A stretch of DNA of 64,000 nt, from assembly GCA_964057225.1 (NCBI GenBank), contig OZ059894.1, positions 5,766,001-5,830,000 of the forward strand, written 5' to 3'. The stretch's first letter is position 1. Every line of letters begins with the position of its first letter. Source of the DNA: Auanema rhodensis (taxonomy: Eukaryota > Animalia > Nematoda). The notes under the pieces are model-generated. The model saw only the letters and a list, made by a program, of their open reading frames with translations, was not told where the DNA came from and ran no database searches. Position numbers and translations under genes: made by a program. Positions 1 through 64,000 of the stretch are shown here, in pieces.

Positions 1-3000
1 GAAACATATACATATATCTTCTTTTAATTTTAACATAGTTCATGATACACAACTCAGATGAAATAATAGAAATATTTCAGAAAGTAAAAGTGTAATGAGA
101 AATGGAAGCAATGGCCGAAGCACAACTGGCTTGCCGTTGTTTATCCTATCTATAGTTTTGTTTCCAAGGAAATGTTTCATGTCCAGCAGACAAATCATCA
201 TAAATTATTTTAAAATATAATATTAAATATTTAGTCCAAAAAATTTGAGAAGAAACATTTTTTTCTACTGGATATTATGCGACCACATACTAAGCTCAAT
301 TTCTTTGATTAAGCATTTTAGGCTCTTATTTACTCCTGCAGTTAAAGTGAAACGTCGAGGGAGTGTTTAGATGATGATCAATCCTTCCTCAGCTTTCACG
401 CTACTTTTCTTAGAGCCTCGTCAATCAACAATGTTTTTGCGAATTTTGGTGATTTCACAGAGTTTAAAAAAAAATTGTGTTCGTTTTCACTGACATAGAA
501 GTCTAGATTGACTAGAGACCCCCATATATCTTAACTTATTCAGGCCAGTTAAAAAATTCTTCTTGTTGTGTGCTGCCGAATTTTAGGCTGTTGTTGCATA
601 TTCAAAAGGGCATGTAGACGATTCCTCTGAAATACCATCAACAACTAGTGGACAAAATCTAAAAAATTGAAGTTATTACTCAACATAAAATGAAAATTTG
701 TCATTTTACAAGAATGCAATTGAAAAAAGATAAATGAAGATAGTCATAGGTAGGACATGAGGAAAATGAAAAGAACAAAGAGAAAAAAACAATAACTAGT
801 AAGAGTAAGATTGAATGAGAAATAACCGATCGTTGGACATAAGTTTAATGACTCAATGTCCGGTGCTTCTGCTGTACCACGTTTTGATGTTTTATCTAAC
901 TGTGACTTCTTATTAATCTTTTTCTCTCATCATTGATAGCCAGGAGAGTGAAGCACAAGAGATATGATACAACACTGAACATACGCAAATTGGTGACATT
1001 GGTTCATAGTACTCTCTAGAAGAGAGTAACAGTTGAAACAAAGACGAAGAAAAAAGTATGAGAAAGCAAAAAAGAAAAAAAGTAGAAAAGAAATGGAAAC
1101 TATTTAAAAGCATGAGAAAAGAAAAGGAGAGAGTGAGTTAGTTAGAAAGAATAGAGACTAGAAAATGCAGAGGAATAAGTGAAATGAAAAGAAAAAGAAA
1201 AAAGAAAGTAGGCATAGGATGTAGAGGACAGAACAGGAGGCATGGTGATGGGAGAGAAAAAAAAGAAGAAACAAAACACTATATAGGTGACAATTGTTGG
1301 AAGAAGCTCACTCATCTAGTAGTTGCTCAGTGTATCCCTGTTGTTCACTATTGAATAGATGCATGAAACTCTTGTTCGTATAATATATTAAGGTTTCAAG
1401 ATATTATTTTCTTCAAAGATGATAGAAATCACATACAATTGTCTTTATCTTTTCCGTATGCTATTACTTTTCCATGTTGCTTCTGGCTACTTTAGTGATA
1501 TTTTAGTATATGTGAAGAGATAGAAGAACGTGCTCGGAATGAAGAGGAGTAACACGAAATGAAGATAAAAAGGTGGCTGTTCTAAGACAACTAAATAGTT
1601 ATGCAACGAGATCAAAAATAGTAATTGGATTATAAAATAAAACCTAATTATCTGATTAAAGCAAAACAACATTAATATATTATACAATAATCAATTACTC
1701 AAAAAAATAAATTGGGACTGTCATTCAAAAATTAATAATGCTTAGACAGCTGAATGAATTCAATTGAATAGCCAAATACGAAATAATGTGAATGAAAGAA
1801 AACTTTTCTTCTTGTCATTGTCGTCGTTGCTGTTGCCTTGTTGGTTTGGCAAATGGCTTATCGAGAATAGAAACAACAACATAAAATAAAATAGCCTAAG
1901 CCCTTTTTGAAGAAGAAAATGTTATTTTTAAGCTTTCGAAAAGCTGCCTCTGTATGTATTTATGCAAAAACAACAAGCCATTATAGAGTAGTTTGAGCTA
2001 GAGAATGATATACATCATTTTATGTTCATGTATGCAAGTATTTAATTTGTATTTTATAAATAAGTTTAATTATGCTTTGATAATAATTCGAAAAAATTAA
2101 AAGAATTTCAAACTAAGTTAAATTGTACTAAAAAACTTTTTTATATTTTAATAGAAAAAATAAAATAAAAAATAAAAATGAAAACTTTATAAAAGTATTG
2201 CAAGATAATAGAGCTGCAGGACGGAGAAGAAGTCATGAATGAGGACAGGCGGACAAGCTTCGGGTTGAAGGGCAAAAACTATAGTCGCCACATGACCATT
2301 GGAAATAGACCTCGGAGAAAGATAGAAAGAGATGAAACAAAAAAATGAAAAAAGACGACCAGTGCTCAACAGAAATGAATGAGGAGTGATATGGCTTTGG
2401 AGACAACTGAAGCTGAAGGTGGATGATCAGAGCCCAGGTTAAGCATATTCAAGTTTTAGTTATCACTATATACATTTATTTGTGTATCATATATGTATAT
2501 ATAAATAAATAAATGTATATTTTACATATATCCATATATAGAAAAAATAAGTATATCTAGGACAATTTGGCATACTGTAGTTTTTACACAAAGAGAAAAG
2601 ACATAGTGGACACAGCAAAAGAGAGAGAGGGAAGAAGGGGAAAGGGTGAAGTAGATAGAAGGGAATGAAAACGAAAAAAGGACGACGGGAAACAAAACGA
2701 ACTACTACAGAGAAAGTAAAGAGAGTGAAACAGGGAGCAGATCGAGGACCAGCTGAGGGCATTCTCCAAAAAGGTTCTTGAACATTGTCAGAAAACAGCA
2801 AGATAGATAGATGGATTGGTTATGGATATTTTTAATATGGAGTTTTTTAGAGAATATGTCAGATATATGAAACTTAATGTACAAAGAACACCAGAAAAAT
2901 ATCTGTAAATGGAAGATAAATGGAACGCAACTTATTGTGGTAGAACATCTTATTCGTTCGAGAAAAAAATTTGCTACAAATGAGCTCGTATACGATATTT

Positions 3001-6000
3001 TACATATGAAATCGTAGTTTCACAGAATTTCAAAGCTGTAAGAAGTATTTGGAAGGAAAATGAGAAAGAAACAGAACGAAACGATACAACGTGTAATATG
3101 GCCGAAAGAAATGAAAAAAGCTAACGAGAGGGTTAGTTTCGAATGAAAAACATGGTCCTTCTGACAGCAAAATGTCGATGACGACGTCGCCATCGACAAC
3201 GACGCAGCTCTGCGAAGCGGAAGCAGGAGAGAGTAGGAGGAGGGAAAACCCCGATGGCAGTGCTGCAGGCCCAGCTCTTTTCTCATTTTCTTTTTTTCTC
3301 TCTTTTGCCTTTCTTTTTAAAAACAAGTCTCTTCTCTCTTTATATATCGTTTCATTCCTCCCTCCGGCAGCAGCCCAACAGCAGACACGAGAGCATCAAC
3401 AACAACAACAACTGCATGTGCGTGTGTGTGTGTCTGTATGTGTTTGTATGCACCAAGCCATGGGACACAAACAGAATAAGCAGATATACCACCAGGGAAC
3501 CCCTACGTTCTTGACTCGATTTCTTCGATACTCTCCTTTTATCCTAGTCTCTCACGTACTCTCTTCTGAAAATTTCCTATTTTGTTTTTCTCGTCCCCTT
3601 GTCCGCTTCTTCTCATCTAGGTATATATATCGCATTATCTATTTTTTAGTTTCATTGAAATATATAGACTACTTTGCATATAAATTTAGATTTCATGCAC
3701 CAGTTCCGTACATATACTTCCTCGATTTCATAAAAATGAACTGTAGAAGCAGTGTCGTTGTTTACGACATTATAATTGTCTTGCCTAGTTAAAGCCATAC
3801 TTTTTACGTTGACATTTTTAATTGGATACTCATTTATTGGCTGTTTGAAGCTACTTTAACTTCTTCAGAAGTACAGGCTGTTCAGAAATCAAGGGATTAA
3901 ATGGTGGATCTAATTAGATAGTTTCTCAAGCTCAATTCTATTTGCTCTCGATCTAACTTCTTTGAAGCATGATTCGGCCCTCCAAAACAGGACATAACAA
4001 AGCACAAACTGCCCCCCGTGCTTTCTATCATCCTTCTTTTCTCTATTTCTCTAAGTCTCATATTTTTTCTATCTCTATCATTATATGTATGTGGCTAGTA
4101 TATGTTTCTTCGTTTTTCTCTTTTCCTAAACATTTCTGATAGAAAAAAAACGAGATCCAAAAACTTTGTCGGCAGAATATATTCGGATAGAAGGAAACTT
4201 AGTTTCGTTTGCATTGAAAATGTAGAGCAGAATCGAGAAAGTTGATAGAATGACTTTTATCAAACTCTGTAACATAGGTAAGGGTACGACTATTTTCGGT
4301 ACATCAGACAAAATAAAAATCTGATTGGTTTCGGAGTGAGAAATATATATTGGAATAAAACAAGTATATTAACAGAATAACAAGGAAATGAGGCAGGGTT
4401 TATATATTTTGAAAACTCTTCATTGTCAAAAAGTTTAAAAGATAATAGACGTATATCAAATGAGCAAAAAAAAAGTAAAAAGAAAAAAAAAGCAAACGGT
4501 ATCTACAACTTCTTCTTGTTTTTTTATTTTTCGTTGTTTTTTCTTATGCTTTCTCTATCCGAAGATAAATGCCCCATGGCTCATCAACAAAACAACTAAC
4601 CACAGAGTCTCTTTTCTCACGTCCCTCTCTCTCTCTCTCCCTCCCTTTTTTTCTTATTCTCTCATTTTTTGAGTCTCTTTCAACATCATTTTCTCTGACT
4701 TTTGTTACTCGGTTCACTCACTCTTTTCTCCATCAGAGCCATCCGGAGGGAGACTTTCCTCTGAATTTAAGATTCGTTTCGCCATGTGGAAGGCCAAAAC
4801 AGGGAGAAGAACGGCAATGATTCGAAAAGATATGTCAAAAACACAAGAATAGATAATAAGAATCTGGTTATGACATGCATTTTCTGCTTTTTTAAAAACT
4901 CTTGTTTCATATTTAGTACATTCTAAACGCAATGAAATGAGAATAAAAAGATGAGGAATATAGAGACACATCAAATGCACCAAAAATTGAAGAGGCTAAC
5001 GAGAAAATGAAAAACTTTTATTTTGAATGAAAAGTAACGGATGTGTGACAGTGAGCAAGCGAACAAACCATGAATATGTCCGAGTCCAATTACAGATTGG
5101 TCTTATGACATTAGAAAAAAGGGAATAAGTAGGGTGTGAATTATATTCTAAACACAAATGTAGACAAGGAGGGAAAATTGTGGGGGGGGGGGACAGAATA
5201 GATAAGGGAAAAATGAGAAAGAACGAAAGGGGAAACAGAAGGACGATATATGATTGAGAACAACGGAAAAAGAAATTGTTCCTATTTTTTGCATGTCCTG
5301 CAAAAATTCCTGTGCTCTTATAGTTGCTATCCACGTACATTACTTCGTGACAACTAATAAGCAGCATATTTTATTCTTAAATAATTGAAGTAAAATACTT
5401 TATTATAATAAGAAAAGTAGAAGCATACCGGGATGCCATGAAACTTAGGATTTGGAACTTGAGACTTGGTTGTTGCAAAACAAGCTTTGAGCTAGTCAAA
5501 GAAAGACAGTGGCTGATCTACTATTTTGCTTTGAATGCTTTCTAGAGAGTGAGCGAATAGAGGAAAAATAAGAGCAAGCTCATCATTTTCCAGAAGGCCC
5601 CTGTTTCTAGTATTCAGCAAAAAAAACGATGAGAGGAGCGGAACACACATACGTACATATTCACATGCACACGAAGACGACCAGACAGACCAGCAAAATA
5701 GGCAGAAAGAGAGCAGAACGAGAAAAAAGGACGTTGACGTCGTCCAATCGTCGCTGAGAAGCGGGTAGACAGACCAGCAGAAAGAACAGCATAGGCAAGA
5801 AAAAATGGGGAGCGAAATGGGAGTGGGACGAAGAGAGAACGCATGAAAGAAAGAGTGGAGAGAGAGGAAAAGGAGGAGAAGAGATATATAGAAAGAGAGA
5901 GTGGAAAAGGGGATAAGAGTTGGAGAGAAAACAAAATAGTTGGTTGTAGAGCATGAATAATAAAGAGAGCAGAGCACAAGAAAAAAGATAAAAAGAAGAA

Positions 6001-9000
6001 TGAAAGAGAAAGATATGTAGAAAGGGGAGAGAAAAAAGAAAATGAAAGGAAAGGAGTTTCAGTCACACGCGAAAAGCAGCCAGCTGCTAGAGCTGGCTCT
6101 GCTGGCAGTCGACAGAAAAACATCGTCGGACCAAGCCCTCGATATGGGCATCCCGAGGAGACAGCCATGCAGAAGGCGGAGAAGGCAGAGGGCCTGAGTC
6201 TGCCTGCCGACAACTGCCAGCCGGACGACGAACGATGGCGTCGTCGACAACGACGACAACGAATGAACGACGCGTTTAGGCCAAGCCACAAACAGATAGA
6301 CGACATAAGTAAAAAACGACGATGGGGACCAAGACAAAAATGAAAAACTAGTATACGAATATGTCAAAAAGTATATCCATCAGTATTTTCTTTTTCGGAA
6401 CATTGAATCTGCAACAGTAGGATGAAAGATTTTACATCACTGTGAGACCATCACAAAAAAAGCAACAAAAAACATAAAAAAAGCAAAAAATGCTGACAAA
6501 GTTGCTTGTTGGGTCGTGTGCCCATGGGAGCTACGGCCATGGTAAACGAACCACTGTTTGCAATCAAATAGCGAAAACACAAAAATGGATGAACTAGTCA
6601 ACATGTATGGAAGAAATGAGTAAACTGAGCAACAGACCGTTGAGCCGAAAGGGTATGGAGCGGGGGATGGCATTACGGTCACATTTCGGTATAGACAAGA
6701 TGAAAACAAAATAGAGAAATTTAATGATATACAATATATGTATGTGTATAAGTGTGGACTACAATATGAACAAGTAAATGAGTATAATGAAGCAAGATAG
6801 CTAGAATGAGAGAGGTTCAGTATCGAACATCTTACAGCAGAAAATGGAGAATGCAATATCATGAAACAACGAAAAAGGTTTGAAACTTGATATTCGTATA
6901 CGGCGGAGGAGGATGGCCATTGGAAGAAGCATAACCCAACAAAGGCAGAAATAACGAAAACATAAAGAATAAAACATTTACGTATACAAGGTAGGAAAAA
7001 GTTAAATATTTTGTTGCATGAATTACAGAACAGAATATGCTACGTGTAGATAAAACATATAACATATTATGAACAGAGAAAAAGAAGCCAGAGAATTATA
7101 GAAAACCTAGATGATAGTTGAACTCTTTTCATTTTTGCTACCTTTTTCTATCTTTGTCTATCACATTTTCTTTTTCTTACTTGCTTTTTTTGTCAGCTGT
7201 TGAGGCACATATTTTGTTTTCCTACTATACGACCACTTGCCACAGAACCAAAAGCGGTCATGAGAGCGAAAGAAAGGATGAGACTCACGAAATTTAAAGC
7301 ATTAGGGCTGCTTTGATGAGAAAAAATATTTCTCAAAATTGAACTTTCAAATACAGGAAATATGAAAAGATGTGGAAGTTTTGTTTAAATCTCTAGACAC
7401 GAATATCGTTAAGCATTCAGTTATCAGATTTTGTATTTTGAATATGTAAATCTCTATCACCTGACAACAAGTGCCGCAGATTAAGCTTATACATCCTGAT
7501 TGCTTTGTTGTTATTTAGTATATATTTTCTCTTTTTTGATTACTATACAAGAAGTAGAGAATATTATAACAATTTATTAAACTAGCATTATATCATATTA
7601 TTTTTTCCCGAAAAAATATTAATAAGCTTTTCCCATTAGATTACATATTAAAAATAGTTTTCCTCACATTTTTCAGAAAAAAATAATAGCCAAAAACAAG
7701 AAAAATGGTCTATCAATTATATTAGAAATAAAATAACTATTTAGTTTTCAAAATTTTAAATTATACTTTTATTTGATTTTTATCTGTTAATTCTGTTAAA
7801 TATATTTATTAGCATACAACTATGGAAAATATTAAAATATCAATAAAAAAAATTTTGAGGAAGTTTTTTTTCATGTTTTTCATTTATTCTGGAGTTGTGT
7901 TTGAGATACTGGCCGAAAAATGAAAAATATTGTCAAAGTGCTTGCTAAATTTTCAGATGACTAATGGTCAATCGCAAGTAAAGCTTTCTAAAAAGCTTTA
8001 TCTCTTGGGAGAACTACATACAAAGTGTTCTCTCTCTCAACTTAGCATGTCCTCCTTTCTTACATGCTTCCTTTGCACCCTTCCTCTCTTTCTCGTCCTT
8101 TCTCCCTATTTGTCGTATGCTCTGTTCCTCTCACCCTTATCCTCTGTCTGTATCCAATTCCCCCTCTCCTTTTCTTCAAAAATTGATGTCTGAATGACCA
8201 AAAGTAGAAGTACATATGTACTTGCCTAAAAGAACTTTCTGTATGGATGAACGACAAATTTTAAACGACGTCACTTTCATTCAGCTGATTATATTGCATA
8301 GTAAAAAGCAAATTTCAGTCATATGTTGTTTGAAGTAAATAGATATAGTTTCGTATGACATATGAACATCTTCTATCAAAGCTGCTATTATTTTATCCTT
8401 CAAAAAACATATTAAGTGATTTGATGAAAATTTAAACGATTAACTCTACTACAATATCTTTATACCCATTTTATATCTTTTTCATATATTCTATACTTTT
8501 GGAATGCTTATTAAAATTATATAAAAATGACCATACTATGCATAATATTCAGGAGAACTCATGTACTTTGTTTGATTCAATTCTCAGAAAGGCTTATTGA
8601 CCTAAAGTGGAACAAAGCTTTCCCGAGTTTCTAGATTAGAATCTACTGAAAAAATATGCATGAATTTTTAATTTTCAGAACTAATAACGTGCTTATTTAG
8701 TAAATTAAATAAATGTTAAACACAAAAATATACATATAATCTCTTCACATCCACTCTTCACACATCTTGTGTTGCTACACGAACAAATTTATGTTTTAGT
8801 TTGAGTTTTTAAAAAGATTTTTGGTTTGATTCATGAAGTTCAACAAAAATTGTTCAAGTTTTGAATAAGTAGGATAATATGAAATGAACTCTGTACATAC
8901 AAATTTTTAATTTTAATTATTCTACCTTCTATGTAGTATAGTATTAAAATTCAACATTATTTCCAAGTTTAGTTACGTTATAAGAAATAACTGAAATCAA

Positions 9001-11269
9001 AAAAGAATAAATTGATAACGTATATTCAATTTTTCATAGAAATTCGTTATCAATAGCTTCAACAGAATATTAAAAATAGCAGGGGGCGTATGAACAGATG
9101 TTAACAATCCCATTGAATACATTTTTCTAGAATATATGAAAAAGGTACAAAAAAAATCAAATAGTATTGAAAAAATGTTTAAAAAATTTGTAAGACAAAA
9201 TAAAGAATAATTTCGATTTTTTTAAATTTTCGGGTTTTAGTTGTTGCAGGCTTTGTCTGTCGGTGCCCGTTTTATTCGACCCTTGTGTGAATTGCTGCCA
9301 ATCCAGCTGTGACAGCCCATACAATTGTGTTGGACGGCAACAGAACTTAGAATACAGTGAGAATTTTTTTAAAAGAACATGATATTGTCGTATTGAGCGT
9401 ATCAATCCGAAAAGCTTACAAATTTAAAAATTTTCAAAAAAAATAAAGAATTTCGTCTTAAAAGAAGTCTAAACTGAACATCATCATAGAAATTGATTGA
9501 GATAAAATCTAACTTTATTATGTGGTCTAAAATCTTTGGTAAAAAGAATACTCGGACGTTCACTCTGGATCAGAGCCAATCGTTTGAAGAAAAAAAAGAG
9601 GCAGCTGTGGTATGTAAGAAAAATATCAAGTAGTATACGAAAAATAAAATCGAAAACAAAAAAAAAGTAAAATGTTTGAAAGAATAGCCAAATTACGCTA
9701 TCCTGTGAAAAAAATTATAAAGTGGACCTTGATAGCTAAGGCAATGCTCATTGAAAATCTCAGAGTGTGCTTTTGCTTTAGACAGAAATAGTTCAAACTT
9801 TTTCGAGAAATGATCGGAAAAAACAAAAAATATTTTGGGCATTAGATAGAGTTAAAAGTTCATGAAAATACAAATAGGAAACGTAATTTAAAGAGAGTTC
9901 ATGTAACAAGTGGGATCGCCTCAAATGATTGTAACACAATAAAAACTATGAAGTTACAAGGAAAATAAACTTGAATGAAATGAAAGCCTGAAAAGCTTTA
10001 TTTAAGAGAAAAAGGTGCACGAATGCCGAACATAGAATAGCCATTGGAAATGGACTGATGTGTTAGTATGTTCATGTGTCTGCGTCTCGAATAATACGGC
10101 AGTCTATACACACAAATGGGCATGAAAGCATATATAGATACATATATGTATATACATGCACAGAAAAAAAAAGAGAAAGAAAACGAAAAGATACGGATGA
10201 GAGTGGCAAACTAAGAATCAGAGAAACGAGAGTGGGCTGCTGTTCAGAGAAAGAGCCTCCAGCCGCCGTTGTCGTTTTGTCCCCCCCCCCCCCTCAGCAG
10301 AGAGTAAAAAAAAGAAAGAAAAAGCGAAAGAGATTATAAAACATAGAGGGAAAGAAAAAAGAACCAAATAGAACTTCTGGCTGTTGCTGTTACTGCTCGA
10401 CTGACTGATGCCTTTACTTCAGCTGCCTGAAGTCCGTATAAAGCAAAGCAAACATACCATGGTGCCTGAGTGATTATTTCTCATTTTGTGAAAATATTTT
10501 AGAAAAAAAAATAACATAAAAATTTTTTTCGTTCTTGGTTATAAAAGTAGTCATCGAAGCTTCATCTTGTAAATGAGAAAATTTTGCCTTTTCACATACT
10601 TCAAAACCTGAAATCAGATCTCAGGTAGACCTTTTACGTCTCTCATTGTATTCATTCGGCAATTTTTTCAGTTTTCTATTCAAGAAAATCATTGCAGAGC
10701 ATACGGTAAACTAAAGAAACGAAGTAAGCTCTATTGAAAACCAATTTTATATACAACGTTATTTTAAGAAAGTTTTAATGATGCTCCTATTAATACGAAA
10801 GTGAATATTAATAATAATAATACTCGGTAAAAGAAAAAGAACAAGTAATAGCGATGAATAAAAAATAATTAATTAACTGTTTATTTATATTTAATTCAAG
10901 AAATTAAAAAAAACCAAATGAAGTTTGTAATCAATATTGTATTAGAAACAGTGCTATTTGGCAATTGCTTATGAGTTCACGATAAGAATTCTATATTTTC
11001 CATACTTCAAATATTAAATATAAAATTGTTTTCAGAATACTGTAATATCCTAGTGCTTAAACATATGTTTATTAACATTTATTTTTCTTTTTGTTTCCAA
11101 CAGCCATGCTAAAGCAAGAAATGGAGAAAAAAAGTGAAAAAAATAATAAAAAATAATACTAATCAAACCTATAAAGTTTTAAAACGTTTTTCGTTTCAAT
11201 TTCTTGATATATTTTTTATAATATGGAATTTCAATCGAATCAATTAACGGTAAAGAGGAAAGAACAGAA

Positions 11270-11279
11270 AGAGGGAGAA

Positions 11280-11315
<36 letters not shown>

Positions 11316-11320
11316 GGAGA
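11270..11320. repeat. (GA)n microsatellite
   Basis: Interrupted gagagaga run seen directly. Confidence 0.9.
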
Positions 11321-11986
11321 AAAAAAAGACAGACAGAGAATAATATGACGATAGAGAGTAGGATGAAGACAGAAAACAAAAAAATAATTGACAGTAGAGA
11401 GACGAAGAGATATTTTTATAGACCATGCAAAAGAAGGAATATACGGCAGGTTCAACGAGACTGTGGATATAGAAAAAGAGAATTTTTTTTGGTTCTTGTG
11501 TATACCATTGACGTTCCCGACTCATAATATTATATTTCAAAAAGTGAAACCTAGGCTAAACCTGATATCAGTGATTTTTCTTTCTGAAACCAGTAATCGA
11601 ACCGACTGAAACAGAAACAAAAACGATTTTTTACAATATTTCCGATGCTTAATTCAATTTATAAGCTCAAATATATATTATATTGTTATATATTAATTAA
11701 TCATTGTAATTAAGTTTAATTATAGTTTATTTCTTGCTACAATGAAACGAGAATAGTAAACAAATAACAGTACGATTGATCTAACGTATAAGTAGGGAAT
11801 GAAAAAAAAAAGAAAAAAAAAAACAAATTATTTGATAAGAATAACATTACAAGATTAAAATTGTGTCATACAATGTTTTAAACATTTCGTGAATAAAGAA
11901 ATGTAAGAATTAAATAAAAATTAATAAAAATTTTGAATTTTAAAAAATTCAACGTTATAAAACAAAATAAACTAAAAGGCTAAAAC

Positions 11987-12545
11987 TTAAAAATCAACAT
12001 CATTATCAGTCCTCACATGAATGTAGTACTTGAACAATTGATCTTCTTTACGTTCGGAACCTGGGAAATTCAAAGTTAAAGCTTATTGCTGAAAAGGATT
12101 TTTTTTGATGAATTAAATAATTTATTTGTCTAACTTACTATAATTCAATAAGGAAGAAATTTGCCAGGTTGTGAAAACAATCTGCGTGATTGCTATCAAA
12201 ATGTCTTCTGTTGTTAATGAAATGAACGAATCACAGAAATAGTAAAAGAATATGAGTAGTAATATACGAAGAATATTGAGAAATGCTTGAGGTATGCACG
12301 CAATCCACTGAAATGCATTGTCGTAACAGGATGAGAAAAACTTGGCCAAGTTTATCACATGATCTCATAGATATTGGGAAATTAAATAAAAATTTTTACA
12401 AAACTGCAGAATCATTTTAAGGGCTGGAATCTTTTTTTAGTAATACCTGTAATAACTGTAAACCATAGCTAGTACAAATCAAGCTCAGAAAATAATTTGA
12501 AAACACAAATATTGCTTCGAAGGCTGAGAGTAAAGTTTCAATCAT
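11987..12545 (-). CDS. Small hydrophobic multi-pass membrane protein of unknown family, 3 exons (12447-12545, 12139-12307, 11987-12060), 113 aa; may have further 5' exons
   Basis: TTATAG|ATG start and GT-AG introns (CAG|GTATTA, TTTCAG|TGG, TATA|GTAAGT, TTCCCAG|GT) join in frame (342 nt) to MIETLLSAFEAIFVFSNYFLSLICTSYGLQLLQ-WIACIPQAFLNILRILLLIFFYYFCDSFISLTTEDILIAITQIVFTTWQISSLLNY-SSERKEDQLFKYYIHVRTDNDVDF*. About 3 hydrophobic segments. No homologue recognised. Confidence 0.5.
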
Positions 12546-13766
12546 CTATAATTAGATCAATCGCAATAGATCAGAGTTCAGAGAAGAAATAAAAAAAAAA
12601 GAAAATTTAAAATATGGTTTATATCATTAGTATTGTTGTCATATGATATTAGAAGTAAAGTATATTTCAGAAATCATCATCATCTCAAAATGATTGAGCA
12701 GAACGTATCATTATGTTTTTTTTTGTTTCAGAACAAGGGAAATCAAAAAAATAGTTGAAGAAAAAGTTGTGTTAATATATGATGATTGTAGGTAATGAGG
12801 AGATTGCTCAAGAGAGTTAGAGTAATGCGCTTATAACGAGGATAAATGACATGAGAAACAGATGAATGCTGCAAGACAGAACACCTTAATCGGACAAGAT
12901 TAAGCGAAGTATGGAGAAGGAAACCATAACAAGACAGAGAGGAGATTATAGAAATATAAAGAGAGAAGAAAATACAGAGAGGAAGAGATAAAGAGAGAAA
13001 GTATAAGACAAAGAATGGAGTGAGAGAATTCAGGAAACGATTGTTTTATATATGTGGACAGCAAGGCCAAAAGTGCAATACTAGTTGATCATGTTGGTCA
13101 TTTAAAAAGAAAAAGTTCTGATTGGTTTCTGGCACACGTATGAAATTATTTTAATTGTAATAAAAATGATAACTGCGGAACAATGATCAAACAAATTAGT
13201 GACCGTGATCACTTAGCCTGATGCACCTGATGTTCATGAATAATATGAACAGTTGTGGAAAAATAAAAGAAAAAAATGAAGAAGTAATAAGGTGCCTGAC
13301 TATCCTGCTACATGTCGTATGTAAATAAGCATTAAGGTAAAATCAAAGACTTTCACTTTCATTGAACTAAAAGGACAACGGGCTATCAGGTATGTTTAGA
13401 TGTTTTGCACAATATTATAATGAAATTATGCCGTAAAAACAAAATACATTATAGAACATCACCAGATATATAAATCGATTTGATTTTTATACAAACAAGT
13501 AGATAAAATGATATAATTTGTTACATTACTCATAACTTTTCAACTAGTTTTTTTATGAAAAGAAATACTGAACATATATTTAGGTGCATGCACTTACGGA
13601 ACAGGAAACAGTGCACGCTCTTATGAAAGGACAACGTTTTAATTTGTTTTTATAATGTAAACAAACACGTTCATGGAAATTTATTTATTTTTCGAATATT
13701 AACAAAATACTTAGTAGTATACTTAATGCAAGAAACTTTGTGCAGAAATAAAAAAATTAGAGATTT

Positions 13767-14090
13767 TTATCGTCTACGACGTCCGAACCCTGCTGTGGAA
13801 TCCAAGAGGTTTGCATCAAAACCTCCAAAGCTACGTGTTGCTCCCATTGAATGTGCTGAAGCTGAACCACGACTTGCTAAAATTGAGATCAATTAGACGA
13901 AATTGCGTTAGAAAAAAACTTGATCAATATAATTGGTTAGAAACATAAAATACAAATTTGAGAAAATCAACTCACAATATGGCTGAGCATATGCATATAT
14001 AGGCGCCTGATTCATCATCAATTGCATATCTTCATTGAATATATTAGCATTTACAGAAGCCAATAGAACAACAAAAAGAAGATAATACAT
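13767..14090 (-). CDS. Neuropeptide-like (nlp-type) precursor, 2 exons (13976-14090, 13767-13876), 74 aa
   Basis: Signal peptide MYYLLFVVLLASVNA. Intron GTGAG...TTTTAG joins in frame to ...AQPYSSRGSASAHSMGATR-SFGGFDANLLDSTAGF-G-RRRR*. Gly followed by a polybasic end is an amidation/cleavage signal. TTTTCAG acceptor at 14127-14133 upstream of the ATG. Confidence 0.8.
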
Positions 14091-15758
14091 CGTTGTTTTC
14101 TTCTTGAGAAAAAATTTGTTGTAAAGCTGAAAAAATGCTTGAAATATCTTGTGCGAAAACTGATGAAAGGCTTGATACAAGCTGAATACGTAAAGACTAA
14201 ACGAATTTTACATCCAATTCATATATCAAAGTTAGTTTGAAAACGTGGAAATCAATGAATATTGTAAAGAGCACGAAATTTTGCCAAAAAAATTGACACA
14301 TGAAATTATGCATGGACGGCAACATTGTGATACCTTTCTTGGCTCTGCACATATACATGTCCCTGTTTTTTCCGCTTAAAAATAGAAAAAAAAGTTGGAA
14401 GAACGAAGAGAAAAAACAAGTCTCAACACTGAGAAGGGAAAATATTTGACAGAATACTCTGTGCTCATACTGGGAATGAGATTCTAATCAGAATTTACAA
14501 GAGAATCTTCTTATATCTCGTCAATCTGTTTACCTAATTAGGGAAATGGGATTATACTGTACCGTAAAGTACACCTCTGAACGATTTGAATTATATCTAT
14601 TCATAATTACAAGAACATTCATATCTATTAAGTAATATTTTTACATAAAATAATATACGATAAATGAAAAAATTACGAATATTCTTTTATTTACATAACG
14701 AAAATCTGAAAAATCTGCTTTTCTTTTGGAATACATTTTATCGAAAATAAAGTCACACCAACACAGCAATCTGATCTTAATTCAAGAGAAAAAAGGAAAT
14801 AGTGAAAGAACTGCCAAAACTATTTTCAGCAGATAAGACAGCTGGACTTCTACCTCAACAAGAGGCGCGGTTCTAATATAGAGCAGCGGGCGTATATTTT
14901 CCAGCAGTACTAAAGCTTTATAGCAGATTTTTCCATCACATTTTCCACTTTCGTCTACTTCTCTCTCCATCATTCACAGCTACTTTTCCCTCTCCATCTT
15001 GATCAACCTTCAATAGCTAATAACCTTCTTCGTTCCTCTCTACTGCACTAAAACAACATCAAATCGATCATCATTAACATATGCATAGTTAATGTGGATT
15101 TTTAATAATTGAAATTTGAACGAAAAAACTTTATATGAGATTATTAATCTTAATATATCTTTTTTCAATTCTTCATTTATACTTCTTTGAAACTTTCTAA
15201 TTAATTTTAAATGATCAATAGCATAAATCTTCATAATAATTAGTAAAAGAATGCATTTATAAAATTGGATGTACATAAGATTCAAAATATAAAACAAAAA
15301 TAATATTTTGATTTAACAACAAAATTATGCGTATATAATTACAATATATATATTTATATTAAAGGTAATACTTGGATATAAATAAAGTAACATTGAGATT
15401 ATTAATGTGAGCATGAGGACATCACGAACGTGTTATTATCGGTTTAATAATACAAAATAAATCTTTCAAAAAATCACTTTTCTTTCTTTCCGTCTATATA
15501 TATATATATATATAATTTTAAAAAATTATTCAATTAACAGCTTGTCTCTTAGCTCAATAACTTACTGTGGAAAATTTAAGTTCAAAAAATGAATGATGAA
15601 AGCCCGGAAAAAAGATATTAGTGACAAGATCTAACGGAAACTCATTAACACTTGAATAGTTCAGTAGTTTTTGGATGTTCAAGAGATGTATATAAATATA
15701 TATCAATAATCAGTATAAAATGTATGAGAACTTTTTAAAAGAATTAATAGAATTTAAA

Positions 15759-18700
15759 TTAATTGCCTTGCTTCTGAATTCTAGATGAAAAAGTTCGGAT
15801 AATAGCAGCAGGAGATAGACCAGCATCGCGACCACTAAATAAAAAATAAATATGCTAATGAATAAAATAGAATCAAAAAATATAAGTTTAAATAGTTTTT
15901 GTCACACTGTAAAATCATAAGAAGTCACAACTGTTGCTTTATAGCATTCAACTGCCAGCATATGCCCTATATAGAACATCAAAATATTTTGCATTTGCTT
16001 TTCAGCTTTTCTTCTCTTTTTTATTCATTCTATCAAAGAAGTAGAACACGATAATTGGTTGTTTTTTAATAATGTTTCAAGATAAATTACATACTTTGTT
16101 ACTGGTTTTCGTCTTCTGCTTGCTGAATTTTCAGCTTCAGCTAAAAGCTTTTGAATTTTTGACATTAGTTCTCTGAAAAAGTGAAGATAGGTATATTTGA
16201 TTGAAAGGGGTTCAGGAAATTAAAAAAGAAATAAACAAAATGAAATAATGCTTAAAGATAATAGAAGTTTTGACTTAAAATGACTTTGCTACTCAGAAAA
16301 CTTACGGAGACATTCCATTATTTAAATGAGCACCCAATGATTGTATAATAGTCTGTTGGGATCCCAAATTTCCTTGAATAGGAGGTGAGGTAACTTCAAC
16401 AACTACAGCATGCTTAGCTGTTGTATGAGTTTGTTGAACAACTGAAATATACAAAACTAAACATATTCGGCAACTAGCATATTGAAGAAAAATAAAAAAA
16501 AATACGAAAAGGATCAATGCTCATCCATTATTATGCATGCATTTATAATATGAGAGGCATTAAAATATAGCAAGATATAGAAATAATCGAAGTAAGGTGG
16601 CAATGAAAAGCACAAACTTCAAAAACTCATCTTCGCTTTTGGATTTCTCATGTTTATATATCTTCTGTGTATATGGACTCAAACTCACTTTTTCTAGTTG
16701 AAGGGTTGGACGAAGTGTAAGCAACTACTGTTGGTCTCTGAGTAGCTTTTGTTTGAATAGGCTTTGGTCTACTTGTAGTAGATGATGGGATAGACTGTAA
16801 TGTTAAAAGTTGTATCATGTTTTTTTTTAATTTCACAATAAATTTTTAAATTTTTTACTTTGGATGGACGAGCTGTTACGGAAATTTGCACTGATTGCGT
16901 GATTAAATGTCGAGGAGTTTGTTTTTCTGTCTGGGGAATAACTTCGAGCTTCTGAAAACTTTTGTTATTTTCGAAATGTGCTGTTATGAACCTCATTTGG
17001 ACTAAGTATTCTGGACATTGGCTTAACGTTCGTTCGAACAGGAGCTTGAGTTGAACTGAAAATAGAAATAACTTGTGCATTCTAAATCATGCCTTCTGCT
17101 ATATATCGTTAGATATAAACGTTTATAACGAAAAAATTTTATATTCTGCAAGATAAAACCTATAATACTCACGGAAAAGGTGGCATAGTAATCATTGGCA
17201 ACATTGGAAACGATGGTGTTTCTTCTTCACTATGCTAAAAAATATTTTTCTCAATATTTTGCTGTGTATGAATACCTCATCATATTCATACTCATCTTCT
17301 TCTTTGTTTTGGTTAATGGCTGGTCCTACTACTGAGGAGCTTGAAGGAGCACCTGGTTGAGACGGAATCGAAGAGAATGAACTAAAAACGTGAATGAGCC
17401 ACTATTATTTTATGAAAAAACTGTGACCAACCTAGGTAAAGATGATGGAGCTGATGGAAGCTCGCAGTATGCTTCATCTGAGCCATCAGGACAGTGAGCA
17501 ACGCCATCACAGACTTGAGTCATGGGAATCTGGTAATCACGTGATTGACAAGTGAATTTTGAATCTGCCGATGGTTTTCTTAAAGATAAGAACATTAGTT
17601 ATAATAAGTTGAAAAAAAATTTTATGGTTATCTATTTACTTGCAAAGCATTTCGTCTTCTCCATGAGGACATTGTCGTCGCCCGTCGCAGCGCTCATCTA
17701 GTTGAATGCATTCACCGCTTTTAGCACAATGAAATAAGCCATGACCACAAGCTACAAAAGGAAAAATCCCAAAATAAAACAAAAAATTTTTGTGAAAAAG
17801 ACAAATTTCTTTAATAGTGACGAGCTGTCAAACGAAATATTCGAAAATCCAGAAGTATTTAGAAGCAGTTTTTGGCACTCAAATAAATATCATTATAAAC
17901 GAAGGCGATAGGGTTGAAGGTGCGTAAATCGTTGATTTGGACAAACAATGACCAGTCTGACATTGGAGACATTCTCTAACTTTCCTTTTTTTCTTCAACA
18001 ATCTCTGACATCAAGCTGCTCGAGATAGTTCAAAGATAGAAGAGAGTTTAGAGCATCGAGCATAAAAGAAGAAAATATATGTATATGTGACAGAAGAAAC
18101 ACGAAAAAAAGGAAAAATAGAAAGAAAGAGAGATATTGAGAAATATATGAAAATGTTCGCGCTCTTCTTTTTAGTTCCCGGTTATTGTTTTTTTGTGAAC
18201 AAATAATTGGAAATAAAGGCGAAATGACTGGGAAACAAGGATGTTGAGTTGTAGAATTTCCAAAGTAGGAAATAGAATTATTTTTTTACTTGCATCTATA
18301 TGTCCTAACTCACCGTCACAATCCAGTTCATCTGTTCCGTCGTTGCATTCAGAGATTCCGTTACAACGTCGATCAAGTGGAATGCATTGCTCTGATATAA
18401 TACAAGCAAATTCACCAGCTGTGCATAACGCTGAAATTACAAAACATACATGACGATACGTAATAGTTAAAAAGAATTTCGACTATCTATAGTTGTATTA
18501 AATTACTTACGGCAGTTCTGCTCATCCTCTTCTAATTCACAATCATAGTGACCATCACAGCGTTTAGATAACGGGACGCATTTTCCACTTAATGGACAAT
18601 GAAAATCAGTTCCATTACATTTCTGTGGTCCTTAAAATCAATTTTGAAGTTTCGTAAAAAAGTTTTAAGTGGTTTATTTATTAAAATTATTATTTTTGTT

Positions 18701-19342
18701 GCCTTTCCATCACCTTTTTACAAGAACGTGAGTAAATTGGATTCCAATTTGACAGCTCATATCAAAAGATGACAGCAGATATTTCACGAAGATTTGCTGA
18801 CTTAATAGAGTTTTGAGCAGAAAAACGAAAAATAGATTGATAAAACTCTTTGATTCAGGAAGTGAAGATTCTTCCTTCTTCTTGTAATCTCAATTCGGTG
18901 AAAAAAATGTTTTTACCTCGTCCACTCATTCCACAGCTTTTCACGTTATAATCATAATTGCAATTTTGTGTGCCCAACACATCGTATACAAGACCTGCCA
19001 ATCAAAATTATTAAAATTATCAAGCTCATTTATTGCCTTACCAGTTTTACATTCTTTCTTGTATGTTCTAAATCCATCGCTTTGCCAACGACAATGGTAA
19101 AAATCTTGGCTACATTCATATCCTAAGAATTGACCCATACCTGATCTAATAAGACCAGCTTGTTCCAACAGTTCGCTGAAGAAAATTATAAGCAACTTAG
19201 TAAACAGCAATATAAAAAACCTGTTATTACAATAATTGATAGTTAGTGGCTCCATTGAACTAACATCTAACAGATTTATTCCCATAGATGTTGCCGAATG
19301 TAAAACTGATAGAACCAACAGTAAACTTAGAGTCAAAGCCAT
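15759..19342 (-). CDS. lrx-1: Secreted protein: signal peptide, chitin-binding type-2-like Cys domain, four LDL-receptor class A repeats and a Ser/Thr/Pro-rich tail; lrx-1-like; 15 exons, ~516 aa
   Basis: Exons 19221-19342, 19042-19175, 18917-18994, 18511-18630, 18314-18430, 17640-17751, 17432-17578, 17276-17381, 17173-17234, 16992-17055, 16859-16951, 16689-16794, 16306-16441, 16095-16172 and 15759-15834 are all GT-AG bounded and sum to 1551 nt in frame. Motifs: [10 protein letters not shown]...CKTGLVYD...CNY...C (peritrophin-like); [64 protein letters not shown] (LDLa). The gene symbol rests on recalled domain architecture and is less certain than the gene model. Confidence 0.8.
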
Positions 19343-20767
19343 TATCTATAAATATATTGATAATGAATCAATCAGTAGAAATCAACAATAGCATGAAGTT
19401 ATAATAAAATAAAATTCATATGAACTTGAGTTAAATGAAAGAGCCGGATGAAAATGTGCGGAACTATTTAGTCGGTTCTGTCATGACTAGTCGTCGTTTT
19501 GTGACCACTATGTGATTGAAATAAGGATGAGGACAACCGGGTGGTCAGTCGGAGCAAAACGAGAAAAGGAATGAGGAGGAAGAACGAGAAACAGTGACCT
19601 GACGAACAGTCAATCTTTTCTCATTCAATCTTTTTCTCTCACATCTCTTCAAACTGTATGTGGTGCGTCTATGATGTGTGTCGCCGTTCGAGACTTTGGA
19701 GACTAGAATACGGAGGCTCCCTGTCCATCGACGATTTCGGTGGAAACGGTGAAGGCGGTCTATCGAATCTTTTCTACGACAATTGTCGCCGAGATAAGCC
19801 AGAAGTTGATGTGCTTCTGGCCTATGGTCAACGAAAAAATTAAAGAAGATGAAAAGCTTTAGAAGCACAAGCTCCGCTGCTCGCGATTTTTTTCAAGTTC
19901 AAGTGCATTCTATTTAGGGAAGAAGCCTTGACTCACACTTCGTGGCAGTCAAACAATAAGTGTGTATGTGTCAAGTTTGTCCACAAAACCAAAACAGCTT
20001 CAAGCCACCTATTCAACTATGCATTTTTTTCGGTTCCTGATAGGTCGGCAGGTCAGTGCATATGCAGCTTGGTCCGCAGATTCAAGCTGGGACAAATATG
20101 CACTTACGTATGAAATGGAACAATAATCACACTGTTGATTTTTTTAAAATTCGAGGCTTGAAAATCCAGCTAACGCCTGAAATATCGACAATTTTTTGTG
20201 ACACTTCATTCTATCTGATTGGTCTTCCGTATGGTTATGTTGTTGAGATTTTCTATATTTAATTTGCTCATATCTTCTTAATTTTCTGGCTTTTCTGCCA
20301 GAATATGAAGTGATTCTTTTCGCTCTGTTGAAGTTGCAATTGCTTATGAAGATGATAATTATGTTAAAGCCTATCGGTCAAAAGCCAGGAAACATCTAAT
20401 ATTTGGCTAACAGATATTTATTTTTCAAACAAATACAATCAAAATTTGAAGGGAGAAAGTATAAGAACACTGGAAAATTAAGAATGGAATAACGAAAAAA
20501 ATTAGAGATTTCTTATATTAGAAAATTGTCCACTATATAATTTATTTTAATAAAAAATTGAAAGATTTTAAATAAGATCAATAATAATATTATGAATTAT
20601 ACTAATTATGTACAAAATTACATTTTATGTAGACTTAATGAATATTATATAAAAAACAACCAGTATAATGATTAATAATTGGAATAACTGAAAAAAGTTT
20701 TTTCTATACAAATTCATGATTCAAAGAAATATAAAAATCATATGTATTAGATAACAAGAATTAGACC

Positions 20768-23700
20768 CTAATCATCGATGACATCTTTCTGAGCACCACG
20801 TATACTTCTTTCAGATAAACTGCGCTTTCTTTCGTCATCTTGTGGTGACATTGGTATTAAACTTGTACCAAAATCCGAGTCGCCATCTCCTATGTATGAA
20901 ATGCGGCTTGGTTTCCGTTTACGTAGACTATTTGTGTCTTCAGTCATAGGTGATAAATCTTTTATATTCAATGAATGCTGAAATATAAATGTAATTTATC
21001 ATACATCAAAAAAAGTATTCAATATACCCCATTTTCATTTTCAACGAAATATTTCCAAAGAGCTAATACAAGATCTGTTCCAAATATGATTCCAGCATGA
21101 GCTGAAACCATCCTCAGTACGAAGACACCGTCCCGACGAAGATATCGGGAAACGAAATGCTTAACATCTCTAGCATCACCTACACGAAATTCATAGTTTT
21201 ACGGATTACAAAAATGAATTTACGTCTGCTATTCGGATTAAATTCTTCAAGAGCACTTAGTTGTAAATGCTGATTAATAAACCATCTTGAGAAACAAGGA
21301 AATGCTAATACGGCGAACCATTGAGCAAATGTTACCACAGCGCAAACGAATATCATAAGATACCTGAAATATAATATTTTTTATATTTAAAATTGTCTCC
21401 GCTGGTCTATTTCAATGTGATCAGAGTATCATACTAATTCGTTTTTTTAGTTCCTACTAAATTTTTTAAATTAGATTTCAGATTTTATGAAAAAACTAAA
21501 TATTATAAAAACGAAAAAATCATTGAAAGTTGCAGGTGGTTATAATGGACCAAAATTAACCTAAAGAAATGGTTACATCAATGTTTTTCTATTAGAATCC
21601 ATTCGAAATATAAGTACTAAACTGGTAGTCTAAACCATTCATGATATTTTATTTATTATTTAATTATTCAAAAATATTTTATTAAACTTCTCAGAATTTT
21701 TTATCCTCACTGTAATTCAGAGAGCTGGGTTTGTTTTCTTCAAGGAAGTACTGGTTGAATGTCAGATTAAAAGACGTACATTTCTGCGCCGTACAATATA
21801 TGAGAAGTGAATACTTTCATGATCTTATCATTATTTTTTTTGCAATTTAAGATAGTAAAGCTATAACCTTTTTCATAAATCAAAATTTCGCTGGTATATG
21901 ATTAAGCAGTCTTCAAACTTTAATTATTATTTAATTATTCAAAAATATTTTATTAAACTTCTCAGAATTTTTTATCCTCACTGTAATTCAGAGAGCTGGG
22001 TTTGTTTTCTTCAAGGAAGTAATGGTTAAATGTCAGATCAAAGGACATATATTTGTGCGCCGTACAATATATGAGAAGTGAATACTTTCATGATCTTATC
22101 ATTATTTTTTTTGCAATTTAAGATAGTAAAGCTATAACCTTTTTCATAAATCAAAATTTCGCTGGTATATGATTAAGCAGTCTTCAAACTTTAATTATTA
22201 TTTAATTATTCAAAAATATTTTATTAAACTTCTCAGAATTTTTTATCCTCACTGTAATTCAGAGAGCTGGGTTTGTTTTCTTCAAGGAAGTAATGGTTAA
22301 ATGTCAGATCAAAGGACATATATTTGTGCGCCGTACAATATATGAGAAGTGAATACTTTCATGATCTTATCATTATTTTTTTTGCAATTTAAGATAGTAA
22401 AGCTATAACCTTTTTCATAAATCAAAATTTCGCTGGTATATGATTAAGCAGTCTTCAAACTTTAATTATTATTTAATTATTCAAAAATATTTTATTAAAC
22501 TTCTCAGAATTTTTTATCCTCACTGTAATTCAGAGAGCTGGGTTTGTTTTCTTCAAGGAAGTAATGGTTAAATGTCAGATAAAAGGACATATATTTGTGC
22601 GCCGTACAATATATGAGAAGTGAATACTTTCATGATCTTATCATTATTTTTTTTGCAATTTAAGAATATGATGGATGTGAGAGTACGGAACAACTAAAGG
22701 TATAAACTTTTCTATAAATCAAAACTTTGCTGGAATATGACAACTATTCATGATATTTTAATTATTATTTAATTATTCAAAAATATTTTATTAAACTTCT
22801 CAGAATTTTTTATCCTCACTGTAATTCAGAGAGCTGGGTTTGTTTTCTTCATGGAAGTGATGTTAAAATGTCAGACAAAAGACGTACATTTTTGCGCCGT
22901 ACAATTTATGGGTTACGCAAATAGTGGCTAGAACGCATTGTAATGCGCATTATGTTTCATATGATAACAGATAACATACCAAAACCATAATAGAACGAAG
23001 ATTTTTTCATTAAATATGTTGATCACTAGCACACATTGAACAGAATATTTTTGAATATTAGCTACTTGTCGAACCTATAATTATATGAAATTTGATGATA
23101 AACTATTAAACGAATACTTCGAAGTCGCAGACAGCAGATCTCGGAAAATAACCGCTAATATCCCAATTAGTTCCATTAATTAGACTTTTAACAACTCCAT
23201 ATCCATACCATTCATTAGAATTTGTTTTTAAAAAACTGAAAATCTTGTATAAATTTGATCAAAGAGTTTCATATATATTACTAGTTCATAAGCCATAGTT
23301 GAAAAACAACATTAATTAAATATAGAATTTTTGTAATAATATAAATAGTTGATATAAATGATGATGAGTATTGAAAATTGAGAAAACGGAAAGTTTGATG
23401 AACTACAACCTGAAAAATCAGAAAAAAGATATATGTCTTTCCAAGTAATGAACAAACTCCTCTATTTTGAATTCTTGTTTGGAATCTTAAAGCATTTTTC
23501 AAATGTCTTACAAGAATGAATACATTCTTGTCTTTAATATCTTCTTCAACATTCGCAGAATCTCTTGCTCTTTCAACTACTTCATGTATTCTTATTCCTA
23601 AAACATTTATATTTGTAACTATATAACTATAAAATATATTAATAAACCTGTTGTGTTACAAAAATATTTCCAGAATAAGCTTGGAGCTCGGAAAAATGCT

Positions 23701-24199
23701 GCTTGTAATAAAAGAAAAAATGGAACCCATTGATAATAGGATAGCTGTCGTTCTCGAGAATATCGTGATCTGTATAGTACAAATGCATTCAGGTATTTTA
23801 AAATTGATTATGACATACTCTGCTCCTAGAAGTTCAACATGTTGTTGCTTCTCCACATAGTAAGTATCTTGTGACCAGCAGTAGTTTTCAGCATACTGAA
23901 ATACATATTTTGTTTTAAAAATTTATTTTGTTATAAGCAATAAATATTTTTTTGTTTTTCATTTAATTCTGCATTGTTTTTAACAGTTCAATGAAACGTA
24001 CTTGCTCCCAACTTCCAGGAAACTTATTCGGAAACATGCATTCAATAGGTCGACCACCGAATTGTTTAAAAGATATTAAAACCGAAAAAGCTAATAGTAT
24101 ATTTGGAGTAAGCATATAATGAAGCCTATCACTCCAATCGTCATCATAACGTGGCATTAAATACTTTGCCATTCCGATAAATGTTTCGATCATCACCAT
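20768..24199 (-). CDS. inx-11: Innexin (gap-junction protein), INX-11 orthologue, 10 exons, 459 aa
   Basis: Exons 24002-24199, 23819-23895, 23648-23769, 23458-23597, 23282-23409, 23118-23235, 22980-23074, 21224-21363, 21028-21179 and 20768-20977 total 1380 nt. Innexin signatures: [94 protein letters not shown]. The MVMIE...DDDWSDRL N-terminus matches C. elegans INX-11 as I recall it. Confidence 0.95.
21636..22905. repeat. Tandem repeat with a ~271-bp unit (~4.5 copies) inside inx-11 intron 7
   Basis: Anchor TAATTATTCAAAAATATTTTATTAAACTTCTCAGAATTTTTTATCCTCACTGTAATTCAGAGAGCTGGG starts at 21661, 21932, 22203, 22474 and 22770 (spacings 271, 271, 271, 296). Confidence 0.95.
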
Positions 24200-24240
24200 C
24201 TTGATTGTCTTGTAATCTTTTCAGATGACTATTTCGATAA

Positions 24241-24246
24241 CTGAAT
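24241..24246 (-). promoter_or_regulatory. ATTCAG acceptor (likely trans-splice site) of the proximal innexin exon 1
   Basis: TTTTTGATTCAG lies 41 nt upstream of the MVMIE start codon. Confidence 0.5.
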
Positions 24247-25959
24247 CAAAAAATGAGGAAATGATATAAAACTTTAAAACTTATATGTCATTTTAAAGGA
24301 AAAAAGTGAAGTTATAAGAAGGGTGAAAATGTGAATAAAGGTATACAACAATTTCTGTTTCAAAATATCAAAATTGAGAAGAAAAATAAACAGAAAAAAT
24401 AAAATAAAGAAACTCAAATAATGTAGCTAATGTTTACAAAAGGTAACTGTCACAACCTCATTGACTCCTAGCAATAGTTAATACTTAGTATTTTCATTTT
24501 TCAGATATCATTTTGGATGTAACATAGATGGAAAAAACAATTTCGATGAAAAACTGACAATGTATATCAAATACATCATCGTACTACGTAAAAATTATAG
24601 GATTAAGTTTCAGAATGATCGAACCGTGAAAATCAATAATAACCATTAATATATTTTCTATTCATGACCATATTTTCAAATAAATAAACAAAACTTAAAG
24701 ATCACTATAATATATAATATAATATGTAAAATGTAAGATAACTTTTAAGAAATCTATTGAAACAGATAACTAAGAATAAGGAGACTGAAAATTATGGATT
24801 TAAGATATGTTGACAAAGGTTACAAGCATTTTTTTTTGGTACAATTAATTAAATTTCTTTGTTATCTCACACTTCTAAATTTTTTCTGCAACATATAAAT
24901 TTGAAATGTCAGGTGTTGAATATGAGACGACAGCTGGAACAATAAAATGATCTCTTAATTTAGGATAACAATGATGCAAATAATTAAATATCGAATAGAG
25001 AATCTGAACAATTTTTGGTTCAGTAGCCAGCAGATAGTATAGAATTGGATCAGAAGATGTTGTTTGTGAGTTTGCAATTGAAATTTCAATGATATTAGTG
25101 TGCGTCTCTGTGTGTGAAAACGCATGGAATCGTCTAATCGAAGGTGAAGAATCGATTTGACATTGACTTGTAGAAAGAATAGTTGTTCTCTTCTAGTAGG
25201 AAATCATGTGTTTAATACATACAATCTATAATTTATGTTTTTATTTTCTTTGATGAAGAATCAGATGATAGAAATAGAGCTGAATAGACGATGCAAAAAA
25301 GGCAGAAAAATCTTCAGAAATGCTGATGTCTTTGCTTATCTGAAGCTTACGGTTGCCTGACTTGAGAATTACGAAAAATAAGAATTCTTAATATTTACAT
25401 CAATCATTGTAAATTAAAAACATAGGATAATCCACATTATAAAAATGAATTTATAATTAGTATAGTTAGAGACACAAAAAATAATCTTAAGCTGAGTTAT
25501 AACGATATGTATGTCAAATGTATGCGTATACAAGACAAATAAGATGAAGAACGATCTAGCTAGTTCAAGAGGTCCGAGGTGAAGAGATTCTTCTCCCCTA
25601 TGACTTCTTGGAATCATCTCTGTTATCGCTGATGATCATGGCATCACTTTCTCTTGTTCTTTCTCACATTATTATTTTAAAAAGACAAAGAAACTGTATA
25701 TTAGTAGAACATTGTGAGACAGCATTGATGTTAGTAAGAAAATTTTTCTTTATTTCCTTCACCTCAAAAAAGAATTGTTCATATAATCTCTTGAACACTT
25801 TTTTCCCTCTAAAACAGTCTCATTCACAAATTTTTCATTTTTGTAGGAAAAAGTGGCGGTATGTTGTGTGTTTTTAAAAAAACCTTTATATGTAAAAATC
25901 TTTTATACTATCTTCAATTCCGCTTTTAATATAGAGTTTGTGTTGAAAAAGGAATAAAC

Positions 25960-26154
25960 CTGTGCCCATGATCCAGGGAAAGATCCAGGTGTTAAGCATT
26001 CAATTGGTGCTGATGCAAATGTTTTAAGAGCAGTAAGAATAGCGAAAGCACATAATATATTTGTCGTAACGAAATACGAAAGGGCATCAGAATAATCACC
26101 ATCTTTTCGACTTGTAAAAGTTCGAATCGCACGAAACAGGCTTTCTATTGCCAT
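25960..26154 (-). CDS. Second (distal) innexin first coding exon: N-terminus, TM1 and start of EL1; candidate alternative exon 1 of inx-11
   Basis: MAIESLFRAIRTFTSRKDGDYSDALSYFVTTNILCAFAILTALKTFASAPIECLTPGSFPGSWAQ|GT, 195 nt. Gap-free alignment to proximal exon 1 gives 29/65 identities. Phase-0 donor at the homologous position; TTTCAG acceptor 6 nt upstream of the ATG. Confidence 0.85.
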
Positions 26155-26160
26155 CCTTTG

Positions 26161-26166
26161 CTGAAA
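26161..26166 (-). promoter_or_regulatory. TTTCAG acceptor (likely SL trans-splice site) of the distal innexin exon
   Basis: The minus strand reads ATGATTTCAG|CAAAGG-ATG; this is the nematode consensus acceptor directly ahead of the start codon. Confidence 0.6.
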
Positions 26167-26674
26167 TCATCATTAAATTTTATGCCTTCAGTCATATTTT
26201 AACAATGAAATATAGAAAGAAACTAATAATCAATGCTAATGAGAAAAAAAAGAAACTGAAAAACTTCTGGTTACATGAAGTTTGTTATAGAAAATGCATA
26301 TTTAATCTCATATAGTACATGTACATAATTATATAAAAAACAAATAAATAAAAAGTTTAAATCAAATGTTTTACAAGCTTTTTTCATAAATTGCTACACT
26401 ATATTATATAGTTAAGTGTATTATTCATAACTAATACCAAGGTCAAACTAGGAGAGGAGAGAATGGAAAGTTTTAAAGTGCTCTGTCCACTTCTCTCCCT
26501 ATTTAGGTGAGTGCTAGTTAGCGGAAAGGATTAAGCTCAACAAGTGCACACCGGAAATGATAATTGTTACCATATAACAGCTATTGAGAAGTTTGAAGAA
26601 GATGAGACAAAAATAAGTAACGAAAGAAACTTTAAACATAAATAAAGATTGATTTATTAACAGTACACAGATGA

Positions 26675-26700
26675 AGAGAGAGAGAGAGAGAGAAAGAGAT
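26675..26700. repeat. (GA)n microsatellite
   Basis: Seen directly. Confidence 0.85.
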
Positions 26701-29700
26701 AAAGATTAGAAATAACTTGTGAAGTAGACAATAGTTATAGGAATAATAATTGAGTAGAAATTATAAATTTTATGATATAGTTTATTGAAAATGAGTAATT
26801 TTTTGAATAATTTCTCTAAAAAGAACATGAAGATGACACTAAGAAGAAATAAAACAAACTGGTTCCTCCCTATTAAATGTTTTAAGTATAAATCTAATAG
26901 GGAAAAAAATATTTCCACTATTGATTTTGAAGATGAGTTTTCCAGTATTTTTGATCTTTATTTACATTTTAAAAGTTAGACAGATGTAAAATCAAAAGAG
27001 AAAGTAAGAGAGGGTAAGACTAAGTCAAAACGTATGTCTTTGTGTGTGTGTGTGAGAGACAGAGAGATGGAGAGTCGAAACTGTAGAAAATTCTTAGAAC
27101 TTTAGAACAGTACGTTCACTAACAATAATGAAACTCCAGCGTCGGTTAAGGCAATAAGAAAATTTTTTATTTAAAATGGATAATCTTTTGGAAAAGAGGA
27201 AACTTGCCAAGATTTTGAAAGAAAATAAGAGAAGAAGACAAGATAAGCAGGGTGAGTCACCAGTTCCTTTTGTAAGCAAAAGAAAGTTTTATTCTTAGGA
27301 ATTGTAAATGAATAAGAAAGACATATATGTATATATGTATACAGAAAGATAAAAGAGAATGAGATATTGAGTGTAGATATACAGGAAGATAAAAAGAGAA
27401 ATTTGAGAGAATTAGAGTTAGATGAAAAGATAAGTAGATAATGAAAAAGTTGAAGGTATAATTGGATGGGAAACTTAAATATATTAACATATAGTTGGAA
27501 CAATATTCATTTTGTATATGATTTGTAGAGAGAAATATTATTATACAATGATATTGATCGTGAAAAGAAAATCTATATTCTTTTCAAATTTTTATAGATC
27601 ACAGAGCTTGACAAAGAAAGATTTTCAGAGAGAAAATGAAATATTACAGTGATAAAGAGAAACTGAGTGGTTTGCTCTTCAAAATCTTTAGGAAACTATG
27701 ACCATTAATATCATTGTTTTCTCTTGTAATTAAGCTGATTCAACAATACAGTATTTACTTTTCCTTATTCAAAACAGATTTGAAATATAGATGAATTATC
27801 TATTTTCCACAAGTTTCAGTTTGAATATCAATTTCCAACATTTAAAATTATTTCTTTCATCCGTGATGTAAAAAAATGTTTTTTTTTCAAGAATATTTTC
27901 CAAGTACAACTGCATTATACGTTGGTATGATTCTAAGTATAGAACAGCCAGTTCATTTGCACGAATATAACTTTCTGAAAAACGAAAACGAACACGAAAA
28001 TAATAATCTTTCTTGTCGTTGTTTCCTCATAACCTATATATTTTTCGTCACTACACCTATTAAATATTTTGAATTTTACAATTTCAAGAAGAACTAACAT
28101 GTATTTTGCAACTTTTCGTATTACTATCGTTCTGTTTCTCAAAATGTTTTACAATTGCTTCTAGACATTCCACCTTCCCTCACTTACTCATAATTCTTGC
28201 CATCATCATGTTTTCTTTTCTTCTTCTTTTTTCTTCATATTTTTTTCTTTTTTCTTTCTTCTGATTTTTTCTCACAGATCCTACTTCATCACTCAAATCA
28301 TAGTGCTTTTTTAGTTTCTCTTCCAAGTTATTCTTTTCAGTCTTTCTTTTTTTTATTTTTTAAAAATGATTTTGAATTTGTTGAAAAACCACCCAACTTA
28401 AATACCAAACGAAACATTGAATACTTTGTTCATGAACGTTGGAGTATTATATCTCGATTGTGAGCCCATAATTCGATTAGAAAATTGAAAAAGTTGTAAA
28501 CAAAAAGAAAGGCAGATTAATTCTTTATTTAGATGCTAAATCTCTAACTTGTTTGGTAATAACAATTTTCTTTCGCTTTTTATTTTTATTCCACTCAAGT
28601 TGAGCATACTTAACTCCTACTATTCTTTAAATATTTTTGAGAAACATTTTGCAACATTCCACCATTTTTGTTTCTAGAATTGAATCAAATTCAAAAAAAA
28701 ATTGAAACGTTTAGTTTTTCACTTCACACAGACACAAACATACAAACGTTCCATATTCCTTTCTTTTCAATGGAAAACAACAGAACTAAAAACCTTTCAG
28801 TTAGAGATTAATGTTCCTCTAGTGAACACATAAATTAACTTGCCAGCTAAGAATGTTAGTTTGCGTAGATAACTGCCTTTTTAACATTTTCTTTGTGAGA
28901 CTTTTATTAGTTTTGCAGCATTAAAAATCCAAGCTTCGCCTATTTTCTTAGAAGAAATTCAATATAAGTACTAGAAACTTCAATTTTCTTTCATTTCTGA
29001 CTCTTATTTCTGCCTTATTTTGAGATAAAAAGTTCAAAAATTAAAGAAGAGAAGTTTCTTTTATAGAGATGTTCGATTGCTAATGTCTTTGAGGTTTTTA
29101 TTCTCTAGTGTATTACATAAATCATCTAGATGTACATCCTCTAATGGCTGAATTGTATCTAAACTTTGAGCTACTAAAAGCACAATATCGCCTTGACTAA
29201 CTATAAGTTGTTACCCTTTCTGACTTCCAATAATTGTTTCTTCGGACAATTATAAAGCTAGACAATTTCAAAACTTCAATTACTTTATATACTCAACAGT
29301 ATAACTAGAATCGGCAAAAAAAATGAAATGAAAAGCCTTATTCATTCAGTTCTCTTGTTTATTTTAACGAATTTGCAATAATAGACATTTATATAAGATA
29401 CGTATTCATTTTTTTCTACAGTGTATTTTTTAAAATTTTTAATTTTTCAAAAAATGTTTTTTTAAATATCTTGAAAATCACCGGAATAGAAAATATTCTA
29501 GAGAGAGATTGAGCCACAACATATCTGAGAGAGAGAGAAAACTATTAGTGATCGACAGCTCATAATAGAAAGTCAAGATTGAAATTCATGAACGGAAATG
29601 AATTCGTTTTTTGCTATATTTTGTCTGTTATTACCATTTTTCATATTGTTGCTTATTGTTTTTCTACTTCAAAATCGACAATATGATATACGCCAAGCCC

Positions 29701-32700
29701 ACTCAAAGTTTCAACAACAAGACCCGAATATGATCATTAAAGCTGATTTTTCTAATTTTTTTTTAATTTTTAGAAGAAAAGCTAAAAATAATTTTATTTA
29801 TTTTTAAAAAATATACTTTTGTTTATTTTGATTTTCTATTAACAAGAAACATATTAGTATATTTCGTTTTGTATCTTATAGAGCATGGTTCACTTTCTTT
29901 TACATATATAATACATATGTATGTATATAATATATTTATTTTATGAAAACACATGAACGGTTTGTATTTCATCGTGTCAATCATTTCTCTTCATACTCGT
30001 ATTTGTGCACAAAATAGTTTATTTTACTACAAAAACATTTTTTTTTATTATTTTTTCTCTGGCAGACGGATGAACACTATAAAAGGATTAAATAACAAAA
30101 CAAATACAAAAATTCAACCATCAACCCATTAATTATAATAATAGTTAAAATAATTATTTTTTTAATTTTGTGAGTCATAAATAGAAATTCTTGAATATTA
30201 TCAAAAATTTTTAATTTTTTTCCTACGTGCACATGTGTAAGAATACTTAATATATACAAACCAATACTTTTACCAGATGCTACTCTATCTTGATTCGTTG
30301 CATTCATCCTATTTATTTATTTTATTTTTTCATTATACATCTGACGTCAAGTTTAGCTTATTGTTGATAAAAATATTCGTACCATTGATAATTAATCCAA
30401 CTATATGTATATCATTTATGCTTTCAACTATACATTAAGAAGTTTTCATAACGCTTCTCTTAACGTTTATGTTTCCATAAGATGTCCATTTTTTACATAT
30501 TTTGATACAAAGCTTTGAATACTCATATTTTCTACTGTAGTTGAATCAATATTTTAAAAAATATCCCTTCTTAGCTTTTTACTTTAATTGAAAAAAGTTG
30601 AAAACTTAATATGTAACAGAGTTTTGTTCTGAATTCTTTTCACAATTTCTATTTTTGAATAAACAATAACCATATTATACTATAAATATATAGTATATAT
30701 TGTGTGAAAAACATTTCAAAAATGTTCGTAAATAATTGAGAAAACAAAGAAGCAAAGTTGACAAGCTAGAAGTCGTGTAGTCGTTCCTATAATTATAGCT
30801 CAAAAATTTTTTTTGTTAGGTCTTCTGCTTATGGCACAATATTGTGACTCAAATCCGATATGTTCTTCAGAAATTTGAGATTTGTCGTCCGTTGTGTGAA
30901 GGCTATTGTTCTGAAATTCGAGAGGCAGGTGCGAAGTTTACTGACTTCGACACATTTTTAACTTATATTAGATAATGCTGTCTAGTCGGTGTTGAAGTCT
31001 CGGTTTTTTTTTCTGCGGAACATAGTCAAGTAAAATTGTAAAAGACAAGACAATTATATTGAATTACATTCCCTTTTTCTTTTTTTTTTCAACTTTTTTT
31101 GGGCTTAATTAATTGGATTATATTTATGATCGGAGGTTATGAATGAAAAAATGTTTGAGCTGCATGCATTACCACATCGGAATGAGGATAGTGAAGAAAT
31201 TTCTGTGCAGTCTACTAGAAGGTTGAAGGCAACATCCGTTTGCTACTCAGAATGCTCAATCGTGCGATACATGGAGTATAAGAACTTGTAATAGTGAAAT
31301 AAGGAGAGATAGAGAGATAGAATGGTATATAAAAGATACAAAAAGAGTAAAAACAAGTTATACATAAGAATCTCTGAGAGAGAAAGAGAGAAAGAAAGAG
31401 GGAAATTTCAAAAGAGATATAGCGACAACAAAGGAAAAAGTTTTAAAGTTTGTGATTTTTAAGCATTGAAATTTAGATATTTTTTAACGCAATTTATTCA
31501 AGCTCATATCTCAAAAACTCAGTTTTTTTTGCAGTTTGCTTTCATTTTTTTCTGGTTTTATAACAATTTTTAAATCTCATTTTCTCAAAGTTTCTCTCAC
31601 AAAATCTCTCATTGTCTGTCTCTTTCAAACTTCTTCAATCTGTATCAGAGAGAGAAAGAGGGTAAGGATCAGTCAAACATTGTATGACAAGTGCTCCCTT
31701 CGGTCTTCATTTTTCTGCCTCATTTCTCAAACTATCTCTTCAATTCTATTATATTTTCATCAAAGGAAATAGTCTGTCAATACAGATAGCAATATACCGC
31801 CCGTCAAATTGCCCTTCACAACGTTCTTCATAATTTTGCTAATCTTTATAATAGTTCATCTTTATATTGATCTATGATTACTGAATATCTGAATATGAAA
31901 CCAGTTGATTTATTTCATCAATTACTAGTGAATTATCTAACCACAAGTCAGCAATATCTTCTTGACTAATTGATCAAACTATAAGCCTTGGCAACTGAAT
32001 ATCTTCAGAAGTCTACCAATCTTTCTCTTTTTTTCATTTTCTACTGATAACTCTCTATCTCTATATTCAGTGGTGGTTATTTTGAATTTTCACTCATATT
32101 ATAATCAATTCTGTTATCAACTTTTCAACAATTTCAAGATTTTTTTTGTTGTTGAATATGCTCGAAGAAAAATAACTTCGATATCTTTAATCTACTCAAG
32201 TTTTGTATTCTCACACATGAAATTCATAATTTTCGTCTGAGTATTGCTCAATATCAAAAGAATATAAACTCTTTCTCTTTCAAAATTTCTACATATATAC
32301 AAGTTTTTTGTTCCGCCTCCCCCCACACCCTGAAGCATTTCTTTTGCTACCCCGCAATCGGGGCTCTTTGGCATTTTTCTAGCCTTTAGCTGACTTGCGA
32401 GGTTTATCTTGGTCTTTAATTTCTTTTTTTCCTTTAACCTATGCTCCCCAAGTACTGCGAGTTCTCACACGAGCTTTATACATTATTCCTAAGATGCAAT
32501 GCCAACTGAACTGTTCTCACTTCCAAAGCTCTTCTCACCTCCCTCTCTTATTCCGTTTCTATCCCTCATATTGTATTGTTTCGTCTTACTTTCTCGTTGG
32601 CCACTGTCTGAAACAGCTAGTATTACTATTTCCATATTGCTTCCTCATATTATGCTTTTCACAATTCTCTATCCATGTGTCCCCCTTTTTATATCTTAAT

Positions 32701-34507
32701 TTTCTCTTTACTCTATCAATTTTTCTCATATGTCTATTCAACCTCCTTTGGAACTCTTTCCAATCGGCGACCTCTCATTTCCTTTTCTCGTTTTCTCAAG
32801 CAAACTAGGAAATAGCATAAGCATCCAATAGATTTGAATTTCGAATTTGAATAGAGTAATAATAGCGTGTGGACCCTCAGGCTACTGATGACCAGATATT
32901 AGTCTCTCACTCTCTCGTTTTCTTCTTCCCTCAGTCTTTCTCGCATTTCTTTATCCTTCCTTTTTATGTCTCCTGTTCTATAGAGCACGATAGAACGACA
33001 TAGACAACTGCCAGAGCTTGAGATTGAAGCACAAAAATACTCCCAAAGTTTGTGTTCTAAAGCGAAAAATATTTATTATACTTATTATATATTATATAAT
33101 GCTCTAACCATCTTATTTCTACTTTAAAACAAATAAGTTAATTATTTTTAAATATATATTCTACAATTTTACTTTGCCACATAATGATTTACTGTAATAA
33201 TGTAAGAGATTTCTGATTAATGTTCGAATAATCCGTTAAAGTTACCAACTTGCTTTTTCCTGTAATCACACGATTTTTACTCGTCGTTTTTCTTTTACTT
33301 CTGCTTCATCACCACCTACTTCTCATTCCTACTCCTCCTCCTTATTATCCTTCCCTATTCACTTTCACCCACTCCTTCTCTCCCACTCACTGACTCTTTT
33401 AATTTCTTTTTCCCGACTTTCGAAATTTTGAACTTTTTATTCACATCAGCCGAAAATCATTGACATCTTTTCCCCTTGTTCATAAGATTATGATGACTTA
33501 TAAGCATAATTATTAAGTCAATTTATGGCTTTTTGATATATGTGACGCTTAGAATCGTATGAAATTTTTGTCATTGCGGCAGAAATATTTGTCAACCTCA
33601 TTGGATGTTTGCCTTCCTTGAACAAGTGGGTCTTTCCCATTATTTAATGATTGTTCCCAAAATAATTTAACTTTATTCAACCAATTGATGTGAATTATCG
33701 ACTTCCTTTTTCAATAAAAAACATTTTTTCCTGCTATAAGATTTTCATCAAGAAAAGTTTTTTTTTGCGTTGGGGGAACTCATCCGTATGTATGTATTAA
33801 GCTTGTTTTTCAAGCCTGATCACAGATGCTTTGATGCTTGTAAGCGAGGCAATGCTTTGAAGTATACTTAAGAATCTTAGTCACTCCGAATAATTTAATT
33901 TTGTAGTGTCGCTTAGACAACAAAGAATTCAGAAATTTCAATTTCTGTTCCTTATGTGACACGATATAGAGATATAGAGAATAAGATGAGATGAGAGGCA
34001 GACAGCTTTTAGTTTCTTTTTCACAGCCATGTGTCCAAATAATTTCATTTTTTTTCTCATTTATGCCCTAAAAATGCAAATTTGTCCGAAAATAACATAA
34101 AGAACCAAAATAAATTTTAACTGTTTTGTTTGGTTCGTAGGTTTTACAGAGCGCGTCAGGCTCATTTGCGAATACCAAACGTTCTCATCCACACGAGCTT
34201 GTCTAATCAGAACAACGCAAACTGTTTCGAAAAAACGGTCCCATTGTCAATCACACATAGTATATGTATGTTGCCCAAATACAAATCGTCTATCTCTCTA
34301 TTTCTTTTATATTAGAAATCGAAGAGAATTTGTATTCAGTTTAATCTTTCTATGATATGTATTTCTCCACGTGAGATACTGCAAGAAGGAAATTTGAGAG
34401 AATGCGTTGAAGTGCAGGAAGAGAAAAAGCTCACGAAAACAGCCATTACATATCCCGCCTTTTGCATTTGGATATATGGGGGCAAGCGTTCATTTCATCA
34501 TTTGCTC

Positions 34508-34510
<3 letters not shown>

Positions 34511-34564
<54 letters not shown>
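34511..34564. repeat. (AT)27 microsatellite
   Basis: Perfect AT dinucleotide run; it produces the spurious YIYIYI ORFs in the track. Confidence 0.95.
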
Positions 34565-34566
<2 letters not shown>

Positions 34567-35048
34567 CTTTATTTCTCTATATAGATCTATTAAATTGTTG
34601 CTTTTTTCCGGGCTATAAAGTCTATTTTACATTCGTTTTCTTTTTTTTCTGATTTTTCAGTTGTAGAACATGAGCTACATATTCCATATTACTCAAATCA
34701 ATTACTATTTATTGGAAATAAATTTTAGATCTTCTTCAGTTGTTTTCTTTATGTTGTCATAACTTTATTGTCGCTTTTTGCAAAAAAAAATATTTTTTTT
34801 TGCCACATTTTTAATAGAAATATCTTTTATAATTTATGTAAGCAGTCACCCACTTTAGTCTCAATGCTGTGTATATTGTGGCTATTTTGAATTTTTTTGT
34901 CTGCAGAAACAAGCTTTTTGTAATTAATTAGACGGCTTTTTTTTTACCACAATTGTGATGCAGATCTAAATTAGAGGAGCGAGTGTGTCAGAGCATTATA
35001 GTAAATCAATCAGCTGCTCTACGAGATCTTTTTTTCTAATTCCATAGC

Positions 35049-35130
35049 CATCCTCATCATCCTCATCATCCTCATCATCATCCTCATCATCATCCTCATC
35101 ATCATCATCATCATCATCATTCTCATCATC
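35049..35130. repeat. Compound (CAT)n/(CCT) trinucleotide microsatellite
   Basis: catcctcatcatcctcatcat... seen directly. Confidence 0.9.
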
Positions 35131-38100
35131 GTCTCTTTTTCAATATTTGGATGAGTATTCTACTATTTGATCAAACCTTCAATTCTATATCATTTTTCAC
35201 ACAAAACTTTCTATCTATTTCTACTTTATGAAATACATTATGATTGAGATGTGAAAAGAAAAATGGAAATGTAGACATTAGGTCTGAAAGAAAATAATGA
35301 TCCTTTGATGCTCCTCCGTTAGTACTCTTGATTATGGTGATGATGTCAATGGTTCAAGTTCTTGTCTGTTCATGTTCATGAATTTGATTAAAAAATACTT
35401 TTTTTTGCTCTCTTGCCTTGTTCTTCCTTCCAAGTATAATATTCGAGAAGAATGGTCATAGTTCGATTAATATAATGACATGATGTCAAAAATAAAGAAT
35501 CTTGAAGTAAAGATCTACATTACCATATATTCTTATATATCCAAGCTATTAGCATATCATGTTATGCACGTGATGCTACGAAGCTGCTTTTCATATAGGA
35601 TTAAAGAATAGGAACGGTTGTACCAATTCCATCATCTTGGTTCTCCACTACGACCTCATCCGAGTTCTTTTATACTCTCTCTTTCATACATCTCTTATCC
35701 GATTTCTCTCTTATTCAATCTCTTTACTACTTCTTTTCTGAATATGTAAATCCTTCATCGTTCTTTTTCTTTTTCTCTCACACCCCCACTCTCTCTCTCT
35801 TTTTCTTTTCTATTTTGCTCCTCCAAACAACATTGAAACCATCTTGTTTAGAGTTACTTAGCTATTAAGTAGTTGCATGATGATCAGAAAAAAACATACA
35901 AGCAACAACAACATTGGAATGAACTTAATGACAATTTTTCTCTCTTATCCTCTCGTTTTTTTTCAATTTTAAAGGTTGTTTCATGTTTCCCTTAAACTTT
36001 TCAATCGTCTGCAAAATAGTTCGAGCTATCTTATTGTTGTTCAGCTTTCTTCTTAGTTAGGATTTCTTAGGACGTGTCCTTGAAGAAAATATTATTGGCC
36101 AAGACTTTTCTCCTGCTCACGGAAAAAAGTAACATCCCTTTTAAAAGCAAAATAAATTAATTTTTATTTCATAAGACTGTTTGCTTGCCATATTGTGTTC
36201 TTTCTTTTTCAATTAAAACGATGATTGTACGAATTTTACTTAATTAAGTTCGTTCAACTTTTCTTAGAGTTTATTCAAACATTGGATTTTCTCTGTTTGA
36301 CCATTTCTTCGTTTTGTTTCGAATTGTTTAAACCAAAAATCAAATCATTTTTGTATTCTTTTCGAGCTTAATTTTCCATTCAAAACTGAAGATGAGTGCA
36401 AGAAACTTATCCAGAATCGAGAAGGTGTGTGAAAGTGAATACTTGAAACCTTCAAAGACTAGAAGCAAAGAATTTTTACCGCATCTTCTTTATTTCTTGA
36501 ACTCCGATTTCTATTTTCAAGAAAAAAGTTCAGTTCAATTATTTTACTATATGTTTGTTTATATGCTTTATACAATATATTTGATTATACGCGAATGAAA
36601 TTCATAATTCTTACAATACTTTCAATTAACATTTTAAAAAACTTTTGTACTCCAAATAAACTTTGAAATATTTTTTCGAAAACCAATATTTTGACAGAAT
36701 GCAAATCATTTAGAACAGCAAACTTTGATATATTTTTCTTACAATAAACGCTTCTTCTTCTCTTTTTCTTTTCTTCTTCTTTTTCTTCTTCTTTTTCTTC
36801 CAGTGAGGAGAAAAGACAACTAAAAGCTCATTTTGCCTACTTTGGTAAAACTTTAATTTTGTTTCTCTATTTCTCTTTTGTTCTCTATATATTTTTTATG
36901 ATTCGATTTTTTATTATTTCTTTGAGGCTTCCAAATATAATAACCAATAATTGAGGAATATCAGCATGAAACACTATGCTGCCTGAAAAGCTAGTAAAGA
37001 CTTTCAACACCAAGTATGACATTGTCCACCATTAAACATGAGAAGCGAAATCTTATACTTTGCCCTCATGACTCTTATGTTATTTCTTTTAATATCTTCT
37101 CTTACCAGCTTCTCCTACTTTCACAACTAAAAGCTTGGATTCATGACTGTTCTTTTAATCATCTCTATTTTTATATATTTTAAAGTAATCAGCTAAAATA
37201 TGTTGTATTATATTCAATAAATGATATAAAATAGCTGGGAAATAAGGGCATGAACCTATCATCCCCTCCCCCCTCCACAAGAACTTGAGAACCGTTGTTT
37301 TTCATCACATTCATTTTCATTTCTACAGCTATCTCCACATCTACTTTTCTTTTGAACGCCCTTTCTTTTAAACTTGTAGAATATCTTTCAGATATTGGCG
37401 TCTGTTTTCCTTCTACTTTGTCACTTGCCATCTATTTCAGTCTCTTTTCTTCGAATAACGAGAAAGTTCATTTCATAACTCTCAATATACGATTAGCACA
37501 GCTACAAATATTCAGTTCATATCAAAAAATCTGTTATTAAATCCAGATATTACGAGAAAAAGATTTTTATTGCCATGATCATAACTTCATAAGAAAAGAT
37601 ATGAGAGAAAGACGGGATGTCCCCCCTCTGAAGCACTACTACTGTCTCGTAAATCACATTCCGAAGCCTTGAAACGTTTTAGAAATAAGAATGGAAAACA
37701 TTTTATTTGAACAAGCTGCTACAACTTTAAAAAAGTCGAAAAAGATTTTAAATTTATGTTTTTCATGCGATATTTGTCCTGGCTTTACAAGAGTTTGATG
37801 AATTTTTTTTATTTATTTTTGCGAATTGTTACATGACATATAAAACTCTGTTCGTTCAAATACTTGTAGTTTTAAATTCAATCAAATCTGATAGAAAAAA
37901 TAAACTTCATTACAGGGCTACACATTACTTGGTCCTAGTAGTTTTCAAACAATAATAAGTGAAAGATAGATTTGTCTTCGCATTATAAAGAATAAACTAA
38001 AAACAGTTCAATGAAACAATTTGTTGAAAACTTGTAGTTGTATCATACTTTTGTTTATATTGTTTCAAATTTATGTTGAAACAAAAACTTTTAGAAAAAG

Positions 38101-41100
38101 CCCAAAGATAAAATAGTTGAATGAGCGCTTATTCAGCTAACTCAGATGAGACTTACGAGAAGCAAAAGAATAAAAGACAAAGAGAAAAAGCTCTTCACAT
38201 GAAACGAATGTGAAATGATACAATATTCGTGAGCTTCAAACTATTAAAATTTCGTGAATTTCATAAAATTTACAAATGTTTTTTAATGTAGACTTATCTT
38301 CTTCTTTTTTTAAATTCATCTAAGCTTGAAAAATTAACTATGTATATTTCAAAAAAAAAACGAAATTCTACATGCTTCATATAATCATTATTTATATTTT
38401 ATATCAACTAACGTATGCATTTGTTGTTTCCTATAACTATTTTGCTTCTTTTGCTTTAAAAATTTTATTATACATATACATATAGTATTATGTATGTAAT
38501 ACATAAAGAAATACATATATCTATACATAAATACGGGAAAAAATGACTTAATTAAACTTTCTTTTACTTTTTTCAAAAATTCATATAAAAATATTTGATG
38601 AAATTAAATGAGAAATGAGAAAATGTTTTTATTATTTTTATAATTTATACGATGATATGAATGATTTGTGAAAGCATGAAGTTAGAAGGGAGGAGATCAT
38701 GGAGCAATATTGAGGGAAAAATGAAATGAGACACACATCGCAGAAAAAAAAGTGTATTAGAATGTTATACGAAAATAAAATATTTTAAAGTTTAATAATG
38801 AAATTCATCACATATCAGTTTATCAATTTTGCATGTACTTAAACGTCATTTTAATTATCTTCTCACCATGTATGTATTGCTTGTAATTACTGATATTTAA
38901 TCAAACGAATTGATGATATAGTCGACACAGCTACATAGTAGGATGGCAAAGCTGTCAGTCAAAACATATTCTGAATTCCTAGCATATTATCATAATTCTT
39001 CTGGATGTTCTTGCATTTTTTTAAAAGTCTCTTATTATTTGAATATTTACAGCAAAATACATAATATATTAACTAGAAAATCTTCTAAAAATCCAATATG
39101 GTATATAACAATGGATTTTGAGACAAAAAAAATTAATTGTTTGTCATAAACTGCTTAATAATTTTCATTTCTTTATCATTATGTGGATATAATGACATCA
39201 TAACTGCGCTTTATAGTTATTCCTAGTGTTTTCTCGAACATGTGTTTCATGTTTGAGAGCAACTTATCCTTCATGCTATATCCCAACAAAAGCCATAAAT
39301 TACGACATTCCTGCATAAAGGCATATGAGTAGGATAGATTTCTATTTCTAATCTTTGTTCATTTTCTCATCATTTTGATTTAATCATTAGCAATTATTCA
39401 TCATCATCTATTGCACTTCCTATTATTTTTCGCGTCATTTTCTAATTTTAATTTTTTTGAAATACTATGAGAATTTTCTGCTTGTAATGTTTTTTTTTAT
39501 TTTTATAACATCTAATAGCATTACTATCAATATGATTACAGATTGCTTGAAGAGGAAGAATATTACATTGTCGTCGATGCCGCTACTCGTAACTGGCATG
39601 TTTTCCATTTCCTTTTATTGCTAATGTGAGAGTTTTCTCTTCACTTCATTCTCACTAGTCTCATCCTCTCTTTCATATCTCACACACCCGATATCTCACT
39701 CTCTTTTCTACTCATCTGTTCTCATCTAACAAGCCATATTTCTTAAACTCGCAGCAATTTCAACATTTAAGCGTTTTTTTCGTTAAAAATTATTAATTTT
39801 AAAATATTTTCTGTTAATTACTACATCTTTGATATTGATATTTGATATTTAAACATCTAATCTATCACCGCAACATTACTAAATCTACTTTTGAAAAAGC
39901 ATGATAAAATGCAAAAATGTAGAAATTTTCACTACCGAGCATTATCACGTAAAACTTATATATGTATATATCCAATTTTAAATGTTATGGATAGTTAAAC
40001 CTTAATCGAACGTGATTATTAACTTTAACAGGAAAAGTTGTGGCTTTAGTTTACTGAGTTCTCACAAAAAAACAGCCGTTAAAATTATTTCACTTCGCTT
40101 ATTTACATCATTTGCAAAATTTATTTGAACAGACAGAACTATGATCAGGTTCTTATTAAATTGGTTTGTTCATGTTTTGAGCTTATCTTCGTTCTTCTTT
40201 TTTATTTTCATAATTTTGAGAAATATATCCAATCTTTTCAACGTGATAACATTCAATTATGCGATTTTTAAAATATTATCTTTGCTTGGAAAAAATATAT
40301 TTAAGTGTCATTTAGATGTAAGTAGAAAACCATTTCCTCTTTTCTCTTTATCCGGCTTCTCTTAAACGTTAATGTTGCTCGAATTGGAAAGAAAATGTAT
40401 CTGAAAGGAAAATGAAAAACTGGGCAACATGTATCGAGCAAGTTGAAGCATCAGAAAGAAAAAAATGAAAAAGAGAAGAGAGGAGACGAAAAAGAAAATT
40501 AGAAAAGATAGAGAGAGAAGGTATAGACTAAAGAGATCTTATGTATACTGTTGAATCTACATTGATAATGAATGATTGCGTAATAGTAGAAAACTGAATT
40601 AAATTAGAATTTTGAATGAAATACGAAGTTTGTGATAATGAGGAAAACATTCTTTTTTTTTGGTTCAAAAACAAGAGACAATGCAACATCAATGTTTCAA
40701 TGTTATAAATATTCTTAGGTTTGTCTTGTGAATATAATAAATTTTGATTTATAAAAATTATAATTTATAATTTAAATATTATTTTTAATAATATGATTTT
40801 CTAAAAAAATTAAAAGTTTTAACAAAACTTTTATTGTAGTTCTTTCTTTTATTTAGAACTTTTGAAAAGGTCCACCTATCGATTGTATGCTTGATAACAT
40901 AAAACCATGAAGTTAAAAAAAATTGCCTAGCTTAAATGGCAAATTACGTTCATAAAATTTTCAAAATTACTTTACAACTCATTAGGCTGATCCAACAAAC
41001 CACAAAAAGTTCTAAAGGGATGACTGGGTAGATGTGATGACAACAGCTGTGTGTTACAGCAAAAAGGTTCACTGACTTGGCGACGACTGATCTTATTTAA

Positions 41101-44100
41101 AAAGAAAAAAAACTGAAATAAGCTTAAAGTTTAGGTTGGAAAACTTCTTTTTCCCTTTTTTTTCTTGAACTCACCTGCTGCTGCTCCTGCAGTGGTTCGA
41201 TAATGCTGTCTCTATTCATCTGTTTCATAACTCGTTGTTATTTGTTTTGCGAAAACTAAGATATGTATTCAGTTTCCTATTAAACTTTTAATTTATTTTG
41301 TCATAATAAGTACTATTCAAACTTTTTGAATAACTTATTTCCCAATTATACATACTTTTTACTTAGTGTACATTATATTCATATTTATATATGAATATAA
41401 ACGTATATATATATATATATATCTATATCTATATCTATATATGTGAGTATATATATATAACAAAAAAAATAGATGTATATATTTTTGTTTTCCAGACCTT
41501 TCAAAGTATTATACCGTGGAATAGATGAAATATCCTTTTACTTTTCTCCCATTTTCCAGTCATTTTGGTCGAGTAATCCCGCGACACAAGCCCAATTTGC
41601 CATACGTCTGTGAAGCGATCGCATACTCTCTTTTTCATTCCATGTTCAGCTTATCCAATTTTTTCATACTTCTCCTACTTTTCTTGCAAAATTGCAATAT
41701 AAAACTGTTCCGAACTGACAACTTTTTCCTATTTCCTTAACATTTTTATCAGCGACACTTGATCTCATTCCCTCTAAGTTCATCTGTCTCTGTTCTTCTG
41801 GACATCGCAATGAAGATCATTTTGCAACTTGAGCATTAACCAAAAGTTTTACAGCTATATAATTATTTTATTGTAATAGATAATCAAGAAAAAGAAAATT
41901 CTTTTGGAGTTGCTTCAAAGTCTGAAGATGGCCTTTGTTTATTGAAGATTCAATCTTCCCATATTTCTTCATCAAACTATCTTTTCTCACATACTCTTTT
42001 ATTTGCATCATTTGTGTGGTATTTCGGCCTCTCTTTTCTCTGGTAAGCCTGACTGGTCCTTTCTGCCCATTCTAATTAAGCATAAAACCAAAATAATTTC
42101 TAAGAAAAGTCTTTTAAATGAACAAAACCAATATTGTTTATTTTTTTTTGTGAACACACAGATAATTTTTGAAATATTTAATCAGCAATTGGTGTTGAAA
42201 TTTTCTCATTTTAATTTCATATGATTAAGTTGACACCTCCTTCAGACATTGCATGAATAAATCCGCAACTCTTCTCACCAGTCTTTCTGGCTTATTCTCT
42301 TTTATTCTATCTATGAAAATTCCTAATTTAATGGATTGTGAAGCTGACTTTGACGACTGACTAGAAGAAGAACTCATTTATGTTTCTGACATATACTTTT
42401 ATACATTTCAATGTATATTGCTTAACTTGTCTTCAATCATTTGAATAGATAAGCGAGCTACAGAACATACAAGGAGAGAGGAAGAGAGAAGGAAAGCTAA
42501 AGATAAAGCTAGATAAGGAGAAGTAGAGAACCGGAGAATAGACAAACTTTTTTTTTTTCGACGAACAAGCTAATAATTTCAATGAAAAACAGTTTTATTT
42601 CAATATACATATGTATATGCATATATGTGCATATGAAATGAAAATATGTTCTAATGAAAAAGAATTTTTGAAGAATTCGCTAACATGAATCGTTGGTAAT
42701 ATGAAATCGGAAGACTTTTCTGAATCTCATTTCTCTAATTCTCATTTCTGAATATCCTATCCATGAGGATCCCTTTTACTAGATTAATAAGATATTCCTG
42801 TTTCAATATTGGTCGTTCTAGCACTATTTCCGATAGGAAACGTTTTCCAAGTTTTCCATGTTTTTCATCATATACTTTCATTTTCATTTTCATTTGAAAA
42901 TTGATGGTTTTATACAATGCTCTTCTACTATAAGCTTTCAACTTCATTTCAAACCTACCTATTCAATAATGATGTTGAATTTAGATAGCTTCTTTTCATG
43001 ATATCATCTTTGATTCTTTCATTTCAGTTTAGCACAGGTCAAAATAACCCATGAACTATTTGAAAAATATAACATTTTTCCTATTCAAACATCAAATATA
43101 TGTTTTTGTTATCTAATCTGTTCTTTCTTATTATTTATCAAACTTTTTTCATTTCTATTCATTAATTTTCTCCCCCATATTTTAATGATTATCCTTGATA
43201 AAATAAATAAAATCTAGTCAGAGACCAAATTCATCCACTTTTCTGTACAATTTTATCAATAGTAGCAACTTGACACTTTAAAATAGCTCTTTATATTTCA
43301 TTTTTCTCTACCATTCTATTATTTCATGTGGAAATATACATATATGACTTTTTTTATTATTACAGATACATATGTTTTTTGAAATTAACTATTATCTCTG
43401 AAACTTCTAATTCAAATTATTTTGAACATCAAAAAAGGATTTTTGGTTAAAACTATTTAGGTCATTAAATTCAATCAAATCTTGTTTTATTGCATTCAAA
43501 GTAACTCCTATATGAACATACTATATTAAATGAAATATTTTTCAATAACATTTCAAATTCTTTATACTTTTCTCTGAAGTACAAGTGGTTCTATCGATAA
43601 CATGGTAACACAGAAATTCAGCTAATAGATCTACTATCTGTGATGTTGTCTGAGAATTCATGTGTTTAAGCATCAAAGTGATGTCAGAAAATTATTAATA
43701 AAATAAAATAATCCACAATATATATATATATATATAAATATTTATTATTTGTATTTAGAACATTTTTAATTATATATATATTAATATTTATTAATACAAT
43801 TATACATAAATATATTAATTTTATTAATATTTATTTTATATATCATTATCATTTAACTACAAAGTTTGAACAGTATTCTATTTTAATTTCGAAATTAATC
43901 TCTTCTTATATACATACATTCTTATGTATATAATATATTTTCCTACAAAGATTGAGTAAAGGACAGGGAAACCGAGAAGAATGAGTTCAACTTCAAAAAT
44001 TAAAATAAAATTTTTGTGTGTTTTCAATCATCCATTTGAAGAATAAGAGCAACTATGTATACATATATGTACATACATGTGCTATACGTATATGTTATAC

Positions 44101-47100
44101 ATACATTCATTGTGTATTTCGAGTAAAATTCTCTCATATTCTAATAATTTTCTTCAGTTCATTCTCTATCTTCTCTTCTTCATTTTCTTTTTTTTGCAAC
44201 TGTCTATGTTACTTTCATTAGAACAATGCTTGTCGGAATTTTTTTCCGAAGTGAAAATAATTTTTGATAACAATAATATAAAATACTAATATATGCATAT
44301 TGGTATACAGAAGTTTCAACAAATACAGCAGAAACATCATAGAATTCTCATCAAATGCAAAAGTATTCTTTCATCTTTGTTTTCCGTAAACTAATAATGA
44401 GAAATAAAGATATGAAGAAGGAAGCACTGCGAGGTACAAATATAAAATTACTAGTAATATATATTCTAATGTTAAAGTTCATTTTTTTTTCCAATTCGAT
44501 TTTTTTTACTAGCCATTATAACAAGTAATTCAATTTATCATTATTCCTTCACTCTTTCCTATAACGATTTGACCAAAAATGATCTAGGTATAAGAATTTA
44601 TCAAACTTCTCCACAATTTATATGATTCTACTTTGAACATAATGAAATTTCATATATTTTCTCGCTTTTTTTGAAGCAAAATGTTATTTCAATATAATAT
44701 TATTTTAACTATTTATCGTGAATTTATAATAAAATTGAAGTTTCAAAATGATTTTTCAAACATTTAAAGTATTTTCAATTAATCTTTTATTTGTTTTCTT
44801 ATTCTTTGATTTGATACAATTTATTAATAGAGCTTAGAGAAAAATAGTAAAAAGTAACCGTTCATTATCAAATTTCAATTCAAAATGAAATAAAGTGATA
44901 TGAATTAATTGAGAAGTCCGTGAACTTCACGTAAAATTAGTTCATATGAAAGAAAATAAAATATTAATATAGAAAATACAATTGGTAGAATTATATATTT
45001 ATAAAAAAAAATATATGATAATGAATTCAATAAAAAAAAAAAACTGTAAAATATTTTCAAATTCAAATATTAGTTTTGATTATTGTTTCTGTATAACAAC
45101 TATCAACACAGTTTTCGTTTATTTCTCCACTTTATCTACATTTATTTCTTTCTTTCTCTTTCTTATTCTTCCTCTCTAACTTGTTTCTCTTTCTATATCT
45201 CTCTCTTTCTTACTTGCTCTCACTGTCTGTGTCTCTCTTCATTTATTATTTTCTTTTAACACCATAAGGCTATCTCATTTGTGTTCTCTTGGTTTTCATC
45301 ACACTCTTCCATTCTCGTTATATCTAATATTATGACGACAGCTTTCCATATTTCAATCATTCCATCAGTATTTTTACATTTGTCGTGTTCTCACATCAGA
45401 TTTTCAGCAACTAATTACCAGTTCCGTCCTTTTGTCCTTAGAGAGTACAGCAGCTATTACCGTTATATTCCAGCTCTCACACTCTCCCTCTATATTTCCC
45501 TCCTCCCTTCATTTTTCCTCTCTGTCTTCCTCGTCCTTTTTCTCTTTTTCCATATATATATTTCTATTCTTCTAAATCTACCATTTTATTCAATCTCTTG
45601 TACGATTAGCCAAAATGTTTTTGTTTTTTTAAACAATCTTTTTAATATCGTTTTTATTGTCCGATTATATACCTTCCTGTACGTACTTTTAAAATTCTCA
45701 TCCAATTGCACTGTTCTCATTAGTTCAGCTTTTTCTTCACCTTTACTTATTTATATATGCATGTACGTATGTTCCTAGAATTTTTTCTTCGTTTTTCACA
45801 TTATCCGTAACAGCTTTTCTCATTTTCATAAATTTTAAATTAAGTCTCTATAGCAAGTATTATATCAATTGCAATAAAAACTTCATTTCAGATATCAATC
45901 ATCTACTGATTACTATTCAATTGTGGCTTTTGAGTGATAAACATCTGATATTTTCTACTAATTCTCTGAACGATTTATAACTTTTTTCAAGGATCATAAA
46001 AAAAATTGAACTTGATTTTCTTTTGTTAGAATACGTCATCAGACGTCACATTGATGTAAAAAATTGCAAATTCATATCTGACTTTTTCGGACAGAAGCAG
46101 AACGAGTTTATCGTAAAAAAAAAAGATAAAGGCTTCCCTCATTTTTTTTCTTCAAGAGTAGGTTCAGCAAAAATTATTCAGCACTTTGTTCTTCTTGCCT
46201 GGCTGCATTTCTTCATCAATATCTATCTCATTATTACTTTTCCAAAAAAATATTTTTATGAATCACATAGATTGAGGACAAAAGTTCTAGTCGTATTTTA
46301 TTTTCATTCTATAATTCTTCTTCCTCTTCTACTGATGCTACAACTGCCGTTACGATGTCCTGTTCTTTGAACAGAATATTCCCGTCACAGCAAACATTTC
46401 TTGTCAGCGTAGTCGACACCTCTTGATTTTTTGTTCTCAACCTAATTTATGAAAAACTTCACGGCTTCTATCTCTTATATGTACATTCAAAAGTTCCTCA
46501 AGGCCTCTTGAAAATAAAGATAAAAAAAAGAAACAAATTGGACAAATATGTTTATAAATTCCTACACATATAGGCTAGCCAAAAAAGATTAGATCATTAT
46601 GCATTCAGTTCGATACCCCCAGGCAATCTTTGCTTAGGTTATATTTTGTTTGCCTTCGATATAAAAGCTGATTGTCCTTTTTGTGCACAAGCTTGGCGAC
46701 GTAAGGGGACAAAGCTTAACTTAGAAACAGAGAGGAAGATAGAAATTTAAAAAAAAGTGAAATTGAGAGGGTGAGAAAAAATAGATTGGACATAGGAAGA
46801 TCGACAGAAAAGTGAAATGATAGGAAAAGGGCTGCTAAATGTTTCCGTATTCAGGATGAGCAATTGGAGTCGTCTGCAGCAGCACTCCGATAGACGTTTT
46901 TGAACAAAACGTCTGCCTCGTTTTCATTTTTATCTTGGTATCTCTCAATCCACTGTCCATACATTTCTTTCTCTCTCATTCCCTTCGCTTTTCCAATTTT
47001 TGATTTCCGCGTTTTTCCCAACTTCCTGAACTCGTCTGCCAATTAAGATCGTTACTGGACAACATTGCTCCGCAATTTGCCATTTATATTTGATGATATA

Positions 47101-50100
47101 GAATGAATAGAACAGTAGAAACAAGAAAATAAGAGCTGAACAACCGAACCCGATGAAGATTTGCCTTTGACAACTATTCTGTTTTTATTTATTTTCAATT
47201 TGTGTCGTTCTTTGTTAAAGTTATAAATATAAAAAATGACAAAGTTAGGCAGTTGTGCTTGAGCTGAATCATAACTTATCGACAACATTGAAGAAACCAA
47301 TGTAGACATTTTGATGGATGGTAAGCAAAGAAGGAACTCTTGAATTTATGAAATTTCGGACGAGCGTGAAAGAAAAACTTTTTTAAGATGTCTCTCTTCC
47401 ATCCCTTGCTTAATTTAGCTTATTTCGTTTGAGAATTTCTTCTACTGTCTATCGACTTATTTAAAAATGTCTAAAGTCGATAAGTGAACATAACGGAAGC
47501 TCATCTGAATCAACGAAGCTAGATAGCAAGCACAATTCCAATTTTCATCAAGAGTTCATTCAAAGCTACAATTATGTTCTATTTTATCAGAAAAGTGAGG
47601 AGTTTTTATCATTTGAAAGGTATCAAACGTTTATGTAAATACTATTAGTGTTACGTAGTTATCAGTAAAGTGCAAATGATCTTTATCCTCATGAATTTAA
47701 GATTTCAATTTTCAAACTTATTTTCTAGTTCCAGATTCTTTATTATACTACACACTCTTAGTTTTCTGCAACTTCTTTGTAGCTTTTCTCTCTATAGCCA
47801 GGGTTATTTGAACATTTTTTAATCAATTTCCGTTTGATTCATTTGCCACCCTTCTCCGCGTCTTTGAAACTTTAACTTAAAAGCTACGTTGTACTTCCAA
47901 CTCGGAAGCTTAACTGAATGAAGTTTCTAAATTTGGAAAAAATAGAGAACAGAGGTGAACATATCAATACGGTCACATCATTGAATCTGGCCATATTTAG
48001 CCATAGAAATGAAATAATTATGCATCATCCGAGCCAATTCTAATTAATAATTGATTATGAATCCGAATCTCTTGAGATCACAAATCGTTCTCACCACACG
48101 CTATATCATTTCAAAAGAAATATGTTTTTTTATAGTTTATTGAAAAGTTTGTTTTTCATGTATAAGTTCTTCTCATCAGCAGCATGTTCTTGTAAAAGTT
48201 GTATCTCTTCTATCAGCGTACTATATCGTTAGTCTCACTCACCATTGTACCTGTGAGCTCTCTTCAGCATTCCTTTTCTCTATTTTTCTGTCGTTATAAC
48301 ACAATCAGTGCTGTCTAGTTTTCTCTAGCTTCTCTCTTTGTACGATGAACGTTTTCGTAACCTCTCTTTTTCAACTGTCAAATATATTTTTTTCAACTTT
48401 TTCATATAGCTCCACTCTTATATAATTTTTTTCAAATATTCTTATATTTCATTTCTCATATAAATTTTCTAAATCATATTTACTAATTCAGCTAATGTCA
48501 CCATCATTTATTCTGCCTGTGGAACAAAAGCAGATAAATTTACTTATGTGCATATAGAAGCATCCTTGACTCTTCTTCCCCCTTGACAACTTTTTGTGCT
48601 TAGACTTGAGTCATATATGCGTTGTTCATCTTTCTAGCTTTCAAATTTCTTTTTTTTAATATCTCCGTTGTCATGAACTGATTTTGTCCTTCATCAAGTA
48701 TAAGTTCAGCTGAATTGACGCTCCCAAAACGCTAAATATGCGAACAGCCAGCAAGCCGTCACAATCACAAACAGTTTTGAGATCAAGAGATGTTATCTTG
48801 CCTCATTTCTATTTTTGAAATAATAAGAGTTATTTTGAGTTTGAGAAAAATATATTTCTAAAGAAGTAACCTTTTCATTACCGTCTTGACGGTGTTTGTG
48901 ACCTAAGAGAGCAGAAGGGCAGGTTTCAACGTACTTGCCTGAAGACTTTGAATTGAAGTAAGCATTGAATAAAGTAGAGGATGTATATATGTTCTACATA
49001 TAATGAACTCTAAGATTGAGTTCGTATGTATGTTTCAGTGTATGTAAAGCTAGCTATATTTATATATCTATATACATTCATGTATATATTTACACTTTTT
49101 TTTTCACATTTTCTTTTTTTTATTTTTATGTTTTTGCTTGCTTTTTTGATCCTTATGCTAAGTTTTCTTCTTGGTTTGTGTATATAGTTCATGGCGACAA
49201 CATTTTTAAAGCATTTCATAATCTACTCCTCATTGAAAATGTAATTTATCCATTGCTGAATACGTGTCTTCTTCAAAATATGAAAATGTATTGCAAACAT
49301 ACAAATAGATGAATCTGAATTAGTCAGTTGTGCCATCATGCACATCGAACGTTTATGCTGATGATCACAATCTGAATCTGACTACGACATATCCAAACGA
49401 TGTTGAACAGAGAGATACTGATCCCTTTTTCTCTCTCTCTACCTCCCCTTTTCTATTCTACTTTTTTCTTTTTTTTTTCATTTTATCATTATTTTTTTTT
49501 GGTATGTATTGGCATATTTTTATTTCAAAGATCACCACTTAAATCTGCTCTCATTATGTATACTTTACCTTCTTAACCATATAAGGAATTTTTTTTTTAA
49601 TTTTCAAATGCTTATTTCTGCTCATCACACACTCTTATTTGATTTTTGGTTTTAATCAAAGGCTCACTGAAAGCTAAATATAGGTCATTGTTGCTTCAAA
49701 ACCGTTGTAATGCTTCTTTAATTTACTTCAATCTGTTTCAACTTGCTCACTTCTGTGTGGCCCTATTTTTGCTTAATTCCGTTTTGATTTTGAATGTTGT
49801 GTTAAAGAAAAAAAATATTTTTTTCTTCATTCTCACTAGCTTTTTCTGATCTATTGTTTTCACTATTCTTTTCTATCACTCATCTGCATTCATAAACATC
49901 TGCAGGTAGTTTTTAGTTGTTGACCATATCTGAATGTGCTACATGCTTTTTCTTTTCATTTCAAATAGAAAAGATATTCGCATGTCACTGATCCTTTTGA
50001 TCACTACACTATCTGTGTAATCCTTATTTGTGGTGAGTAAAGGTAATTCAGTGGGTGGACCAGTTGCATATTTGAATCGTTTTCTGAGTAAAAGTAATTA

Positions 50101-53100
50101 TCTACATTTATATAAAAGCAATTTATTCGCTAACAAATGCCGAGTAACATTTCATACCTTTTCTCTCTACTTCTCTCTCTCTCTTTTTCTCTCTCTCTAC
50201 TTATAAACCTCAAAAACTTGCAAGTTGCTGTGAACAAGAAGCTTAGAAGAGGTGTTGGCAAAAAGAGTAAAAGAAAGTTTATATGCCACGGAGTTCACGC
50301 CAATCTTACGTGTCTTTTCATTTTATTCTAAAGCTTACGTATAGGTTGGTTGTATTCAGTATTGTTCTTTTGAAACTGTTGTTTGAACCACAAACTTAAA
50401 ACGTGAAATGTTCTATTTAAAACATTTTGAAGAAATTCCAAATTTATTATTATTATATCCTGCTCTATAGTCGATATTTTTTATTTCATAAGCTAAAGTG
50501 CGGCTCTAGTTATATTTTTAATTTTATTTTTAAATATGTTCTTTATAAAAGCATTCAAAAAATTTCATTTTCTTTTCGTCATTTTTATCATAATATAACA
50601 ATGAGTATTCCCATTTTCTTCCTATATTTTCTATTCTTTAAGAAATAGAATTGTCCCACTGAAAACTTGCTCTTCCTTTTTTTCATTTAGAATATAATTT
50701 AAGTTGAAGAATGAATAAATACGAGCATTTTTTACTCCAGCGTTCGTCCGGAAAAGGCTTGACTCAATTTCTCTTACCTCTCATTTCCTGCCATCTCCTT
50801 ATTTCGTATCCTTCTTCTGTTTCCAAGAAAAAATTGGAATGTAACGTATGTCAGCGACAAAATTTCTTGAGATTATTTCGCGACATCTAAAACTAAAAGG
50901 AGAAGAGAATTATTACTTTTTCTTTCAATTACACATATTTTTGCAAATCAATCAGAAAGTTACGTTTATTTCCTCATTCGCTAGTCATTTCCTTTTTCTT
51001 GTTCTTCAGTTTGTTCGCTCATTTTTCATATGTTTTTTCTGACGTTTTCAGTCTATGCTGTTGTATTTTTTTGTTTTCATGTTAAACATTGTGAGTTGAA
51101 GAGGGATATATGAATAGCGAGTAAAGTGAGTTTTTTTCCTAATTGTGCAAGAAAGAAAAAGAGATTATGTTATAATTTACTGACATCACATATAGTAAAG
51201 AAAAATGTACGTTTCCCTTTATCACTTGCAAAAACTGTTTGAATTGATCAGTGCAAGATACCAACATTTCAAGCTATTCCATGTGTCATGGAAACGCTTT
51301 TTACGATTTCCTGTCACGAAAAGTTTGATATCTTCAAGCAAAAGAATAATTCCCGTTTGCTCACCATAATTTTCTTTTTGAAAATTTCTTGCTATTGATA
51401 ACATTTTTTGAAAATTTTGAAAGAAAACGAATTGAGTAAGAAGAGCAGGAAATAAACTAAAAGTGTGAGAGAAGGAGAGAGAGAAAAACAGAGATAAAGA
51501 TAGTGATTGAAAAGTGAATAGGTTCAGGCTTCATATAAAGAAGAATGAAGAAAGAGTAAAATGAAGATATAGTAAAATAATACGAAAAATTAACATGAAT
51601 AGAATCATATTTGGTTGTGGCATATGACAGAAAATATTTTTCCTCGTCAGTAAGCAGAACAAGCATATGATGTTAACTTGCTCAGTTTAAGAAAAAAAAG
51701 CAAATTAAGGTTGAAAATGATTTTTATATGCCATATTCATTTATATGTACACATATATTATTTATAATATAACTGTATTAGATTGTACACATATACATAT
51801 GTACATAGAAATGTATGTAATTTTTAGATTGTAAAGGTTACAACATTATTTTTTTTTTAAATATCATATGTTCTTCATCAGTTTATAGTATACTTATAGT
51901 ATATAAACTAATGAAGAGCATATAATATAACATATAGTTTTCTATGTATATTCAACCTTTTAATCATTGATCCCATAAATAATGAAACTTGAATCATTAT
52001 CGTCCATTCAAATACATTTACTTTTGATTCAGATCTGTTAGGGAAAGTTCGATTTTCGTTTTCTCTTCATTGCTCTTTTTCATCCTTCCTTCCTTCGTAA
52101 CTACTCGGCTTCTATTTTTCCGTTTCTTTTTATCTCTCTTTCTCTTTCTCTGTCTCTCCTTTACTCTTTCTCCCTCTCTTTTCCTCCCTCTTCCTTCTCT
52201 CTTCTTCCCTCTATTTTCTCCTGTTTTTCTACATTCTCCACTTTTTCTCATTCTCATCTATCCCCCTCTCTATTTCCTTTTGTTTCATTTGATCTTAACA
52301 AGTTATGTGGTATATTCTGATTAAAGCTCAATTTTTTATAGCTTCATACAGATATTTCCATAGTTCAAACTTATTTAATCAAAAAATAATGTGGAGGCAT
52401 TCAAACGATTATCAATCGTATATTCGTTTGTCGTTATCACAATACATTTCTTATATATCGTATTTCATTAAAACCACGATTTGAAAAGGTGTTCGATTTA
52501 TCTGAATTTCTACAACATTACTTCACTAAGTTTCCCTTTTAACTCCAGTTTATGCACTTGCATGTTGAATCTTACATCCTCGTTGGAATGATGCAGATTG
52601 TATCAAATAAAAAACGTTTTTGATTGAATTTGTCTTTTATATTATGTAGGAAAGAAGTTTTGCGGGGGTCAGCATTTCCTTCACCATCTCCTACCCTTTG
52701 AGAGCTAGTTGCTGTGTGAACTGACAGACGTCATGAAATTTTCTCGTTCCTTTCCTGTTGGACTTCTGCATCACTATCGTACTTCTGTTTCTTCCTTCCT
52801 TTCGGTTTCCGTGAAAATAATTTCAATAATCAATGCTCTTACTCCAAACTTGAAGTTTATCGTACCTTGGTGCACATTTTCTTGTTTTTTTTTCAACGGC
52901 TTGTACGACTTTTATTCTGTATTGCTTATATATAAAAGTATATATCAAACAACAGATATTAAACATGATCTTTTTCACATTTTTCATATTGAGGAGTTCA
53001 AACTGCAACAGTTTTTTTATTATTCATTAATATATTGAATTCTATAAGAACTTTAATTTTATTTAATAGCCCATTCTTATGAATAATATTCGTTTTCTTT

Positions 53101-54801
53101 TCACTCCAGGATATCCAGAGCACATCTTATTTATATGTTCTTTCTCTTTTTTCTTGATTAAACCGCTGTTCAAGATCATTTTTTGATTTCAGAATTATAT
53201 GCTCAAACTATTGTATTTAACAAAACATATTTGAAATAAGCTAGTTTCTTTAAATTTTAATATTGAGTATAAAAGTGTACAAAATCAAAACGAAAATTTA
53301 AAATTACTAAAGAAAATTAATTGCATATGATTCAAAAAAGAAAAGAAGTATACTAACAACTAGATGGCTGTATATGCAAATATGATCGCCAAGCAGATTA
53401 AGCAGCAAAAAAAAGCAGATAAAAAAGAGACAATTGAGGATAGAGGCGGAGGTAGAAAAAAAGAGAAAAAATCTGAAATATAAGACGTGCTAAACAGGCA
53501 GAGACTAAGCAAAATAGGTTAGGTGATGGGAATATATCAGGCTATTTCAGATATTCGGCGACTATTTTGCTTGGCACAGCAGATGCTCTGCCAATTAAAC
53601 ACATAGTTGTTAAACATAGATTGACTCAATTTAAATATGTATGCCTTCAATCTCTTTACTCTTCTTCTATACATCTCCCTTTATCTCTTTCTTTCTTTCC
53701 CTGCTCTCTCTTTCTTTTCACCAAATCAATCTACTTTCCACTCCTTTCTTTCTCGTTTGCCTCTGTTACTCTTACTTTTCTTTCTATACACGTACCTTCC
53801 CTTTCTATCTCAATCTGACTTGTTATTTGTGAATTGACTCCTCCTCTATTTATATTTCATTTCAATCTAGTAGTGGTACCCCTTCAATTCTAATTTTTTC
53901 TTGTTTTTTTCATAAGTTTTTTTTGCGAAATGTCCAGGTTAGTACGTTTAATCCAGCAAGTTCTCACAGATTCTAAGCCATATCTGGAAAAGTTATGTTT
54001 GAGAATAATTTCTCTCTGATCAACGTGCAACTACTAGGAAATTTTTTAAAATATTTGTATTCTTTTTCTCGCACAATTTACTCGTTTTTTCAGCAATTTT
54101 TCGTGACAGAATTTGAATCGAAAAACAAATGTCGAACATTAAAAAAAATCTTATTCCTATCTATCTATATTAAATGTTTAGTAATTTTTTGAAAAATATG
54201 ATATGAATTTTATTAACATATTGGAGATCCACTTCAAGTTATTTCATGCGGTCATTTTCATATCCGCATGACGTCATTGGAATTACTAAAAATCGCACTG
54301 TTCTGTTTTCTTTTCTTCAAAGAAGATAGATGACGAACATAGTTCAAGTATTATTCTTTTATTCATAATTGGCATTGTTTCATCCGTAAACGTTTATTGA
54401 AAATGTAAGATTTGAGCAGAATGCCGTGATCCTCCTTCTTTTGAATTCTTGTCCCTACCGTGATTCCTATTCTCTTTTCATATGCTTCAAGCACTCTGCA
54501 TCTCATTTTCTTCATTTTTTCCGCCTTCATCATCAAATTTGTGTATGTATGAATGCCAAAAAGAACTCTTCATATTCTTCTGATATCTTTGTCTTTTTTC
54601 ATATCTTCGTTCTAAATTATTTCATCTCTTGTTTCGTCCTATTATTTTCTATTCAATATGAAAATGTGAACGTTATCTGCTGTTGAAAATCTGCTTTTTT
54701 TTATTTTGCATTTCATTCTATCTTACAAGTAAATTTGGAAAAAAAAATTATTTTCACATATTACAGGAACAGCTTTTCCAATGTTCTAAGAACAGAAATA
54801 T

Positions 54802-57800
54802 ATGATGAATGAGGAAAACTGTCAAACGGTTCTGATTCATTTACCCAATGAGAGTGTTGTCTATAACTGGTTTGAGTAAGTTATTATATATTCATTTTTA
54901 TACTTTTCATCAAATTAATCAAAATTTCTTGCTTTCTTGCCAATCCTACATAGTTCATTTTTGTTTTATACTATTCAATTTATTCAAATATATTCTTATT
55001 TGTTTTCAGAGACTTTCATTTGAAGTATCAACCGATACACACATATGTATCTATAATTATGTGTATATTCGGAGCTCTTGCCAACTTTTGCAATATTGTA
55101 GTTTTAACAAGGTAATTGTTTTGTTTATTTATTGGTTTAAAATATTTTTAAAGATTTACTGAATATATAACTATATTCATCTTTTAGGCCGCAAATGCGA
55201 ACTCCTGTTAATATGATATTAACGGCAATGGCTTGTTGTGATACAGTTGTTCTATTTTCAAATCTTGTTTATACAACACATTATTCATTTGTTGCTTTCA
55301 AAGATTGTCATCCAAGAAATTGGAATTATAATTGGGCTTTATTCATTGTAGCTCATGCTCATCTATCACTTGTTGGCCATAGCAGCTCTGTTTGGTTATC
55401 AGGTAATTTTTAATCTCACATCTATCATACTCCCAGCGTGAAACATGAAAACTGAAGCTTGTCAAAATAAATAAAAAGCAAAACTAAGTGATATGGGAAT
55501 ATTTAAAAAAAACTGAATTGTAGCTATTGTATTTTTTTTTGGAAAAGTTAACTTGAAGATTGCATTTGATTGAAGTTCGTTCGCCTACACGCCGTTTTTG
55601 CGCATAAAATGACTACAATTTGCATACATTGAGTTGAAAGAAATTACTCTTTTTCTTTAATCTTTTACATATTTTAAGCTTTTAGTTTATCGAATATACA
55701 TATTTAACTATTACGTTTGTACAAAATCAATGTTTCAAATTTTTGAACTAAAAATGAACATGTTATGTGAAAAAAAGATTCACATACGACACTTTTGCAC
55801 AATACTTATATGCTGAATTTATTTGCGTGATGATTATAAAAAAGTTCACGTTTTACGTCATTTTTCACGTTAAATTTGCATCTAATTCAATAAGTCTACA
55901 AAGATAATTTTATTTACATTTCACCTTATGAGAAAAGCGGTTGCATTACGTATATAGTGCAGATTCATATTTTCAAAACAATTATTTCAGTAATGCTAGC
56001 TCTTATACGTTATTTAACTTTACGAAGTCGCGGTAATATGGGTGGTATGCAGGTATAATATTTGATTGTTATAGTTTTATTTTTTTTTTAAATTATAGAT
56101 TGGCTTAAAACATTCATATATTGCCATTGCTAGCACTGTATTGTTTGTTGCTATTGTTAATGCACCGAATTTCCTCACATATAAGATTAATGAGGGAAGG
56201 TAAGTAAACAGCTATTACTTTTAACACAAAACACTTTTTATTGCTTATTGCTTCATAATTTTTTTTCTTCAGATTAGCAGAAGTTTGTGAAGTGAATGAT
56301 CCACTGGTATCTAATGCTTCGTCATATATGCCTGTAGTTGCCGATATTGCATTGGCTCATCATTGTCTTGTTAGTTCATTTTCTTTTTTTTTTGGTCTTG
56401 TAGTTCAACAGTGAAACAAAGTTTGAAAAATGAGTAAAAAAAGTGGTGAAGAAGAGAGAAGCTGAGGAAATAATTGATCACACGAAATTATACATAGATT
56501 TATTACAGGTTTTCCGATTGGCTTTCTGGATTTCCGGTCTTGTATTCAAAGTTATGCCCTGTTGTTTGCTGTCTATATTCGTTTGGCTGTTGCTTAGAAT
56601 TCTTAAAGAGGTATTACTTATATAGCATTGCGTTTTAACCAGTTCATATTTTATTTTTTGAGAATCTTCATATGTAAATATGTAGTTGTTGTTTTTTTTT
56701 GCACGATCTATCTTATGATGAATAGTCGATAAGGTTATAACTATTTAGGTAAAAGCAAATCGACAGCGCCTGCTGAAAAATTCAAGACATACACCGAGTG
56801 CAACGCCTACACGGAATGCTTGGGTTGGATCTCTGCCTGGAGAAAAATTACATCGAGGCAGCATTAAGTAAGTATATTCAAATTTTTCTGAAGCTCAAAT
56901 TGGAAAAAAAGTATGTAATAAACGGGCTATGCTTACAATGCCACTACAAACAAATTACAACTTTCAGTTAAAAAGGGAAAGAAAGAAATAGATTTTAAAC
57001 ATTTTCATTATTAAAACAATTGTTTTTTCATGTTATAAACTTTTTTTAGGGGTCGAGGCGAGCGTGCTGACCGTACGACTCATATGTTATTGGCTATTGT
57101 GGTTGTTATGCTAGTCACGGAAATGCCTCAGGGTATTATGGCTCTTTTATCTGGTATATTATCACCTTTTATTTATATATGTTATTGATGCATATTCTTA
57201 AAGAATTGAATACGTTGAACAAAAAAACAGAGTGGATAAAAGAATTCAAGAATCAGAGTGAGAAATGAAAAATAGAAATATCTCATGAATTATTGTTGAA
57301 GCTAAATTCTTAAAAAAGAATAATATTCTAAAACAGAACAAGGTGTTCCACTAAACATACTCATATATAAAAAAGGGCTTGTTTTTATGATAGTGCATTT
57401 TCTCTATACTCTTTAATAAATTGAGAGAATGAGTATGAATTAGAGGGGATAGAGCGATAGAGGAAGAAGAGGATTGGAGGAGAGGGGGGATGAATAGAGG
57501 TAATCTTGATTATGTAGTCAGATGTAGCACACCAACCCAACCATAATTCAAAAAAATTAGCTCAAAACAAAACTTTAAGCATGCTGAGCATAACTATAAT
57601 TTGTTGGGAAAGAATAAATTTAAGCAAAACTCTCCAATTTGATGTTTTAAAATAATATAAAAACAAAATAGAAAATGTGAGACAAGTTTTATTTTTTTTT
57701 ATTAAAAATTTTGAACAAGTAAATATTATTGTGAAATTTGACTTATTTTTAGAAGAAAATGCGAAGTGAGAAGGATAAAAATAATAAGAATGAAATATTA

Positions 57801-58864
57801 TATTCATTAAAAAATATATATTTATATAGTATTTAATATAAATTCTATAAGTATGAATTAGTATACATTTCTGTCTATTTTAGGTATGTTTTCGGAACAA
57901 TTTCGAACACATATTTATAATCGAGTTGGAGATGTTCTGGATCTCTTATCATTATGTGGTGCTTGTATGTCTTTCATTATTTATTGTTCTATGAGTGGAC
58001 AATTCCGTAACGTAAGTATATATTAACTTCTTGAATTTCATTTAGTAACCTATTCAAAAGGGGGAAGAGGGGAAGAGGATAGTATTTTATTTATTTTCTA
58101 TCTCACACAAAAACAGAGATAATAAAATAAGATCTGAATATGATATTTGCAATTTATAAATATTATATACATATACAATATAGATATAGATATATATATA
58201 TATATAGTAAAATTAAATAAATAACGTATATATATATCGTTTTATAGGAGTTTAAACGTGTATTTCTTCCAAGATTTTTCTCATGCAAAAAGAAAGGTCC
58301 AAGTATACGAAGACAATCTGATACTTATACAAAAATGACATATCTAAGAGCAACGGATTGCAAGAATGGAAACGGATCTATTTGCTCCGATGCTGATCGA
58401 ACAACTATGAAAGTAAGATTTTCAAGTTTTAATATAAATGAAATAAAATAACTTTATCATGTCAGCTAATTAAAAAAGTTCTAAAACATATTTAATAATG
58501 TATAAGTTTCGATTAATTTTTTGAAGTAGATCAAAGAAACATATTTAAATTTCAGTTACTTGAAACAAAACATGGTTTACAGTGTAGTAGCATGGATATC
58601 AGCCGATCTTATAACGAATTAGCAACTTCTCCATCTTCTGTGCAACAGTTTACTCCATCGCCTGTACCGCCAAAAACGGATACAATGCCAACAGTCGAGT
58701 CAATATCTGCTGAATCCACTTCTAGGTAATTTGATTAATATCAAGACTTCAATACTTCAATACTTCATTCTTTAAGGGAAACTATAGATGATGAAACAGG
58801 TCAACTGTTTATAGCAATAAGTCAAGAAAAGGAACAAGAAAGTCCTCTGATAGTTGATGTTTGA
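54802..58864 (+). CDS. dmsr-1: Myosuppressin-receptor-related class A neuropeptide GPCR, DMSR-1 orthologue, 13 exons
   Basis: Exons 54802-54875, 55010-55111, 55188-55402, 55991-56052, 56099-56199, 56273-56369, 56509-56610, 56749-56867, 57050-57153, 57884-58011, 58248-58412, 58556-58725 and 58777-58864, all GT-AG and in frame. Peptides ANFCNIVVLTR, MRTPVNMILTAMACCDTVVLFSNL, LRSRGNMGGMQ, GRGERADRTTHMLLAIV and SFIIYCSMSGQFRNEF match C. elegans DMSR-1 as I recall it; seven hydrophobic segments. Confidence 0.93.
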
Positions 58865-60307
58865 AGGAGAAGGATGTTGTTAGATATTACCTCATTTTCG
58901 TACATACTTATAATTATTTTTCCAAATTCTTTTTTCTCAGCCTTACTTCTTATATCGGAGTAATTTTTGAATAATAACCTTACTATAAATATTTAAAAGA
59001 AATTTATCCAATGATAAAAAAATGTTATTTAAAGCTGAGAGTTAAAATTTCAAACTAGTTTCAAAATAAAATGATGTTTCATTTATTTGAAAACAAGATG
59101 CCTAGCTTTATGAAGCGTTTTTTGAATCATTTTTTTTAATTTTAGAAAACATTTGTAGAAGAACAATTGTTTTTTCCTGTTTCTTTCAGCTACAAGTATT
59201 TGAAAAATTAATTTTAACCTAATTTTATCATCATTTAACCCTTCTATTAGCCAAATAACAACGGGTTTTAATATACTGTTCAATATTTTTTGAAAGAGAT
59301 TATTGTTTTTTTTTAATTAGCTTTGTTCTTTATGTAAATATCTTAAAATACATAAAATTTATTTTTACTACTAAATTGTTATAATTTTGTTGAGCATATT
59401 CCCTCTGCTTATTAAGAAAAGGAACAAATTGAGAATATATCTAAACAAACCCAAATAAAAGCAAAAAATTACTACATATCAATGATGGGCACAGAAGCAT
59501 TATCAGCAGCTACAATTCAGAAATCTATTCAGAGTAGTATCAAAAGAAAAACATGAAAAGGGAGAGAAGCGAGATAGATTACAAATGTATTATGTGTGGC
59601 TTTGTGTCGTCTTCTTATTTTCTTTGAATGCCAATCTGAGATGAAGTAGGGATCTTTCTTATATAATATCTTTTGTTATTCTGAGCCTCATGAACCTTTT
59701 TTACAAATATATTTAAACAACTTACTGTTAAGTATAAAACAAAACATAAACAAACAATTTTAAAATATTTATATATGGTTTTTCATAGTGAAATGATTTA
59801 AACAACAACTGCGAAATGATAGTTTGAGATCTACGAAACGTGTATAGCTTTACTAGCACTGCTATAAATGGAAGCAATTAATGAGATCACGATCATGGAA
59901 GAGAAGAAAAGAAATAATTCTTTCAAAGGAAAAAGAAGTCGAGAAAAATTATGGAAAACCAACTAATTAGACCAGGAATAAATTGAAAGAACTGTAAGAA
60001 CATGAAGCAATTAATACAAACAATATTGCACCTAATAAGCATTATTTAAGCTGTTTTTTTTCGATAAAACATTTCAAATATTCAATATAAATCTTTTAAT
60101 TCATATTTTAAGTTTTTTCTAAAATAGTTGTTGCTGATTTTCCGTAACAAATTTGTGCGTTTCTATGGACGAAACAGTTTAATATGGTAAGGTTTGTTGT
60201 GTTTGTGAAGGATCAAATTATTTGTTCAGATTAAGGATTATGTTTTAAGAGCACAGTGGAAAGAACAATTTCCAAATTCTTCTGTTCAATACATTTTAAC
60301 TTCACCA

Positions 60308-61675
60308 TTAAATTTTTTTCCTCTCCGGTGTATCATTAATAGTTACAGCTCTTTTGAAGGCAGTTGAGAGATTTCGTGAAGGTGACATAGAGCAATCTCG
60401 TGAAGGCACATTTGAAGCAAATTCACCTAAAGTAATATTCATAATGATTCGACTTTAAGTTTTTTATTTTATGTATTGAAAAATTCAATTTTTTCTAAAT
60501 ACCTGGAGCATTTGAATTTCCTCCTGGCCTATAGAAACAAACTATAGCTACGCAATTGTTCGCCGTATTCCAGTATCGAGCAGCTCCCAACTCTTGTGAG
60601 TCTCTCCAGACCATTTGTGAGAAACGTTGACATTCTACATGTATATCGTCATATATCATTTTGTAATCAATATTTCATACTTGGATTCCATTTTGGTTTT
60701 TCGAAGTCAAAAAACTTGGCTTCTTCTTCCCATGTTGAGACGACTTCTGGACCTGTTGGTAAATGAGATGATTGGTCAGCTTCTTTTAATAAAACATTCT
60801 CTCCAATACCTGCAAATAATCAAACATAGCAATTAATTTTTAGCAAATGTGTAAGTAAATTTTGAAATTATTCGAATAAAACTTGTTATTACCGGGTAAT
60901 TCAGGATATAATATACGTCCTCTTTCTGCTAATTTGACTGCCCATGCATGGGCCATATCAGCTAATTCTGCTGACCATGCTAATGGTTGATTACCGTACC
61001 TATAATATTAATGAATAAATTCAAATTATTAATTAAAATTGTGAAAATAATTTAAAAAACAAACAAACCTTTGCCTAACTGCATTATGAGCATCTAAACA
61101 TCCTCGATGAAAATTTACTTCTCCTGAAAATCAAAAATTAAACTTTCGAAAAACTTTTTGGAAATATTCTCAGAAACAGAACAACCGTGTCTGTGTTTCA
61201 AGCAGTGCAAAATGAATTCAATCACGTTGTTTTTAACATTTTTCATAAAATCTCATAACTCCGTGATATTTCACGTGTAAATTTATATTTGACAGAGAAA
61301 AAAACATACCTAAAGCTGTGTATTTACTTTTTTTAATCATATATTTAACATCAGTTATAGTTTGCATCATGTGCTTATCTAATTCTGAATCAAAATTTTT
61401 GGATCGTTCATCCCCATGTGATGAACAAACAGCTTCCCAATCATCTGATGATGAAACAACATTACTGAAAATATACAAATGATCAGTTAATAATGCTTAA
61501 CTATATTTTTTTTCTTAATAACAGCGTAGGACTTATTAACTTACTTTACCACGTTCGTTGATTTTGACTGGGGAATTTCTATAGGCACATTACCATTTCC
61601 ATTCTCCTTCGGTTTTTCAGGTATCTCCGAGTTCGACTTTCGTAATTTTTTCTTGGTAAAAAATTTTTTCATCAT
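60308..61675 (-). CDS. CAP/SCP-domain protein of the intracellular GAPR-1/GLIPR2-like type, 7 exons, ~275 aa; 5' end uncertain
   Basis: Exons 61545-61675, 61310-61464, 61069-61123, 60893-60999, 60681-60809, 60503-60634 and 60308-60426 total 828 nt. Motifs LDAHNAVRQRYGNQPLAWSAELA, GIGENV, WEEEAKFFDF, RFSQMVWRDSQELGAA, IVCFYRPGGN. No signal peptide. Confidence 0.88.
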
Positions 61676-64000
61676 ATATAACACTGAAAAAAAACATAAT
61701 CTATAACTATAAATATATAAAAACATGTCAACAAACTCTCCGATTTCTTCAAGATATTTCTTCAAAAAAAAAACGGAAGATGATATACGCATGTAAGTCA
61801 AAATAATAATGAGAGATATTAGCAGAAATTATAAATAAGAATTGAACGGGAGATAGTAATAAAGATACTAAAACTTCAAAAAGTATAGTAATAAGTTGAC
61901 TAAGTAGAGCGTATAGAATCTTGAGGAAAGCCAAAATAAAATATGTTATGACGATTTTTCGATAAAAATTTTCAAACAGTATATGAGCTCAAAAGAAGTC
62001 AAATATGATTTCAGTCATTTATCTAAAATTGTTCATCGTCTAACGCTCTCTCTCGCCCTCTTTTCCAGCTTTATTCATCTATGGTCACAAGTGAACTGAC
62101 TGACATATCGGTTTGCAGTCGATGGCTGACGCCTTAGCCACCAGCTAAGCACACTTTGTCCCCAAGGAAAACACTGAAGCTTTTAAAATCTCTGTTGCAA
62201 ACCCGACCTTCTCTTGCTCTCTCTTTCTTTCTTTTTCTCTTTCTCTCTCTTCATTCTTGCCTTCTGCTTCTTCCAGCTTTCTCGTTCATTCTTCCTTATT
62301 CTTTCAAGCACATACAAGTATCGAAGTAGTATGGAAGATTAGAGAAGAGAAGAAAAGTTTAGTCAATAGCTAGTCCCTTGACTATTTTACACTGAAATTC
62401 AAATTTTTTATCAGTAATTCAAGCTTTCAAATCAATTCGAAAAAAACAAAAAATGAGAAGCTGTCAGTTCCTCGAGGAACATTGTCAAATGTTCCAGGCT
62501 ACAAGAACGAACACACGAATGAATTGTTTAAGAGAGGAAGTACAGGTGTTCGCACTCGCGCTGAACACAATGCAGCCCTCTCTCATCCACCACTCTGCAC
62601 ACGTCAGCTAATTTGAATATAGCTTAAATCTCCCCTTTTACTAAAATATACGAAAATTTATTGTTAGTATTAAGGAAATAACAGAAATATATGATGTGAA
62701 AAGCATGGATGTTGGATACAACAGAAGAATAAATGTGGTTTAAACAAACTATCAGCATTATATAACCGAATTTTTGAATAAAACTAATGAAACACTGTTA
62801 AATCAATCTTTTGAATGTTCAAAAGTTAATAAATAGTAGAATCATTTTAATAAAAATAGTTTATAAATTTAACAACATTTAAAAAACAATATGAAATAAA
62901 ATAAAGGCTATGTAAAAAGATTTGACATCCACAAAACAATTATCTGACCGACTTTAGTTGAATTAAACAACTTTTCTTTCTCTCATTTCTTTTTTTATGA
63001 TAGTTGTGTTCAAATTTATTTGTTTACAACTGTTTTCTCGAACCTTTTTTCATAGCAAACATTTACCTCAAAACGTATGTTCTTTGGATCAATTATCAAT
63101 TATTAGTTTCAAAATTAATTATTTTAGTTAATACTGGAACAATTACAAACAAACAAACAAAACATAGCATACTCGTAACGCTTAAAAATCAAAGAAATTA
63201 CGAATTAGACAATGAAAAAGATAAAAGCGTGAAGTTGAAGACCCAGAGTGTAAGCGAACGAGGCGCGATATGGGGTACGAACACCTGGGGAGCTTTTGCA
63301 AATCATCGATGAATGACACGATTGTTTACGGAAAGTATTTCTTTTATTCTATAGAAAAGCATGAATCTGCTTCTGGTATGTATATTTTTAAAATGAAGGT
63401 AGCAGAGATATTTGGGAAAAACAAAAAAGAAAACCGAAAATTTCTTCGAATTATTATAAAAATTGTTTGAATAAGACAGAGAGTGAGGGTGTATTTAGCT
63501 CTCTCTCTATATCAGCGGTACTTTTCTCTTATTTCTCTCATTTTCATCTCTTCTTCTACTCCTCTTGTTCTATCTTCCCTGTGGTACTCTGGCTATGGTG
63601 GTAGTGGTGAAGGATGGACAGCTGCAGCTGCCCTGGTGCAAAGCCTACTGGCACACATACACAGAGACATACATACAACTGCAGGCGACAAACGGAAATT
63701 CGAGGAGCGTGCCCAAAGACATCGGACGATTCTGGGTGTGTCGTTTGAAGAAAAATGTTTATTATCTGACCGCCTAAGAAAATTTCCAAAAAAACGAAGA
63801 ACATGACGACAAAGTAAAGAACTTAACGAAGCCTGCAATGCCGAGCAGAAGAGCAAAAAATTTGTTTACTAGTTTACTTGACTATTCATTGGCATGGCGT
63901 TCTGCATTGTGCTAAATACCAGCTTATATTGAATATAATTTCATATTTTATGACTCAAAATAAAGAATATTTCAAATTTTAAGCTAAACATTATGAATTT

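Follow-up and report, generated by a model that had tools for sequence, protein, structure and literature searches.

A single innexin gene with two interchangeable first coding exons is supported in the window, the whole 64,000-nt stretch of Auanema rhodensis DNA that was analysed and whose numbering is used here. The best explanation of the locus as a whole, which we consider very probable, is an inx-11 orthologue with mutually exclusive first exons, A and B, that originated from an ancient duplication. A sequence-only reading had proposed one innexin gene in which two mutually exclusive first coding exons share exon 2, and both the joints in RNA and the deposited isoforms bear this out.

Organization of the locus and identity of the gene

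Two homologous exons lie in tandem on the minus strand. The distal exon (exon 1A, class A; 25960-26154) contains 65 open codons from its ATG, terminates in phase 0 and is followed by a GT donor at 25959-25958 (minus strand), which was read from the sequence. Its product spans the N-terminal helix and TM1 and includes the first EL1 cysteine. The proximal exon (exon 1B, class B) spans 24002-24242 on the minus strand in the RNA contigs of all four runs; its coding part (24002-24199, minus strand) starts with the ATG at 24199 and has 66 open codons, a phase 0 end and a GT donor. Both exons terminate in FPGSW[A/E]Q and then GT. A TTTCAG at 26161-26166 (minus strand), 6 nt before the class A ATG, is from its sequence a putative SL trans-splice site or cis acceptor, and an identical TTTCAG is found 6 nt before the ATG of exon A in Auanema sp. 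JU1783. The acceptor AG of exon 1B ends at 24241, shortly before the ATG. The two open, homologous minus-strand exons previously read at these positions, each with its own ATG, acceptor and phase 0 GT end, are therefore confirmed. Exons A and B are identical at 29 of 63 positions (46%) in a BLASTP alignment with no gap (E 8e-23), which agrees with the earlier estimate of about 45% identity without an indel. They are reciprocal best matches in the 181-Mb genome with 56 bits, and the next innexin scores 31-43 bits.

The shared exon 2 (23819-23895, minus strand; limits from RNA) is the acceptor for both first exons. It starts with TAT GCT GAA AAC TAC TGC TGG at 23895, is preceded by TTTCAG, and encodes YAENYCW with the second EL1 cysteine. 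The shared exons 3-10 (20766-23769, minus strand) are connected by GT..AG joints in RNA contigs; exons 3-6 are located at 23647-23769, 23455-23596, 23282-23406 and 23116-23235, and exons 7-10 at 22976-23072, 21222-21359, 21028-21177 and 20766-20977, with the stop codon at 20768-20770 in exon 10. In total, ten exons with GT..AG introns are defined by the spliced contigs. The predicted coding sequence amounts to 459 aa with exon B and 458 aa with exon A as the first exon, and the frames of the individual exons are open and collinear with INX-11. The window gene was compared exon by exon, and full-length comparisons refer to database orthologues.

The Pfam innexin model PF00876 matches the gene body at 22889-23074, 23109-23957 and 23999-24142 (60 bits; cut-off 25) and the distal exon at 25945-26097 (31 bits, model positions 2-55). 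Within the window, matches to this model are confined to the one gene body and the distal exon. The innexin motif at the start of TM2 is present in exon 3 as SYYQWVPFF, and the extracellular-loop cysteines are found in PIEC of both first exons, NYCW of exon 2, AVCDFE of exon 6 and SVQCVL of exon 7; the roles of these cysteines are given by Cys58, Cys76, Cys248 and Cys265 of INX-6 (PMC5146279). Function as a gap-junction channel or hemichannel is predicted from the family match. In summed exon-by-exon BLASTP comparisons, the gene shares 73% identity (624 bits) with C. elegans INX-11 (P0210; W04D2.3, UniProt Q23157) and 53% identity (410 bits) with the paralogue INX-10 (P0186). The nearest public relative found is an innexin of Auanema sp. 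JU1783 (P0097), which is 85% identical exon by exon. Because the gene is nearer to INX-11 than to INX-10, and because the 90% cluster of the match P0091 is a named INX-11 cluster (C. elegans, C. briggsae and C. remanei), sequence similarity identifies it as an orthologue of inx-11 in a rhabditid related to Auanema sp. JU1783. Ribosomal_S11 and RRM+PWI genes are neighbours of inx-11 common to C. elegans and C. angaria, and the neighbours in Auanema sp. JU1783 are otherwise, namely DUF382/PSP and ZPR1.

When exons 2-10 were used singly as tblastn queries against 24243-34000, nothing above 22 bits was returned. No remnant is thus present between exons A and B or upstream of them (to 8 kb upstream), which argues that there is no second gene body. 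The previous statements that no exon-2-like sequence lies between the two exons and that the distal exon is not the head of a complete paralogue stand with this result. Two other candidates were examined and set aside. An apparent orphan N-terminal exon in the same genome (C3:16289345) proved to be the 5' half of a first exon that a 4.6-kb intron divides, and the ORFs found upstream of exon A consist of meaningless low-complexity sequence.

Joints of both first exons in RNA

The RNA data are spliced contigs from four small runs of a single study, which by nature carry no transcript starts, SL leaders, strand or abundance. All four runs contain the joint from exon B to exon 2 (24002>23895). That from exon A to exon 2 (25960>23895) occurs in one contig of run X4 with a depth of 3.5. 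This contig of ~108 nt covers about 25960-26037, as estimated from depth bins, and 30 letters of exon 2, which is one letter under the 31 letters that define a bridged joint. In run X4 the B joint likewise ends at 30 letters, the signature of a de Bruijn graph branch between two isoforms. A retrocopy was rejected as the source of the A contig, because E1a is single-copy in the genome. The RNA evidence for splicing of A to exon 2 is real but thin, and the two joints are exactly those that had been predicted from the sequence (one run and four of four runs, respectively). In the four runs, no RNA depth was seen between exons A and B and no full-length A transcript was seen among the contigs; the joint 25960>24240, which would connect the A donor to the B acceptor, is absent from the RNA contigs. 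B is the major isoform in the sampled RNA, as judged from contig data in which levels are not readable.

Choice of the first exon

Two non-coding blocks on the minus strand are conserved with Auanema sp. JU1783. The block at 26466-26561, a candidate A promoter or enhancer, precedes the class A ATG by about 310-400 nt and shares 81% identity over 97 nt with the matching position in Auanema sp. JU1783. The block at 24894-24944, a candidate internal promoter or enhancer, is located inside the A-B interval ~700 nt upstream of the class B ATG. It shares 88% identity over 51 nt at an equal relative position in Auanema sp. JU1783 and contains the E-box-like motifs CAGCTG and CACCTG. Both blocks stand out against the near-saturated synonymous divergence between the two Auanema, and a search of Rfam found no RNA family in either of them. 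We infer from these comparisons that the blocks may be separate regulatory elements; alternative promoters, one for each first exon, are indirectly supported.

In the mechanism that we propose, exons A and B would derive from an ancient tandem exon duplication. Each would bring its own ATG and supply a segment that runs from the pore-facing N-terminal helix through the NTH-TM1 loop and TM1 to the first EL1 cysteine. A separate promoter for each exon, with trans-splicing at the acceptor before its ATG, is the most likely arrangement. Transcripts begun upstream of A would skip exon B, and either A or B would be spliced in phase 0 to the same exon 2, yielding INX-11 subunits of 458 or 459 aa with identical bodies. 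B would be the slow-evolving form that predominates in the sampled RNA, and A the faster-evolving form of lower abundance or more restricted occurrence.

It is unlikely, although the acceptor just before the ATG of both first exons would fit, that a single promoter upstream of A serves both isoforms, with trans-splicing at the B acceptor (A being discarded as an outron) competing against cis-splicing of A to exon 2. Transcript starts, which would bear on this arrangement, are not visible in contig data. However, the conserved 51-nt block with its two E-box-like motifs lies inside the A-B interval in both species, and RNA depth is absent between A and B. In addition, a nematode acceptor with an upstream donor is normally cis-spliced, and the expected cis-splicing would here join the A donor to the B acceptor, giving TTA TCG AAA TAG with an in-frame stop after three codons. 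In Auanema sp. JU1783 the A-B linker is 7 nt and out of frame. Given the TAG here and the frame break in Auanema sp. JU1783, inclusion of A and B in tandem would be unproductive. We favour one promoter for each first exon over a single promoter with two modes of splicing.

The exchanged module

Aligned with INX-6, both first exons cover residues about 17-69. In the structure of that channel, this segment comprises the end of the pore-facing N-terminal helix, TM1, which is the innermost helix, and Cys58 of E1, and the NTH-TM1 loop is harnessed to the cytoplasmic dome via D25 (PMC5146279). The positions kept in both classes are I-E near the start, the D..D.L loop, T.N.L in TM1, K.F, E-C and P..FP.SW. 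The triplet before TM1 is a conserved DDD in class B, reads DGD in class A of the window and is variable in other class A exons. Over the first 18 residues, class A tends towards a more positive charge (0 to +3) than class B (-1 to +1), and the A-to-B identity within species is 36-46%.

The arrangement resembles that of Drosophila shaking-B, one gene whose alternative 5' coding exons supply different NT, TM1 and E1 segments to a common body. Heterotypic pairs of ShakB(Lethal) and ShakB(Neural+16) rectify (PMC2663713; PMC5412853). The variable part of ShakB extends to the extracellular end of TM2 and amounts to about one third of the protein (PMC5412853), whereas that of inx-11 is shorter and ends ~15 residues into EL1, past the first cysteine. 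The arthropod and nematode systems have independent origins. C. elegans unc-7 provides a second parallel, as a nematode innexin in which alternative 5' ends change the N-terminus and thereby the gating. When the DDD before TM1 of UNC-7b is neutralised, rectification of the UNC-7b/UNC-9 junction is lost (PMC7455501), and from its position in the motif we infer that this triplet is equivalent in position to the DDD of class B and the DGD of class A in the window. The inx-11 swap exchanges the whole segment from the N-terminal helix through TM1 to the start of EL1 for that of an equal-length paralogous exon.

The parallels with ShakB and UNC-7b make a difference in gating or pairing between INX-11A and INX-11B plausible, and the two N-termini may give hemichannels different gating or heterotypic pairing. 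A broader proposal, which we offer tentatively and hold to be possible but doubtful, is that A and B constitute a nematode-wide module pair that would form heterotypic or heteromeric asymmetric junctions between adjoining cell types. In such junctions the fast-evolving A, through its variable DDD-equivalent triplet and more positive N-terminal helix, would tune polarity by lineage, and the ShakB solution would have been reinvented before clades III, IV and V split.

The duplication might instead serve expression only, by providing two regulatory inputs to N-termini that are functionally equivalent. The family-defining positions are indeed kept in both classes, and the literature searches returned no functional data that set the two apart. 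Two inputs could, however, be had from a non-coding alternative first exon, without duplicating TM1. The two classes have also stayed distinct through the whole rhabditid radiation, at the low A-to-B identity within species given above, and each has its own features, as B retains the DDD where A varies, and the helix of A tends to be more positive. Moreover, N-terminal variants alter gating in ShakB and UNC-7. We regard a purely regulatory role with equivalent N-termini as improbable.

Conservation and evolution of the two first exons

A phmmer search of 1.8 billion proteins with exon A as the query yielded N-termini of two kinds: class B matches are 70-90% identical to exon B, and class A matches are 42-50% identical to exon A. 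The class A fragments P0001 and P0012 among the phmmer matches are located on metagenome contigs of <1 kb, without usable context.

The order of the exons, with A upstream of B, is retained in Auanema sp. JU1783, C. angaria, C. elegans and Necator, which establishes the positional conservation in relatives that the sequence-only reading had anticipated. In Auanema sp. JU1783, exon A (L053, 8854-9048) is unannotated and 83% identical in amino acids to exon A of the window; exon B (10001-10198), about 950 nt downstream of A, is 98.5% identical in amino acids to exon B of the window, and the latter is 91% identical in amino acids to C. elegans INX-11. In C. angaria, exon A (L051, 8622-8678 plus 8911-9051) is annotated as a separate 66-aa 'gene', and exon B (10001-10198) again follows about 950 nt downstream. 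The C. elegans A exon (L055, 8001-8057 plus 8104-8244) is located about 2 kb upstream of B (10200-10397), with exon 2 at 10605. In Necator, A is found at 10001-10195 (L054) and B at 25916-26110, 15.7 kb downstream.

Isoforms with either head on a shared body are deposited under one locus tag in C. briggsae (A head UMM34516, B head UMM34515), Haemonchus contortus (A head XGW01384, B head XGW01385/6) and Necator americanus (A head XP_064070818, B head XP_064070819). Class A heads additionally occur in models of Parascaris and Steinernema. In A. duodenale no class A exon was found within 10 kb upstream, which the A-B spacing of 15.7 kb in Necator would explain. A region-restricted homologue search with the Necator class A N-terminus gave the self-match only, because the word index is too coarse for the fast-evolving exon. 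Exact look-ups of P0099 and P0207 gave no independent A-isoform transcript contig from Haemonchus or C. briggsae.

In a tree of 44 first exons, based on only 65 columns and lacking resolution for relationships within each clade, class A and class B exons separate completely into two clades (99/99 and 94/87, respectively). Each of the two includes species of clades III, IV and V, and the clade of A exons tracks species groups. The presence of clades III, IV and V in both A and B indicates that the duplication predates their divergence; the two-exon design is hundreds of millions of years old. Separate clades for the two exon types, each across clades III, IV and V, are in keeping with the earlier reading of the pair.

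In comparison with Auanema sp. JU1783, dN/dS is 0.04-0.14 for exon A (dS about 0.9-1.9) and 0.001-0.02 for exon B. The mean pairwise identity among nine species is 46% for A and 82% for B. The dN/dS of exon A is low, yet its identity is well below that of B, which indicates that exon A is constrained, but far more loosely than B. By these estimates exon A is under purifying selection and evolves faster than B, and the claim of long-term selection rather than decay of the distal exon is upheld at a dN/dS of this size.

These data contradict a reading of exon A as the decaying remnant of a lost tandem paralogue's head and of its splicing to exon 2 as noise, which we consider highly improbable. 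The occurrence of the joint in one low-depth RNA contig only and the much faster evolution of A relative to B would be expected from such a relic. However, exon A is intact, with its ATG, donor and cysteine, in all species examined from clades III, IV and V, and its dN/dS remains low at a dS of about 1 or more. In the tree, A exons fall into a single clade that follows the species groups, and the tblastn search revealed no body remnants. A retained alternative first exon, rather than a relic, is the preferred reading.

Inclusion of A and B in tandem before the body, as in the fused A+B models (508-545 aa) of Rhabditophanes, Elaeophora, Dirofilaria, C. remanei and C. briggsae and in an older C. 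elegans listing of INX-11 as 529 aa, is contradicted for this genome and is the least credible of the alternatives, given the stop codon behind the A donor, the out-of-frame linker in Auanema sp. JU1783, the absence of the corresponding joint from the RNA and a fifth TM segment that would invert the topology. The public fused models are probably prediction artefacts or lineage-specific.

Relation to C. elegans inx-11 and to current annotation

C. elegans inx-11 is an orthologue that resembles the window gene in its exon order, with A upstream of B and a shared exon 2. In contrast to that of the window, the A exon of Caenorhabditis is interrupted by a small intron and ends without the tryptophan of FPxSW; in C. 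angaria a tRNA-Lys gene lies within this intron. Body-wall muscle of C. elegans is coupled by six innexins, INX-11 among them (PMC3793928). Liu et al. (2013) listed W04D2.3a/b/c, used W04D2.3c for muscle rescue, and cloned two further inx-11 cDNAs, one of which contains a novel exon found by comparison of C. elegans with C. briggsae (PMC3793928).

The sequence-only reading had taken the design to be undescribed for inx-11. At the level of annotation this is wrong: the annotated C. elegans inx-11 range begins exactly at the class A ATG, and isoforms are listed in PMC3793928. The design with two N-termini is already known from the C. elegans annotation, from Liu et al. (2013) and from automatic annotations of parasites. 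The existence of the isoforms is therefore not new; in literature searches we found neither a functional or expression comparison of the two INX-11 N-termini nor a description of their conservation. The finding is correct and well supported, and modest in interest. As its paralogous N-terminal helix/TM1 module is kept by purifying selection throughout the rhabditid radiation, INX-11 offers a clean natural test of the part that the innexin N-terminus and TM1 play in gating and pairing.

The correct gene model for this genome is one inx-11 with two protein isoforms. This two-isoform model is missing from the annotation of Auanema sp. JU1783, and elsewhere the locus is mis-predicted as fused 5-TM proteins or as orphan 'genes' of 66-69 aa.

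Class A exon in public gene models

The inx-11 locus, with its distal (class A) first exon, is mishandled by several public gene models, as seen in the public proteins P0103, P0116, P0125, P0212, P0214, P0203 and P0206 and at the C. angaria locus (L051, 8622-9057). In Rhabditophanes, Elaeophora, Dirofilaria, C. briggsae (508 aa) and C. remanei (534 aa), the class A head and the proximal, class B head are fused in a single model, an arrangement that would add a fifth TM segment. The class A exon alone is listed as an orphan 'gene' of 66–69 aa in C. angaria, C. brenneri and C. remanei. The inx-11 gene model of Auanema sp. JU1783 (GCA_943334845.2) begins at the class B ATG and leaves out the class A first exon, which is intact and carries no annotation at 8854-9048 of that locus (L053).

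The Caenorhabditis class A exon ends in ...MFSESVSA (P0207, P0209, P0203 and P0206; C. elegans locus L055, 8104-8244), and that of C. angaria in ...FSSSTAT; these exons have lost the tryptophan of the FPxSW motif at the start of EL1, which is conserved elsewhere. The C. angaria class A exon is also split by a small intron, which harbours a tRNA-Lys (CTT) gene encoded on the strand opposite to the exon (L051, 8727-8799).

Other nematode innexins

Two fused innexin models, P0126 from Trichuris trichiura and P0145 from Aphelenchoides besseyi, each carry two tandem N-terminal TM1-like segments. Both are innexins other than inx-11 and are 45–50% identical to the inx-11 query. The tandem segments hint that duplicated first exons may also occur in further nematode innexin genes.

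A snoRNA array in intron 7

The 1.6-kb intron 7 of the A. rhodensis inx-11 gene is mostly taken up by an intronic snoRNA array, a tandem repeat on the minus strand at window positions 21648-22910 with a 271-nt unit, 4.6 copies and 93% matches. The repeat contains five C/D-box snoRNA copies in sense orientation, which match Rfam sn3060 (RF01153) at 54–55 bits (gathering score, 45).
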